The notes under the pieces were generated by a model, which saw only the letters and a list, made by a program, of their open reading frames with translations, made no database searches and had not been told where the DNA came from. Both the position numbers and the translations under genes were made by a program. Below are positions 1 to 64,000 of a stretch of 64,000 nucleotides of DNA, one piece after another. Positions within the stretch are counted from its first letter, which is position 1. Each line of letters starts with the position of its first letter. Location: positions 9,362,001 to 9,426,000 of the forward strand of contig OX442314.1 of assembly GCA_949358305.1 (NCBI GenBank), given 5' to 3'. The DNA comes from Strigamia acuminata. Lineage: Eukaryota.

Positions 1-272
1 TAGAGGGCCAGCACGCATGAATGAAAGAAAAAATCGTCGAGCGATAAAAATACATTTTCCGTTTAACGACTTTTCTCTCTACGTTGCTTCGATGAAAATC
101 GAATTTTTGATTAACGTTGACTTATATCAATAAACCAGACTGTTCTTAAAGTATTTGACCAACTGTAGGACCATCATCTATAGGTGCGTTCAATTTTGCG
201 AAAAGAATGACAAATCTTTCCTTTTCTTCCTTTTTGGACACCGGAAATGACGTAAAACACATCATCCAAAAT

Positions 273-807
273 CGAGGGGGTAGCCAATGCTGGAAATCTC
301 GTACAAGCAAAGATTTTGGATTTCAAAATCCTCGAAATCTCATGAAATCCTGGAAATCTTTAAAATTTCATGAAATCCTGGAAATCTTTAAAATTTTATG
401 AAATCCTGGAAATCTTTAAAATTTCATGAAATTCTGGAAATCTTATAAATTTTCTTCCAAATAGTCACAAATTCTAGCAAAATATTTTAAGAAACCCACA
501 TGAAATTCTGAGAAACCCTTGTAAAATCCTGAGAAATCCTTGTGAAATCCTGAAATCCTTAGAAATCCTTGAAATCCATAGCAAATCCCTGAAATCTTCG
601 AAATCTTTCAAATCTCGTGAAATCCTGGAAATCTTGGAAATCCTGGAGATCTTATAAATTGTTTTGCAATTTGGTGTAAATTCTAACAAATCGAGCTGGA
701 AATCTCGCACAGGCAAAGATTTTGAATTTCAAAATCCTTGAAATCTCATGAAATCTTCAAGGATTTCAAAATCTCGTACGCGATTTTTGCGATTGGCTAC
801 CCCCTCG
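273..807. mobile_element. Non-autonomous DNA transposon (MITE) with 16-bp TIRs, imperfect 8-bp TSD and internal GAAATC(C/T)T satellite
   Basis: CGAGGGGGTAGCCAAT (273-288) is the exact reverse complement of 792-807. Flanks are TCCAAAAT (265-272) and TCCAAAAG (808-815), 7/8 identical; 8-bp TSDs are typical of hAT/P superfamilies. Confidence 0.7.
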
Positions 808-2369
808 TCCAAAAGATACTTTTACAAAAAGTAGCAATCGGCTATATTCCCACTAGTGTGCGTCAACCTGTACAACTTAAAAGGTTTCAAAACAAAATAA
901 TAAAGTCAACGAAACAGTCTCAAAGGCCTAATCAAGCATGCAAATACAGTAGTGGCTATTTCAGTCATTTGTTTACAATTTTTTTTTTTAAATTAGCATA
1001 CATTGTAAATTTATGCACGGGGCCCCAAAGTTCAATTCGAAACCCCGACCCGGAGTCACGTTTGAAAAGGTGCTCCATAATTCATCATCTGAAATGGGGA
1101 TCAAGTGAAGTTTTAGTGAGCTGCTCCCACTGCCGCAAGATGGCGAATGGAGATGAGGGTTGTAAAGTTGTAAACTTTCCAGATTAGATGCACAAACAGC
1201 TGAGCTGACATTCTTGGTTTTTCTTCTCTCTTTAGCTTATTGCATTCGTTTTACGTCTTCTCAGACCCACGCGTTTTACGAGCTGCGGTTTTCGAGAGCG
1301 GCGGAACTGAATGCGGCTTCCCCCTTGTGGCGGTATCTCGCGTCACTTGTCGTAAATGGAGCTGATTTTGAAAAATAAAAACGGCTATTAACTTGTTTTC
1401 GGACGTACTTTTTATTATCCGTACACATAAATTCTCAACTTTTGTTAAAAGTTAAAAATTATTTTTTAAAAAAAAAATGTTACGACAATAAAATAAAGTT
1501 TTCGCGTTCTAATACATCGCTATAGAATTTCAATCTATATTTTAATTTTGCTTCGGCAATACGTATACTAAAATCGGAACGATTTCTAATGGCGTAATGT
1601 CACTTGGCGGTGAAAAATTGCAGTTGTCTTGAGGGGGATGTTCATTGCACACACGCACACAACTAAATAACGGATAAATTTTTCAATAGAAAAATATTTT
1701 TGCAATTCAAACTGATAGTGTTTATTTTCTTGTGTCTAGTAGTTTTCAAGAGGGGTCTCTGAACTCTACACATAGCTGGGAGCAATCAGAGAAGAGAGAA
1801 ATTTTTTTTTTATATTTTAAAAAAGAAAAGAAAAAGAATATGGTGGGGGGAAAAAATGGAAGGGGAAGAGAAGAAACAGGCTCAAGGCGAGAGGAGAATT
1901 TTTATTAAAAGCTTTGTTGTGATTCATCTACAGCATTTAGGCTTAAATAAACATTGGAAAGGCGATGCGCAGTTTGAGCATGAAACTTCAACATCTTTTC
2001 CCAATTTTTAATGTCTGTTTAAGAAGATTGAGTTGGTTTTGTTTTAAAGAATAAGATTTTGATATTTATGGTTACTTTAGTTTGGTTTGTTTAATGCGTT
2101 TATTTTATTTTTTTTAATCTTGGATTTATGATTTTTATGATTCAAGTATTTAATGGTTTTATTAATTAGGTTCTATTGTTGTTGTTTGGAGTTGTATCGT
2201 GTTCGTTTGGTTTTTATTGCTTTTGTTTAGGTTTTATGACTTATGATTAATTTTTATTTAGATTTACGTGTTGGGTTTAGTTTTTATTTTTTATTTAGAT
2301 TTTGGTATTTGGGTTTAGTTTTTCTTTTCATTTAGATTTTGGTGTTTGGGTTTAGTTTTTATTTAGATT

Positions 2370-2985
2370 TTGTGGCTTTTGTTTAGTTTTTGTTGCTTTT
2401 GTTTAGTTTTTATTGCTTTTGTTTAGTTTTTGTTGCTTTTGTTTAGTGTACAAAAGCAACAAAATCTAATATTAGATTTTGTTGCTTTTGTTTAGTGTAC
2501 AATTAGATTTTGTTGCTTTTGTTTAGTGTACAATTAGATTTTGTTGCTTTTGTTTAGTGTACAATCAGATTTTGTTGCTTTTGTTTAATGTACAATCAGA
2601 TTTTGTTGCTTTTGTTTAGTGTACAATTATATTTTGTTGCTTTTGTTTAGTGTACAATTAGATTTTGTTGATTTTGTTTAGTGTACAATTAGATTTTGTT
2701 GCTTTTGTTTAGTGTACAATCAGATTTTGTTGCTTTTGTTTAGTGTACAATTAGATTTTGTTACTTTTATTTAGTATTTCCTTAAGTTTTGTTACTTTTA
2801 TTTAGTATTTCCTTAAGTTTTGTTACTTTTATTTAGTATTTCCTTAAGTTTTGTTACTTTTATTTAGTATTTCCTTAAGTTTTGTTACTTTTATTTAGTA
2901 TTTCCTTAAGTTTTGTTACTTTTATTTAGTATTTCCTTAAGTTTTGTTACTTTTATTTAGTATTTCCTTAAGTTTTGTTGTTTTT
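2370..2985. repeat. 31-bp minisatellite with two sequence variants in succession
   Basis: TTAGATTTTGTTGCTTTTGTTTAGTGTACAA units (~2470-2760), then GTTTTGTTACTTTTATTTAGTATTTCCTTAA units (~2760-2975); shorter related units upstream. Confidence 0.9.
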
Positions 2986-3867
2986 GTTTAGTTTTCATTG
3001 TAATTGTTTGGTTTACACTATTTTTGTCTAGTTTTCATTCAGATTTTGTTGTTTTTGTACTGTTTTGATTGTATTTCTTAAGCTTTTATTTAGATTTAGT
3101 TGTTTTTGTTATCTCACAGCTTTCATATTTTCTGTTAGTTTTATACTTTTTTCTTCACTGTTTTTATTTAATAAATTATGCAAATAATTTACTATAAACT
3201 CCACAAAACCAAACAAAAAAAAACAAAACAATTGCCTTCCAAACTATTCCCTCTCCCCAACCAACAACAAATTAATTCTCCTCACACATTTTCTCACCCA
3301 TACAACTCAAACAAACACAAAAACAACTTGTTTTATTACATTTATTCTATGTTAACCCCAATACTTGATCTTCATTTCTGATTTAATGTAATAATTTCAC
3401 TTTTATAGCTTGTTTTCTACTTCACAGCACCACACTCCCAACCCTAATCTTGTATTTCTCCCTCATGTGTATTCATCTGTTCATCATCTTTCTTCTTTCA
3501 ATTTTTTTTCATTATCCTTTTTGCTTGTTGCATCAAGCAATAAAAAGAACAACTTGTGGCATTTCATTGCAACAAACCTCTGACCTTTCACCAACTTTTT
3601 CCATACAAATACAAATAGGTCAAAGATCACTCTAAGAGGAACTTTGATTTGTGTGTGTGTGGATGATGCTTTATACTAATTGTCTCCCATCCACTGAACC
3701 AACTCATATTTCTCTCCTTTAATTTTTATTCCAAACAGGTTGTGAAAGTCAAAACCCAATATCATTAGTAATATCAAATACAAAATTACCCAATAATTTT
3801 TAATTGTCTATTATATTATCTTTAATTTCAGTTTAATTTAATCTAGTTTGATTTTTCAGGTGTGAAA

Positions 3868-3971
3868 ATGAAGTGGATATCTCTTAGTGTCATCTCGGCT
3901 TTGATTTCCACCTGCATGTCAGGACACATGGCAAACCAATTCGTTCGGAAGACTGACAGACCTGAGATAGA
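3868..3971 (+). CDS. Secreted knottin/ICK peptide precursor, coding exon 1 (signal peptide + short propeptide)
   Basis: Acceptor TTTTTCAG ends at 3859 and ATG is at 3868. Encodes MKWISLSVISALISTCMSGHMANQFVRKTDRPEI with a hydrophobic signal-like N-terminus. Phase-2 donor GA|GTATGC at 3971/3972. Confidence 0.75.
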
Positions 3972-4159
3972 GTATGCTAACTAGTACACTTAATGGTTTT
4001 ATTTAATGTAATCGTCTCAAGTTTACCAGAAAACTAACGTCATGTAAACGCACTCGGTTAACCGGATAAATAAAATCCAAATTTTCACTTATTTGGAAAA
4101 CTGTTACCATGTAAACGTAGTATATTGTACATCCTGATTAATTCTAATTTTTTGTCCAC

Positions 4160-4326
4160 CACCCTCGTTATAACGAATTCCAAAAAACCCGAGAAATCGA
4201 CCCGTTATAACAAAACTTCGTTATATCAATTTTTTTTAATATGATGTTCTACAGCCAACCAACCAACCAAGCCATTTCTAACTATTGGTTAAATCAAGCA
4301 GTTCGTTATAACGAGGTTCGACTGCA
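4160..4326. mobile_element. Degenerate Tc1/mariner(pogo)-type MITE in the knottin intron
   Basis: CCCTCGTTATAACG at the left end and CGTTATAACGAGGTTCGACTG at the right end; same TIR family as 19365-19771. Confidence 0.6.
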
Positions 4327-4352
4327 TTAAACAAAAAAAATAATTATTTCAG

Positions 4353-4512
4353 AGGATGTCTTCCACAAATAAGTTTGTGCACCGTCGGCGCACAACCAGA
4401 ATGCTGTCAACTCTACACTTGCACCCACACATTATTCAACGAAGATACGCGCTGCATGCTCAAATTGGACAAAGAGGGCGAGCCGATTGATTGGACGGAA
4501 AAAGTCGGCTAA
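4353..4512 (+). CDS. Secreted knottin/ICK peptide precursor, coding exon 2 (mature cystine-knot domain)
   Basis: Acceptor TATTTCAG ends at 4352 and is phase-compatible with exon 1. Encodes (E)GCLPQISLCTVGAQPECCQLYTCTHTLFNEDTRCMLKLDKEGEPIDWTEKVG*, with C-X6-C-X7-CC-X4-C-X10-C spacing. AATAAA near 4592. Confidence 0.8.
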
Positions 4513-5149
4513 ACTTCCACGAGAAAAAAAAAATATCAAAAAATAATTTGTAACCCTTTTTAAATTACACCACTTATAAACCTAAATAGAAAATAAAATA
4601 AAAAAAACCAAGCATGAAGCAATGAATGTCTTTTGGGGTATTTGCACATCAACTGCAGGGTCCATCTGGACTCGGGACCTTGGCTGATTGCCAAGTAAGT
4701 GGAGGAGCCCTCGTTTAGGTGCCCGGGCAGCAGGTACACACCCCTTCTCACCCCTACTTTGCTCAAAGACCTCGTACTCGTGGCAAATTGCCAAAGAAAC
4801 CATTTTTTTCTTCTTTTTCAATTCGGCCATTGACACATGAGAGATGGCACAAAGAGATTAATTTTTTAAAAAAATTAGGTTTTATTATAATTTTTTTTTT
4901 TTTACTATTATGTTGTTAAATAGAAGGGGGTAGAAGAATCAAGGGGTGGATGGAATTAGAAAGCGAGGTCTGACTGTTTTCTTATCTACTCATCCGACTC
5001 CGTCTCCTTTTCTTGCGTTATGAGCGACCCCTGGTGGCAGGAAAATCTCCGCCAGCTGTTGGATGACCTCAGGAGTTGAGTGACAAGCTGGTCGACATCA
5101 GTGGTAATATGTAGCCAGGGTATTTACTGTTCTTTGGGGTCTCAAAGTG

Positions 5150-5500
5150 CGAGTTTTCGTTTCATTTTTTATGGTCTTGATTGCAAAAATGAATAATTTG
5201 TATTAAATTTAGATTTGACCTCGTTATAACGAAGTGTTTACGGATATACAGTATACTTTCTTGGTTGTCAAAGTGTGAGTTTAGAGTGTTTTTGTTTCAT
5301 TTTTTTGTGATTTTAATTTAAAAATTGAATAATTTGTATTAAATACAGGTCTGACCTCGTTATAACGAAGTGTATATAGAGTATATACTTTCTTGGTTGT
5401 CAAAGTGTGAGTTTAGAGTGTTTTTGTTTTATTTTTTTGTGATTTTAATTGAAAAATTAAATAATTTGTATTAAATACAGGTCTGACCTCGTTATAACAA
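5150..5500. repeat. ~122-bp tandem repeat, about 3 copies, carrying GACCTCGTTATAAC
   Basis: AATAATTTGTATTAAAT...GACCTCGTTATAAC recurs at about 5191, 5328 and 5459. Confidence 0.75.
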
Positions 5501-7369
5501 AGTTAAGTGTTGAGGAGAGTGCCAAAACCATGTTGTTGAAAAAGAATAAATTGTTGGGGTTTTGAGAATGGCAATTCAAAATATGATGAAAATAATTCGT
5601 TATAGCGAGGTTTGGCCTATATATTACAAATTGAAACCGGATCCGTATGAGTAACTTTTTATTACTTTTTTTGGATGTTAAAACAAGGGATGTATAATTA
5701 TAATTAAGTATTGTTTTGTTCGAGAGGAAAAAGTCAACGTTTAGAAATCCGGCTGCCATTTTGAAGTTGAAAAACTCGTCATGGTTTTGCAAGTTGCTTA
5801 AAAAGATAAACATGTTAACGACTCTTTTTTTGTAATTAAATTAAGTCTTGAGAAGAAGAAAAAAGAAATTAAAAGGATGGGAAATTTTTAATGTTGAATA
5901 TTGCGAATTTCCGCTGTGTTGATTGAGGGTTATAAAAAGAGTTAAGAGTTTGTGATTATGAGGATATGAAACTCAAGATTGAGACTTGAGAGTGTCTCAA
6001 AGTTAATTGCGTAACAAAACTGATTTAATTAATTTAATAAAAACTTTTTAGAGTTCAATTTGTTTGGTGTTGAACTCTTTATTAAAAAATATCGTCATTG
6101 TTAAAAAATGAGTAATTTAAAACAATGTTAGAAATAAAACACAATTTTTTTTAATTTCTTTATTCAACAATATCAAAATAAAAACTGTTTATAATGAGTA
6201 ATTTTAAACAATGTAAACAAAAACAACAAAAAATAACAAAAACCGGTTTTTATTTCCATATTATTTCCTCTCCTATTGTTAATTTTTTTTTAAATTTAAA
6301 CCTAAAATTTAAAAAAAAAAAAAAAAAAAATGGAGTTAAATATGGAAACTAATTTACAAAATTCAAAATAACATTTTATAACCCAAAATAAATTTTAAAA
6401 AAATAATAAAATCTAAAATAACTTGCCACTTTCACAAAACTTCGTTATAGCGAGGTTCCATACATCCAACCCATCAAATTAATTAAAAACGCTCTTAATT
6501 ACAACCAAACCCGCCATATTTTTTCTCCAAATCCAGCTCCATATGACCAGAGTAAGGTTACGCTTGTGCGCAATTCATTAATTAATCATAGTCACTACAT
6601 GGGGGTAACCAGACGCTTGAAGAGAGGGACGCCATGTCAATTAGGATCCACTTCACGGACCCGGGTACGCGGGACACAAACACCACGCCTACTAACCCAC
6701 AAAAAACAGTCAAATATCTAAACCTTTTATGATAAAAATAATAATAATTCATACGGGCCAATCTTTGCTTTCTGCATCCACATTTCGCTTCCTATTTCAC
6801 ATTCCAGTTACATGAAACGTTTCTTCATCTTCTTTAAATCATTCATCGTTGCAATTTGACTCTCTACAATTTTCTTTTTTATACATAAACTGAGTTTTGA
6901 CCTTCATCCTCCCCCTTTATATTAAATTATTTTTTCCCCTGCTATTTTATGACAGTGACACCTTGCAACATGTCTGCAAAACCAGCTCGCGTGCATTTAA
7001 GTGATGATCCTTCATTTTGTTGACACCGAAAGAAAAAAATGAGATTTTTCTTTTTTATTTATTTTTCAAAAGAAAAAAAAAGTTTTTCTTCGAGTCAACG
7101 GCAGACGGTTTTGTGATGAGTTATTTGTTGAATAATGCATGTCAACAATGTCTTTTTTTTACAACTTAATGTGTAAAATTATTATAAAGTGTGTATTGTG
7201 GTAAAAATGTTGGTAATGATGTTCCATGTCCTCCGAAGAGGGCAGTTAAATCTAATTCAAGTTGCTATCACTTTCAATTTATGGTTGGTCACTCCTGTCC
7301 GACATGAAAACTGAAAAAAGCCGCTTCTGTAAACATCTTTACCGATTACTGTACACAGGCCAATCAAAT

Positions 7370-7745
7370 TCGCCATAATGAGGTTTACAAGCAACAAAAA
7401 GCTAAAAAGATAAAACCATTTCAACAATTAAACTTGAATTTCGTTATAATGAGGTTCCAAGCAATAAACAAGCCAAAAATAAAACTATTTCAACAATCAA
7501 ACTTTTTATTTCGTTATAATGAGGTTCGAATCAATAAACAAGCCAAAAATAAAACTATTTCAACAATTAAACTTTTTATTTCGTTGTAATGAGGTTTGAA
7601 TCAATAAACAAGCCAAAAATAAAACTATTTCAACAATTAAACTTGAATTTCGTTATAACGAGGTTCCAAGCAAGAAACAAGCCAAAAATAAAATTATTTC
7701 AACAATAAACGATTAAATTTAAACTTTGCTATAATGAGGGTTTCC
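7370..7745. repeat. ~70-bp tandem repeat containing a MITE-TIR motif
   Basis: TTCGTTATAATGAGGTT...AAGCCAAAAATAAAACTATTTCAACAAT repeated about 5 times. Confidence 0.8.
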
Positions 7746-10700
7746 AATATCTAAAAAAAAACAATGTTCTTCATGTACCTGGATAATCAAATCTTGTTGC
7801 ATCAATCAAACTACAATTCCCCACGACATTCGTCAAATAAAAAAATCCCTTTTTGTCACGTTCGGACGAGACTCATCAGCGAAAAAGAGACGCGTGGCAG
7901 ATTTGTCATCGCACAAGACAAGAGAAACTGGTAAAGAGAGTAGAGAGAACTTGACTGATGATGTTTGTGGCACCAAATACAATGTCAGTGGCGGAAAAAT
8001 GGCGGCATACCCTCCACACCACTAAAATCCATCAAGGTCAAACATCCCCCCATCCCAAAAAAAAAACCAACGCGCGCGTCCCACTCCCTCCCTACACCAC
8101 ATCCCTCTCATCAGTATGTTTGATGGATGCCATTGGTCCTATTTCATCCTCTTGGAATGTCCCACTTTTTTTTTCCTTCTTCTTTTACTTCTTCTCTCTT
8201 TTTGTACTGCAGAGAAGTTCCAGATGTGTGTTTTGTATAATGTGTTGTGTTTTCTTCTTAAACCCCCCCCCAACCCCCCCCCCCTCACCAGTCTTCAATT
8301 CCACTCCATTTTGTCTTTTTTAAAAACTTAAATCTATCAAGTTTAACTAACTCCATTCAAGTGCAAATGCTGATTGTGTGAGAGTTCTTTGCTCTCCGTG
8401 GTCATGAATTCAAAGTCAGCGGAGTGGAATTAAAAGGGTTAAAGTGGTCGAGATTTTGACACCAATGGGGCTCATTTGTTTTGTACCAGTGGACAGTATC
8501 AAAACCCCATTTTTCAAAAAAATAAAAAAAAAACTTCTAAAACCCTTTTAGAAAACCCCATCTGAGTGACCCTTTGATGTGGGTCTTTAATTCAACACAA
8601 TGCAGCCCTCATAAGCTCTTACATCATCAAACAATGGCGGCCGGAAGTAGGTGTTTTGCAGTCCAAGTCTCCAACTGGTTAATGATAGGGGCACTATTTG
8701 AAATGTGCCAATCAAAATCTATTTTATTTTTCTAAAGGGAGGAGGAGGGGGGGGTTATTGGAAGGAGGGGGGGGGTCATAAAATGAAATTCAATTGCTAT
8801 TTTATTTACTATCAGATTCTCTTGTTTCCATAGCAACTCGATTGACCTGATTAGTGTAATTTGTTGAGTGGGCAGAAGGGGGGGGAAGGGGATGGGGGGA
8901 AAAGAAGGAACAAGAGTTTGTTTTTAAAGCTTAATTGAAATTTGAATAGGGAGTAAATGGAGATGCAAATATATTGGCAAATTGTTTTCCTCTTGCTATT
9001 TTTTTTTTGTTTTTATTTTTTTAAATTTAAATCCCCATTTTTATTTTTTTCCGCAAATTCTTTTGTCTATTTGATGAAACTGCAATTTACTTAATGGACG
9101 CGCAAATAAGAGACACACAACCGGAAATTAATGAGATGGCATCAATTTTTCCCTCGGTCTTTCTCTCTGCAGATGCATAACTAATCAGAATCACATGACA
9201 GAAGCTAAAATTCATCATTTCGTTATAACGAGGTCCAGTTTTGAAAATGTTGTTTTCCTATGAATTATCATTATTTTTTTAATGTAAATTATTTAAAACA
9301 CTCCAAACACAGCAACTTTTAAAAATAAAAAGTAAAAATCAATTTCGTTATAACGAGGTTTTCTCCATTTGTTCTCCGAATCCGACAAACAAAGTGAAAA
9401 ATGTCAATTGCAACTTGGTAACTTTTTAGTGTCTATCAATTTCTCCAAATGCAGGCATCATTTTTCAAATGTCAAGCCAACATGGTTGACTCGTAATGGC
9501 TTCCATTGGACTGTGTTAGTGGCCATCAGGGAACTAATGAGGGAGGAAGAATAAGGCATGTGTGGGTTGGCCAGGACTTGGAGAGAGGATAAAAAGAAGC
9601 TGTCCACTACAAATCAAACACAGCGAGCAATTAAGCAGTTTTCTGTCTCCCTTTTTGTCCAGTGGCTCAACTCCAAGTGCCTCTTATCACCATTAGTGCA
9701 ATTTTTGATGACAACACCCAACTCTGAAGTGGGCAATTTACACTTTACCAACAAACAACACACAATATGACAAACCCATGTCCAAAATATATCCATTTTG
9801 CTTTTTACTTCTTTATAGCCCCATTTTGTTGCAAGGCTTTGTCTCATAGAAATAACAAATTCTATCAATGACTATTAAATTGCCATTCTACCACAACAAC
9901 CCCTCTCCTATTGCTGTTGCCTTGGCAACCATAAAGAGCATAAAGATTGAAGGGAGGGAGGGGTGGGGCAAAATCCCCCCTGCTAACCTGTAATTGGAAA
10001 ATATGATGAGAGAGAAATGGATCAAAGCAGCTTCATACTGGAGTACTCCCACACCACTATTTCGATTTGTAAGACCTTTCAAAGGATTATCAGTAATAAC
10101 AGGGCACTGTATTAATTAACAATTAATGAGTCCATCACCAGGGCGGTACTCACTTCATGTATATATTTATTGATAGCAACTGGAGAAATAAATAATTTAA
10201 AAATAATAAGGATATTCTTTATTCAAATGATACAATTTGGTCAATCTTTAATTAGCCTCTCAAAAATGACCATTTTTATAAGTGGTTGGAGCAATTCGGC
10301 TTAAAGCGAAAACCCGATATCAGTCTCCGGCAGAAAAATGGCAAAAACCTCGTTATAGTAAACTGCCTAGTGTTCTGTGTAACAATTTGCTTTTACATTC
10401 AATAGAATCAACTTTAAAATTTCCAAAATTTGGATCCAGCTAAGACGTAAAAAACCCAAACTATTAGAAATTCGCTATAACGAGGTTGGTAGTCTAAAAA
10501 ACAAAGTTTTCAACCCAATAATTCTGTATAATTGCAAAAAAAAACTCCTTAACAGCAAAAATTTCACGATAACACAAGTAATTCGCTATAACGAGGTTTA
10601 CGTCAACTGGAAAAGTAATTTCTTTAATTTAAAACATTTTTCAGTTCTAATGATAAATTTGTTGGTTTTTTCCAAACGTTCACTCATGTTGTGACCATGA

Positions 10701-11789
10701 CAAGCGAAAATGTGAGATTACCCCACCCCTTTAAATCCTCGTCTTGTATCGGTTTCTCAATAGTGTCCATCCATTTTGACGTAATTTTTTTACATTTTAT
10801 TAAGGAATGACCAATTTAGTGACGACAGATGTCAGTTGCAGATGATGCCCTAATTGGGAGCTTCGTTTTCCAAATGATTATAACATGAGTTGCAGAAAGA
10901 GGACGCAGCTTGTTATCAAAACGCTCTTGAGAACATGACCTAGCACTACAAATGTAATTAATTGCTCTACATAATGAGAGAGAGAGAAAGTACGGAATTG
11001 TCACCCGTTTGATCCCCCACTTTGAGGTAAAATGAATTAAAACGCGAGTCAATTTGAAGCCTGTGCAGTCATCAATCTTGTCTGGTCGTGGCAGTTTGAT
11101 AAAGAAAATCCCTCCATCTCCCCCACCCCACCCCATAAAAAATGGTGTAAATTTCAACCACTACTGACAATTTATCATGGAACCCCCAAATGACCACAAT
11201 TTTAAAAATTTTATATTTAAAAAAAAGAAATTATTTAATTAAAATTAAAACCTCGTTACAATCCAAACTCCGTTATAACGAATTACTAAAAGTAGAAACA
11301 AAAGTCGTTGTAACGAGGTTTTTGCTGTTTTACTTTTATTAACTCGTGGGACTTGAAATGTTCAACCCTAGCAATTGCAAGGGGCCTCCCTGGGATTGGT
11401 GTACAATAGGCCCTCGTTATAACGAAGCTCACTATACACTGATTCACTGCACAACTGTACTTGTAACCAGATATTGTTACAATTATTATGATGGAAAAGC
11501 TTGCTGTAACCAGTATTGGGCGAGATCTCAAGTCATGCAAGAAGTACTGTCAAAACCCGGAACAGGTGTTGTACCAGCAATGCAAGACCCAGTACTTTGA
11601 AAAAAAAGTACAGTATACTGTATACAGGTACAGCAATAGTACTGAGAAAAATCACAACAATATCATGTACTTACAGTGTTCTTAGCATTGATTGTAGTCA
11701 ATTACGATTTAGCGTATAAAAGAAGCAGCCATTGAGCCAGTGGCCAAATGCCAAACACTGGCTGTAAACCACACTGTAACGACACTATA

Positions 11790-12200
11790 AAACTTTGTTT
11801 TACGCTGTAAAACCTCGTTATAATGCTGTAAAACCTCGTTATAACGCTGTAAAACCTTATTATAACGCTGTAAAACATTATTATAACACTATAAAACATC
11901 GTTATAATGCTGGTAAAACCTTGTTATAACGCTGTAAAACTTGCTATAACGCTGTAAAACCTCGTTATAACGCTGTAAAACCTCGTTATAACGCTGTAAA
12001 ACCTCGTTATAACGCTGTAAAACCTCGTTATAACGCTGTAAAACCTTATTATAACACTAAAACCGTATTATAATGCTGCAAAACCTCGTTTCAACACTAC
12101 GAAACCTCATTATAACACTGTAAAACTGCGTTATAATGCTGCAAAACCTCGTTGTAATGCTGCAAAACTTTGCTACAATGCTGTAAAACCTCGCTATTAA
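11790..12200. repeat. 21-bp minisatellite GCTGTAAAACCTCGTTATAAC
   Basis: Direct tandem copies; the unit contains the MITE TIR core CCTCGTTATAAC. Confidence 0.9.
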
Positions 12201-13214
12201 CAAAATTTTAACTGAACTTTTACACACTCGCTTCGCGCTGTGTTTTTGGAACAAAGTAATAACACCAATCAGGGTCGACTACAACTGCAAAATTTCGTTG
12301 TATCGAAATTAGACCATCCTGTATAACAAACCCAAAAAAATTAATTCAATACTTTACACCTTAACATAAAATCACATTGTGCATCAAATCAATTTTTTAC
12401 CAACCCTCGCTATAACGAAATGTGCTGAGGGAGTGTCATGTTTATTTATGTCGATTGTGCGTTTTAACTGATAAGAAAAGTGATAATTGAGTGCATGTTG
12501 TACGCGTGTATGGATATTATTCATCTGGTTTTGATGTCGAATTTAGTGGCATCCTGTGAGCGCGTTCCGCCTGGGTGGCCATGCGATCACTGATTACCGT
12601 GTTCAGCTGCGTCCTGTTCACTCATACAAGTGGAAAATACTCCCTCGTGCTCAGTGTCCTGTCTATCCACTGGATTGGCGGGAATTTGATCGAGGAAAAA
12701 CGAGGGGTGATCGAGGTAGAGAAAGACAAGAGAAGAGAGTGGGGGGATCACTACTATTGTGTGTCATGTGGGGGGTCCTCTTTTATCCTACTCTTTAAAT
12801 CATTGATGCAAAAAAAATTGTTTATTACCGTAATATCAATAAATAAAAAATGACGCTATTATTATTATTAGGAAAACAAAGTATGACAACATAAATGATT
12901 TTTTTAAGTCTCCATCTGTAGCTGATGGAGGGCGTTTACTGGTCAATTTTAGTTTTGGTTAATTGTCGCTGTGATGATAATTTGGGATGATTTATGGGGG
13001 TATAAAAGCAAAGTTTTGAAGATTTTGTAACAAAATTCAGCAAAATTTTACGTTTTTTAAGAATAAATTATTTTTTGTGTTGTTTTTAAAGTAATTTGTA
13101 CACATTCTAAGCAATTTTCAGCAAATTTTTGTGTATTTCAGCAAATTTCAGCGATTATTGCATTTTTTTTGCAATTTTGTTCTTTTTGCACATGGTTAGC
13201 AATTTCCGTTAGCT

Positions 13215-13500
13215 TTGCAGATTTTTAGCAAATTTCAGACATTTTTAGCAAATTTCAAACATTTTTTAGCAAATTTCAGACATTTTTCAGCAAATTTCAG
13301 ACGTTTTTTAGCAAATTTGAGACATTTTTCAGCAAATTTCAGTCGTTTTTTTTTAGCAAATTTCAGATATTTTTCAGCAAATTTCAGACGTTTTTTAGCA
13401 AATTTTAAACATTTTTTTAGTCTTTCAGACTTTTTTTGTACATTTTAAGCAAATTTCAGACTTTTTTGTACATTTTTAGCAAATTCCAGATTTTTTGCAC
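13215..13500. repeat. ~21-bp minisatellite TTAGCAAATTTCAGACATTTT
   Basis: Tandem copies; explains the spurious ORF 13215-13448. Confidence 0.85.
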
Positions 13501-14481
13501 AATTTTGCACATTTTAGTCAATTTTCCACATTTTCAGCAAATCTCAGCCATTTTTTTACACATTACAGCAAATTTCACAAAATACACCACACATTTACCA
13601 ACTTTCAACTCCACAAAAATCAACTCTGCAAGTCAAACTTTTAAAACAGAGAAAACATAAAAATTAAAAACTTGCTGCTGGCAATCTGAAACCTTTCACA
13701 TATAAACCTTAACCACAAAAATAAAAAAAAACCAAAAAAAAAAACCACGATTTCCTCCCGTTCATTTTCCATTCCAATCCATCTGTTACCACCTCAAGAC
13801 ATCCACAAAATGTCACAAAATCCACATCCATTTAAATACTTTTATTTCCAAAATACCCCCACCAACCCCACCACCATTTTATTCAAATACCAAACACATG
13901 TAAACGCCTAAACCTATTTGCTTTTACAGCAAACATCTGTTTGTTTTTGCCCTACTGCTGCCAGCAATACCCCAACATCAAAAACATAAAAAAAACAACA
14001 AAAAATCCCAACAATTTTTTAATCCCAAAAAAAAAAAAAAAAAAAAATCGACATTTATTTAAGATTTATCTAAGATTTATTTAAGATTTATTTAGCCGGT
14101 ATTAGCATCTAATTTCCTTGTTGGCAACTTGGCATTAGACGAGTGCAGCGCAGTGAAGCGCATTCCCAGGCGGTGCTTTTTGTGTTGTCTCAATCTCGCC
14201 CTCTCGTCGATAATTTACTGCTGTTGCTATTAAAATTTTATGGCAAATTCCTTTATTTATTCTCTCAGATGCAAATGCACGAGGGATTCAACTCAACTCG
14301 TCCCACATTAACAACTGATACTTTCTTTTTTCGTCTCCCACTCTCGCCCATTTCTCAAACTGCGTCTCTTTGCCCAAATAAATCAATTGCAGACCCAGGA
14401 GTGCATTAAGCTAAGAGACACAGACATGCGCACAACAAATTACAACCAACTCATTTGTGCGCATTCCTTTTTCAACAACAA

Positions 14482-14665
14482 TGCTGTGTTCGGACTTCAC
14501 TGCATGTTTTGTGTAGTGACGTTATCTTTGCCTCAGGCGCTGTACCCCCAGCGCCACCTTGTAGCTTGACCCCGAATAAAGCACTTGTTAGTTCTTAGCC
14601 TAATATGACTGACCTTTCATTTCAACCATCCTCAACATAATTTGTTATTAGTAAGATATATACTA
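14482..14665 (+). repeat. 5' LTR (TG...TA)
   Basis: Direct repeat of 19021-19204. Contains AATAAA and a GGCGCTG...CAGCGCC stem. Confidence 0.95.
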
Positions 14666-14667
14666 AA

Positions 14668-14677
14668 TGGCGACGAG
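14668..14677 (+). promoter_or_regulatory. Primer-binding site, probably tRNA-Ser(GCU)
   Basis: TGGCGACGAG lies 2 nt after the 5' LTR and is complementary to the ...CTCGTCGCCA 3' end of eukaryotic tRNA-Ser(GCU) (tRNA sequence recalled, not searched). Confidence 0.75.
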
Positions 14678-14861
14678 ATAAGGATCCGAAATCCACGTGC
14701 AACTAATGAATCCAGTAGCGACGCAAGTTTTTTTCGTGTTTTTCGAACTTTTGAGCGCTTTTTCGGCCCGTTGCTGACCACGCCGTCCCGACGTTAGGCC
14801 TACGTTCCATTGTCACGTTTTCCTCGCGTTTTCGTACTCAACGCCGACTTTTGCCATCAAA

Positions 14862-17800
14862 ATGTCAGCTCTAAAAGGGACACCGCGGGAATACGATCCA
14901 ACAGAGGATTGGGGCCTGTATTGCAAGCGAATGACGAGCATTTTCGCTTGTAACAAAATCGTCGATGACCAGGAGAAGGTCCACACGCTGCTGTCGTACG
15001 TCGGCATGCCGACGTTTAAGCAGCTGGACACGCTCGCGGCGCCGAAGGAAGCTGCCGACTTGAAGTACGCGGACCTTGTGGCCTTGATGCAGAAAAATGC
15101 ACGCGCGAAGCCGCTCGTGCTGGGAGAAATTCGCCGTTTTCACCGCCGTGATCGATTGCCGAATGAAACCGTGCTGGAGTATTCTCTCGCTCTTCAGGAC
15201 CTGGCCCAAAACTGTGAGTTCGCCGACAAAACTAACGAATTAAGAAATCGCTTTCTTTGTGGCCTCCAGAATGAGCAAGTGCAACAGGCGCTCACGTTAA
15301 AAAAAGATTTGACGTTCGACGACGCGGTCGAGTTCGCTGCCGCTGCTGAAGTGTCGCAAAAGGAATTTTCGACAATCGCGACGCAGAATGCATCGGCGCT
15401 GCCGGTGCACAAACTCCACTACGACTCCAAACCACGTCACGATGCGTCAAGGGGTAGAAAACGCTCCTCGAGGGGCACTACCTCGTTTCAACCAGGCCGC
15501 CAACCATCCAACTCGAAAGGAAATGTGTCGGCGTGTTCTGCTTGCGGCAGTAAGTCGCACACGCGTGAAGCGTGCCGTTTTCGCGATGCCACGTGCCACG
15601 GATGCGGAAAAACTGGCCACATCAAACCAGTTTGCCGGTCGGTCTTGAAGTCACCAGCTCCAGTCCATGCAGTCGAGATGCCACAACAGCTCACGTACTA
15701 CGCTGTCGAGCCGGATTTGACGACGACCGTCAACGCGATTGGCATTAAAGCCACACAACCAATTATTTTGGCCATTAAAATTGCTAATGTCAATCTCCTA
15801 ATGGAAATGGACACGGGAGCAGGCGCTACATTTATAAATCTCGAAACTTACACTAAATATTTTTCAAATTTTCCATTGCAGCCCCTTCCGATCCAGATGA
15901 ATACGTATGGCGGCACAACACTCCGAATGGAAGGGGTTTGCGAAGTTCCGGTTCGTCATCGTGATCGCGATTTTCGTTTGCCGTTGTGCGTGGCGACTCA
16001 CGGCCCCGTCCCACTTCTTGGCCGCGACTGGCTCGAAGCATTTGGTTTGCTGTCGAAAACTGGCGACCTGGTGGGCGCAGAAGTATTTTCGTTGTCCACA
16101 TCGACGCCAACGCCCGAGAAGCTCGATACACCGTCGTCCAACAGATTGGACGAGATTTTGGAACGTCATGCCAACGTTTTTCGCGATGAAATCGGATGCT
16201 ACAACGTGCACAAGGTCCACATCGATATCGATCCGGCCGTGCAACCGATATTTTTGAAGAATTACCCAGTTCCACTCGCGATGAAGCCACGACTGGAGGA
16301 AGAGCTGCGCAGACTGCAGGATTTAGGTATCATAACTCCTGTCGCTTCTTCTAAATGGGCGACACCTATTATGCATGTCCTTAAATCAGATGGCACGTTA
16401 AAGATAGCGGGATGCTATAATAGAACCATAAATAAGGCGGTTCTCCCCAACTCTTACCCTTTACCTCTGTTTGAAGACGTTGCAGCGAAGTTGTCGGGCG
16501 GTGAGACGTATTCTACTCTAGATATGAATCACGCCTACAACCAGCTGGAGTTGGATGCAGAGAGTAAATTGGTGTGCACAATTAATACCCACTTGGGTCT
16601 CTTCACAGTAAATAGACTTTTTTACGGGATATCCAGCGCGCCGGCAATCTTCCAACGCGAGATGGACAAATTAACAGCCAAAGTCGAGAGTACGCAGCCG
16701 TTCATTGATGATTCGGCCGTGACCGGTGCAACAAACGCAACGCACTTATGCAACCTGGATCAATTATTGGGTGCATTTGACAAAGCCAATTTAACATTAA
16801 ATAGAAAAAAGTGCAAGTTTTTGCGTGCTTGTGTGCAGTTTTTGGGGCTGAACATTTCCAAGCTAGGAATCACGCCAGTGGACTCAAAATTGGCTCCACT
16901 ACGCAACGCCATGCAGCCAACCGACGTTTTATCGCTCAAATCGTTCCTGGGGCTCATAAACTATTATGGCAAATTTATTAATAATTTATCCACTTTATTA
17001 GAGCCGCTTTACCGCCTCACGCGCGACGATACGCCGTGGACATGGGGACAGGAACAACACAAGGCCTGGACGAAGGTCAAGGCTGCAGTAACTGTCGATT
17101 CAGCGCTGGCACACTACGACGCGAAGAAGCAACTTTATCTGACCGTTGATGCCTCGCCGGTCGGTGTGGGCGCCTTTATTTCCCACGTAGAAAATGGAAT
17201 CCATCGTCCAATTGCCTTTGCGAGTTCCCTCTTGTCCAGCGCGCAGAAAAATTATGCGCAAATCGACCGTGAAGGTCTTGCGATCGTTTATGGCGTTCGC
17301 CGCTTCCATCACCACCTGTTTGGGAGAAAATTCATTTTACGAACTGACCACAAACCGCTGGTGGCCATTTTCGGAGAGAAGAAAGGATGCAATCAAATTG
17401 TCGCCGCTCGCCTGCACCGGTGGGCAATTTTCCTGAGTGCCTACGATTATGCTATCGAGCATGTGCCTGCGGTCGACAACCAAATTGCAGATGGATTGTC
17501 TCGCAATCCTCAACCTGTTGTCGACGGTCGAGAAGACCTCGACATGCACGTTAACGAAATATTTTCCGTTTCTCTTTCGCAGTTTCCAGTATCGCAAGCA
17601 GCCTTGCGTGCAGCATACGACGCAGACGCCCAATTGCAAGCAGTTCTGCAGTGCATCCGAGACGAATGGAAATCAAAGACACCTGACTTAATAAATTTTT
17701 ATAAGCACAGGTCCGCCTTTTCCACACATGGACCATTCTTGTTCCTGTCGGAGCGTTTGGTCGTGCCAGAGCAGCTTCGCCGTGCAGTCCTGACGGAGTT

Positions 17801-18920
17801 GCATGCAGGACATTTCGGAATCGTTCGCACCAAGTCGCTCGCTCGCTCAACAGTTTGGTGGCCGTCAATCGACCGTGACATCGAGTCGATGGTGCGTTCG
17901 TGCGACGTGTGCCAGCGCGCACTCCCGGATCCGCCAAAGACGTCCGACCTGCGTTGGCCCATTCCCGACGAAATTTGGGGGCGAATCCACCTCGATTTCG
18001 CCGGCCCCTTCCATGGCAAAATGTTCCTGCTGGCTGTGGATGCGCGCACCAAGTGGTGCGAAGTTCGTATGATGACCGCCACTACCTCGAAAGCAACAAT
18101 TGCGGTTTTAAAATGTTGGTTTAAACGTCACGGCTTGCCGATCCACGTTCATTCCGACAATGGGCCGCAATTCACTTCAGCGGAATTTGTTGACTTCCTG
18201 TCACGGAACGGCATCCGACAAACTCGTTCACCGCCTTTCCACCCAGCTACCAACGGAGCAGTGGAAGGCTTCGTGAAGACTTTTAAAAATCAAGTCGGAA
18301 AATTTCTAAATTTGAATTTGAGCATTTCAGAAGCCGTTGACCAATTTTTAATTGCCTATCGCTCGACGCCGCACGTTTCTACACGGACTACGCCGTCCGA
18401 GGCATTTCTACAACGAACTGTTCGAACTAGATTACATTTGTTGAACCCCCGCTTAATGCCGGAGCCAACAACTGTGGAAACGCGCCGTTCCTTCGAGCCT
18501 GGGGAATTGGTGTTCGCGCGCGACTATTTGCACGCCGCGAGATGGGTTCCTGGGATAATATCGCAGAAGACATCGTCCACCACGTACGATGTGGCCGTCG
18601 GAAATGCCATAATTTGGAACCGACATGCGGACCAGCTCCGAAAACGCCAGACTTCGCACGCTCAAATTCCGGAGGGGGGAGGGAATCGCGGACATTTTCC
18701 TTTGATAAGTGACGACTCAAACCTCGGTAATACACCCTCAGTTGTACAACCGCAAGTCCTAGTTGCTCCTCCCAATTCACCCAACCTCCTAAACGTTCGT
18801 GATGCTTCTCCAGCTCCTACACCTCCTCCTGTTCCCGTCAATACTCCTGTTGTGCCGTACCGCCATCCCCAGCGTATTCGCAACCCGACACAATTTTACG
18901 GATATAATAACAGTGATTAA
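14862..18920 (+). CDS. Gag-Pol polyprotein, 1352 aa (2 CCHC zinc knuckles, protease, RT, RNase H, integrase)
   Basis: Knuckles CSACGSKSHTREAC and CHGCGKTGHIKPVC; protease MDTGA; RT LD...AY, FYGISSAPAIFQ and FIDD; RNase H VDAS and TDHKPL; integrase H-x3-H...CDVC, LDFAG, SDNG and NGAVE. The PR-RT-RH-IN order indicates Gypsy. Confidence 0.97.
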   Translation: MSALKGTPREYDPTEDWGLYCKRMTSIFACNKIVDDQEKVHTLLSYVGMPTFKQLDTLAAPKEAADLKYADLVALMQKNARAKPLVLGEIRRFHRRDRLPNETVLEYSLALQDLAQNCEFADKTNELRNRFLCGLQNEQVQQALTLKKDLTFDDAVEFAAAAEVSQKEFSTIATQNASALPVHKLHYDSKPRHDASRGRKRSSRGTTSFQPGRQPSNSKGNVSACSACGSKSHTREACRFRDATCHGCGKTGHIKPVCRSVLKSPAPVHAVEMPQQLTYYAVEPDLTTTVNAIGIKATQPIILAIKIANVNLLMEMDTGAGATFINLETYTKYFSNFPLQPLPIQMNTYGGTTLRMEGVCEVPVRHRDRDFRLPLCVATHGPVPLLGRDWLEAFGLLSKTGDLVGAEVFSLSTSTPTPEKLDTPSSNRLDEILERHANVFRDEIGCYNVHKVHIDIDPAVQPIFLKNYPVPLAMKPRLEEELRRLQDLGIITPVASSKWATPIMHVLKSDGTLKIAGCYNRTINKAVLPNSYPLPLFEDVAAKLSGGETYSTLDMNHAYNQLELDAESKLVCTINTHLGLFTVNRLFYGISSAPAIFQREMDKLTAKVESTQPFIDDSAVTGATNATHLCNLDQLLGAFDKANLTLNRKKCKFLRACVQFLGLNISKLGITPVDSKLAPLRNAMQPTDVLSLKSFLGLINYYGKFINNLSTLLEPLYRLTRDDTPWTWGQEQHKAWTKVKAAVTVDSALAHYDAKKQLYLTVDASPVGVGAFISHVENGIHRPIAFASSLLSSAQKNYAQIDREGLAIVYGVRRFHHHLFGRKFILRTDHKPLVAIFGEKKGCNQIVAARLHRWAIFLSAYDYAIEHVPAVDNQIADGLSRNPQPVVDGREDLDMHVNEIFSVSLSQFPVSQAALRAAYDADAQLQAVLQCIRDEWKSKTPDLINFYKHRSAFSTHGPFLFLSERLVVPEQLRRAVLTELHAGHFGIVRTKSLARSTVWWPSIDRDIESMVRSCDVCQRALPDPPKTSDLRWPIPDEIWGRIHLDFAGPFHGKMFLLAVDARTKWCEVRMMTATTSKATIAVLKCWFKRHGLPIHVHSDNGPQFTSAEFVDFLSRNGIRQTRSPPFHPATNGAVEGFVKTFKNQVGKFLNLNLSISEAVDQFLIAYRSTPHVSTRTTPSEAFLQRTVRTRLHLLNPRLMPEPTTVETRRSFEPGELVFARDYLHAARWVPGIISQKTSSTTYDVAVGNAIIWNRHADQLRKRQTSHAQIPEGGGNRGHFPLISDDSNLGNTPSVVQPQVLVAPPNSPNLLNVRDASPAPTPPPVPVNTPVVPYRHPQRIRNPTQFYGYNNSD

Positions 18921-19020
18921 GTGTATTTGTTTTTATTAATCGAATTGGTACATTGTCTATCGTGAATGAATTCTATTATTGTATTTGTGATTTGATTAAT
19001 GTGCCATTAATGGGGAATGA

Positions 19021-19204
19021 TGCTGTGTTCGGACTTCACTGCATGTTTTGTGTAGTGACGTTATCTTTGCCTCAGGCGCTGTACCCCCAGCGCCACCTTG
19101 TAGCTTGACCCCGAATAAAGCACTTGTTAGTTCTTAGCCTAATATGACTGACCTTTCATTTCAACCATCCTCAACATAATTTGTTATTAGTAAGATATAT
19201 ACTA
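19021..19204 (+). repeat. 3' LTR
   Basis: Copy of 14482-14665, preceded by the purine-rich AATGGGGAATGA (PPT-like). Confidence 0.95.
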
Positions 19205-19364
19205 AACAAAACATTTTTTCTCTCTCTCTCTCTCTCTCACAAACTCGCAAAAATATTTCGTAATTGGTGGTCGTGAATCATTCTGCCGTCAGATGGCAGC
19301 TTCCACTCGCGCCAAATATCCGGTTCCATCTCGATGCATGAGATATGGAAGGGGGTGCAAGATA

Positions 19365-19771
19365 CTGTCGAACCTCGTTATAACGTAGTAATCCCCGGGT
19401 TCCTTACAATTCGTTATAACGAGGTTCGACTGAATTTATCATCGCGATATAACGAATTGTCGTTATAACGAAGAAATTTTACGAGTTCCTTACGATTCGT
19501 TATAACGAGGTTCGACTGTACCTACGTTTCGGGATATAACAAATTTTCGTTATAACGAAAAAATTAACCCCGGGTATCTTCAGATTCGTTATAACGAGGT
19601 TCGACTGTACCTATGCATCGGGATATAACGAATTTTCGTTATAACGAAAAAATTTCTCAGGTTTCTTGCGATTCGTTATAACGAGGTTCGACTGTACCTG
19701 TGTAACAAATTTTCGTTATAATGAAGAAATTTCCTCATGTTCTTGCGATTCGTTATAATGAGGTTCGACTG
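19365..19771. mobile_element. Tc1/mariner(pogo/Tigger)-type MITE with five tandem right ends
   Basis: Left end TA|CTGTCGAACCTCGTTATAACG. CGTTATAA(C/T)GAGGTTCGACTG ends at 19432, 19518, 19607, 19694 and 19771, the last four followed by TA. Confidence 0.8.
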
Positions 19772-20289
19772 TACCTATGGAGTTTGATTCTCCCCCTTTT
19801 CTTTTCCGGTATGTTTCGTGTGTTGTTGTATAATCGTCTCGCGAAAGCCGATCCTATGCAAATTGCCGGTCCCGGGAGACGAATCCCAATCACATCTTTC
19901 AATTGGATTTGGGCTGAGCGAGTTTCAATTTTATTCCCACACAACATGTTTTTTTTTTTTAAAGAAAAAAAACGTAATGCATCGAGTTCGTTATAGGGAA
20001 TGTTGGTTTTAAATTGGGTTGTTTTGTTTTGTATTTTTATTTTTTTTTGTCATTTTATGTGAAATCATTTTTGCAGATAAATGTTTTTGATGAGTGATTT
20101 GATTGGTAATTTTTATACAATTACCAGTACAGTATTACTATTAGGAAACACGGATTTTGATTGTGATTGATGATTCAAATTTGCAATTGTTTGGGTAAAT
20201 TTCAAATGATTGTAGTGATTTTGTGCACATTTTGGTTGAATTTCTCATGAACTTAATGATTTTGTGTCAAAATTTGGTTGAAATCCGAA

Positions 20290-20750
20290 CACATTTCACA
20301 AATTTCTTCAATTTTCGAACAATTTTCACAATTTTCTTCAATTTTCGAACAAATTTCACAAATTTCTTTAATTTTCGAACAAATTTAACAAATTTCTTCA
20401 ATTTTCGAACAAATTTAACAAATTTCACACATTTCAAACAATTTTCACAATTTTCACAAATTTTACAAATTTCAAACAAATTTCACAAATTTCAAACAAT
20501 TTTCACAAATTTCACAAATTTTACAAATTTCAAACAAATTTCACAAATTTCAAACAAATTTCTTCAATTTTCGAACAAATTTCAAACAAATTTCTTCAAT
20601 TTTCGAACAAATTTCAAACAAATTTCTTCAATTTTCGAACAAATTTCAAACAAATTTCTTCAATTTTCGAACAAATTTCAAACAAATTTCAAACAAATTT
20701 CAAACAAATTTCAAACAAATTTCAAACAAATTTCAAACAATTTTTCACAA
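20290..20750. repeat. AAATTTCAAAC / AAATTTCTTCAATTTTCGAAC minisatellite
   Basis: Tandem 11- and 21-bp units. Confidence 0.85.
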
Positions 20751-21880
20751 CTTTCCCCAACTTTTGACTAAAATCCAATCCAATTCCACTATACCATCTC
20801 AAACATTTGTTTCACACTCCAAACAGAATTCCTAATTTTCATCAACATACATCCTTTCTTCCACATTCACAATTCCCCCCCACCCCGCCCCCCCCCCCAA
20901 AAAAAAACATCTTCACCAACAACCATCCTTACCAAACATCCAATAAACCTCTCCACCAAAAAACCTTCCCCAACCCAAAAAAACCCCCAACCGCTCCATT
21001 TTTTAATTCCATTCCAACCCCTCAAAAAACTCATGTTTATCAACTCAATTTAAATATTTGCCCAACCGTCCTTACACCGAGGTCGCATTTAAAAATCACC
21101 CCGACTCCCAAACCCTAAAAAAGTGTGAGTGACAGAAGCTGATCTGGCAACAATCTCCTTTTTTTTCCCCGCGAGGGGGCGTGCGCTTCTTAATGGATGC
21201 GGTCTGGTCGCATGGACGCGAAGCTTTTTCACCATTTTAATCACGAGCCCCCAGAATGCCACGTGCTCAACCCCCTCCCCACCCCCACCCTTCCCGTTCC
21301 CATCACTCGAACTGCCCCCCCCCGCCCCCCCATCCCTACTCATCACCCCCCCTGTGGGTTTATCGAGGATTGCTGGCGTGTTAGCCGAATTGAGGGTCAG
21401 GGGTGAGAATAAGAAAAGACTGGGGGGGCAGGGGGGGGCAATGAAGAGGGGGATGAGATGTCCAAAGGGAATTTGGACTCGCATGTAGATGAGTTTGTGT
21501 GGGGGACTACGCCCTTCAAAAGTGAGCTGGGATTGCGTGACGTGTGGAATTCATAACTAGACTGGTAGTGGACAGTGGACACTAATTTTTCCAAGTGGTG
21601 GATCCGATGGATTTCAATTTGGCAAAGAGGTTGGGGAATTCCGAGAGTAAATCCCATCAAAATGGAATTGTGAAGGTGTAAAGTTGGTCGGTGGGTTAAG
21701 GGACTAGCGAAGGTCGTTTCGCACACCCCGTGATGACCGAAGAGGTTAAGTTTTTTTTTTTTTTTTTTTTTTTTTGAGGGGTGTGGGGGTGTGGATTGGT
21801 TGTTTGGGGCCGTTGGTGTAGTTTATTGTTGTGTAAAGTATTTTTTTTTATTGAAATGCACTTAGGAAACGTCAATTGAA

Positions 21881-22385
21881 TTTTGGACGGGGAATATCGA
21901 ATTGTTGGCCGAAGCAAGTCGACCGTCGTCCGCGTGGGGACTCGATCACGGTCGGATAAATTATTTCAGCCGAAAGCCAAACTTTTACAATTTTGACAAC
22001 GTTTAGAGCAAATAAAAATAACATAAACACACCAAATCAACATTTCCTCCAAAAATTAAAAAAAAATTAACTGTGACACGATAAAACATCGATTGAGTTT
22101 TGGACGGAAATTATCAAATTGTTGGCCGCGGTAAGTCGACCGTCGCCCGCGTGAGAACTCAATCACGGTCGCATAAATCATTTTTCCACCAAAAATCAAT
22201 CTTTTAACAACATTTCCATCAAATTCACGTAAACACAACACACAAACACAAAAAATAAACATTTTCTCCCGAAATAAAACCCTACACAAAAACCCAATTA
22301 AACACCGACACGATAAAACACCAATTCACTTTTCGACGGAGATTATCAAATTCTTGGCCGCACCAAGTCGCCCGTCTCCGGCATC
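21881..22385. repeat. Three decaying copies of an ~85-bp CpG-rich core at ~220-230 bp spacing
   Basis: TTTTGGACGG...AATTGTTGGCCG...AAGTCGACCGTCG...ATCACGGTCG at about 21881 and 22098, with a partial copy at about 22330. Confidence 0.75.
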
Positions 22386-23395
22386 ACAACACCGCCACCA
22401 CCGTACAAATCAAAAACCAAACTTTTTCCAACAAATAACACGATTTTTTGATAAACCGGATCCACAACCCCCTTCACCCCCCCACACAATAAAAAAAAAA
22501 TTCTAAAAATTAAAAAAAAAAAACCTGAACAATGTGACAAATGCAGGGGGTAACAGGGTCACATGATGGATGACAATGACTTTTGATTGGGTTAATTGGA
22601 CGCGTGTCTTCAAACTCACGTCGGACAGCCGCAAGAGGTCGTCCCAACTGTTATAACAAGCCACATTTAATGGATTTCCCTTAACCCTAAACCATTAACT
22701 ATAATTAAAATAATTGACGTCGCATGTCACGTGTCCAGCAGTTGTCAAGGTATTGCCCACTCTTTTTTCCCCATTCCGCATTTTACACCCCTGCCCCCCC
22801 CACCTGCCCCCCCATTCAACTCACAAATGTGAGGGAGGAAGGACAAACAAAATCCCTCTTTGTCACAGCGCCTTATCGCCACCAGAGGGGGCGGCATAAC
22901 CAATTTAATCATGGTTACCCCCTTATCGTGGCCCCCTAATCAGTGACAACCCCCTTGTAGAAGTACACAACACTTCCCCACCCCCACCAATCCCGGCTTT
23001 TCAGCATCTGAGTGACACTTTGCCCTCCCCTTGTGTCACCAACACCGAAATCCTCCCCCCGGAGCTTTCAATAAATATTTAATGTTCAGAAGTCTCTTAC
23101 CTTGAGGCGTCGCTTTTATGCTATCGAGCAACCGGAAGTGGATATGTTGCTCAGGAAATTGTCACCTCGGGCTGTTATTTTATCCAATTATCATCAACCT
23201 GGAAAATAAGTGGCGACTTGTTAACACCAATAAAGTGGACATTTTGTCAGAAACGAGTAACGACTTAGAAAATCAACAAATCATTCTGATTGGATAGAAA
23301 TTAAATATTATAATTTTTTTTTTTTAAATAATAAAATTTTAAAAAATAAAAAAATAACATTAAGTATCATGCAGGGTGTAATTTTCAATATAAAA

Positions 23396-23526
23396 ATAAT
23401 TTTTTATAATTAAATTTCAAAAAATTAACATTAGGCATCATGCAGGCTGTACTTTTCGACCAAGTTACCGCCTGCATGATGCTGGAAAATTCGCTTTTCA
23501 GCCATTTTTAAACGAGAATTATTTTA
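23396..23526. repeat. Left arm of the ~130-bp inverted repeat flanking H2B
   Basis: Reverse complement of 24231-24361, about 94% identical by eye. Internal hairpin GCATCATGCAGGC...GCCTGCATGATGC. Confidence 0.9.
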
Positions 23527-23582
23527 TTATTATTAAAAAAACGAAAAACAAGCATTACAAAATAGAAAAAAACCAACGGAGC

Positions 23583-23984
23583 TTAATTAATTTCCTTCTT
23601 TTCATCATCAAATTCAATCTCTTTGCTTTTTTCGGCAACCAGAGCGCCTTGATACCTGGCCACGGCTTTGTTGCCTTCGCAAACGGCGTGTCGGGCCAAT
23701 TCCGGGGGAAGCATTAATCGAACGACGGTCTGGACTTCCCGACTGGTAATAGTGCCGCGCTTGTTTATTTGCGCCACACGAGCAGCTTCGTCCGCGATCC
23801 TTTCGAATAAATCGATGACCATACTATTCATAATGTTCATCGCCTTGTTGGTAAGACAAGAACCGGGATGAACGTCCTTCAACACCTTATTAATGTAGCT
23901 CATGTAATTTTCCTTCCTGCGCCGGCTTCGTCGCTTCTTATCGCCGCTCATGTTCAACACGGATCGCTTGGTCGCTGGAGCCAT
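23583..23984 (-). CDS. H2B: Divergent histone H2B variant, 133 aa, intronless
   Basis: Histone-fold motifs [39 protein letters not shown] and [31 protein letters not shown], plus an extra C-terminal tail. Confidence 0.93.
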
Positions 23985-24033
23985 GATCTAATGTCCGTTA
24001 GTTTCGAATGTGCTTGAAGTTACTTCCAGCGAG

Positions 24034-24130
24034 CCTATATACAGAAAATTCCGAACGAAATACCACCGTAAGAGTCAATCCTCATTGGTCACTAAGTTTA
24101 CGTATGCCGTACGAATTTCGGCAGCCAATC
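24034..24130 (-). promoter_or_regulatory. Histone-type promoter: TATA plus two opposed CCAAT boxes
   Basis: TATATA at 24036-24041 (~52 nt upstream of the ATG), CCAAT on the minus strand at 24084-24088 and on the plus strand at 24125-24129. Confidence 0.65.
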
Positions 24131-24230
24131 AGCGGCAAGAAGGTTCACGGCATGTATTTTTAACCATTAAGTTCGATTATTTACGTTAAAATTCGAATTT
24201 ACCGACGGAAACAAATTTTTTACTCAAAAA

Positions 24231-24361
24231 TAAAATTATTCTCGTTTAAAAATGGCCGAAAAGCGAATTTTCCAGCATCATGCAGGCTGTAACCTGGTCA
24301 AAAAGTACAGCCTGCATGATGCCTAATGTTAATTTTTTTAAAATTTAATTATAAAAATTAT
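24231..24361. repeat. Right arm of the ~130-bp inverted repeat flanking H2B
   Basis: Reverse complement of 23396-23526. Confidence 0.9.
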
Positions 24362-24387
24362 CTTTTTTAATTTTATTCAAAGATAAA

Positions 24388-24845
24388 AGGGGCCCGAACC
24401 CTCCACTTAGGCCCAACCAATGGGGCCCAAAATTATACTACTTCCCCAAGGTTCAGGAAACCCAAAATTGACACACAAAGGGGCCCCAAAATTGACTTTT
24501 TTATTAGGTCCAGTCAAAGGGGCCCTAACATTGACTGTTCTTCCTAGGTCCAGTCACAGGGGCCCCAAAATAAATTTTTTTTCATGCTCATGGGCCCCAA
24601 AATTGACAGTAAATTCCCTGGTGCAGACAAACGGGCCCCAAAAATGACGTTTTCCACAGGTCAAAAGTTTCTCTCCCTAGACCCAATGAAAGAGTCCTCA
24701 AATTCTCTCTCTTTTAAGCCCCATGGGGCCCACAATCAACTCATTATTGCCCAGGCCCCAAGAGACCCGAAATTACATATAAATTACAAACATCAATTCG
24801 TGTGATTTATGGTTTTTCAAGTGGCTGGGGGCCCCCATTGGCCGG
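24388..24845. repeat. Degenerate GGGGCCCC(AAAATTGAC) repeat array, probably a DNA-transposon remnant
   Basis: About 10 GGGCCC-containing motifs at 30-60 bp spacing; ends not defined. Confidence 0.5.
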
Positions 24846-25749
24846 GTCACAGGTGACAACAATAAATGCTCCCCTTTAACGTGTCAATATTTAATCCAAA
24901 CTTGTGAACGAAGCAAAATGTGACAATGGATTTCCAAGTGACCACTCGGCATGTCCACCTCTCGCGCCCTTCATTCCTGGTCGCCATGGCGACGCGATTT
25001 TTCATTCAATTTATGAAAATCCATTGACCATTTGCATTGAATATTGCCAACATTCCTAATTTGCTTGCTGGCCACATCAAAGGAGTAAAGTGAATGAGTT
25101 CGGTGAGGCAGGGGGTCGACCAACAGTGTGAGATGACCGCTGGTCATGTGTCGCATTACTCAAATTGCATTATAGACGGGAATTAGCGAGTGTGCGCAAT
25201 ATTGCATTATGGGAATGCAAGACTTAAACTTTGCAGTGCAAGTGCAATCAAATTAATCATTAAAAGTTGAGCGTCGGGGCCGCGTTGAATTTTTCATTTA
25301 TTTTTAATTTTTGGATTTTTTTAATTTTTTTGTTTTGGTTTTGATGGTCGTGGTGTGATGAGTCATCAAGCGAGATGCATACGCAATTAGGCTGGGGGTC
25401 AAGGCCTCGAAGATGGGGATGGACAGACCCCCCCTGGTGATGGACCGGAGTCCAATTAGTTGCAGCATCCCTGGGAGAATCAAAGAGAGGATTAGGAAAG
25501 ATGGAGTCATCAGATTGGGATTGGGATTGGTGAATTAAATCGAAATTTTGATTTGGTTTTGTTTGGGGTTTTTTTTTTTTTTTTTAGTGGATAAAAATTA
25601 TATAAATTTGAAATAGATTTTTTTCCGCCATTTTGGATTTTTAAATTTTTTTTTTTAGATGTGTTTTCTGTTTTTCACCTTTTTCACAATTAGTTTGTAC
25701 GCCATTTTGGATTTGATTGCCGACATTTTTTTTTTTCAAAATTACTGTT

Positions 25750-26180
25750 TCCACCATTTTACATCCTAAAAACAGCTTTTACACCATTTTACATCCTAAA
25801 AACAGCTTTTACACCATTTTACATCCTAAAAACAGCTTTTACACCATTTTACATCCTAAAAACAGCTTTTACACCATTTTACATCCTAAAAACAGCTTTT
25901 TCCACCATTTTCCATCAGCCTTTACACAATTTTACATCCTCAAAACAGCTTTTTCCACCATTTTACATCCTAAAAATAGCTTTTTCCACTATTTTACATC
26001 CTAAAAATAGCTTTTTCCACTATTTTCCATCCTAAAAACAGCTTTTTCCACCATTTTACATCCTAAAAACAGCTTTTTCCACTATTTTCCATCCTAAAAC
26101 CAGCTTTTTCCACCATTTTCCATCCTAAAAACAGCTTTTTCCACCATTTTAAATCAACTTTTGCACCATTTACATCCTAA
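25750..26180. repeat. 30-31-bp minisatellite CCATTTTACATCCTAAAAACAGCTTTTACA
   Basis: Tandem copies. Confidence 0.9.
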
Positions 26181-26889
26181 AAGCACCTTTTCCGCCATTT
26201 TAGATTTTCAAAATTACTTTTTTCGCCATTTTATATTTTTCTAAATTAGATTTTCCACCATTTCCAACTTTTCTCGCCATTTTATACAATTTTTAAAAAT
26301 TAATTTTCTCAAGCAAACGGACCCACCAAGCTTTTGTTTACCATTTTTAACGGCGAAATAACTCACCAATGACACTTGCATTTTATAGAAGTCATTTAGT
26401 TGATGCAGTTATTTTAGCCCATTAATCTTAATAGAAATTTTTGAGTGGACATTAAAAAAAAAAGTCATGTCCCTGCGAGGACAGCGATTGATGTTGTATC
26501 AGTTGAGACTTGATTTGGAGAATAAATGGCACGCGATTTTACTTCAAACTAGCAAACCATTTGTATTTATTTCAATTGGTGTCTTATTTTCATCGGAATG
26601 GCAGTTTAATGCACGACCCGAGACCAGACGCCATGTTACACACGTGTGATTTATGGCGCGTCAAAACGACTCACTTGTCACAAAGTGGCAGCACCAACGA
26701 ACAAATTGAACAATGAAAAAAATTAATATTATAAATTAAAAAAAAAAATTTTTTTAAACACCATCCCTATATGCTTCAACAATACACTGAAATTATGTTG
26801 CAAATATAATAAATTTGCAAAGATGTAGTTTGGATGTTCTTGGAAATACGAAAAAAAAACATATTAAACGACTAAATATCCATCAATTG

Positions 26890-27405
26890 ATGTCTGAAAT
26901 GAAGAAAAATAGTTAAAAATATGTCTGAAATAATAAAAAATAGACAAGAAAATGTCTAAAATGATGAAAAATAGACAAGAAAATGTCTATAATGATGAAA
27001 AATAGACAAGAAAATGTCTAAAATGATGAAAAATAAACATGAAAATGTCTGAAATGATGAAAAATAGACAAGAAAATGTCTAAAATGGTGAAAAATAGAC
27101 AAGAAAATGTCTAAAATGATGAAAAATAGACAAGAAAATGTCTAAAATGATGAAAAATAGACAAGAAAATGTCTAAAATGATGAAAAATAGACAAGAAAA
27201 TGTCTAAAATGATGAAAAATAGACAAGAAAATGTCTAAAATGATGAAAAATAGACCAGAAAATGTCTGAATGATGAAAAATAAACAAGAAAATGTCTAAA
27301 ATAATGTAAAATAGACAAGAAAATGTCTAAAATGATGAAAAATGGACAAGAAAATGTCTAAAATGATGAAAAATAGACAAGAAAATGTCTAAAATGATGA
27401 AATAT
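26890..27405. repeat. 30-31-bp minisatellite AAATGTCTAAAATGATGAAAAATAGACAAGA
   Basis: Tandem copies; the unit contains the inverted pair TGTCTA/TAGACA. Confidence 0.9.
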
Positions 27406-27646
27406 GTCATGTCTAGACCGACCATGTTCGTCATTACAACGCTATGATTCGTAAAGTCGCAATGATATAGTGATATTTCTGTTATTTTGGCCGGAACCGC
27501 AGGTACCGCTTATTTTTTCAGATTTTTTTAGATTTCCCGGTTCCGTAATTTTCCATCCGGTTTCCCTGGACCGAAACCCTAGATAATATTTATTTGTCAA
27601 ATTGTCAAATATGAATGCAATTTCAATCACTTTCTTTTTAATTTTT

Positions 27647-27688
<42 letters not shown>

Positions 27689-29172
27689 AATATGCAAATC
27701 CACCATTTTGTTTTCTGACTTTCCCTTTGATCTTTTTGTTTCAATTAAAAAAACCCATCAAATTAACTGCAAACTTTGCTCATTTCAAACCTGATTCAAT
27801 TAAATAGAGAGAGAAAGAGAGACATTCACTATATTCACTATACACACAATTAAAAAATTCCACCATTTTTTCCCCTCATCTCTATTAACTCGTTTCTTTC
27901 TTTTTTATTACCCTCTTTAAGCCTAATTTCACTGCTTTTAATAGAGTACAGAAGACAAAATGACACCCAAATCAAATTGCTACCAAATTTGAATATTCAT
28001 GAGACAAAAAACACACAAAAACAAAATTACACACAAAATGGAGAATCAAATTCAAATATTTTCCAAAAAAAAAAAAAAAAAAAAATCTTTTGCAAAACAT
28101 TTTTTTTTTCAGAAAAAAAAAAAAAAATGGCGGAACAAATGACTTTTACTCGTGTTTCCAACCCACTGACTCTCTAAACCACTTTGGTCCATTTTTCAAA
28201 CAAAACAAAGTCGAAAAATTTAAAAATCAAATCTGCTGTTTAGGCCAGCCAGACTCGGAGCATACATAGGGGACATTGATGGATCCCCATTTTCAAATCA
28301 TTTCCGCCATTTTGAATGCACAAAACAGCATTTTGATGCATTTTCTAAACTCTCTCCCATTTTTCCCCCTTTCAAATTCAATACAAACGAGACATTTCCA
28401 TTCAATTTGAATGGATTTGTCCCAAGAGTGCTGCAGCAAAGCAAACCAAATGACTAACCAAATAATTGCAAGTCAAGGATGAAACGTCGACTACATCGCG
28501 TCCAATTGGCAGTCAACTGAAACCAAACCCCAAGCGCCACTTGATTAGGGCACCCACGTGACCACGTCCAGCGCTGAACACCTGTCTCTCTCGCTATCAT
28601 GATTCAGAGCTTGTCAATAAGGGATCTATCTGCATTCATGCACCAAAGGGGTCAGAATTAATCTAGCCGTGCTCGTTATTGTCACTGTATTCGCTCCATT
28701 GTATTGGCAAATTTCAGGGCGTTTATTGTGATTCAGAGGTTCTGTTTGGGTGATTTTTGGTGTTTTTTATAAAAGGCAAAAACGGAAATATATTTTTTAA
28801 AAATCCGTTTGAAATCCTGTAATTTTCAAATCCATGGTAAATCCCTGAATTTTTTTTAGTAAATCTTTGAAATCTTAAAAATCTCTGAAATCCAAGAAAA
28901 TCTTACAAAATCTATTGTTAATTCTCCAAAATCCTATAAAATACATAAAATCCTTCAAATTGACTTGTAAATCGTGGCAAAATCTTTACAGAAATCTTGA
29001 CAAATCTGGCTGAAATCTTAAAATCTTCAAAATCTTGTGCTTTTTTTTTATCGGCTTTCAATGAGGATTTTACGACTGTTTTCACATTAGATGCGTTAAA
29101 TGTTAAATGGATTTCCGAAATCCTGATTTCCTTGATTTTCAGATATCAAGTATAAATCGGATCTATAAAAAC

Positions 29173-30000
29173 GGGCAGCGTCCAAATTTGCGATGACCGG
29201 ATTTGCGATGGAAAAAATTGCGATCCCAAATCTGCAATGACCGTAATTGCGACCTTCCAAATTTGCGACGCACATTAATATTAAATCGCTCCCAACAATG
29301 CGACCTCCCAAATTTGCAATTTATAAAAAATGGTTCCACGACACCACCGCCAATTTGTAACCGAAACGAAAAATGACTAAAAACGATCAGAATTGAAAGA
29401 AAACCACCCAAAACGACCAAAAAACAATCAAAAATGACCGAAAACGACAAAAAATGACCAAAAACGACCTACAATGACCGAAAACGTGCCAAAACGACCT
29501 AAAACGTGCCAAAAGCAACCAAAAAAGACCAACAACGACCGAAAATGACCGAAAACGACCAAAAATGACAAAAAACGACTTAAAATAACCGAAAACGTGC
29601 CAAAACAACCTAAAACGTGCCAAAAGCGACCAAAAATAACCAAAAACGTGGCAAAACGACCTAAAACGTGCCAAAAGCGACCAATAATGACCAATAATGA
29701 CCAAAAACGTGCCAAAAACGATCTAAATCGACCGAAAACGTGCCAAAAACGACCTAAATCGACCGAAAACGTGCCAAAAACGACCTAAAATGACCGTAAA
29801 TGTACAGAATACAACAGAAAATAAACGAAAATTTGCAACGAGGGCGACGACAAAAACTTTATGAAACGATTATGGGTGCAACAGTGGCAAAGGCGAATCA
29901 AACAAACGAAACATTTTTAAACCGTCGCAATTTAAAAACGTCGCAATTTTTGAAGCAATTTTAGCGATTGCAAATTTGCCCACCGCAAATGTGCTCCTAC
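29173..30000. mobile_element. Probable Foldback/Mutator-like remnant with inverted TTGCGA arrays around a satellite
   Basis: ATTTGCGA/AATTGCGA repeats at 29185-29270 and opposite-orientation TCGCAAT/CGCAAAT repeats at 29925-29990. A CAAAAACGAC/AAAACGTGC satellite lies between them (29380-29790). No TSD found. Confidence 0.45.
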
Positions 30001-30883
30001 ACACACAAACACTAAAACCTTGAACGCATTGACAAAAATGCATATTTTAATATATTCATTTATCTTAAAAAAAAAAAAAAAAAAAAGCATAAAACCCAAT
30101 TTAAATGCCGCATGCATGTTTCCCTCAATAGAAACAGCATCAAGCACCGACCAAAAACCTGCAATTAATTTTTTGCTCATTCCAATCTCAATTTCCCAAA
30201 ATCTTCCCATCCCTGCCCCAATTATTTCCTTTATCAAATTCCGTCTCAACCCTTTGACTCCCAACACTACAGAGCATGGTGGACCTCTCCAATACTCTTG
30301 AATAATCGTCTTGTTTACAACAAAATTGCCAACTCACCATCAACTTTTCAACTCCGCTGAACCCCATTAAGAAACTCATCAACGCTCCATACAAAATTGA
30401 CTTTTAATTGCGCACAAATGAGCAACTCGCCACCATTTTCAACACACACCCACAACTCCGCTCGCTGCAGCCGGAAGTCTCCCTACAGCGCTTCCTGTTG
30501 ACCGGCAAACGACACTCGATGACCATCAAAGGGTGGACAACAAAGACGCTTCAATTTATGCAAGGATGTCGCACATTTTCTATTTTACGGCGGGGGGGGG
30601 GGCGTTATTCCAAACCGGCCAATGGTCAGAGAGGTTCCACGAGCGAAATGGGGGTAAATGGAGGGGGGATTAAAGTGTTGTGCATGTTTTTTATACCTAC
30701 CCCCGCCTCGCCAGGTCAATAAAAATAAATATTGTGGCGCGACCTCGTTATAACGAATTTTTGTTTAGCGTCGTTTTGATTGGGATTTCGTTGTAGCGAG
30801 GTCGGATGTTACACTCGTTTACAATGTCCGAGCAATCAAAATGCGAAGAATGAGTCCGGGAGCGGGGCTGAGATGTAATCCTT

Positions 30884-31030
30884 TCACTTCCGGTTAGAGA
30901 TCACTTCCGGTCGCGAGTGCGGACGACTGAGCGGTGCGAAATTTCAATATGCGCGTTTTATTCGCTAAACCAAAACGACCCCCGCGGTGGAGTAATGGCG
31001 CATGCGCATTGATGAAACCATTATGACGTC
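30884..31030. promoter_or_regulatory. CpG-rich promoter-like motif cluster (2x ETS, NRF1-like, CRE-like)
   Basis: TCACTTCCGGT at 30884 and 30901, GCGCATGCGC at 30998-31007 and TGACGTC at 31024. Confidence 0.55.
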
Positions 31031-31719
31031 GCGTTTTGTGTACACACTCAGATTTCTGTCTTGCTTGATTTACGAGCGACCTCCCACGCAGTCGAGAATG
31101 CGAGATGACCCGACATTCCGCTAAAGATTTGTTTGTTTGCGACGTCGGAGTGCGTCGTCGTGCAAAGTCAAGTTTACGCGCATAAAAGAGAGAACAATTG
31201 CGCTAAAAGTCGGCGAAAGAAAGTAATTATTGTCCTTTTATTTTTTATTTATTTTCGTTTTTTAGTTTTATGAGGGTTTGGTTGATTAAGTGTGATTTTC
31301 AGGATATTTATTGATGTCGGTTGTTTAGGTGGTCATCTGAAGATGGATCAAATCGAATGCTTTGAACAAAAGCGCGTAATTGTAAGTGTTTCAAAGACAG
31401 TTACATTGATGTATGAAGGAAAAGTGAATAAAATGGGAGTCTAAATGATGAAAAGTGAATAAAATGGGATTCAAAATGATGAAAAGTGAATAAAATGAGT
31501 TGGCCTTCATTTTAAAAGATGAAAAGTGAATAAACAAGAGGAAAAACGACCATAAAGAGCTTACAAATGACCTGAAATGGCATAAAAATGTCCATAGACA
31601 AAATAAAAATGTCCATAAGACCATAAGCAGGATCAAAATGCCAATAAGCAGGATCAAAATTACCAAAACATCATAAATGACCATAAACCATAAAAAATAT
31701 CAAGAACAGAATAAAAGTG

Positions 31720-32250
31720 ACTAAAAATAAAATGAAAATAACCAAAAACAGAATAAGAATGACTAAAAACCGAACAAAAACAACTGAAAATAGAATAAAA
31801 AGACTAAAAACAGAGTAAAAACGACTACAAACAGAATACTAACGACTAAAAACAGAATAAAAAGACTAAAAACAGAATAAAAACGACTAAAAACGACTAA
31901 AAAGAGAATAAAAAGACTAAAACAGAATAAAAACGATTAAAAAAGACTAAAAACGACTAAAAACAGAAAGATTACCAAAAACAGAATTAAAACGACTTAA
32001 AACAGAAAGATCACCAAAAACAGAATTAAAACGACTTAAAAAAGAAAGATCACCAAAAACAAAATAAAAACGACTTAAAAAAGAAAGATAACCAAAAACT
32101 CACTAAAAACAACCAAAAACAGAATAAAAACGACTTAAAAAAGAAAGATCACCAAAAACTCACTAAAAACAACCAAAATCAAAATAAAATCGACTTAAAA
32201 CAAAAAAGATCAACAAAAACTCACTAAAAACAACCAAAAACCACCAAACA
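31720..32250. repeat. A-rich minisatellite (AAAACGACTAAAAACAGAAT and derivatives)
   Basis: Tandem degenerate copies. Confidence 0.8.
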
Positions 32251-35200
32251 TCATTATAAAAAAAAAAAAAAAACCCAAAAACAATCAAAAGTACACGCGT
32301 ACACGCATTCTGCACGTTTCGTCCCACCACTCTTCACCCAAACCCCCAGCTGCAACCTGAAGTTCACCCACAACCCAAACTCGCAAACCCACTCGACGAA
32401 TGTTCATTTCGCCTTTCCAAGCAACCACTTGTGTTTCCATCCAGGTGAGTGCCCGCATTCGCGAGGTCGGTTACGGTTACGGCGCTCGGATTTACGGCGT
32501 CTCCTCTCTTTCTCAATCAGTCCGATTTTCCACTTAATTGCAGCGTCGTTTTGGTGGATCCTCGTGTCGCTGGCAGGTGGCGCTTTCGCTCAGTCGAGTG
32601 CTAATGAAGGAAATTACCCGCTCTGAATATTTTCTTCCATTTCTCCGCTCGCTCGAGCGAACGACGCTTCACCTGCATTTGTCATGCGACTGAGCACGGG
32701 GATTTGTTCTCCCATTAATCCCCCCCCAACCCCCTCTGTGTTCGCCTTCGTGTACTTCTTCAATTCCCGACGACTAAGATGATGAGCGCGCGTCCCTCGA
32801 GGAATTACGGATTTGTTCGCGGGGATTAAGATTTGATCTCGATTAATAATAAAACGAGCAGAGAGATTTCACCGGCGAATGACGTAATCACTTACTTCCG
32901 GTGTTCGGACGAATGATTTTTTAAATGTCGAGGATTATTGGTATTTCTTTTGGCTTGTTAAGAGCTTTGCAAATGCAAATGGCGTCTTATTCCAATTTAA
33001 TTTCCACTCACTCGCACTCGATTGGGTGTGGAAGACATTTTTTTTAATGACACACCTTGGGAGTCGTTTTTGCATAATTTCCTTCTTCGTGGGTCGTTTC
33101 GCGCTAATTCGGAACATTTTTCATTTTTTTTTCTTTCTTTTTGAATGGTAAAAAATAAAAAATGCAGTAAAAGTTGACAACAACTTGAAGTCCGCGCCGT
33201 AAGTATAGAATAATCAGTTTTTTTGAAATATTTCTTTTTGCGCTTCATCTGGAATCAAACCAATTTTTTAATAAATGTATTTTGTCATTAGAATTCATTT
33301 AAAATTAAAAGCTTTATAATTTTTTTAGAAAAATAAATTAGGCACTGATTTTACATAAAAATGGGGTTGACGTAAGTATAGAATATTTTAGGTTTGATGC
33401 AAAAAAATGGATAAAATTAACATCGCGTAACCTGCCTTTGTCTGATTAGTCAATCAGTGATTACGTCATCAATTTTCTGCCATTTTTGAGTTGTATTACT
33501 TGCTATTTTCTTATTTTGAAGCAATCCCTTGTACAAAACTTGCAACCACTGTGGAAATCGCTGAAATATAGCGATTAAAGGCACTAGGGGCTCTCCAAAC
33601 AACAAATTGATAGAAGATTAGGAAGAAATTGGAAGAAATTAATCAATTGCATCAAAAATTCTAACAAAAACATGAAAACCAAATGTCCATAAACATCAAA
33701 ACACAACAATCAAACTTCCGCAAAGTCCCCAACAACAAAAAATAATAAATAACAAAAACAAAAAAAAAAACACAATAAAAAAAATCCCAAAATGCACTCC
33801 AAAATTTCTCTCCAGTTATTAACAACCCAATTTGTTATCCCCAAACGACTCTCAACTTCATTTGTCCAAATTTTTCTTTCTCCAATCCCATGTCCCCCTT
33901 GTTCCACTTTCTCCGCAAACATCGCCCTCTTCCTGCCAACCGAGGACTTTTCGTCCAAAGAAACGCAACCCATCGAGTCATTTATGTCCCTCTACAACCG
34001 GAAGTGCATCATAATCTCATAGCTCGCCTTCTGCCAAAATGAAAGCGATTTCCTGTCACTCGCTCGACCTCGCCGCCATGATTAATGGCCGCCGCGCGCA
34101 CTCAACTCGCCTCTAACCTGTGTTTACTCTGCAAAATCAATGCGCTTTTTCTGTCACGTGTCCATTAACTCGTCCACGGACTGTCTGTCAATATTGCGAC
34201 ACTTTTCCCGGCCCGGGGGGACTTGTTCTCGGTCGGCAGCGACGATTGTTTGACTTGTTTCCATGGAAACGTGTGTCTAATTGAGTTAAAAGGAGCGAGT
34301 TCGAGGGGGAAGTTTTTCCTATCCCCGGTAGAGGTCCGCGGTAATTGGACGCTGCCCCGCCATTGTGTCGCAGCGCAGAAATGCGACACCGGGAATTTTT
34401 TACCTGGGGAATATACGTTACGTAGGATTTTGATTAAATGGAAAGAAAAAAAAATGCGGGAAGTGACTTTTGTTCGCTTTCGAGGACTTTTCGGAGACGG
34501 TGAAATTAATATTTCTGCAAAAGAAAAGCCGGAGATGGTGGAAAATGCGTGCTTTGTGTTTCAAGAGGTTTTGCGAGCAGTATTTGATACAGGAACATGT
34601 AATTTGATGTTCTAGTGGAGAAAGAGGATGTTGACAATAGATGTGTTGCATCTACAGTATGTGGATGCAACTTCGGTCCGTCGATCGGCTTACGGATACA
34701 AAAAGGGTCGTGGAACGCTTTAATTTTGATCTTGGGTCCGTTTCGTTGCTTCATTTAGACTAATTCGATGGTGCTCTACAACTTTGTAATTGGAAATTTT
34801 GTCGTATCTCTAGTGGTTTCGAAGTTTCCGGATGAATGACCTTGAAGGTGGCCTCGAAGGTCAAATCGGAGTTCGGCGTTGAGTTGCCCCCACCCAACTT
34901 CCTATTTACTTCAATCAACAGATTTGAGCTAACTCTTTTCGTTTGAATGATATTGCATCCTGTTGTGCGATATCATTTCGTTTAACGGCTTTTAGGTTTA
35001 AGGACAACCCTGGGTTTATTATGTACAGATCACAGAGTGACAAGACAATTTCAAACAAAATGGCTGCCAATCTAAACTTAACAATTAACTGTTGAAAGAA
35101 ATGTTTTTCACTGATTTTATTATGCCACCTAGTGCAGAAAAGTGGCATAATGATGCACGGCGCTCCCATTAATGGTGTTTTATGTTATAAATATTAAGTT

Positions 35201-35824
35201 ATGTTATTAATAATTGAAAAACTATTGGTATTTACTCATTTTTGTCTTCAGTTTTCTCTCCATCCACGTCTAGGCCAAGATATTGAGTTACTTTTACAAA
35301 AGATGCTTGTCGACACAGGGCTGTGCTGTCGCGAAGGGTGAAAAGTGAGCCCCACTTCCGGTTGTAGAGAGACAGCAAATCGAGCAATAACAAAACACTT
35401 TTGTGATTTATTCGTGATTTTTTTACGTGTATTATTCACTCGCAGCTCATTTACAAGCATCAGAAACACATCACGCATGCGCAGTTAAATTATAAATGTA
35501 TTATAACATATATTTATGTTTTTACAACACTACAGCCGAAGTTTCATTGTGTGCAGTTTTCGATTTCTCTGCTTCAAGAGTTTCTAATGTGCGATATACA
35601 CAAACCAACACACGTGACTGATTGCTGCAAGCCCCTCCGCAGGAGGGAGGAAAGTTCGTGATAATAGAGTGGACTGATGTACCTAGGCATAATGCAAATT
35701 GACAAAGCAAACTCATTTTCCTAACTGCAGATATTATAAAACAGGTCAGGTCACAGTGATCATCGAGATAAATGGAAATTTCAAGAGTGGTTGGTTATTG
35801 CATTTCCTACTATCGAAATGGCCC

Positions 35825-36538
35825 GAAAATTCACTTTTTTGGACCGAAAATTCATTTTTCGGACCAAAAATTTTGGACCAAAAATTCATTTTTTAGACCG
35901 AAAATTCATTTTTTTTAACCAAAAATTCATTTTTTTTAAACCAAAAATTCATTTTTTTAAACCAAAAATTCATTTTTTTAAACCAAAAATTCATTTTTTA
36001 AACCAAAAATTTTTTGAATTTTTGAACCAAAAATTTTTTGAACCAAAAATTCGTTTTTGGAACCAAAAATTCATTTTTTGAACCAAAAATTCATTTATTG
36101 AACCAAAAATTCATTTTTTGAACCAAAAATTCATTTTTTGAACCCAAAATTCATTTTTTGAACCCAAAATTCATTTTTTGAACCCAAAATTCATTTTTTG
36201 AACCCAAAATTTATTTTTTGAACCAAAAATTCATTTTTTGAACCAAAAATTCATTTTTTGAACCAAAAATTCATTTTGTGAACCAAAAATTCATTTTGTG
36301 AACCAAAAATTCATTTTGTGAACCAAAAATTCATTTTGTGAACCAAAAATTCATTTTGTGAACCAAAAATTCATTTTTTAACCAAAAATTCATTTTTTGA
36401 ACCCAAAATTCATTTTTTGAACCCAAAATTCATTTTTTGAACCCAAAATTCATTTTTTGAACCCAAAATTCATTTTTTGAACCCAAAATTCATTTTTTGA
36501 ACCCAAAATTCATTTTTTGAACCAAAAATTCATTTTTG
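35825..36538. repeat. 20-bp minisatellite AACCAAAAATTCATTTTTTG
   Basis: More than 30 tandem copies, with variants in blocks. Confidence 0.95.
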
Positions 36539-39500
36539 CATAGTTTACCCACACATTGTTATCCAGAAAATAAAATGTCGGTTTACATCCCTTTTTTCCA
36601 CATATTTGAAAAAACGACAAAACAGACAAAAGGAAACAAATTAGACAATTATTCCTCTGACAGGTGAACTGATTGAGGAGTACACGGGCAGGTGAAGGGG
36701 ATCCAGACCATTGCCTTGCTGTCAGATACCACATCAATTTCCTCATCTAATCCATCCCATTAGGCAAATGGCGGGTAATAATAAGACGACGTCACGTCAC
36801 TTCCGGGTCAAACAATAAAGCTCTAACATCCTGGTTTATTGTCCAAATAGATTTGTTGTTTTATATATTTTTTTGTTTCAACAACAGGTGAGATTGATGA
36901 ACATTTTGCCGACACTTTCCGTGCAATCCCCAAAAACTCCGCCCTCCGGTTGGGCTTCCCCGCAATGTGTTTTTCATCCAATTAAACCCAATCAATCTCT
37001 CATTGACACGCAACTTTTCCTTTTTCATTAACCCAAACGTCCTGCACCGGTGTAAAGTTACGACCTGTACGCATGCCCATCGGCTCGTTTTATTTCTCTT
37101 TTACGTGTGGATTTATTTTTTCTGTTTTGTCTTTTAACAAAACCGGAAATTAAAGCTCGGTTCCCCCTAATGCAATTAAGGATCCCCCCTGAGTGACCAC
37201 TTTATTCACCTATGACGTGTTTTCACGTGTACGTCGTACATTTTTACGAGGCGTGTTAAAACAAGTTTCAGGTCACGGCGCTTTCACCTGTTCTCTAATA
37301 AACAAACATGGCACCCGATGCATGACCGCAAACAAAAACCCCGCGTGACCACTCGTTCATCTTGCAGGTGATGTACAAATAATGAGACGCCAACAACACG
37401 CTTTCATTAACCGGCGCTACCTGGTGGCAAAATTTCGAAAACTCGCACTTCGGCATCCCATTTAAAAGATTTACTAAATCCAACTCTCTACCTCCACGTA
37501 GTCACCCCTGAGACGCACAATTATGATTTTTAGACCAATAAAGCTAATTAGCGATAACCTACGCATGTTTCGATCGTAAAACCATCCGATTGTTGATCTA
37601 TCGGTGAGGTTAAGAGTAGACGTGGCCCGGGTCTCCAGAATCCAAGAATTCTCACGTATGAAGGAAAATAACCGGCATCTGAGGGCTCACGACATCAGAG
37701 GGTCAAAGTATAGTGGAATATGTATCTACAAAAAATATATAAAATTTAAAAAGGGCCCATCTCAAAGCCAGGGGACCCATTTCAACATTTTGCACAGAGA
37801 TAGTAAGTTAGTACTTACGCTGCAGCTTCCCTCTCAAACTTTGATTTTTTTTCTTTTTAAGTCTTTTGACCTAAATGCTCCACTCACTCAACCAATTCCA
37901 TCACTTCCCTTCAAACCAGCCACTTAAAAAAAAACACACCCTAAAAAAAAATCCACTAATTTAATCAATTAAAAACAAACTGATTGACACCCACCAGATG
38001 GCAACATCTCCCACCTGTTGACAATTTCGGTAATTGCATTTCAGTGTCTTTCCTTCGATGTCCAGTCGGAGCAATAAGTTTACGCTGCACTTGTTCCCAT
38101 CAAGACATAGCAGATGCGTCCTTTCCCTTCAATTCACCCCATCCCCTCTTAATATGGAGAAGAAGGGGGGACCGAAGCTTAATGAGAGAGCAGTTGCACG
38201 AGCAAGCAAATTGAATTAAGCTCTCGTAGAGTTTTCATGTCAAAAATAAAAATGGCCGAATTGGTCGAGTTTGAAAAATCGTTTTCAAAGACTCCCGTCC
38301 CCCCCACCTACCCCTCACTCATCCCTTTCCCCACTCGTGACCATTCGTTCGAAGCGGAATTCGATTAATGAGCACGCCTGGATGCCGCCATCGCGATTTT
38401 GAGCCTCTCTTTCATTTTCATTTCGACTTTAGAATTGAATGAAACCACCCAACCTCTTGCGCGTCCCCCGTAATGTCACAACACGTGCTGTCGAGTAATG
38501 TGGCTTATGTAAATCTAGTTTGGTAAATAGTAATTGGTGTTGAAATCGATGTTTTCACGTCGAATCGTGATTGGAAGATGATGTGTTGTCTTGGAAACGG
38601 AAATAACGGAAGATTTCACGTCATTTCCGGTATTTACACCTGACGATAATTATTTTTTATTCTTCCCGTATCGACGTTTTTTGTCGTTTAGGAAAATAAA
38701 CCCGCGGGTGAAGTTAATTATGCTATTCAACAAGAAAAATCGAATTAGGCCTATTTTCGATGAAAACGAGCGAGTGGAAGTTTAGAAGGGAAAACTTTGG
38801 TATTGTAAGACTGCATTCCAATGTATGAGTGTAGCATTTACAAATAAGGAGTATTGAACGATAGCAAAAACAAACCTGCGGGTAAAGTTAATTATGCATT
38901 TTCCGCAAAAAAAAAATCAATTAGACGCTACTTTTTCATGCAAAATGATTGAGCAAAAGTTTGAAAAGAAATCTCCAGCGGGCATTATTTTCAACCAAAA
39001 AAAATAATAACAATGTTTTAGAAAACTCACCTATAACATTTTTCTCCAAAATGGCTGACACCGACACCTAAAAGCAGAACAAAAATATGAAATTGAACTT
39101 TTATTGACTAAAGAAATTCCACTATCAAAACACAAAGTCATCAAAATGCCCAAAGTGCGCATGCGCACCGTCCGGATGCTACAATGATGAATACGCGAGT
39201 GAGTAGCCGGATTTCCGCATCGAATAACTTGACCCAATTTTAAATATGCAAATTTTCTTTCATACTTATTTACCCCGCCGTCCCTTTCTTGGTCTTTTAC
39301 ATTCACGCCCATTTGGTCTTAAACTAAAACCTCGCCAGGGGTCGACCCCCGTTACAACAAAGTCCCGACGTTTGCCACCTTTCGCTGTAGCGAGGTTTTA
39401 TATCCAATTCATCGGCGCACGCGTAATGGCTTCCGCTCTAACAAGCCGACATCGTTTCCGTTTTTGGCGCTTTGATTTAATACTCGGCCGCCATATTTTT

Positions 39501-39787
39501 TTCTCTCATTCCTTTTATTTTGGGTGTTGGTCACTGGGCGGCATCTCTCATCAGTGGCCTCTTCATTGCACCCTTTTGTGTCGGAAGTTGTCGCTCGTAA
39601 AACGCGCCCATCCTCACGGCTTCACTACGCATGCGCAACGACTGTTTGTCTAAGTCGCCATCATTCATCATTTAATCGTCTTGGGAAAAATCCTCAAAAA
39701 AATGCAACAAATCAAAACTTCCAAAAAAATTCGTTATAACGAGGTTTTCAAATAATATTATTCTTTTAAGATAGTCAAACCCCATTG

Positions 39788-40432
39788 CAGTCAAACCTCG
39801 TTATAACAAACCGCGATATAACGAATTTTTGTCATAACAAACCGCGATATAACGAATTTTTGTCATAACAAACCGCGATATAACGAATTTTCGTTATAAC
39901 ATACCACGATATAACAAATTTTCGTTTTTACAAACCGCAATAAAACAAATTTTCGTTATAACATACCACAATATAACAAATTTTCGTTTTTACAAACCGC
40001 AATAAAACAAATTTTCGTTATAACAAACCACGATATAACAAATTTTCGTTATCACAAATGCAATATAATGAATTTTCGTCATAACAAACCACAATATAAC
40101 GAATTTTCGTTATAACAAACCGCAATATAACGAATTTTCGTTATAACAAACCGCGATATAACGAATTTTCGTTATAACAAACGTAATATAAAGAATTTTC
40201 CTCATAACAAACCACGATATAACGAATTTTCGTTATAACAAACCACGATATAACAAATTTTCGTTTTCACAAACACAATATAATGAATTTTCGTCATAAC
40301 AAACCACAATATAACGAATTTTCGTTATAACAAACCGCGATACAACAACTTTTCGTTTTTACAAATCCTAAAAAATGACTTGGTTGGTTGGTTTTTGCCA
40401 TTTTCGGTCACTTCGTTATAACGGGGTTGGAC
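39788..40432. mobile_element. pogo/Tigger-type MITE expanded by an internal ~32-bp satellite
   Basis: Left end CAGTCAAACCTCGTTATAAC, tandem ATAACAAACCGCGATATAACGAATTTTCGTT units, degenerate right end CGTTATAACGGGGTTGGAC. Confidence 0.7.
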
Positions 40433-43400
40433 CATAAACCAACATTACTTTTTAACAACTTCACACCGCTCTTTGGCTTGTCAAATTTCAATCTGCTAGC
40501 TCACAGCTCAACATGCACGCGCATTACCTCTGACTCATGACACCTGTGACTCACACCGCAAACACCTGTGGAAGTGGCCGAAATCCCTACTCGGCACTGG
40601 GCGTCTTTTCCGCGCCTCCTCCATCTTGCGGTCAACAGATGGAGACACTTTGTGGTCACCTGAGTGCATCCATCAACGTCAACCACCTCTGACCACCCAA
40701 ATCGATCACGTGACCAACGACCACTCAACAATCACAAATTCTCACCTTTGTAGCGTCAATTGTTTTTTTTATTCATCAAAACTCTAATGGCTTCTAATTT
40801 TGTCTTGACGCCCCCCCACGCGTCCCCCCCGACCTGGTCACGCCTCGCGGATCGACCAACGCGTCTGCGTTGACAGTTTTGGCCGGACGAAGAAGTGATG
40901 TGCGTTTGGCACGTGAAACAAATTCAATTTGGCAACTTCGTTGTAACGAGGTTTTCATTTTAAATATTTCATACTAATGGACGCGGGGGGTTGTGAATTT
41001 CTAATGAATTCACCTAACTCCATTAGTCGAGTGTAAATTATTAGCACAGACCAATTAACCCTTGAGGTACTCACTTCATGCAACCTCGTTGCAAACTCCA
41101 TCAAATTTGCATCGCCCGCCGTCACTTCCTTCGTTCGGATTTGAATTTTAAACTTCGCAGGTGTAAATCTTCAATTAAAAGGATTAAATCGCCTAATCCG
41201 GTTAGAAATTTTTTTTTTTTATTAAATCACAAACATATTAAAAGATAACTCTATAGTCTTGACTTTTTAAATACTTTGGTGGGATTTGGATGCTAAAACA
41301 AATGTTTTTTTGCGGTTGAAATTACTATTTTTGCACTTGAAAATGCAGTTTTTTGTCTAAAATTATTTTTTTGCACTTAAAAATGCAGTTTTTTGTCTAA
41401 AATTTGTTTTTGCACATAAAAATGCATTTTTTTTGTCTAAAATTATTTTTTAGCAATATTTATCTCAAGAAATGCATAATTTGCGTTTAAAATGGCGAAT
41501 ATGTATATTTTACAAAAATGCAATTTGCGCCCAAAACTGCGGTTATTTTTGTATCAAATTGCATTTTTCACTCCAAAGTCTATGCCTCAAAACTGCAATT
41601 TTCCACTTCAAATTGATTTTTTTTTGCATTAAAACTGCATTTTTTCACTTCAAATTGCAGTTTTTTGCATCGAAGCTGTATTTTTTCACTTTAAATTGCA
41701 GGTTTTGTGCATCAAAACTGCAGTTTTCCACTTCTAAATGCAGTTTTTTGAATCAAAACTGCATTTTTCCAATGAAATCTGCATTTTTCCAATCAAAACT
41801 GCATTTTCCACTTCAAATTGCAGTTTTTTCCACTTCAAATTGCAGCTTTTTCCACGTCAAATGCCAGCTTTTTCGACTTCAAATTGCAGTTTTTTGCACT
41901 AAAGATATCGAATATTTATCTAGAAAAATTAATTTCGCATTTAAAACTCTAAGTATTTGTCTAAACAAAGCATTTTGCACACGAAATTCTATCATCAACC
42001 CTGAAAAAATACATTTCTCCACATAAAACTGCACTTTTTACCTACAAAAATGCATTTTTAGACATAAAACCGCAGTTTTTACCTACAAAAATGCATTTTT
42101 AGACATAAAACTACAACTCTAATCCCAAAAACAACCATTTTCCCACCTATACAAACCACCAGAACAACTCCATCCCAATTAATCCAACACCACCAAACTT
42201 ACTCACCACCAATCTGTAACCAACCCTATAACGTCTCGCTTTTCACACACAAACATCCTATTTCCCCCACACTAACATCAATGACAATGCAAATTTCACC
42301 AACAAATTTACAACTCCCATCATCCCAACAAAAAAAAAATCTAAAAATTAAAATTTTTTTCCCCCAAAAATGCCATAAATTTTCCAAATGCACAAAATGC
42401 AAAATTCACTTTGTCCCCATGATTAAGCGTCGTTTTAGGTGAACATCAAAGTGACACCGGTCAAGCCTTTAAGTCCCCAAATGAATGGCTTTTTCCTCTT
42501 TAATGACTCCCGCTTTTGATCTATACCGTAAAACTAACACTCCTTAATCCTTTTCTCCATTTGCATCCCATAAACCCCGATTAAAAAACAAAATGGCGAA
42601 TCAAGTGTAAATAAATCAACACCAGTGTCTTTCTCTCCGTTTTACTCACCAAGAAAAAAATAAAGATGTCGGAATTTATGGCGATTATTGTTTTATTATA
42701 ATGAGGTTGTGAATTATTCAGTGTATCATTAGCGTTCTGACACTTTACAAATGGCCGCCCATTAAATGCTTCAATAAGTTTGGCGCGTTGTTTCACTTCA
42801 ATTCATCAATTTCACAGCACAAATTTCATAAAAATCAACACAAAATGGCGTCACAACAGCCAAAAACCTCGTTATAACGAACAGCCCTCCATAAATGACA
42901 ATTAAGGAGCGCCGTGGCTGTAAAACCCTAAGAAACAGCCGTTGGAATTACGAGCCCCACCATCCAATAAATCTCCGGCTAGCCATTAACCCTTCTAACC
43001 CTTGTCTGCCTCCTGGTACTAACACTAGGGGTCCTCACTTTTGTTTGTTCAACTCTTTTCATTAATTCTTTCCATTAAAAAGCAAAAAAAAAAAATTAAT
43101 AATTAATTTTATTTTATAATTTAATTTTATTTTTTTTGAGAATTTTGTCACCAGGTGGAAATAATCAATGCACTATAAAAATAAAAAAAAAATAAAAAAT
43201 TATTAATATTTTTTTTAATAAAAATAAAAATTTTATTTCATAATTAATTTTATTTTTTTTTTTAGAATTTTGCCACCAGGTGGAAATAATCAATGCACTA
43301 TAAAAGTGTAGTTTGGAAGTATAGGCATTGTTTACAGCGTCCTAAAAAGACATTAGAGGATGTATTACATCATAAATCGCGTTCATTTCCAGGCCACATA

Positions 43401-45667
43401 CCAAAAAAGACATTGCAGTAAATACAACATTCTTGGGCGCACCAGTATATCTCGCTATCACTAACCCAATCTTTTATTAAGCTGTGTGATTGATTGATGA
43501 CGATAGAAGCCAGGGTTTTGCTTGGATTAGGGGTTAATGTATACATATAAGGTGGAAATTGAGCTGGTTTCTGGAGGGTGGAGAGTGTGGTTATGATTTG
43601 TGGGAGAAATCAGTTGTTTGTTGAGTTGGTGAAATCCATTTTCATAGTTGGTTGTATTTTGTTTATTGTAATGCACTGGATGTGATCGATTTCTGTAGTC
43701 GATTTTTTTGGAATAATCGATTATTCAATTTAAGAAAAATTTGTCTTGATTTTAAAATATCGATTTTTATTGTCTAAAAATTGAAAAAATCGATTTTTAT
43801 TGTCTAAAAAATGGAAAAATCGATTTTTATTGTCTAAAAAATGGAAAAATCGATTTTTATTGTATAAGAAATGGAAAAATCGATTTTTAATGTCTTAAAT
43901 ATACAAAAAATTCGATTTTTAATGAATAATTAATATCATAATCGATGTTTAATGTCTAAAAAATATTAAATATCGGTTTTTAATGACTAAAAAATTTAGA
44001 CTTTTTTTTGTCTGAAAAAAATTAAGACTTTTGTTGTCTAAAAAAAAATTTAGACTTTTGTTGTCTAAAAGAAAATTTAGACTTTTGTTGTCTAAAAAAA
44101 CAAAAGACGACTTTATTTCCTTCAAACAAACATCGATTAAAATTCGATTCAAAATCAACCCTCAAATATCGAACAATATAAACACTCCACACACCCAAAA
44201 ATCATTTCCCTTCTTCACATCCCCAATCATCACCTACAAAACCAAAAAAAATCGAAAAAAAATCAAAAAAAAAATCGGAAAAAAAATCGGAAAAAAAATC
44301 GAAAAAAAATCGATTCACTTCGCACACAATTCAATTCCATCCCAAGCGCCTAAACACCTTCCCCGCAAAATCCCAACACACCCACCAACGGCTCAACCCC
44401 GTCATCAAGGTCTTAGAAACCGATAAATCGGACAGTCCAAAACGTCCAAAACTATAATCGCAACTCTGACCGCTCCTCACGCATGACTAGTCCTCAAAGG
44501 GTTCACAAATCCACAGCCGAGTGGCGCGCTAATGTCTTCTTGTCTTGTCCTTGGAACCCCTAATCCTCTTTGGTGATTAATTCGACTGGACATCATCAAG
44601 CGAACTCTCTTCGTGCACCCGCCCGCGCACGCAGGTGGGCGTTCCGAAGCAATTACCGATTTTGATCCAACGCCGGTGATAAATGCGACTGCCACTAGAT
44701 GGCCCTTCACTCCATTTCCAATCTCGCTCACCAGATGGACAAAATTCTGATTCGAGTCATTAATTTGAAAAATGATGCAAACGAGGGGTCATTTTCGCGG
44801 ACCCCTCGTGCAGAAACCAACCAAATCGACTCTCCGACGCTCAGGTGTCCATTTTTTCCTTTTGTTTTGCGCGCATGTCAGATTAAACGCGACTAATGAC
44901 ACAACACTAATGGCGCGCCGCAAAAACAAAATGGCCTCGCATTAGCGGCGTGCAGCTAATTGTGAATTATTAATTTATTTATTTATTAATCACCAATCCA
45001 ACACCCCCATTCAAATGCATTTACAATACAATAACATTCATTTCACTCGACCGCTGTAATTATAGAGGACATTCGATGATGGATGTCGCCACCAGATGGA
45101 GTCAATTTGCTGTTTACACATTTTGCGTTTTTGTGTCCCACAGGACGAGTCAAATGAAGGAGATAACGAATCTGTCAGGTGAACATTTCCCCCTTTTCAC
45201 ACTTCTCACTCACACTCAACACCCCCAACCCTTTTTCTTTTATCTCATTTGCCCTCCCACATCCCTTAAAAACCAATATGGCTGCATTGAATGCATTGCA
45301 AATTAGGCAATGTGTTAATCCACCGAGACCGGAGACAGAGAAGTTGGGGAATCAAAGGGTTTACCCCCTTTTACCCACACTAGGGTATTAATTAGCTGTC
45401 ATTCATGCATTGAGGGTGTCACACACTCTCCCTGGTGGCAAAATGAGTGGTTAAGCTCATTCATCTGTAGCAGTATTGATGAGGGGGTCAAAAAGAAGAG
45501 ATGAAAAAGAGGGGGTTAAGGGTGATTCCTAGCGTTTTGCTTGGCTGGATGGATGGAGGGTTCAAATGTGGTGTGACAACTCAAACATGCTCACTTGAAA
45601 AGCTCAAGTATTTTGGATAGTATAGGAGGACATCGACTAAGTTTATATGGACGCAAAAGTATTTGAG

Positions 45668-45912
45668 CTATACTCTGTCTGACCTTAAGAATAGAGAAAA
45701 CTCCCATTGGTCGAGACTTTTTCACTGGTGCAGTGATACCTAAAAGTAGAACAATACACCAGGCTTTAATAACACATCAGGTTTTATTAAACACTTCGTT
45801 GTTGTTTTTAATGGAATTCTTAGTGTGAATAGTACGATCGCGATCACACACTCCACAGTAAGGAGTAATAAGGCCGGAGTTTTCTCTATTCTTAAGGTCA
45901 GACAGAGTATAG
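45668..45912. mobile_element. MITE with perfect 37-bp TIRs
   Basis: CTATACTCTGTCTGACCTTAAGAATAGAGAAAACTCC (45668-45704) is the exact reverse complement of 45876-45912. Confidence 0.85.
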
Positions 45913-45927
45913 TCTAAAGCTAGGCTT

Positions 45928-46095
45928 ACACGTGTGTTCACACTAGGGGCGACGCAACGCAACGCAAGGAAAAATTAGTCAAACGCAACGCAGAGTCTGT
46001 TCACACGTGTCCTACAGTGTGAACAGACTCTGCGTTGCGTTCGACTAATTTTTCCTTGCGTTGCGTTGCGTCGCCCCTAGTGTGAACACACGTGT
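45928..46095. repeat. Near-perfect palindrome (79-bp arms, 10-nt loop); probably a collapsed PIF/Harbinger-like MITE
   Basis: 45928-46006 versus 46017-46095 with one mismatch; TGTTCACAC and ACGCA repeats. Confidence 0.85.
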
Positions 46096-47714
46096 GAACA
46101 GAGCTGAAACAATTGATGTTGCGTCTGGCCAATCAGATGGTTTCAATGAAACCAGGAATTGGATCTAGTTCTAGAACTAGTTCTAGAATCCCTAAATGGC
46201 GGCCTGTTTGCATATGGTAAAGTCTCGCCAACCGGACGAGAGTTGGAGTCGATCGTGATTGGTTGGCCGCAAGACCTTTCCTTTCGTTGCGTCGCTTACT
46301 TCAACTTGGAGTTGAAGCAAGAATCGGCGTCAACGTCAAGAACTGTTACAGTCAATTTCCAGAATAAGTATATGCTTTTTCAAAAAACCAAGCAGACTAT
46401 CCTATAGCAAAGTAGGGGTGACGAATCTAATAGTATAATCAAATTTTATGCCGATTAGCCCATCTTCGCTCCTCGGCTTTCCACCGTTCCCAGCAGAGCA
46501 ACCAAACGTCTGGAGTTGAAACACTCCAACATCTACAATTGCTAAGCCTAATTGGAGTTTATCTCAGATCCTACCACGGTCTTTGTCCTCCTCCATTTTT
46601 GCCTCCAAGATTCCCTTCTCAAACCCTATTTGAAGCAAAGAGGGCGCTAAGAGTAGGGTGATGAATAACTTGTGAGTTAAAAGTTATCCCAACTTTATCC
46701 AAAGGGTGCCTCCAACTCTCACCCCTCCACTATTCTCTCGGCCCGTGTTAAATTCCCACCGGATTAATTTATAAAACAAGAAAACACAAAATGGCAGCTG
46801 TCGGCCGAGATGGATGTTGCCGCGGGTGGGCGTCACTTCATCCATCACAAACAAAAATGGCCGCCACGGGAAAAGACGAAGGCAAAAGGTTAAGCTGCAA
46901 GGCCTCAACCTCATTACAGCAACAGCGAAGCGGCCAACAGTTCCTCCTCATTCCTCTCATTTCTGCTAGATTTGTCATTGTGACATCATCGGAAAGAATT
47001 GGGGGAGGGGTAAAAGGCGGGTGGGGGTGGGGATGGGTGACTAATGATGTTTGTGGCACCCGAACACAATGTCAGTGGCGGGAAAACGTGGAGGACGTCC
47101 TCCTCCTTCCCCCTACTGTCCTTCCACGCCATCAATACGAATCAGCCAAACGCACCCCGCACCAAAAGGCACAAGGAGGGGACGGAGATAATGGAGCTGG
47201 GCATCGAATAACTCACTAAAAATATACCTACGACACTCTGGGTCTCATCAATGTCAAGTGATGGAATAACACATCGGTGGATGCGTTGGCCGGGTTTTCG
47301 TATGTGGAATTGTGTTGAAAAAAAGCCGTTGGTTTGCGAAGAGCAATTTTCTGCTTAACCTGCAATTTGTTTGGGGAATAATTGATGGATGTAGTGAATT
47401 GATGGTTTGCTATAAATGTTTTTTTCTTTCTTTGCTTCTTGCAACAATTACAGCAATGATTGTTTTTCCTTCCGGGAAATGAAGTTGCAAACACGGATGT
47501 GTAATTGATTGTGATTGTTGCAATTGTTTTTATAAGTATTGTATGATTATTGATTGCAACAACAATGATTTTATAATAAATGATTTATGCAACAATCTGT
47601 GTGCAGCGGGATTATTGAGAAATGATTAGTAATAATAAATCAGCATCGTTTGGGTAGTTGCAACAAAAAGTGTACAATAATCAATTGAAAAACAATAATT
47701 TATAAAGCAATTAA

Positions 47715-48172
47715 TACAACAATCATTTTCTACAACAGTCATTTCTGCAACAGTTATTTCTGCAACAGTTATTTCTACAACAGTTATTTCTACAACAGTT
47801 ATTTCTACAACAGTTATTTCTACAACAGTCATTTCTACAACAGTCATTTCTAGAACAGTCATTTCTAGAACAATCATTTCTACAACAGTCATTTCTAGAA
47901 CAGTCATTTCTACAACAGTCATTTCTACATCAATCATTTCTACAACAATTATTTCTAAAACAACCATTTCTACAACAATCATTTCTTCAACAATAAATTA
48001 TCCACCAATCATTTCTACAACAAAAAATTGGCCAACAATCATTTCTACAACAAAAAATTGGCTAACAATCATTTCTACAACAAACAATTGGCCAACAATC
48101 ATTTCCACAACAAAAAATTGGCCAACAATCATTCCTACAACAAAAAATTGGCCAACAATCATCTCTACAACA
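47715..48172. repeat. 15-bp then 30-bp minisatellite (ACAACAGTCATTTCT)
   Basis: Tandem copies; explains the spurious 'VVEMT' ORFs. Confidence 0.9.
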
Positions 48173-49227
48173 TTCATTAATGCATCTGCTGACCTGTCTA
48201 TCAACTTAAAATTCCAATCTTTGCATCAACTTCCTTCTCTTTTATCCAAAACAAAAAAAGCCGAATAAGAAAAGCGAAATACCACGAGCAAATACAAATA
48301 GCAGATTGAATTGAATGCACCAAAAGACATAAAAGAAATTCCTGCAAAGATTTGCAATTCAAACCATCTCTTTTTCCCACTGCGAATGTCATCGAGGATT
48401 AACCCTTTGATTATTCACATTCATCGTCAAGAAATACAAGGATGAGAAGGTCAACCATTGGCAAAACCCGAGGAACGTTTTGATGGAGTTACACGTGGGT
48501 GGGCACTTTTATCCAGCACCCCCCTTTCAAAGACTGCTCGCCTTCGCGGACCGAGCGCGCCACTTCATTATAACGAGGTGGCGCGTTAAGAAGCCTCGTA
48601 AAAACGCGCGTTTCACATTAGCACCCCCTTGCCTTTTATGCACGGACAACTGGGCAAACTAATTTCACTGCACGGTCACCAGAGGGCGCTCCAGGTGATG
48701 GACGTGACGGACCCGTTGCACAAAGAGAACAAAACGCGTCTCTAAAGGGTCCTTTTGTCACACTTTTCGAATGCCACTGGGTCCACGTACCGGGACAGGG
48801 TTTTAATGTCAATCACTTTATACAATTCTTCGACACAATATTCTTTTGTGTGCCTAAGAAATGAGTTTACTAACAAACAGTTAAATATTTGCTTATTCCT
48901 TGCCGATATACTTGTATTTCATTTGCTTTTTCAACAGAAATTTCTTGTTTTCCAATTTTACATTTTATTTGCAAATCGACCGAATGTTTGTTTATGGTTT
49001 TATAAACATTTTTGTTCAATTTGTGTTGAATATCATTTAATTAGTTATATTTATATTGTATTTATGTTGTATTTATGTTGTATTTATGTTATGTTTATGT
49101 TGTATTTATTTAGTATTTATGTAGTATTTATATTGTATTTATGTTGTATTTATGTTCAATTTGTGTAGTATTTATATTATATTCATAAGTTAGTGCATTT
49201 GTTATTTGTAGGATTTTAAAATGCCTA

Positions 49228-49450
49228 GTTTAGGCACCAAAATGTCTAAGGCACCAAAATGTCTACTTTAGGCACCAAAATGTCTACTTTAGGCACAAAA
49301 TGTCTACTTTAGGCACCAAAATGTGTACTTTAGGCACCAAAATGTCTACTTTAGGCACCAAAATGTCTACTTTAGGCACCAAAATGTCTACTTTAGGCAC
49401 CAAAATGTCTACTTTAGGCACCAAAATGTCTACTTTAGGCACCAAAATGT
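49228..49450. repeat. 21-bp minisatellite AGGCACCAAAATGTCTACTTT
   Basis: About 10 near-perfect copies. Confidence 0.95.
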
Positions 49451-50019
49451 ATAATATATAATATATAAAATTGCTATAATATTTGTGTTATATTTATGTT
49501 GTTTTTTCGTTGGATTTGTTAGGTTTGTATAGATTTTTCAGACTTATTCCACAATTTTTGTTAGAATTATATTTAATTTCTTTTGATTTTTCCAAGTTGA
49601 CTTTAAAGGGTTTATGACAAGTGCAAATCTCACGCCATTAATTTTTTCATTTTCTTTTTAATTTACCAAAGGAATGAGTGAGGTAGAGGGAAATAAATTT
49701 CAGGTTAATTTAAGTCTCCCGTAAATTAATTTAAAAAATGCGATATTTAGGTTCCTTAGTGATAAAAAAGGTATAAAAGTAGGCGATGCACCAACCTGCA
49801 CACGTACATCCACACAGTAAAAAGTTTATTAAAGCCTGAATGTGTTTGTGTAATAGTACATGTAAATGAAATGCTAATTGATTAATGTAGGTGATAAAAA
49901 GAATGTTTGTGCCTTAAAGGATTTACGACACCAAAACCTTTTTTTAAATTTATAAAGAATTTTTAAAAATACTTTGCGAATTTGCTTTGCAATTTTGAGC
50001 TTGGCGTGAAATATTTTCA

Positions 50020-50300
50020 TTCATATTTTCAGCCATTTTTATTGATATTATCAATTATATATTCAGCCATTTTTATTGATATTATCAATTATATATTCAG
50101 CCATTTTCATTGATATTTTCAGCCATTTTCATTGATATTTTCAGCCATTTTCATTGATATTTTCAGCCATTTTCATTGATATTTTCAGCCATTTTCATTG
50201 ATATTATCAATTATATATTTAGCCATTTTCATCGATATTTTCAGCCATTTTCATTGATATTTTCATCCATTTCTATTGGCATTTTCAACCATTTTCATTT
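50020..50300. repeat. ~21-bp minisatellite ATATTTTCAGCCATTTTCATTG
   Basis: Tandem copies. Confidence 0.85.
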
Positions 50301-51359
50301 AGGATAATTTGTGACAACTTCGGACACTTCCGGTTCCACATCATTCAATATCGCAAAAATCACCCAACCACCCGCTAAATGTCGACTTCCTTCTTGCCAA
50401 CACCTCATCCCACTCAACCCCAAAATTCCACTTTCCACAAAAATTCCAATTCAACAAATCCCATTTTTTTACAACCCCCCCACCCCCCCCCCCCCCAAAA
50501 AAAATAAAAAACTCAAATTCCATTCCCATTCCTTCCCCACATAACAAAAAACCCAATAAAACCCCTCACCCACCACCCCACTCGAGTTCTGCACACCTGA
50601 AACTTGTTGCAGATTAAAGCCCCACCCCACCATCAAAAATCCCTCGTCACCCCCACCCCAAGAACAAGAGCCATTGTGCGTGAAAAGTGAAGTGTCGCGT
50701 GCACTTCTGCACATCATTTGAAAGAAAAAAAAAGCGCCGCCATTCCAACTACCACTCACCTCGAGGTGATGGCTAAGAAAAATATCTTTTGTAAGTCGAC
50801 GCCAAGTCCCTCGACTCTCATCTCAACACCCCCTTTCCCTGTCGAGTGTTTGCACAATTTAACAAAAGATGGCGGCGCGGGTCTTTGATAAATTTCCCGT
50901 GGCGCCATTATGCCATGAATCCCTCTAATTGGATGTGTTCAACAGTGAGTTTGCAGAAATAAAAAAGAAAAGAATTGCTCGTCGTGGTTGGATGGAGGTA
51001 AAGGACATGTCACGTGATATTCACCCACCCCACCCCTGCTTTATGCAAATGTTATTAATTCGTCACAGTTTTTCATGAGAAAATAAATCCGGGACTCAAT
51101 TAGGGCGCATCAATCATCGATGAGGGTAAATGTGTATAAATGAGGCGCCATTTTGGATGGAAACGACATCTGATCAAACATGGCGGTAGGTGGTGCGGCT
51201 TTGACGAGCAATTCGCTCGGATGGACTGAAGTGATCGTTTTTGTTTTCCCTTTGATTTTTATTTGCAAAATGTTCAAATGAAAAACAAACTGTGCGCTGC
51301 AGTAAAGCGGCACGTCGGGCGGAGTTTTTTTCTCTGCATTGCGTGGGATTCAAAGTAAG

Positions 51360-52139
51360 GATTATTTAGAGCCGCCCTTGAATAGTAGCCGCGCTTCAGA
51401 GAGGCGGTTTGAAATAAAAGCTGCTTTCAAGTAGTAGCCGGGGCTGCTATTTGAGGGCTTTTGTAACCAAACAGGAAACGTTCGTCGATGATGATAGAAA
51501 ATTTTAAAAATAAAATTTTAATGAAAAAAGTGAAATTTTAATGGAAAAAGTGAAATTTTAATGAAAAAAAGTGAAATTTTAATAAAAAAGTGAAATTTTA
51601 ATTAAAAAAAAGTGAATTTTTAACGGAAAAAGTGAATTTTTAATGAAAAAAGTGGAATTTTAATGAAAAAAGTGAAATTTTAATGAAAAAAGTGAAATTT
51701 TAATGAAAAAAGTAAAATTTTAATGAAAAAAGTGAAATTTTAATTAAAAAAAGTTAAATTTCAATCAAATACATGTAATTTAAATGGAAAAAAGTAAAAT
51801 TTCAATCACATACGTGAAATTTCAATGGAAAAAAGTGAAATTTTATTAGAAAAAAGTGAATTTCAATGGAAAAGAGTGAAATTTCACTGGAAAAAGTGAA
51901 ATTTCAATAGAAAAAAGTGAAATTTCAATAAAAAAAAAAGTGAAAAATCAATGAAAAAAAGTAAAATCTAAATGGAAAAAAGTAAAATCTAAATGGGAAA
52001 AAGTGAAATTTAAATGGAAAAATTTCAAAAAAAAAATTGAAATTCCAATCAAAATATGGTAAACAATTGTGCTAAGAGCCGCCCTCGATTAAAAGCCGCT
52101 GCTCAGAATGCCGCGGCTCTTACTCGAGAAAAGACGATA
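51360..52139. mobile_element. Degenerate Tc1/mariner-type MITE with an internal AAAAAGTGAAATTTTAATG satellite
   Basis: AGAGCCGCCCT(T/C)GA and TAGTAGCCG motifs on both sides. Right end GCGGCTCTTACTCGAGAAAAGACGATA. Satellite at about 51515-52020. Confidence 0.5.
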
Positions 52140-52199
52140 AGCAATATAAATGAAATACTTGTAATTACAAGGAAACTGAATAACAAATTGTATAAGCAT

Positions 52200-52308
52200 G
52201 TTCAGAGCGTTTTGCCACCAATGGCGCCACATAATATACAGCCGCACTGCATTCTGGGATGACAATAGGTAACAAACATGCTTAGTTAACAAGCAATCTG
52301 TGACACGT
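52200..52308. repeat. Dispersed ~110-bp repeat, copy 1
   Basis: Matches 57786-57899 (TTTTGCCACC(A/G)ATGGCGCCACATAATA...TTCTGGGATGAC...AGGTAACAAACATGCTTAGTT). Confidence 0.85.
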
Positions 52309-52844
52309 AATTACAGACATCCAATCAGCACACAGAACAACGGACAACATGTCCACAAGCGACTTACAATCGAAAACTATCACCGTAAGTGTCTTATTCA
52401 TATTCACTTTGTAATCACAACTCCTGACATGCAAAACCCGCGGATGATGTCACACTCGACTTATCCCCTTCCCATTTGTAAATATCCCGTGGACAAGAGC
52501 AACGGGTCAGAGAGAGACCAAGGGAGGGGTTGTGATTCTAACATTACCATGCGATGCGAGAGAGACGCACGGGTGATAAACCAGTCAATTTCCCCTCCCC
52601 CTTAAGGCCTCCGGAAGTCCCCCTTCAACCCCCCAATCAATAACAACTTTCTTTTTCCATGTGTTCCTTCCATCCAACAGTTTGCTCAAAGGCCAATCAG
52701 ATGGAAATGCGAGACGCGCATTACCAACTCACGTGACAAAGCCGAAAATCAACGCCAGGGGTAGGGCCACCTCCTGTCACGATCCCGACCGATACCGGCA
52801 GGGGACGCGGGTAATTGAACGTGCATCTCATTCGCACGCGCATG

Positions 52845-53257
52845 AAACCTCGTTATAACAAAGTCGGGCCGCCGCATAAGGATCTTTGGCGGAATCTTTA
52901 GCGAATTATGAATTATGAATAGTTATGATGTCGCATATAACGAATTATCGATATAACGAATTATCGGTATAACGAATTTTCGATATAACGAATTATCGAT
53001 ATAACGAATTATCGATATAACGAATTATCGATATAACGAATTATCGATATAACAAATTATCGATATAACAAATTATCGATATAACAAATTATCGATATAA
53101 CGAATTATTGATATAACGAATTATCGATATAACGAATTATCAATATAACGAATTTTAAAAAATGATTTTTTTTAGATAATTCGTTTTAACGAACTCTCGT
53201 TATAACCAATCGATTTTTCCGGTCCCTTGCGATTCGTTATAAAGAGTCTCGACTGTA
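52845..53257. mobile_element. pogo/Tigger-type MITE with a 16-bp GATATAACGAATTATC satellite
   Basis: Left AAACCTCGTTATAAC, satellite at about 52935-53150, right end GATTCGTTATAAAGAGTCTCGACTGTA. Confidence 0.65.
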
Positions 53258-54047
53258 CTTTATTTTTTAAAAATTTAAACAATTGTGGATACACACTCCT
53301 GTGGTCTCATGTTCAAAACCCTCGTTATAACGAAGTTGGGCCCACGTTTTCCACACGACTCGTTTCGATGCTCGTTGACTCCCTTCTCCTTTGCTTTGCG
53401 CTCCTTCGGTTAATTGCACGGCGTTTCATCCGCGTTCGTTCGCTGCACATCAAAGGAGATAGAGATGGAGCTGGATTGGGAGCCAGTTGTGTATTTTCCA
53501 CTCTGGATGACCACTGGTCACTTAATCAGAGTCGTCGCATTAGAGCAAATTGCATTTCTCACTAATTGGACCAATTAGTCAAAGTTTTGGAGGTTTTCGT
53601 TAGAAATTTTGTGTATACAAACAGTTTCGCTTGTGTCGAAAACAACTTTGTAGCCATGACGACTCAAGCGAGCACTTGGCTTGGATTGGATTCACTTTGG
53701 ATGAGTTTGGAATTTACATGTGCATAACTCACTGCGATAGGTAATCAGAGAAATTGGTTTTCGATGAAAACTTGAAGAGTTTCGGCCGATTTCGCCGCGT
53801 TTGAGTGGTTGAAAGGTTGTCAAAGTGCGTTTCCTTGTTGTGTTTTTGTTTACAAAAACTTGGGAGAGATTTCAATTGATTTGGTGTTTTATTGATCGTG
53901 TGATTTCAATTTTTAAGTCTGATATGATTTATGCAGTGAATCGTTTGTGCGGATTTAAATATGAAAAATTAATTTACAAATAAGAAATAAGTGGCGTTTA
54001 ATTTTGTACGATGTTGGTGCAGTTGTTGACATACATCATCTGGTTTT

Positions 54048-54975
54048 GGAGAAAATCTCGACGGATCTCTGAAAAAGCTCGTCGGATCTCGAAAAAATTT
54101 CGTTAAATCATGAAGATATCTCGTCCGATTTTTAGAGAAATTCTCGTGGGACCTCTGAGACAGACTCGTTTGATTTGGGAAAAAACCTCGTCTGATCTCG
54201 GAGAAAATCACGTCAGATCCCGGAAAAAATCTCGTCAGATGCTGGAGAAAATCTCGTCAGATATCTGAGAAAATCTCGTCAGATATCGGAGAAAATCTCG
54301 TCAAATATTGGAGAATATCTCGTCAGATCTCGGAAGAAAATCTCGTCAAATCTCAGGGAAAATCTCGTCAGATCTCGGAGAAAATCTTGTCAGATCTCAG
54401 AAAAAATCTCGTCTGATCTCAAAGAAAATCTCGTCAGATCTCGATTAAAATCTCACAGAATCTCGGGAAAAAATCTCATCAGTACTAGAAAACCTTACAC
54501 GATCTCGTCACATCTCAGAGAAAATCTCGTCAGATCTCAGAGAAAATCTCGTCAGATCTCAGAGAAAATCTCGTCAGATCTCAAAGAAAATCTCGTCAGA
54601 TCTCAGAGAAAATTTCGTCAGATCTCACAGAAAATCTCGTCAGATCTCACAGAAAATCTCGTCAGATCTCGGAAAAAATCTCGTCAGATATCGGAGAAAA
54701 TCTTGTCAGATCTCTGAGAAAATCTCGTCAGACATCGGAGAAAATCTCGTCAGACATCGGAGAAAATCTCGTCAGACATCGGAGAAAATCTCGTCAAATA
54801 TCGGGGAATATCTCGTCAGATCTCGGAGAAAATCTCGTCAGATCTCAAAGAAAATCTCGTCAGATCTCAGAGAAAATCTAACAGAATCTCGGAAAAAAAA
54901 TCTCATCAGTACTAGAAAACCTTACACGATCTCGTCACATCTCAGAGAAAATCTCGTCCAATCTCAGCGAAAGTC
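54048..54975. repeat. 22-bp minisatellite AGAAAATCTCGTCAGATCTC(A/G)G with a higher-order duplication
   Basis: Tandem copies; the block ending AGTACTAGAAAACCTTACACGATCTCG occurs at about 54481 and 54908. Confidence 0.9.
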
Positions 54976-56485
54976 TCACCAATCTCAAAACACTATCAAA
55001 ACACTAAAATCCCCTCCCAAAAATACAAAATCTACCTGAATCCCCCCAAAAATTCCCAACAAACCTCGCAAAACCTCGTCCCCAAAAAACCCCGCCACAA
55101 AACTCCGCACAAACTTCCAACAGCCAAAACTTGATCAAAACAAATCACCCCCAACAAATCTCCCTCGCACGTGATCCACCCAACCAATCATTTATCCTCC
55201 CACTTAAACCCAAATTAAACAAAAACTCAATTCAATTAATTCCCCAACATTTCAACCTCTATCTCTCCCACCCAAACAAATCCCGCACCAAACGCCCCCC
55301 CTACCGACTAATCCCCGCACAAAACCCCCATTTTTTCCTCCCCAAATTTACATAATTTATCACCCAACTCAAAGTGATAAAACCGAAAACAATCAATCAA
55401 ATCAAACCGTCTTCGCTTCTCATCTTTAATTGCGACCGGCCCCGAATGATTAATTTATAGATCCCTTCCTAAACCGAAACCGAAAAACCGTCAACAAACA
55501 AAACAATTTTTTCTCCGCTCGTTAAAACGAAGTCTCGTTACAAAGTTATTCAGTGATTGATAATTGCACGTGTGGCCGAAATCAATTAGTCGCTGCTAAA
55601 ATGGCCGCCCGCCTGCCTGGCGTGCGCCCGCCTCGCCTCAACATGTCAGACAGAAGTTTGAGGCGTAATGAGGCGATCTAAGTGAGTCGAGCATTTTGAG
55701 AAATGAGGACGGAGGACAAATGAGAAATGGGTGTTTTTGCTAATGGAAGATAGCGACGGACGTGGCTGCATGGCGGCTGCAAAATGTGAAATATCATTAA
55801 TTAAGGGGTCTGTATTTGCATATGGATGCGGAGTAATAAAAAAAAAAGTGGTGGAGGGGTATGGGGGGATTGTGGAGCCGTCATCGTCTCATTCTTGAGT
55901 GCATCTGCGTGGTGGAGGAATAATTAATTTTGTAAGGTTTTGGATTTTTTGGTTTTATGGGAGGTTGGGTGTGGGGATGTGTTTGAATAAATTTGGGTTT
56001 GTGGGGAATCGGTTGTTTGGGTTGGAAAATTTTTTTTGGTTGGGTTTTGTTGGATAGTTGTTTGGTTTTGTTTTTGAAGAAAAGTTTTTTTTGGTTAAAT
56101 TGTTGGAAAATTGTTTGTTTTTGGTTAAATTGTTAAAAAATTGTTTTTTTTTTCGGTTAAATTGTTGAAAAATTGTTTTTTTTTGGTTAAATTGTTGAAA
56201 AATTGTTTTTTTTTTTTTGTTAAATTATTGAAAAATTGTTGTTTTTTTGTTAAATTGTTGAAAAATTGTTTTTTTTTTTTAAAAGAAATTGTTTGCTAAC
56301 GTAGAAAAATTGCTTGTTTATATTGAAAACCAGGCCCACAAAAATCAAACTGGAAACCAGAGTGGTCAAAACCAAAGTAAAAAATAAAAAAATCAGAAAA
56401 ACTGTTAATACCTGAAAGAACACAAAGACAGAAAAGAAAGAAAAAAGTGAAGAATTATACAGTAGTGTAGTTGAAAAACACATAT

Positions 56486-56580
56486 GAACTCTTCTCAATA
56501 CCAGTGACAGTTAATGATTTAGAAATAAAAGCAATTCTGGACTCAGGAGGATATCGAAACATCATCAGAGAGAAGAAACT
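56486..56580 (+). pseudogene. Retroelement aspartic protease fragment
   Basis: LFSIPVTVNDLEIKAILDSGGYRNII matches the retropepsin A-hydrophobic-D-S-G motif; no other domains nearby. Confidence 0.6.
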
Positions 56581-56867
56581 CTTTTGGCTTAAACTGCGGC
56601 TTTATCGACAAGATTGCCCACATAAAATTGAGAGTAGATACCAAATTTCTTCAACTCTAAGACATACTTTTTACCCACATATAAACATCTCTAAAAACAA
56701 AATTCGTCTTACAATCGAAGGCGTCGTAGAATCAACGAAATACGGCAGGGGTTCCCAAACTTTTTAGCATCGCAACCCATTTTTAAGCAAGGTGATCTTC
56801 CGCGCCCCACTTCATCTATCGGTCATTAAATTTTTCAAAAATGAACTTCTAAAAAAAAAAAAAAAAT

Positions 56868-56982
56868 TTATATAATTTTATATAATTTTGCATAAAATTT
56901 TATATAATTTTGCATAAAATTTTATATAATTTTGCATAAAATTTTATATAATTTTGCATAAAATTTTACATAAGTTTGCAAA
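56868..56982. repeat. 24-bp tandem repeat AATTTTATATAATTTTGCATAA(AA)
   Basis: About 4-5 copies. Confidence 0.8.
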
Positions 56983-57785
56983 AAAAGCTCATCCTATTTA
57001 GACGTATGTGATGGGTGCGTCCCACAAAAAAACAACTCGCGTCCCACCAGTGAGGTGCACTTCACTATCAGAGCATAGTTAATTACTCCCAATTTTATAT
57101 GTGAGCAATCTTGTCAAATGTCAAACAGAAACTAATTCAAAACAACAAGTTTTTACCCTTTTCTGAACACACATCACTTAAATAACAATTTCCCGCATTC
57201 TGCCAATCCAAAATCCCATTATTTTTAATCATAACTTCCAAAGGAATTTTTCAAAAAAAAATCTCATTACCCCTCACAAAACCCACATAAAAATCTAGAA
57301 ACAAATCACAAACAAAGAACTGAAAAAACAAGAAAAAAAAACTAATCGTCAATTCCAAGCAGCACTTTTTTAAAATTCAAATTTTTTTCTAATTCGACTC
57401 GACACACTCATCAAATTAAATCGTTCAACACATAAAACCAAATTCCAACTTCATGAATATTCATCATCACATCCCCTCTCTCCCCATCCATACCCCTTAA
57501 CCCTTTCACTCCCAACCTCCAATTCACAATCCCCTAGCCCTACACAACACAAACCAACTTAGTTCTTACAAATCAATCAATGCATACACACATGTCCAGT
57601 ACTTTCCCAACCATTAATCAAACCTAAACGCCGTATAAGCAACATTAGCCCAATGGCCGAAAGACGAATTGACTTATTCATCTGAAATGAATTCTCCTAC
57701 AGGATTAAGTAAAATTGAAATCACTTCTTTGACTTATAAAAGTGGCTTATATCATGGAACTTCAACCGTGGACATCTATCCACAC

Positions 57786-57899
57786 GTTCAGTGTGTTTTG
57801 CCACCGATGGCGCCACATAATACAAAGCCGCACTGTATTCTGGGATGACCACAGGTAACAAACATGCTTAGTTGGCATTGGCAAGCATGCGTGACACGT
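57786..57899. repeat. Dispersed ~110-bp repeat, copy 2
   Basis: Matches 52200-52308. Confidence 0.85.
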
Positions 57900-59037
57900 G
57901 ATCGCTGTCATGTCACTGGCAAATGATACAAAGAACGAATCATATGCTATTATAATAAATATTCACAAGACGTTACAGAAAGAACAAATCCTTTATCAGG
58001 TAAACTTAAGACAGGAAAATGGCACTAATTTAGTGTTTATTCTTAACAAGTTCACTTCTTTAATTCATTTAAGATAATTCGTGTTTTGAGGATTGAATGC
58101 AGCTAACAACACTTGTGTCACGACTTTAAGACGCCCCTCCGTCATTCCACTCGACATAACACGACCGTGTTTCGCTTTTTTGAATGTGCCTTGTGCATCC
58201 AACATTCCAACCCAAATAAAAAGACTCAGTTAACAGTACCCTAACCACATGCAAGACATCCATTTATCCAACCATCCATCTCCTCACCCTTATATAAAAA
58301 AAACCCTCTAAACGAATCTTGACTTCCCTCATAACAAATTCCTTAACCTCTACCCCTTGAACTCCTCATCATCACCATCTTATTCAACTCTTTACGCCCA
58401 CCTGATGCGAACGAGGGGGTCATGTTAAACATGCATCATCATTTCCCCATCCCCTCGGACAACCACTGTCGATCAATAACCCCCACACCCCCCCCCTAAG
58501 CATCACTCAACATCAAATTTCATCATTTTTTGTTGTCCCTTTTTGCGGTCACAAAAGACTCGACAAGCGTTTAATTCAATCAAAAAACACCGCCATTCTC
58601 CGTCAGGGCGGCCATTTTCCAACTCAAAACACGCTGTTTGCTCTGAATTGTGCGTTTCAGGACGAACGATCTCAACATCGCCCTAATTACAGATAGAACA
58701 AATCCCAATTGTGATGTTTCGGTACTTCTCTCTGTGGGTTAATGAAAACCAAGTCAAAATAATTTGAAGTCTCTTGGGCACGAAATGTTTTCGGAACCTT
58801 TTACTAGCTAGGCAAAACAGCAACCGTACACGCATAACGTTTTGATTAAAAAGGTAAACTAATACAACAAAAGAACAATACTATGACACGTACAATACTC
58901 ACACACCACACATGACATAACATACGTTAACTAAAAATCAGCACTCTTCAAATGACATAAATTCAACACTAAGATACTGTGACTAACAAATATTATATAA
59001 AATATTATAAATGATAAAATGCAAATCTCATTTATTT

Positions 59038-60147
59038 GGTGCACGACGTTGCCAGCGTCTAAGGCTGCCAGCGTCTATATTTTTAGCATTTGTTCAATTT
59101 TTTTTTTTTTTTGCCAGCTTATTGCTTGTTTAGCGTTTTAAATAAATGAATAAATAAATTAATATTCAGTTTTTTGCCAGCCTTGTTCTTGCCAGCGTCT
59201 ACACTGCCAGCGTTTATAGTGCCAGCGTCTCACTTTGCCAGCGTTTTGACCGCCAGCGTTCGTTTTTGCGTAACGTACGCGTCGCATACACGCTAACGTA
59301 ACACGTCGCGAAAACGTTACCAGTCCGACTGGATCGAGGAGATGGACTCCTCCAGACTGTTCTGTCCACTGTTCTTCTGCTGGATGAAGAGACGCACGAG
59401 TGAGAACGACTGGCTGCTCTGCGACGACCTGGAATGTGACGAGACGCTCGACTGCTGCACGTCGTACACGGGCACGCACTGCTCGGAGTCGGACGACACG
59501 TTCAGCTGGCTCATGCCGATCTCCGACGCGCTCAGCGACTGGCGCAACAAGTTGGGCAGACTGCGACTCTTCGTCCCCGCCACGTTGGGCGGCGCGCGCT
59601 CGACGCCGCCGCCCCCGCCCTTCCTCAGCTTGCTCCACGTGGTGAGCGCGTAGTCGGACTGCACCATCGAGCGGTCGAGGCCCTTGTGCAGCCCGTAGTG
59701 CACGGAGGCGGCGTCGCCCGCGTCGCACCCGCTCACGCTCGCGCCGTCGTGGTAGTCCGAGTCCTCGGACGACATGTTTTCGGGCGACATGGCGAAGATG
59801 GAGGTGGGGCATTTGTCCCTGCGCACGGCGCCCAGCTCAAGCAGCCATTGGCAGTCGTTGGCGGTGAGGTCCTGCGAGGAGAGCATCAGGTCGTTGCGAC
59901 GCTGAAATTAAGAACGCTGGCAAAATCCAATAAAAGTATTATTATTATTATTATTATTTTTTTATTACTTATTATTTTTTTTATTATTTAATTTATTATA
60001 CGCTAAGACCTACTGACGCTGGCAACAATAGACGCTGGCACCATCAGAAGCTGGCAAAACATTATTGAAAATAATAATAGAAATAATAATAAACTCACGC
60101 TAAAAAACGAGAAGCTGGCGAATTTCGACGCTGGCAAAACCACGACC
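59038..60147. mobile_element. Mutator/Foldback-like non-autonomous element with modular TIRs and 9-bp TSD, carrying an exon (Pack-MULE-like)
   Basis: TSD CATTTATTT at 59029-59037 and 60148-60156. Termini GGT...ACC. The left arm has about 9 GCCAGC(G)T motifs (59050-59260); the right arm has about 6 inverted A(C/A)GCTGGC motifs (59913-60135). The first ~55 bp of the two ends align collinearly. Confidence 0.8.
59321..59901 (-). CDS. Single GC-rich internal coding exon (~193 codons, Ser-rich), protein not recognised
   Basis: Acceptor TAATTTCAG| at 59902 and donor TG|GTAACG at 59320. Open frame RRNDLMLSSQDLTANDCQWLLELG...KSRSLPNLLRQS...SLVRLFIQQK...IQSD with strong GC3 bias. Phase 0 in, phase 2 out. 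Confidence 0.8.
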
Positions 60148-61339
60148 CATTTATTTTACAAAAATAAATTTACTTTACGTGGTTAATACGAACTACAGTT
60201 ATGTAATGAGCGTTTTAGCTCCGTTTCGTGGTAAAACCTGGCGGAAAGTTTTTTTTATGATACCACTCACTTGAGATGTCGATGTTCATCGATTCAAAAC
60301 GAGGCCATTAAGCCCGACCGGGATCCTTTTGTTTGCTCCTCATCTCGTCGACGGACGGACGCGGGACGCGGAGTTTGTTAATAAAAAGACAGACACAAAT
60401 GATAGATGAAAATGGAGGTTGTTGAATCAACAAAAGTCTCAAAGGAGAACCGCCATTGCGCTCCGCTGCTTGTGTACACTGGAATTTCAATTAGCGTTCG
60501 CGATTTATGGACACAGCTCTCGTTTCCCTTTTCTCTCTCCCTCTGTTGACTGATGCTGCAAAGTCGGGCGTTGCGCTTGTTCCGAGGACTTGCTCAAAGT
60601 CATTTCGATGGTGAAGCATTATTTACATGTCAGAAAGGGAAAAAAATATTAAAAGATTTTTGTCAGGAGAAAAATTGTATCTCGGTGATTAGCCAGGCGT
60701 TTCGTGTCGTTCGGCAGCTTATTTCGAGTCGTCGTCTTGCGGCGAGATCGTAAACAATGTGGTAATGTAAATAAGATGTGGGCAAATCAATTGGGACTTG
60801 TTTTTTTATTTGCAGAGATGGGCTTTGTTTAAATGTTGGTTTTTTGCTTGGAGAGCTTGGAGGTAAGAAAAAAAGTTTCCATTTTTTTAATAATTTCTTT
60901 TTAAAAGTTTGTTTAGTCAGCCATTTTTTTTTTTTTTACCGAAAAGGGTAAATCTGGATTTTGGCTTTTTACCCGATATGACGCGTTTTACATCAAAATA
61001 AGGATTAAGATTAAGTGAAATTGAAATTATTTCTTCGACTTACGGTATCTCTTCTGCACCTGCTATTGGCTATCATCGTTACCAGATATTCACGGTTGCG
61101 AAGGAATTCCTATAACAGTTCAAGCTTCACGCTAAGTACACATAAGACTTTCAGACTCTGAATATTCAGAGTTTGAATTTTCAGATTGTCACGCCGCAAA
61201 CGAAATGATTCCACCTGTGCGTTTGGCTGTCTTTCCACGGTTGATCCCTCTCCGGCAGATCCAAATGCTTTTCCTCTACCTAGTCCTACGGCTTCAGAAG
61301 ATGAAGCATTAGGGGATTGCTATTCTGCCACACCACGGT

Positions 61340-61870
61340 ACGTGCACTCCTTATTTGCCCAGGTTTCTCGCACCTATAAGGAAGCTATTGCAAGTCCCGA
61401 CCGTGTCAATTGGCAGAAATTGGTACACACAATCCGTGCACGTGTTTTAATTACAAATGGCGACCACTTTTACAAAATATTGTAGTTTGATTGTACAAAA
61501 TAAATGAATTACAGTATTTTTAAATTAATAATTAATAATAAATTATAAAGTAAATTAATTAAACATTTTTAGTCTTATCTGTCTTTGTATTCAGTAATTT
61601 CAGTATCCACCTCCGTCTTATGTGTTTGACATCTGTACTTAGCTTCAGGCCCCAAAAAATGTACATCCGCCCCTGGGGTTTTCTGTGCAAATGCAATGTT
61701 GGGTCCTTAAGAAAGCAGATTATGGTTTGCATGACCTAAATCCCCCAAACAAGTATTCCACTTACCGGCCCATGACCATGCTGTATCACAAGTGTGAACC
61801 TAGCTTTAAGCATTACGCGTTTAGGGACAATTTTCAGGTCGATTGGTTAAAGCGTCATTTAGTTTGTTGT
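61340..61870 (+). pseudogene. Ty1/Copia pol remnants
   Basis: RTYKEAIASPDRVNW (~61369-61415) resembles the Copia pre-RT motif P.TY.EA.....W. WVLKKADYGL (~61700-61730) resembles Copia RT LKKALYGL. Confidence 0.55.
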
Positions 61871-62092
61871 TAGTTCGCTACTAATTTTATAAAGGTCGCA
61901 ATACGTAAACAAGAAGGAAATAAATAAGTTTGAACCATCTGCGAGTGGTTTTAAGCACTACTGGTAAAAGCCAAAAGCTGTTGACCGAAGCACTCTTTAC
62001 TAATGCAGCAAAGCCAGCTTAAAAGTTACGCTGGAGCTTTAAAGGGGCAGAAAATTTCAACTCAGAATAATTAATTAAATAAGTAACCGAAC

Positions 62093-62503
62093 TATACTCT
62101 AACTCACTATAAGTTGGGCCTTTCTCCCATTGGGCGAGCCATTTCACTTGTGTAGTGATACAAAAAAAAGACCAAACTACCAAAATTGCACTTGATGTAC
62201 AGACATTGTAATCGAAAAAAATAATTCAAAAATTGTTTGTTTTCCTGACAAAGCAAGCAATAAACTAAACATACATATACGAATACGATGAATTAAAAAC
62301 AGCTTAAAACTTAATTTTATGAATGAAAAAAACATTTCATTATAAAATACAAATAAATTTAAATCATTACAAAAATAAAAAAAATTATAAAAATACAAAA
62401 CTACTTATCCCGGTGGCAGTACACAGTCTACAGTCATGCGTAATGAGGCTCGCCCAATGGGAGAAAGGCGCAACTTATAGTACTTATAGTGAGTTAGAGT
62501 ATA
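62093..62503. mobile_element. MITE with ~48-bp TIRs, related to 45668-45912
   Basis: TATACTCTAACTCACTATAAGTTGGGCCTTTCTCCCATTGGGCGAGCC (62093-62140) is inverted at 62447-62503, with a 9-bp duplication and one mismatch. Confidence 0.8.
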
Positions 62504-63189
62504 CAACACATTCAATTCTAAAATAGCTTTCAAAAACCGTTTTTCGTCGTTTTCCGAAAAATAAAACTTTTATTTGTCACCACACAATTCATCAGGAAAT
62601 CCACCTAATCGCATTGCATCAACAATCCGATTGTAATTACACTTAAAAGCGTGGCAATTTTTCAAAATTCAATCGCACCCGAGCAAATCTTATCACATAA
62701 TGAGCGGCCATTCATTTTTTAGACTTTAGTGGATTTGCAGGTCTTTAAGAAACAAATAGTCTCCAGGATTAGTAACTCTGACATGCATTTGCAAAAGAAC
62801 GAACGCCTTGATAAAGTGAGAAAGCGAGCTCGTCGGGTCGAAATAATTTCGATGCCAACAGTGCGCGTAGGGGGTCTTTGGAGAGGAAAAAAAAGTGGAG
62901 GGAGGGGACGGAATTGAAAGGCCAAAAGGAATCCCTCTCAAATCTCGGCTCCACTTATTCATCATCAGGAACGTCCTTAGTCCATTTTTCAATGTACTAA
63001 TGAGAAACTCCCACAACTAAGTTTCACTCGCTTATTGATTGGTCACACAAATCCTCTGTTCGAGGGCCGGAAGTGGGGAAAAAGTGTCAATGTTCGGTTT
63101 GAGTAGTTTCAGTAGTTTTTTTTTCTCTCGATATTTTTCTCGTTTTTTCGGTGGAATTTTTTGCGCTTTTTTTCGAGGTTTCTAAAAGT

Positions 63190-63890
63190 ATTTTTTCGAT
63201 GGTTTTCATCATTATTTTGATGTTTTTAATAAATTTTCGATGTTTTTCATCATTTTTTCGATGTTTTAATCATTATTTCGATGTTTCTCATCATTTTTTG
63301 ATGTTTTTCATCATTTTTTCGATGTTTTTCATTATTTTTTCGATGTTTTTCATCATTTTTTCGATGTTTCTCATCATTTTTTTGATGTTTTTCATCAGTA
63401 TTTCGATGTTTTTAATAAATTTTTGATGTTTTTCACTTTTTTTTCGATATTTTCCACAATTTTTTCAATAAATTTTTTATGTTTTTCACAATTTTTTAGA
63501 TATTTTCCACAATTTTTTCAATGTTTTCATCCATTTTGATGTTTTCTACCTTTTTTTCGATATTTTCCACAATTTTTTCAATGTTTTCATCCATTTTGAT
63601 GTTTTCAACCTTTTTTTCGATATTTTCCACAATTTTTTCAATGTTTTCATCCATTTTGATGTTTTCTACCTTTTTTAAATCAATTTTCTAAGTTTTCCTC
63701 ATTTTCATAATTTTTTTTGATATTTTCCTATGTTTTCCTTATTTTATCGAGGTTTTTTCTTCTTTTTTCATCATTACTTCGATGTTTTTCATCATTTTTG
63801 ATGTTTTCACAATTTTTTCGATATTTTTCACAATTTTCTCGATGTTTTTCATCCTTTTTGATGTTTTTCCTCATTTTTCGATATTTTCCT
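63190..63890. repeat. T-rich minisatellite (TTCGATGTTTTTCATCATTTT) and 60-bp derivative
   Basis: Tandem degenerate copies. Confidence 0.85.
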
Positions 63891-64000
63891 CTTTTCTTCA
63901 ACAGTTTCCTTCGACCCGAAATCAATTTGATTTTTTCCTATTTTTATTCGATTTTATTTCCGATTATTTCCAACATTTTTCCGATGTATTCAACAATTTT

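Follow-up and report, generated by a model that had tools for sequence, protein, structure and literature searches.

The window, by which we mean the whole 64-kb stretch of DNA that was analyzed, probably contains an unannotated two-exon gene for a secreted peptide of the knottin (inhibitor cystine knot, ICK) type. The probability that this gene is real in the form modelled here is put at about 0.6. An unannotated secreted knottin-type peptide is the likely product. The locus is a well-formed candidate and not a discovery, with no departure from the known knottin kind. Gene callers regularly overlook short peptide genes that are split into several exons. Knottins are widespread, and their stability as scaffolds and their use in probing ion channels make them valuable.

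The gene model is summarized in Table 1. Exon 1 has a length of 104 nt and runs from its ATG to the donor GA/GTATGC, and exon 2 has a length of 160 nt and closes with a TAA at 4510-4512. The acceptor ATTATTTCAG/A at 4343-4352 lies directly 5′ of exon 2. The two-exon model, which had been proposed in a preliminary description of this DNA, was confirmed at the level of the sequence: the predicted joined frame of 264 nt (88 codons) is free of internal stops, encodes 87 amino acids and is interrupted by a regular GT-AG intron. This intron splits a glutamate codon (GA/A). The start codon stands in the context GTGAAA ATG A with an A at position -3, and an in-frame stop is found upstream of it. The frame of the knot is open from 4312 only and lacks an ATG of its own, and the frame of exon 1 runs into a stop three codons beyond the donor, so that the product is possible through splicing alone.

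Table 1. Coordinates of the features of the candidate gene within the window.
Feature	Position	Strand	Remarks
Exon 1	3868..3971	+	start codon, signal-like N-terminus, Arg-Lys pro-region, first two bases of the split Glu codon
Phase-2 intron, GTATGC...TTTCAG	3972..4352	+	381 nt, splice sites assigned from the sequence
Exon 2, last coding exon	4353..4512	+	remaining base of the split Glu codon, whole knot domain, tail, TAA
Knot core, first to sixth cysteine	4357..4455	+	C-X6-C-X7-CC-X4-C-X10-C
AATAAA, possible polyadenylation signal	4592..4597	+	80 nt 3′ of the stop, weak evidence
TTTTTCAG, possible acceptor of a 5′-UTR intron	3852..3859	+	just 5′ of the start codon, suggested by the sequence alone

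The translation of exon 1 starts with Met-Lys, continues with a hydrophobic stretch and ends with ...FVRKTDRPEI. The hydrophobic stretch comprises 15 uncharged residues (3-17) with a Kyte-Doolittle mean of 1.78, it follows the lysine at position 2, and its core is broken by serine and threonine. A candidate cleavage site is present at Ser18/Gly19, which by rule of thumb only is indicated by small residues at -3 and -1. The precursor contains a seventh cysteine, which is located in this signal-like part. Exon 2 encodes a peptide that opens with Gly-Cys-Leu-Pro, has its six cysteines arranged as C-C-CC-C-C, the loop lengths being compatible with a cystine knot, and carries a 17-residue acidic tail (five acidic and three basic residues) ending in glycine. 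The signal-like start, the Arg-Lys pair, the spacing of the cysteines and the acidic tail with its terminal glycine are thus all present as first described. All predicted mature forms are anionic, with a computed pI of 4.4-4.95 and a charge of -4 to -7.

The resemblance of the peptide to known families was analyzed at the levels of sequence and fold. A Pfam search, which had been named as a check in the preliminary description, returned Toxin_7 (PF05980) as sole family with an E-value of 0.0021 over profile positions 1-33 of 34; the score of 18.7 bits lies below the curated gathering cut-off of 27, and the peptide is therefore not filed as a member. The best sequence match in the PDB is agelenin (2e2s), with E-values of 0.03 for the knot part and 0.068 for the whole exon-2 peptide, which taken alone is not significant. 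In the alignment 13 of 35 residues are identical, seven of them non-cysteine, namely the glycine, leucine and proline of Gly-Cys-Leu-Pro, the proline before the double cysteine, a leucine, and the aspartate and arginine of Asp-x-Arg-Cys. The second match is the plant knottin alstotide S4 with an E-value of 2. In the ESM Atlas, the nearest named clusters for the knot part are Toxin_12, Omega-toxin, diguetoxin and cyclotide, with scores of 0.76-0.87 that serve as leads only.

Structure prediction had also been proposed at the outset. With AlphaFold2, run without an alignment, the 52-residue exon-2 peptide gave a mean pLDDT of 45.7, which is too poor for use, and the 37-residue knot part alone a mean pLDDT of 67.9 with a beta-hairpin at 21-26/31-36. 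Searching with the knot-part model in Foldseek yielded spider toxins in five of seven rows at TM-scores of 0.41-0.52, all with E-values above 3. VIA-align, applied to 48,161 representative solved chains, returned 12 at Z of at least 2 in a range of only 2.0-3.0, and every one of these is a small toxin or inhibitor rich in disulfides: Ms11a-2, Hc3a, SOTI-III, mu-agatoxin, murinotoxin-1, tachystatin B (Z 2.2), CcoTx-II, delta-atracotoxin, SGTX-Sf1a, Magi4, gurmarin and S67. Most of the 12 chains are presumably knottins, tachystatin B being the only one that is identified as such by its title.

All of these resemblances point to knottin or ICK peptides and to nothing else, and all of them are weak. 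As the evidence from Pfam, the PDB, the Atlas and AlphaFold is largely driven by the spacing of the cysteines, it shares its basis with the observation that led to the candidate. The peptide appears compatible with an ICK fold on these sequence and model comparisons, which do not amount to independent proof. The ICK reading of the preliminary description is partly supported, by the six-cysteine framework and by the weak likeness to Toxin_7, agelenin and toxin folds, and it is held back by the Toxin_7 score under the cut-off.

Independent of the cysteines, support for the gene is given by base composition. Both exons form GC islands, with a GC content of 0.45 in exon 1 and 0.48 in exon 2, compared to 0.32 in the intron, 0.28 upstream and 0.25 downstream. 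Over the full coding sequence, GC3 amounts to 0.54. A GC content of 0.48 is reached by 3.6% of 160-nt segments in the first 12 kb and by 12% window-wide outside the LTR element. The copy number was estimated from word depth in two runs, X1 and X2, both being DNA contigs of one study with a base word depth of 76-79 and 273-280, respectively. Exon 1 was found at single-copy depth in X1 and exon 2 in both X1 and X2. The intron between 4017 and 4345, i.e., about 330 of its 381 bases, is a high-copy repeat with a word depth of 900 to 105,000. It carries a palindromic TTCGTTATAACGA motif and perfect inverted arms of 15 nt at 4163-4177 and 4302-4316, and fragments of it also occur elsewhere in the window. 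Since the exons are at single-copy depth, the reading frame is not borne by the repeat. A repeat-borne or viral origin of the gene was rejected on this depth and on the lack of viral neighbors in the window, in which no markers of a proviral segment were found.

A word-indexed search of 5.8 billion proteins gave no candidate relative of 28-91 residues. Scans by back-translation in contigs of viruses, metagenomes and prokaryotes returned nothing real; two viral-contig loci (L001 and L002) with 16 residues matched were rejected as out-of-frame chance matches containing stops. A paralogue, for which a search had been suggested in the earlier work, was not found within the 64-kb window, to which this search was confined. 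The cysteine-rich frames at 47.7-48.2 kb were considered as further peptide genes and rejected as tandem repeats, and no other cysteine-rich peptide gene in the window is convincing.

The structure of the candidate gene was compared with that of ICK genes in arachnids. In a funnel-web spider, 42 of 42 ICK genes have exons for signal, pro-region and mature toxin, with a phase-1 intron followed by a phase-2 intron and the whole mature toxin in the last exon (PMC13172734). In the lambda-KTx/calcine genes of scorpions, the exon of the mature knot is immediately preceded by a phase-2 intron, and in one orthologue this intron harbors a mobile element of 314 bp (PMC3694633). The candidate shares with the arachnid genes a phase-2 intron that immediately precedes the knot, the presence of repeat or mobile DNA in this intron, the single terminal exon with the whole mature knot, which in the candidate also includes the tail, and, as predicted, the precursor order of signal, pro-region and knot. 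However, these arachnid genes consist of three exons, with a phase-1 intron between signal and propeptide, whereas in the candidate both are contiguous in exon 1. The split codon is that of a glutamate preceding the glycine in the candidate, but that of the glycine itself in the arachnid genes. Likewise, an arginine directly before the knot, which serves as propeptide cleavage site in the arachnid genes, is missing in the candidate.

Agelenin has the Gly-Cys-Leu-Pro opening, the spacing C-X6-C-X7-CC-X4-C, the proline before the double cysteine and the Asp-x-Arg-Cys at the end in common with the candidate. Its last loop has a length of 9 residues compared to 10, and the candidate differs from agelenin and from Toxin_7 in its 17-residue acidic tail and in being anionic overall. 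The C-terminus of agelenin is an amide according to the title of a reference listed in PMC10674772, and the terminal glycine of the candidate could give rise to an amide. Beyond the arachnids, an ICK peptide resembling agelenin is found in Lineus ribbon worms, U-nemertotoxin-3, which carries the Pfam domain Toxin_35, whereas the weak match of the candidate is to Toxin_7 (PMC10674772).

Insect genomes also encode ICK peptides that are not venom components. Naickin and amickin of Nasonia and the honey bee are of the tachystatin type and share with the candidate a C-terminus that is extended behind the knot (PMC2853521). In these genes, however, a phase-0 intron is located before the second cysteine, in contrast to the phase-2 intron before the first cysteine of the candidate, and their tail is proline-rich and basic, whereas that of the candidate is acidic with a pI of 4.5 (PMC2853521). 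An assignment to the naickin/amickin type was rejected, as the candidate has no intron inside the knot and no basic tail. A further group are the cys-motif proteins of polydnaviruses and teratocytes, like VHv1.1, TSP14 and Cp-TSP13 (PMC5012692). As predicted for the candidate, they are secreted and have six conserved knot-forming cysteines, and their genes, which are located in wasp genomes, likewise contain introns, but Cp-TSP13 has a length of 129 amino acids and three introns, compared to 87 amino acids and one intron in the candidate (PMC5012692).

Two other explanations of the locus have to be weighed against the two-exon knottin gene. The arrangement might be a coincidence, in which an accidental six-cysteine frame in AT-rich non-coding DNA lies behind an accidental Met-hydrophobic frame and usable GT and AG dinucleotides happen to connect the two. 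The framework class C-X6-C-X5-8-CC-X4-C-X4-13-C has a single occurrence in the six frames of the window, at 4357-4455, which is the only match for the knot pattern apart from tandem-repeat artefacts. In windows of 64 kb simulated by a first-order Markov model the same class was found in 1 of 200 and in 0 of 1,500 (1 of 1,700 in total), and a calculation by hand from codon frequencies gave about 2e-4 per window. The frequency of a fitting upstream exon (an ATG opening 18-60 codons that end in a GTRNG donor, with Lys or Arg close to the N-terminus and ten consecutive hydrophobic residues free of charge) was determined in segments of 1,370 nt of real window DNA taken from either strand. Such an exon occurred in the needed phase in 3.6% of 3,000 random segments and in any phase in 8.6% of 1,000, which leaves room for coincidence; in the true upstream DNA of the same length, exon 1 is the sole model that agrees with these features. 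The joint chance of about 6e-4 x 0.036 is small, near 2e-5 per window, and a chance origin of the two-exon arrangement is unlikely. Since about 250,000 windows were scanned at this rate, a few false finds are still to be expected somewhere. Coincidence is further favored by the absence of a relative from the word-indexed protein search, by the gene-poor and repeat-rich surroundings, by a family likeness that is sub-threshold and cysteine-driven throughout, and by the frequency of the downstream AATAAA, a motif that lies within the next 150 nt at 21% of random positions. It does not account for the GC islands and the GC3 of the coding sequence, for the agreement of intron phase and position with the arachnid gene plan, for the seven non-cysteine identities with agelenin, or for a fold search that yields small disulfide-rich toxins and inhibitors only. 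On balance, we consider this explanation unlikely.

Alternatively, exon 2 could be a real ICK exon that either belongs to another gene model with more distant upstream exons or is a silent relic behind a repeat-filled intron. This agrees with the large share of high-copy repeat in the intron, with the possible acceptor just before the ATG, which hints at further exons upstream, and with the three exons, instead of two, of the arachnid ICK genes (PMC13172734, PMC3694633). But the frame is intact without stop or frameshift, exactly one fitting exon with a start codon and a signal-like sequence lies within 1,370 nt upstream, and repeats in introns are normal in working ICK genes (PMC13172734, PMC3694633). 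This explanation is therefore held to be distinctly improbable, and the gene as modelled in Table 1 is preferred.

If this gene is expressed, its signal-like N-terminus would direct the precursor into the endoplasmic reticulum and would be cleaved off near Ser18/Gly19, by which the seventh cysteine would be lost together with the signal. Three disulfides (C1-C4, C2-C5 and C3-C6) would then lock a 35-residue core, the pro-region might be trimmed at Arg27-Lys28, and the terminal glycine might be converted to a C-terminal amide. Binding to an extracellular protein target is the default for the ICK fold. In analogy, the mature peptide would act by tight binding of such a target, e.g., an ion channel or a receptor, and not by attacking membranes; as a specific mode of action this is doubtful even when the gene itself is granted. 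The anionic character of the mature peptide favors such ICK-like binding over membrane attack. Of the toxin-like, antimicrobial and signalling functions that had been offered for the peptide, the antimicrobial one is consequently the least likely, and the role of a cationic, membrane-active antimicrobial was rejected as unlikely on the computed pI and negative charge. Toxin-type ICK genes usually occur in families, and that the candidate is single counts against it.

A long shot, in our judgment, is the most specific placement of the candidate, namely as an agelenin/Toxin_7-type knottin that is single-copy, anionic and long-tailed, has the phase-2 intron of the arachnid genes and resides in a small, unmethylated genome of an invertebrate other than a spider. 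If this were true, the candidate would represent, outside of venom, an endogenous relative of the scaffold that was recruited for the ICK toxins of spiders and scorpions, and could be used to approach the signalling function that this scaffold had ancestrally. If the gene is expressed, the ICK peptides would gain an invertebrate member that is unusual in its negative charge and long tail, and the position of its intron would be a data point on the age of the arachnid ICK gene plan.

The window as a whole is eukaryotic, AT-rich, gene-poor and repeat-rich. Searches of it for tRNAs, Rfam families and telomere-type repeats came back empty. CpG is not depleted, with an observed/expected ratio of 1.09. 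The contigs of the two DNA runs add up to 155-554 million letters per run, which would point to a rather small genome, compared to more than a billion bases in spiders. Both features would agree better with many insects and other small invertebrates than with a spider. The window also carries an intact Ty3/gypsy element, whose Pol is no more than 35-45% identical to K02A2.6-like elements of metazoans, and a histone gene, a divergent H2B variant with 49-67% identity to generic H2Bs.

The intron of the candidate gene, a putative two-exon gene for an inhibitor cystine knot (knottin) peptide, is mostly occupied by a repeat whose word depth in the two DNA contig runs reaches about 100,000, against a base level of 76-280. 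The core of this high-copy repeat is the palindrome TTCGTTATAACGA, and the repeat occurs both dispersed and as a satellite. At 19.4-19.8 kb it forms an array with units of roughly 88 bp.

On the other side of the second exon, the depth over the GC island itself is at base level and is elevated in its flanks, at 4581-4627 and 4769-4900. None of the frames over the island, two on the minus strand (4582-4857 and 4563-4817) and one on the plus strand (4688-4837), gave a match in Pfam.

Features located in the window around the candidate gene
Feature	Position (nt)	Strand	Basis or remark
Repeat with palindrome TTCGTTATAACGA	4017-4345, 7440-7700, 19396-19776, 39786-40393, 53079-53246		
GC island	4650-4800		60% GC; just 3′ of the candidate gene
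Short-period tandem arrays	11754-12220, 20501-20801, 47726-48205, 54196-55036		
Ty3/gypsy LTR retrotransposon	14481-19206	+ (gag-pol)	LTRs, open frame, domains
Divergent histone H2B-like gene	23586-23987	-	Database comparison

The Ty3/gypsy element is young and apparently intact. Its direct repeats (14481-14667 and 19020-19206) are 187 nt long each and 100% identical, and the gag-pol frame between them is open over 1,380 codons (14778-18920), comprising protease, reverse transcriptase, RNase H and integrase domains. To its closest database relatives the element shows just 35-45% identity.

The product of the H2B-like gene carries an acidic C-terminal extension. With no more than 49-67% identity between this product and the listed H2B proteins, the gene seems to be a lineage-specific variant of H2B rather than a canonical copy.

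The tandem arrays have periods which include 21 nt and 11/32 nt. Some of them contain seemingly "cysteine-rich" or repeat-protein frames, which are false, being array translations, and the weak Pfam matches in some arrays, e.g., to DUF5834, are spurious.

Searches of the 64-kb window for tRNAs, Rfam families and telomere-type repeats found none. Over the whole window TpA is depleted (observed/expected 0.60) but CpG is not (1.09), a pattern that points to a host whose germline DNA is little methylated.

Follow-up and report, generated by a model that had tools for sequence, protein, structure and literature searches.

A gene for a strongly divergent histone H2B variant is enclosed, as the only histone gene in the 64-kb stretch of DNA analysed here (the window, to which positions refer), between two modular arms that are inverted copies of one another. 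This structure, an orphan histone within modular inverted arms, had been put forward in the original prediction and was confirmed in its parts (arms, H2B open reading frame, sole histone in the window). As its origin we tentatively put first a single Pack-TIR-like capture of the H2B variant into a small non-autonomous element of the foldback/Mutator type, which has since been fixed.

The intronless H2B open reading frame (23583..23984, minus strand, 133 aa) is documented by the ORF list and by Pfam and PDB matches. It is preceded by a 5' UTR and promoter region (23985..24215, minus strand), to which a function is assigned from motifs: a TATATA element (24036-24041) 57 nt upstream of the H2B ATG, a gene-facing CCAAT box (24084-24088) at 104 nt and an opposite-facing CCAAT box (24125-24129) at 145 nt. 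On the other side, a unique 3' UTR of 42 nt (23541..23582, minus strand) reaches from the stop codon to the left arm. TATA, CCAAT and the H2B reading frame are thus all located between the arms as originally predicted, whereas the poly(A) signal, which had been placed there too, actually resides inside the left arm. The sole AATAAA near the H2B stop codon is found at 23523-23528 (minus strand), 57 nt from the stop, and has a mirror copy in the right arm at 24229-24234. The window contains 1.9 such hexamers per kb and strand, so that the position in the left arm is suggestive and no proof. A transposase is not encoded between the arms, where H2B is the only sizeable reading frame. None of 13 Rfam matches, all far below the gathering score, represents a histone 3' stem-loop of the H2B gene. 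The statement that the window lacks a second histone gene also stood: in tblastn, 157 proteins including H2A-, H3- and H4-containing fusions matched only the H2B reading frame and the RUSC exon described below. The region 24125-24216 combines the opposed CCAAT box with a TATA-like run around 24156 and ends at the inner edge of the arm, at about the distance where the start of a divergent H2A gene would be expected. With its two opposed CCAAT boxes and a TATA-like run beyond them, the upstream region presumably resembles a shared H2A-H2B promoter severed shortly before H2A, and 24125-24216 is possibly the remnant of such a promoter.

The left arm (23389..23540) borders the 3' side of the gene and consists of an A/T-rich outer part, a hairpin (23435-23482) and an inner part of about 60 nt with the AATAAA. 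The right arm (24216..24369) on the 5' side is its mirror copy, with the hairpin at 24275-24322. In BLAST, 23392-23540 and 24365-24216 are 92% identical over 151 nt (E 1e-55), the gapped alignment spans 23389-23540 and 24216-24369, and an ungapped core (23415-23531 and 24226-24342) contains 7 mismatches in 117 nt, i.e. 94% identity, in agreement with the earlier estimate of about 94% for arms of 130 bp. The spacing between the two arms amounts to ~675 nt. As had been claimed, each arm has a hairpin of its own, formed by a 13-nt motif that pairs with an inverted copy of itself: DNA folding gave z values of -4.8 and -5.7, and none of 200 shuffles was equally stable. Exact copies of the motif are situated at 23435, 23471 (minus strand), 24275 and 24311 (minus strand), and a copy with one mismatch at 23364. 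The latter is part of an older, incomplete tandem duplicate of the left-arm outer module (23339..23386, plus strand, motif at 23364-23375). It had been noted before as an extra partial copy at 23356-23380 and was recovered with 81% likeness to the left arm over 48 nt (D13) and 87% over 38 nt (I2). This third module is present on the left side only, without a counterpart outside the right arm. Neither BLAST nor a motif search revealed further arm copies in the 64-kb window, and the exact hairpin pattern gave 0 matches each in metagenome contigs and in viral contigs.

That the protein is a histone-fold H2B follows from Pfam (Histone, PF00125, E 3e-18), from the best PDB matches, all of which are H2B (E ~1e-36), and from the gap-free alignment of its fold (aa 22-111) with canonical H2B rows. 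On none of three counts does it look like a canonical replication-coupled H2B: fold identity is at most 68% with any of the 157 fetched proteins (median of the canonical control 94%), the 64 kb contain no histone cluster, and a stem-loop match is lacking. Two large protein searches yielded no relative above 68% in the fold, and the exact protein is absent from a collection of 15 billion proteins. The N-terminal tail is about 10 residues short, while an acidic C-terminal extension of 22 aa carries a net charge of -3; the total charge is +9 versus +20 for the reference protein P0001. A structure model computed from the single sequence shows helices only at low confidence (pLDDT 66). Residue K120 of H2B is the ubiquitylation site and Y83 a contact with H4. 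At the positions that we take to correspond to these by human H2B numbering, the variant has Arg and Ile, respectively; among the fetched proteins, Lys is present at the former in 152 of 154 pattern matches, Arg in none, and Tyr at the latter in 124 of 125. Ubiquitylation of the variant at the K120 position would presumably be impossible, and a natural K120R, Y83I H2B would offer a probe for nucleosome stability and H2B-ubiquitin signalling. Judged by its sequence, the protein is an old, strongly divergent variant and not a canonical H2B, a trait on which the original prediction was silent; it is probably functional and probably replication-independent. To our knowledge, H2B variants have been little described outside vertebrates. 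A germline role is a guess by analogy: according to the available portion of a review, H2B variants act mostly in spermatogenesis, and replication-coupled histone genes feature a stem-loop instead of a poly(A) signal (PMC8015243).

Similar proteins were also sought in environmental data. Seven of 112 metagenome candidates are H2B-like, at 49-65% over longer stretches or with matches of 16 aa. Among the four H2B-like metagenome loci checked for inverted repeats, long ones occur only in locus L001, where they span the coding region itself. This locus features a 407-nt inverted repeat (96%) over the H2B coding region at 962-1983, apparently two head-to-head copies 208 nt apart; this pair is unrelated to the arm-H2B-arm unit. 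A viral origin of the H2B gene is unsupported, as 0 of 6 viral-contig candidates are H2B-like.

The stretch is present in three of six listed sequencing runs, from two studies. When contigs from four of the six runs (X2 to X5) were compared with 23420-24335 at a likeness of at least 80%, read set X2 returned 3 matching records out of 5,118,378, namely a 904-nt contig, a 38-nt node and a 39-nt match taken as chance. The 904-nt contig runs from arm to arm with 0 differences, and X2 may be the source of the window DNA itself. Read set X3, which stems from another study, returned 5 matching records out of 877,071, including one arm-to-arm contig of 896 nt that deviates from the window by 17 differences, 16 of which are listed. 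Because this contig from a different study spans the unit from arm to arm, the arm-gene-arm unit is real and not private to one assembly. Five differences fall in the coding region. The fold carries three, every one synonymous (P 0.01-0.02 in the neutral case), and the tail two, both of which change a residue. Difference density is 8 per 231 sites in the upstream region and 3 per 270 in the fold. Taken together, this is a slight indication of selection on the histone fold, with a synonymous excess resting on three sites. Of the 16 listed differences, two (at 23469 and 24223) bring the arms back into agreement with each other and one other sets them apart, so the arms were more alike shortly before the window and X3 versions split. 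As far as these comparisons tell, the arms are young or recently homogenised and the divergence of the protein is old.

A further X3 contig (record 7) matches the last helix (window 23653-23702) with 82% over 50 nt and represents a second H2B-like sequence. Translated by hand in register with the C-terminal extension described here, its loose end gives YNGSYIAGNK and continues beyond the canonical H2B stop. None of the 310 nt on the 3' side of this one short contig aligned to the arm, so extended H2B variants can apparently exist without arms, and this one short contig suggests a small family of such variants in this species. In runs from other organisms, X4 gave 0 records and X5 one A/T-rich match of 34 nt taken as chance; contigs do not prove absence.

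Several other repeats populate the window. A degenerate GGGCCC-motif repeat (24386..24842; D12, D15, D17) abuts the right arm and may have removed the outer right end of the H2B unit. At 14481-19206 an LTR retrotransposon, a very recent insertion, is framed by 187-nt LTRs that are identical (14481-14667 and 19020-19206); its uninterrupted frame of 1380 codons (14778-18920) reads like a Ty3/gypsy gag-pol. A near-perfect palindrome of 169 nt (96%) at 45928-46095 is adjoined by a perfect inverted pair of 37 nt (45668-45704 and 45876-45912), the two making up MITE-like elements. Tandem arrays at 11788-12197, 19375-19777, 39798-40365 and 52935-53154 have the common core TCGTTATAAC and probably belong to a widespread repeat family of the genome.

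Some 35 kb away from the H2B gene, a Pack-MULE-like element is located at 59038-60147, flanked by a 9-nt direct repeat (59029-59037 and 60148-60156). A 9-nt repeat within 3 nt of both ends arose in 0.07% of 200,000 random window pairs. Both termini carry GGT, and inward-facing motif arrays comprise nine copies on the left and six on the right, with one more within the exon that the element contains. This RUSC/iporin exon occupies 59317-59907 on the minus strand, has a GC content of 65% and both splice acceptor and donor, and finds its best match in the centipede Strigamia (56%, E 2e-57), followed by a sea spider; from this one gene, the host is probably a myriapod-like arthropod. The exon shows an in-frame gap of 137 residues versus Strigamia and ~169 versus the sea spider in a region common to both; other RUSC exons do not occur in the window. 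In its sequence features, the element makes a convincing case for Pack-MULE-like capture, better supported than that of the H2B unit. Its 9-nt repeat and internally deleted exon lend weight to the earlier proposal that TIR-type elements capture genes in this genome.

That the H2B unit itself is or was mobile, as had been proposed, found no support. For Pack-TIRs we asked for a cargo of 100-5000 nt, family termini elsewhere, a TSD of 8-11 nt (MULE/FB) and an arm-less parent of at least 90%. The cargo, ~675 nt with the H2B gene between 150-nt arms, lies in this range, and a TSD of this kind was not found. In its end zones the unit has 26 direct repeats of at least 6 nt, the 25 listed ones all pure A/T, which accords with the earlier failure to see a TSD; the best in-register candidate is a 7-mer that leaves unlike termini. 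Nor was a recognisable transposon terminus present at the unit. No sibling arm of at least 80% appeared among the 3 X2 and 5 X3 records, where matches down to 34 nt were reported, and no parent gene of more than 80% over its length among the X2 and X3 contigs, the best being the 50-nt match of record 7. Both negatives carry little weight, since contigs collapse identical copies, lose rare ones, are filtered and lack the outer junctions. Neither of two findings anticipated in the original prediction was made: dispersed arm-H2B-arm units, favouring mobility, were not seen among the X2 and X3 contigs, and the arm was not met as a common stand-alone repeat, which would speak against it, in the window or in these contigs. 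A single capture is plausible; spreading is unsupported by any sign found.

Under a single capture, a palindromic or foldback element would have had the arms as its terminal repeats. When it broke between them, the gap would have been filled, following the gap-filling model for single-copy Pack-TIRs, with ~675 nt (promoter, reading frame and 42 nt of 3' UTR) copied from an H2B variant that was already old, and the AATAAA of the arm would have been taken over as poly(A) signal. The outer ends may then have decayed or been cut by neighbouring repeats, such that the element no longer moves, while the copy would have been kept functional and behave as a host gene for a replication-independent, perhaps germline, variant. 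We lean towards this reading because the arms closely bracket promoter and reading frame, because their modular build with five motif copies is like that of foldback/MULE termini, because the H2B gene sits as an orphan among repeats in a window that holds other palindromic elements, and because the structurally similar element at 59038-60147 with its 9-nt duplication and internally deleted exon is found in the same window. Some observations point the other way. From arms that differ by just 6-8%, one would expect further family members to be detectable, and a young capture predicts a parent gene, which was not seen at more than 80% over its length in the X2 and X3 contigs. TSD and recognisable terminus are missing, the partial third module is confined to the left, and an AATAAA at the normal distance of 57 nt would need less explaining if the inner arm were native 3' flank of the gene.

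The latter idea leads to a second explanation, which we regard as a serious possibility, less probable than capture. Template switching or break repair, for which the hairpin may have been the trigger, would have placed an inverted copy of the hairpin-bearing 3' flank (~150 nt) of a resident old H2B variant just upstream of the promoter of that gene, and the symmetry would only mimic a transposon. Such a local inverted duplication accounts together for the three negatives (no TSD, no sibling arms, no parent gene), for the AATAAA of the left arm just where a native signal would be, for the older partial module on the left only, and for arms that were nearly identical recently, as the X3 differences at 23469 and 24223 indicate, whereas the protein is ancient. 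It requires, however, a chance event that neatly brackets the gene, leaves both the terminus-like arm build from a repeated motif and the orphan position unexplained, and has to compete with a capture process demonstrably at work 35 kb away (59038-60147). If it were true, we would merely be dealing with a lineage-specific histone variant accompanied by an incidental inverted repeat.

We consider it unlikely that the unit belongs to an active or recently active non-autonomous family that carries the H2B variant at several loci, the copies having been merged in short-read assembly; the variant histone may benefit the element in that case. Contigs indeed merge identical copies and drop rare variants, and the matched ones stop short of the outer junctions. 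The H2B reading frame and the promoter motifs are intact, and precedents exist, as far as the accessible parts of the papers go, in Ssk-FB4 (PMC8277862) and in H3L, which is borne by hAT elements (PMC3538342). The copy at hand nevertheless lacks a TSD. X2 and X3 each contain one arm-to-arm contig, into which identical copies would merge, and in X3 no alternative versions were seen along the gene with its 17 differences. The depth of the unit in X3 (35) is like that of unrelated contigs (36 and 17), a weak hint since depth is no copy number, and in both runs the 38-nt node common to both arms reaches ~1.1 times the unit depth instead of twice. In X3 the word share is 0.52, more than the matched part by itself would yield (0.42, P 0.017) and not clearly different from the 0.48 for a unit without flanks (P 0.20), so that it gives no proof of shared flanks. 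Even less probable is the far-reaching version, in which a foldback/Mutator-type family spreads its own expressed, acidic-tailed H2B without the K120 ubiquitylation site and thereby alters chromatin or escapes silencing; the earlier idea of an element-borne chromatin modulator received no direct support. A Helentron/DINE-type reading was rejected for the symmetry of the unit. Improbable as well are two insertions of a small hairpin element in opposite orientation around a resident gene or an assembly artefact, since, dense as the genome is in small repeats, no further arm copy exists in the window or among the X2 and X3 contigs, and an artefact is in practice excluded by arms differing at 7 of 117 sites and by contigs of two studies that span arm to arm.

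Returning to single capture, the unit can be compared with several known systems. Across 100 animal genomes, Tan et al. (2021, PMC8277862), in the portion of the paper at hand, describe 370 Pack-TIRs, of which just four are multicopy and nearly all are single-copy relics; the cargo has a median length of 224 nt. The H2B unit resembles these in holding 100-5000 nt of host sequence between inverted ends, apparently in one copy and without transposase. It deviates in that the ends of Pack-TIRs belong to annotated transposon families and a parent of at least 90% is found, neither of which we saw, and in that its cargo is a whole gene with promoter, compared with mostly short fragments (PMC8277862). 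Although the unit otherwise behaves much like a single-copy Pack-TIR, we have not filed it as one: a TSD was not found, and on family and parent there are the weak negatives from the window and the X2 and X3 contigs. In animals, TIR elements seldom capture an entire gene, the cases described in the same source being mostly fragments. If the H2B gene was captured and is under selection, it would clearly exemplify how a DNA transposon can create a chromatin gene or carry one to a new place. In the literature searched, with subscription journals poorly covered, no description of an arthropod H2B inside TIRs was found.

With replication-independent H2B variants, as summarised in the accessible sections of the review (PMC8015243), our gene shares its solitary position, its character as a diverged paralog and the lack of a 3' stem-loop; it is set apart by the acidic C-terminal extension, the enclosing arms and the absence of relatives above 68% in the fold. 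Ssk-FB4 of Drosophila melanogaster, a protein-coding example to which Tan et al. give prominence as near-complete, has TSDs and contains, according to the available text, almost an entire gene flanked by foldback arms (PMC8277862). Common to both cases are a nearly complete gene with its upstream region between arms and a 3' UTR that is partly lost. Ssk-FB4 differs from the H2B unit as known in its ~700-nt TIRs, TSDs of 9-10 nt, occurrence at several loci, known parent and expression (PMC8277862). Histone cargo has precedents in fungi, where, as far as the excerpts go, H3 has been captured and amplified by hAT elements (PMC3538342, PMC6710886). These elements contain H3 and a hAT transposase and reach tens to hundreds of copies, whereas our unit contains an animal H2B and no transposase and shows no amplification. 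As in Pyrenophora tritici-repentis (PMC3538342) and Pseudocercospora fijiensis (PMC6710886), a histone gene lies between terminal inverted repeats, and the hAT-borne H3 of Pyrenophora is, like the H2B described here, divergent from the bulk histone (PMC3538342).

What the first reader, a model, noticed from the sequence alone, without database searches (positions are those of the whole stretch)
59029..60156. Pack-MULE-like element carrying an intact, splice-competent coding exon
Seen: a 581-bp GC-rich exon with an open frame and canonical AG/GT sites sits between two inverted arrays of GCCAGCGT. The whole 1.1-kb unit is bounded by a perfect 9-bp direct repeat (CATTTATTT). Only ~10 nt separate the acceptor from the right-arm repeats and ~60 nt separate the donor from the left-arm repeats. 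Known: 9-bp TSDs, G-starting ends and modular TIRs characterise Mutator/Foldback-type elements; Pack-MULE capture of GC-rich gene fragments is well documented in plants and much less so in animals. Inference: the exon was mobilised as a cassette, and its intact frame inside decayed arms suggests it is still spliced and selected, i.e. a transposon-based exon-shuffling or relocation system.
Basis: partly seen in the sequence, partly recalled or inferred. Interest (0 to 1): 0.85.

Follow-up and report, generated by a model that had tools for sequence, protein, structure and literature searches.

The report
Young transposon spreading broken gene piece
In a likely centipede-type genome, a 1.1-kb DNA transposon that is present on some chromosomes and cleanly absent on others carries a near-identical but internally deleted piece of the host's iporin (RUSC) gene in roughly five copies, so it is likely a recent gene-capture accident being spread by transposition, not an intact spliced exon.

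Summary
The element is real. It spans 59038-60147 (1,110 bp). Two public runs hold the exact empty site with one 9-mer, so the 9-bp duplication is a true target-site duplication and the insertion is polymorphic. Cargo and both cargo-arm joints stand at about 5 times single-copy depth in three runs, with almost no differences. The cargo comes from the arthropod RUSC/iporin gene.

The 'intact, spliced, selected exon' reading fails. The parent gene runs on in frame past both ends, so the AG and GT are not its splice sites; the AG lies in the last, degenerate arm repeat. About 137 codons, the best-conserved block of the region (covered in 117 of 119 relatives), are missing at 59769. The 581-bp unit is 3n+2. 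The open frame needs no selection, because cargo and parent are nearly identical.

Verdict: a young, multicopy animal Pack-TIR/Pack-MULE on a foldback-type carrier, the same kind as fly Ssk-FB4 but with a gene fragment. Superfamily (Mutator or Merlin) and expression were not testable. New member of a known, rarely reported kind.

The parts
59029..59037 (.). Left target-site duplication (9 bp)
   Evidence: Sequence; empty-site joint with 9 shared letters in runs X1 and X2
59038..59260 (+). Left arm: GGT end, 9 copies of an 11-bp subterminal repeat with AT-rich linkers
   Evidence: end bins at about 17-25 times flank depth (upper bound)
59261..59321 (.). 61-bp non-parental spacer, internally repetitive (likely filler DNA or old element interior); supplies the GT and an immediate in-frame stop
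   Evidence: Parent contig leaves the window at 59322; 8 repeated 6-mers against 0.57 in single-letter shuffles, 0 of 500 reach it
59322..59769 (-). Captured RUSC/iporin coding piece 2 (matches Strigamia P0002 aa 238-386, 56% identity)
   Evidence: contig shared by element and parent ends at 59769 in X1, X2, X3
59770..59900 (-). Captured RUSC/iporin coding piece 1 (matches P0002 aa 57-100); joined in frame to piece 2 across a deletion of about 137 codons with 1-bp overlap at 59769
   Evidence: contigs 59769-59900 and joint-spanning 59740-59798
59901..60147 (-). Right arm: GGT end, 6 repeat copies plus a degenerate seventh (59908-59898) that holds the 'acceptor' AG and overlaps the capture joint
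   Evidence: arm alignment; motif score reached by 0.12% of window positions; parent contigs leave the window behind 59900 in X3 and X6
60148..60156 (.). Right target-site duplication (9 bp)
59317..59886 (-). Self-contained 189-codon frame (internal ATG to a stop just past the capture joint); no evidence of use

Best explanation
This is a 1,110-bp DNA element with a true 9-bp target duplication that carries a mid-exon, internally deleted piece of the host RUSC/iporin gene in about five near-identical copies by read depth; it likely picked the piece up once by template-switching repair and was then likely spread by a Mutator-type transposase acting in trans, as an unselected passenger. Shown: boundaries, empty site, source gene, both capture joints, the missing block, raised depth, other flanks at the arm ends. 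Inferred: a break or stalled fork inside a foldback-type element was filled from the RUSC gene; the copy switched in at the last arm repeat (short microhomology), jumped about 137 codons with a 1-bp overlap (in frame, a one-in-three chance), and returned through a 61-bp filler; the loaded element then transposed several times, recently. The splice-like sites are by-products of arm and filler sequence.
For: Empty site: joint 59028->60148, skip 1119 = element plus one 9-mer, in X1 (depth 45.6) and X2 (83.5); X3 holds the filled right junction, 60122-60260. Depth of element-only contigs over median flank depth: X1 4.6-5.9 (4 pieces), X2 4.8-5.1 (4 of 5 pieces; the fifth 3.1), X3 5.0-5.2 (2 pieces); pieces shared with the parent are higher, 5.4-6.9, which leaves room for about one parent locus. 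X1 differs from the window at 14 of 742 flank letters but at 0 of 421 cargo letters. Four other flanks abut the arm ends (X1 59033, 60148; X2 59034, 60153). Loose ends behind 59900 (X3, X6) and before 59322 (X3), read by hand, continue the same frame without a stop over the 30 letters shown and match P0002 (L-D-N before, R-N-P-N after). P0002 aa 101-237 are absent from the cargo; this block is covered in 117 of 119 relatives and is the best conserved (mean identity 0.56 against 0.25 and 0.33 for the kept pieces). No other exon of the gene lies in the window. P0002's RUN domain matches iporin (E 2.8e-44) and RUSC1. Subterminal repeats, unequal arms and 8-10 bp TSDs are described for animal MULEs (PMC5499845).
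Against: Depth is a rough guide only: the tool warns it is no copy number, and it is unknown whether flank depth counts one or two haplotypes (about 5 or about 10 copies). No second copy was seen whole, so paired TSDs of other cargo-bearing copies are unshown, and the other flanks may belong to arm copies without this cargo. The short side of the empty-site joint is 28 letters and lies in a high-copy repeat. The parent's missing block was inferred from relatives and from contig ends, not read. Both splice-like sites sit one letter outside the captured piece; the acceptor is explained by the arm repeat, the donor is not (a G-GT-A/G-A word occurs at 0.16% of minus-strand positions). No transposase was found.
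Confidence: 0.8

Rival explanations
1. The loaded element is a working exon cassette or new small gene: arm-derived AG and spacer-derived GT are used, or the internal 189-codon frame is expressed, and selection keeps it.
For: Acceptor with a pyrimidine run and G|GTAA donor each lie one letter outside the cargo; the 411-bp-scale deletion is in frame; an ATG-to-stop frame of 189 codons exists; several copies. Ssk-FB4 is a precedent for expressed, selected animal Pack-MULEs, and 30% or more of Pack-TIRs tested were transcribed as chimeras (PMC8277862).
Against: Length 3n+2 would shift any host frame. The best-conserved block is the part lost. No promoter or first exon was captured, unlike Ssk-FB4. 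Ten other YAG sites lie in the same arm. Near identity with the parent explains the open frame. No host exon was found to splice to (25 of 94 long frames scanned; short exons would be missed).
Confidence: 0.1
2. Same capture, but the extra copies arose by tandem or segmental duplication, or depth is inflated; only this one insertion came by transposition.
For: No other full copy was read; depth is summed over contigs.
Against: Flanks on both sides are at single-copy depth while every element-only piece is about 5-fold, with the step at the element edge; the site here is filled/empty polymorphic, so the loaded element arrived or left as a unit.
Confidence: 0.06
3. The piece is the resident exon of the RUSC gene, flanked by two independent insertions, with a chance 9-mer match.
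For: AT-rich 9-mer is common (6 in the window); arms are unequal.
Against: The empty site removes arms and cargo together; the parent has other neighbours on both sides; no other RUSC exon in 64 kb.
Confidence: 0.01
4. The cargo came through RNA (a spliced, exon-skipped RUSC transcript copied into the element).
For: The cargo is intronless and lacks an inner block in frame.
Against: Contig ends place a 1-bp overlap at 59769 in three runs; no cut consistent with them puts AG before the second piece (reasoning from 31-letter contig overlaps). No poly(A).
Confidence: 0.03

Closest known systems
Ssk-FB4 and other multicopy animal Pack-TIRs (Tan et al. 2021, PMC8277862; abstract, passages, sections 6, 10, 14 read)
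   Same: Non-autonomous foldback-type carrier with 9-bp TSD, host coding DNA inside, several young copies, presence/absence polymorphism, short microhomology at one joint and non-templated-looking filler at the other (2-bp and 45-bp in Ssk-FB4).
   Different: Ssk-FB4 holds nearly the whole gene with promoter and is expressed and selected; here a 579-bp mid-exon piece with an inner deletion, arms of about 250 bp instead of about 700, no expression data, and a likely myriapod host (Strigamia occurs 0 times in that paper's main text; its screen also required captured and parent lengths within 80-120%, which this case would likely fail).
Muta1 / Muta1NA1 of Aedes aegypti, type 2 foldback MULEs (PMC5499845; passages read)
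   Same: 8-9 bp TSD, G-starting ends, 11-12 bp subterminal repeats at about 15-16 bp period, unequal repeat numbers in a mobile non-autonomous copy (3 and 7 there; 9 and 6-7 here).
   Different: Different repeat sequence; the two terminal motifs here share only GGT before the first repeat; carries host DNA; no transposase known.
Plant Pack-MULEs (as described in PMC8277862 passages)
   Same: GC-rich gene fragment between long TIRs; a third are multicopy.
   Different: Animal host; single source gene with an inner deletion.
Merlin superfamily (PMC8101967; passages read)
   Same: Terminal GG, 8-9 bp TSD, TIRs of 24-462 bp, inner tandem repeats, sometimes very imperfect TIRs.
   Different: Arrays of short subterminal repeats in both arms fit foldback MULEs better; cannot be excluded without the transposase.

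Membership tests
Pack-TIR (animal) | Non-TE sequence of 100-5,000 bp between the two ends of one TIR element | tested here: met
   579-bp cargo between inverted arms; unit removed whole at the empty site
Pack-TIR (animal) | Parent copy elsewhere, not flanked by the element | tested here: met
   Parent contigs continue in frame past both joints; its position in the genome is unknown
Pack-TIR (animal) | Target-site duplication | tested here: met
   Joint 59028->60148 with 9 shared letters in 2 of 4 runs
Multicopy Pack-TIR | Several copies with distinct TSDs | tested here: inconclusive
   About 5-fold depth and other flanks at arm ends, but no second copy read whole
MULE / Mutator | 8-10 bp TSD and TIRs over 100 bp, often with subterminal repeats | tested here: met
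   9 bp; arms 223 and 247 bp; 15 repeat copies; feature list
MULE / Mutator | Mobilised by a MULE DDE transposase sharing these ends | not testable with these tools
   No genome held; none among 25 frames scanned
Merlin | Terminal GG and 8-9 bp TSD | tested here: met
   Both ends begin GGT; feature list
Merlin | IS1595-type transposase partner | not testable with these tools
   No genome held
Shuffled cassette exon | Whole parent exon with its own splice sites | tested here: not met
   Parent reads through both ends; inner block missing
Shuffled cassette exon | Symmetric phase (length a multiple of three) | tested here: not met
   581 = 3n+2
Shuffled cassette exon | Spliced into a transcript | not testable with these tools
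   No run on record as RNA was available

The most novel reading that the evidence does not exclude
The arm repeat itself contains a splice acceptor, so any DNA captured at an arm's inner edge comes with a ready-made 3' splice site; this active family (arm ends at up to about 20-fold depth, this cargo at about 5-fold) carries several different host fragments and feeds them into transcripts, making it a running exon-donation system in a myriapod, with this shortened iporin piece as one expressed product.
Probability: 0.1. Interest if true: 0.75.

Novelty: new member of a known kind. Interest (0 to 1): 0.4.

Why it matters
Multicopy Pack-TIRs are rarely reported in animals: four (1.4%) in a screen of 100 genomes, plus Ssk-FB4 (PMC8277862). 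This one is very young, polymorphic, and has both capture joints, an inner template jump, the parent's flanks and the empty site all readable, so it is a clean test case for capture by template switching followed by transposition, in a group that screen does not mention. It also points to a currently or recently active foldback-type family. It is a warning case too: an open frame with AG/GT borders inside a transposon can be a by-product of youth and of the arm repeat. It is not, on present evidence, a new gene or a new system.

Tried and rejected
No whole genome is held, so other copies, the parent locus and the transposase could not be read. Pfam finds nothing in the cargo peptide. No RNA holder listed; run X6 is of unknown kind and was not treated as RNA. 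No relative of the cargo in metagenome contigs (97 pattern matches, 0 confirmed). One exact match of the 22-letter left end in metagenome contigs (L001) is a 73%-GC bacterial-type contig with one repeat unit and no arm; rejected as chance. Earlier notes by sequence and by genome: none. dN/dS was not computed: cargo and parent differ too little; contig breaks at 59349/59378 (X1, X3) and 59599/59601 (X3) hint at single differences at second codon positions, too few and too indirect to count. Of two differences in X6, one is silent and one changes a residue. The idea that the donor also derives from an arm repeat scored poorly (reached by 2.3% of positions) and was dropped. One read-through line was in the wrong frame and was not used. 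Literature searches for a myriapod or RUSC-carrying Pack element listed none; only listings were seen for these, apart from PMC8277862.

Full report
Observation. The sequence is as described. The 9-mer stands at 59029 and 60148. All 11 exact copies of the 8-letter repeat in the window lie between them, 7 forward in the left arm and 4 reversed in the right; counting the 6-letter core there are 9 and 6, mostly 15-16 letters apart. The arms align as inverted repeats far above 200 shuffles, both begin GGT, and they are unequal. The inner piece is 65% GC with one open frame on the minus strand.

It is one mobile unit. Four public runs were laid on the region; all are assembled contigs. In X1 and X2, from two studies, a contig joins 59028 to 60148, skipping 1,119 letters with 9 letters fitting either side: the element (59038-60147, 1,110 bp) and one 9-mer are absent. 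X3 holds the filled right junction. X6 covers little. So the 9-mer is a true target duplication and the site is filled/empty polymorphic. The short side of that joint is 28 letters, in a high-copy repeat; the exact 9-letter overlap in two runs makes chance unlikely.

It is multicopy and young. Against the median depth of long flank contigs (6 of 8 listed pieces in X1, 7 of 8 in X2 and X3; the others lie on the element), element-only contigs stand at 4.6-5.9 (X1), 4.8-5.1 and one at 3.1 (X2), and 5.0-5.2 (X3); pieces shared with the parent stand at 5.4-6.9. Three X3 pieces of unclear kind (59601-59769) were left out of that count. The tool warns that depth is no copy number; I read it as roughly five to ten copies. 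X1 differs from the window at 14 of 742 flank letters but 0 of 421 cargo letters. The outermost arm bins stand at about 17-26 times flank depth (overlapping contigs inflate this), and four loose ends show other AT-rich flanks at arm ends, so the arm family is larger than the set with this cargo. No second copy was read whole.

Source of the cargo. The peptide's best match is a Strigamia maritima gene model (P0002, E 3e-57), then two scorpion-type proteins (3 hits among 7,991 candidates scored). All three carry a RUN domain, and P0002's matches iporin/RUSC2 and RUSC1 structures; the DnaJ name of P0002 comes from a fused tail. A search with P0002 aa 55-400 gave 437 relatives, 120 listed, across arthropods, several named iporin or RUSC2. 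The host is likely a centipede or near relative (inference from the best hit). No other part of this gene lies in the window.

The cargo is not an intact exon. First, it matches P0002 in two pieces, aa 57-100 and 238-386. The missing aa 101-237 are covered in 117 of 119 relatives and are the best-conserved part (mean identity 0.56 against 0.25 and 0.33). In all three deep runs contigs break at 59769 from both sides, and a lower-depth contig spans the joint in X1 and X2: the parent branches off here, with a 1-bp overlap that fits no AG-ended intron. Second, contigs of X3 and X6 leave the window behind 59900, and one of X3 before 59322, with 255 or more other letters. The 30 letters shown for each, read by hand, continue the frame without a stop and match P0002 (L-D-N before the cargo, R-N-P-N after). 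So 59322-59900 was cut from within coding sequence and neither border is a parent splice site. X3 is DNA by its cover of the non-coding flanks.

Where the splice-like sites come from. The arm alignment pairs the acceptor with the last repeat of the left arm, 15 letters inside the previous repeat; its motif score is reached by 0.12% of window positions. The repeat contains CAG, and the right arm has 11 YAG sites. The donor lies in a 61-bp spacer that is not parental and is internally repetitive (8 repeated 6-mers, 0 of 500 single-letter shuffles reach it), like filler DNA. The AG-to-GT length is 3n+2, and reading past the donor meets a stop at once. An internal ATG gives a 189-codon frame. With cargo and parent nearly identical, an open frame is expected without selection; an in-frame deletion is a one-in-three event.

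Surroundings. Among 25 of 94 long frames scanned, only a retrotransposon polyprotein and a histone-fold frame matched Pfam. No host gene to splice into was found, but short exons would be missed.

Mechanism. Most likely (0.8): a foldback-type non-autonomous element was repaired or replicated off the RUSC gene, switching in at its last repeat, jumping about 137 codons, and returning through filler; a transposase in trans then moved the loaded element several times. Capture mechanism, transposase and neutrality are inferred.

Known kinds. Tan et al. (PMC8277862; abstract, passages, sections 6, 10, 14) report 370 Pack-TIRs in 100 animal genomes, four multicopy, plus Ssk-FB4, a fly Pack-MULE with 9-10 bp TSDs, a 2-bp microhomology and a 45-bp insertion at its joints. 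This element is of that kind but holds a fragment, not a gene. Its supplements were not read and could list a closer case. Arm anatomy fits Muta1-type foldback MULEs (PMC5499845, passages); GG ends with 8-9 bp TSDs also fit Merlin (PMC8101967, passages), so the superfamily stays open. Searches listed no myriapod or RUSC case (listings only; subscription papers are not covered). Earlier notes of this scan describe similar captures in other animals, unchecked here, which suggests the kind is not very rare.

Verdict. Observation confirmed; Pack-element reading confirmed and sharpened; intact, spliced, selected exon not supported. New member of a known kind; interest 0.4.

Noticed in passing
window 14481-19206: Young LTR retrotransposon: two 187-bp LTRs 100% identical (14481-14667, 19020-19206) and one unbroken 1,380-codon frame with protease, RT, RNase H and integrase matches.
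   Followed up: partly
window 23583-23987 (-): Lone, divergent histone H2B-like frame of 134 codons (Pfam Histone E 3e-18) with an altered C-terminal end; no other histone gene seen among the frames scanned. Variant or orphan copy.
   Followed up: partly
window 58670-59030: The element sits at the edge of another, high-copy repeat (depth about 3,000 in X1 against about 45 for flanks); other copies of that repeat diverge at 59030.
   Followed up: no
window 59038-59091 and 60104-60147: Arm ends are several times deeper than the cargo, so related elements without this cargo, or with other cargo, likely exist; X1 also shows a right-arm variant lacking 83 letters (60044->60128).
   Followed up: partly
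window 1-57000: Very many short tandem arrays of 10-40 bp units (181 rows); several share a TCGTTATAAC-type unit (11788, 19375, 39798), possibly one dispersed element family.
   Followed up: no
P0002: The Strigamia gene model named DnaJ is a RUSC-like protein fused to a DnaJA tail (aa about 1390 on), probably a gene-model fusion; P0003 and P0004 lack the tail.
   Followed up: partly
P0002 aa 101-237: The block lost from the cargo is strongly conserved across arthropod RUSC/iporin proteins (10-residue bins up to 0.87 identity) yet has no Pfam match; an undescribed conserved region.
   Followed up: partly
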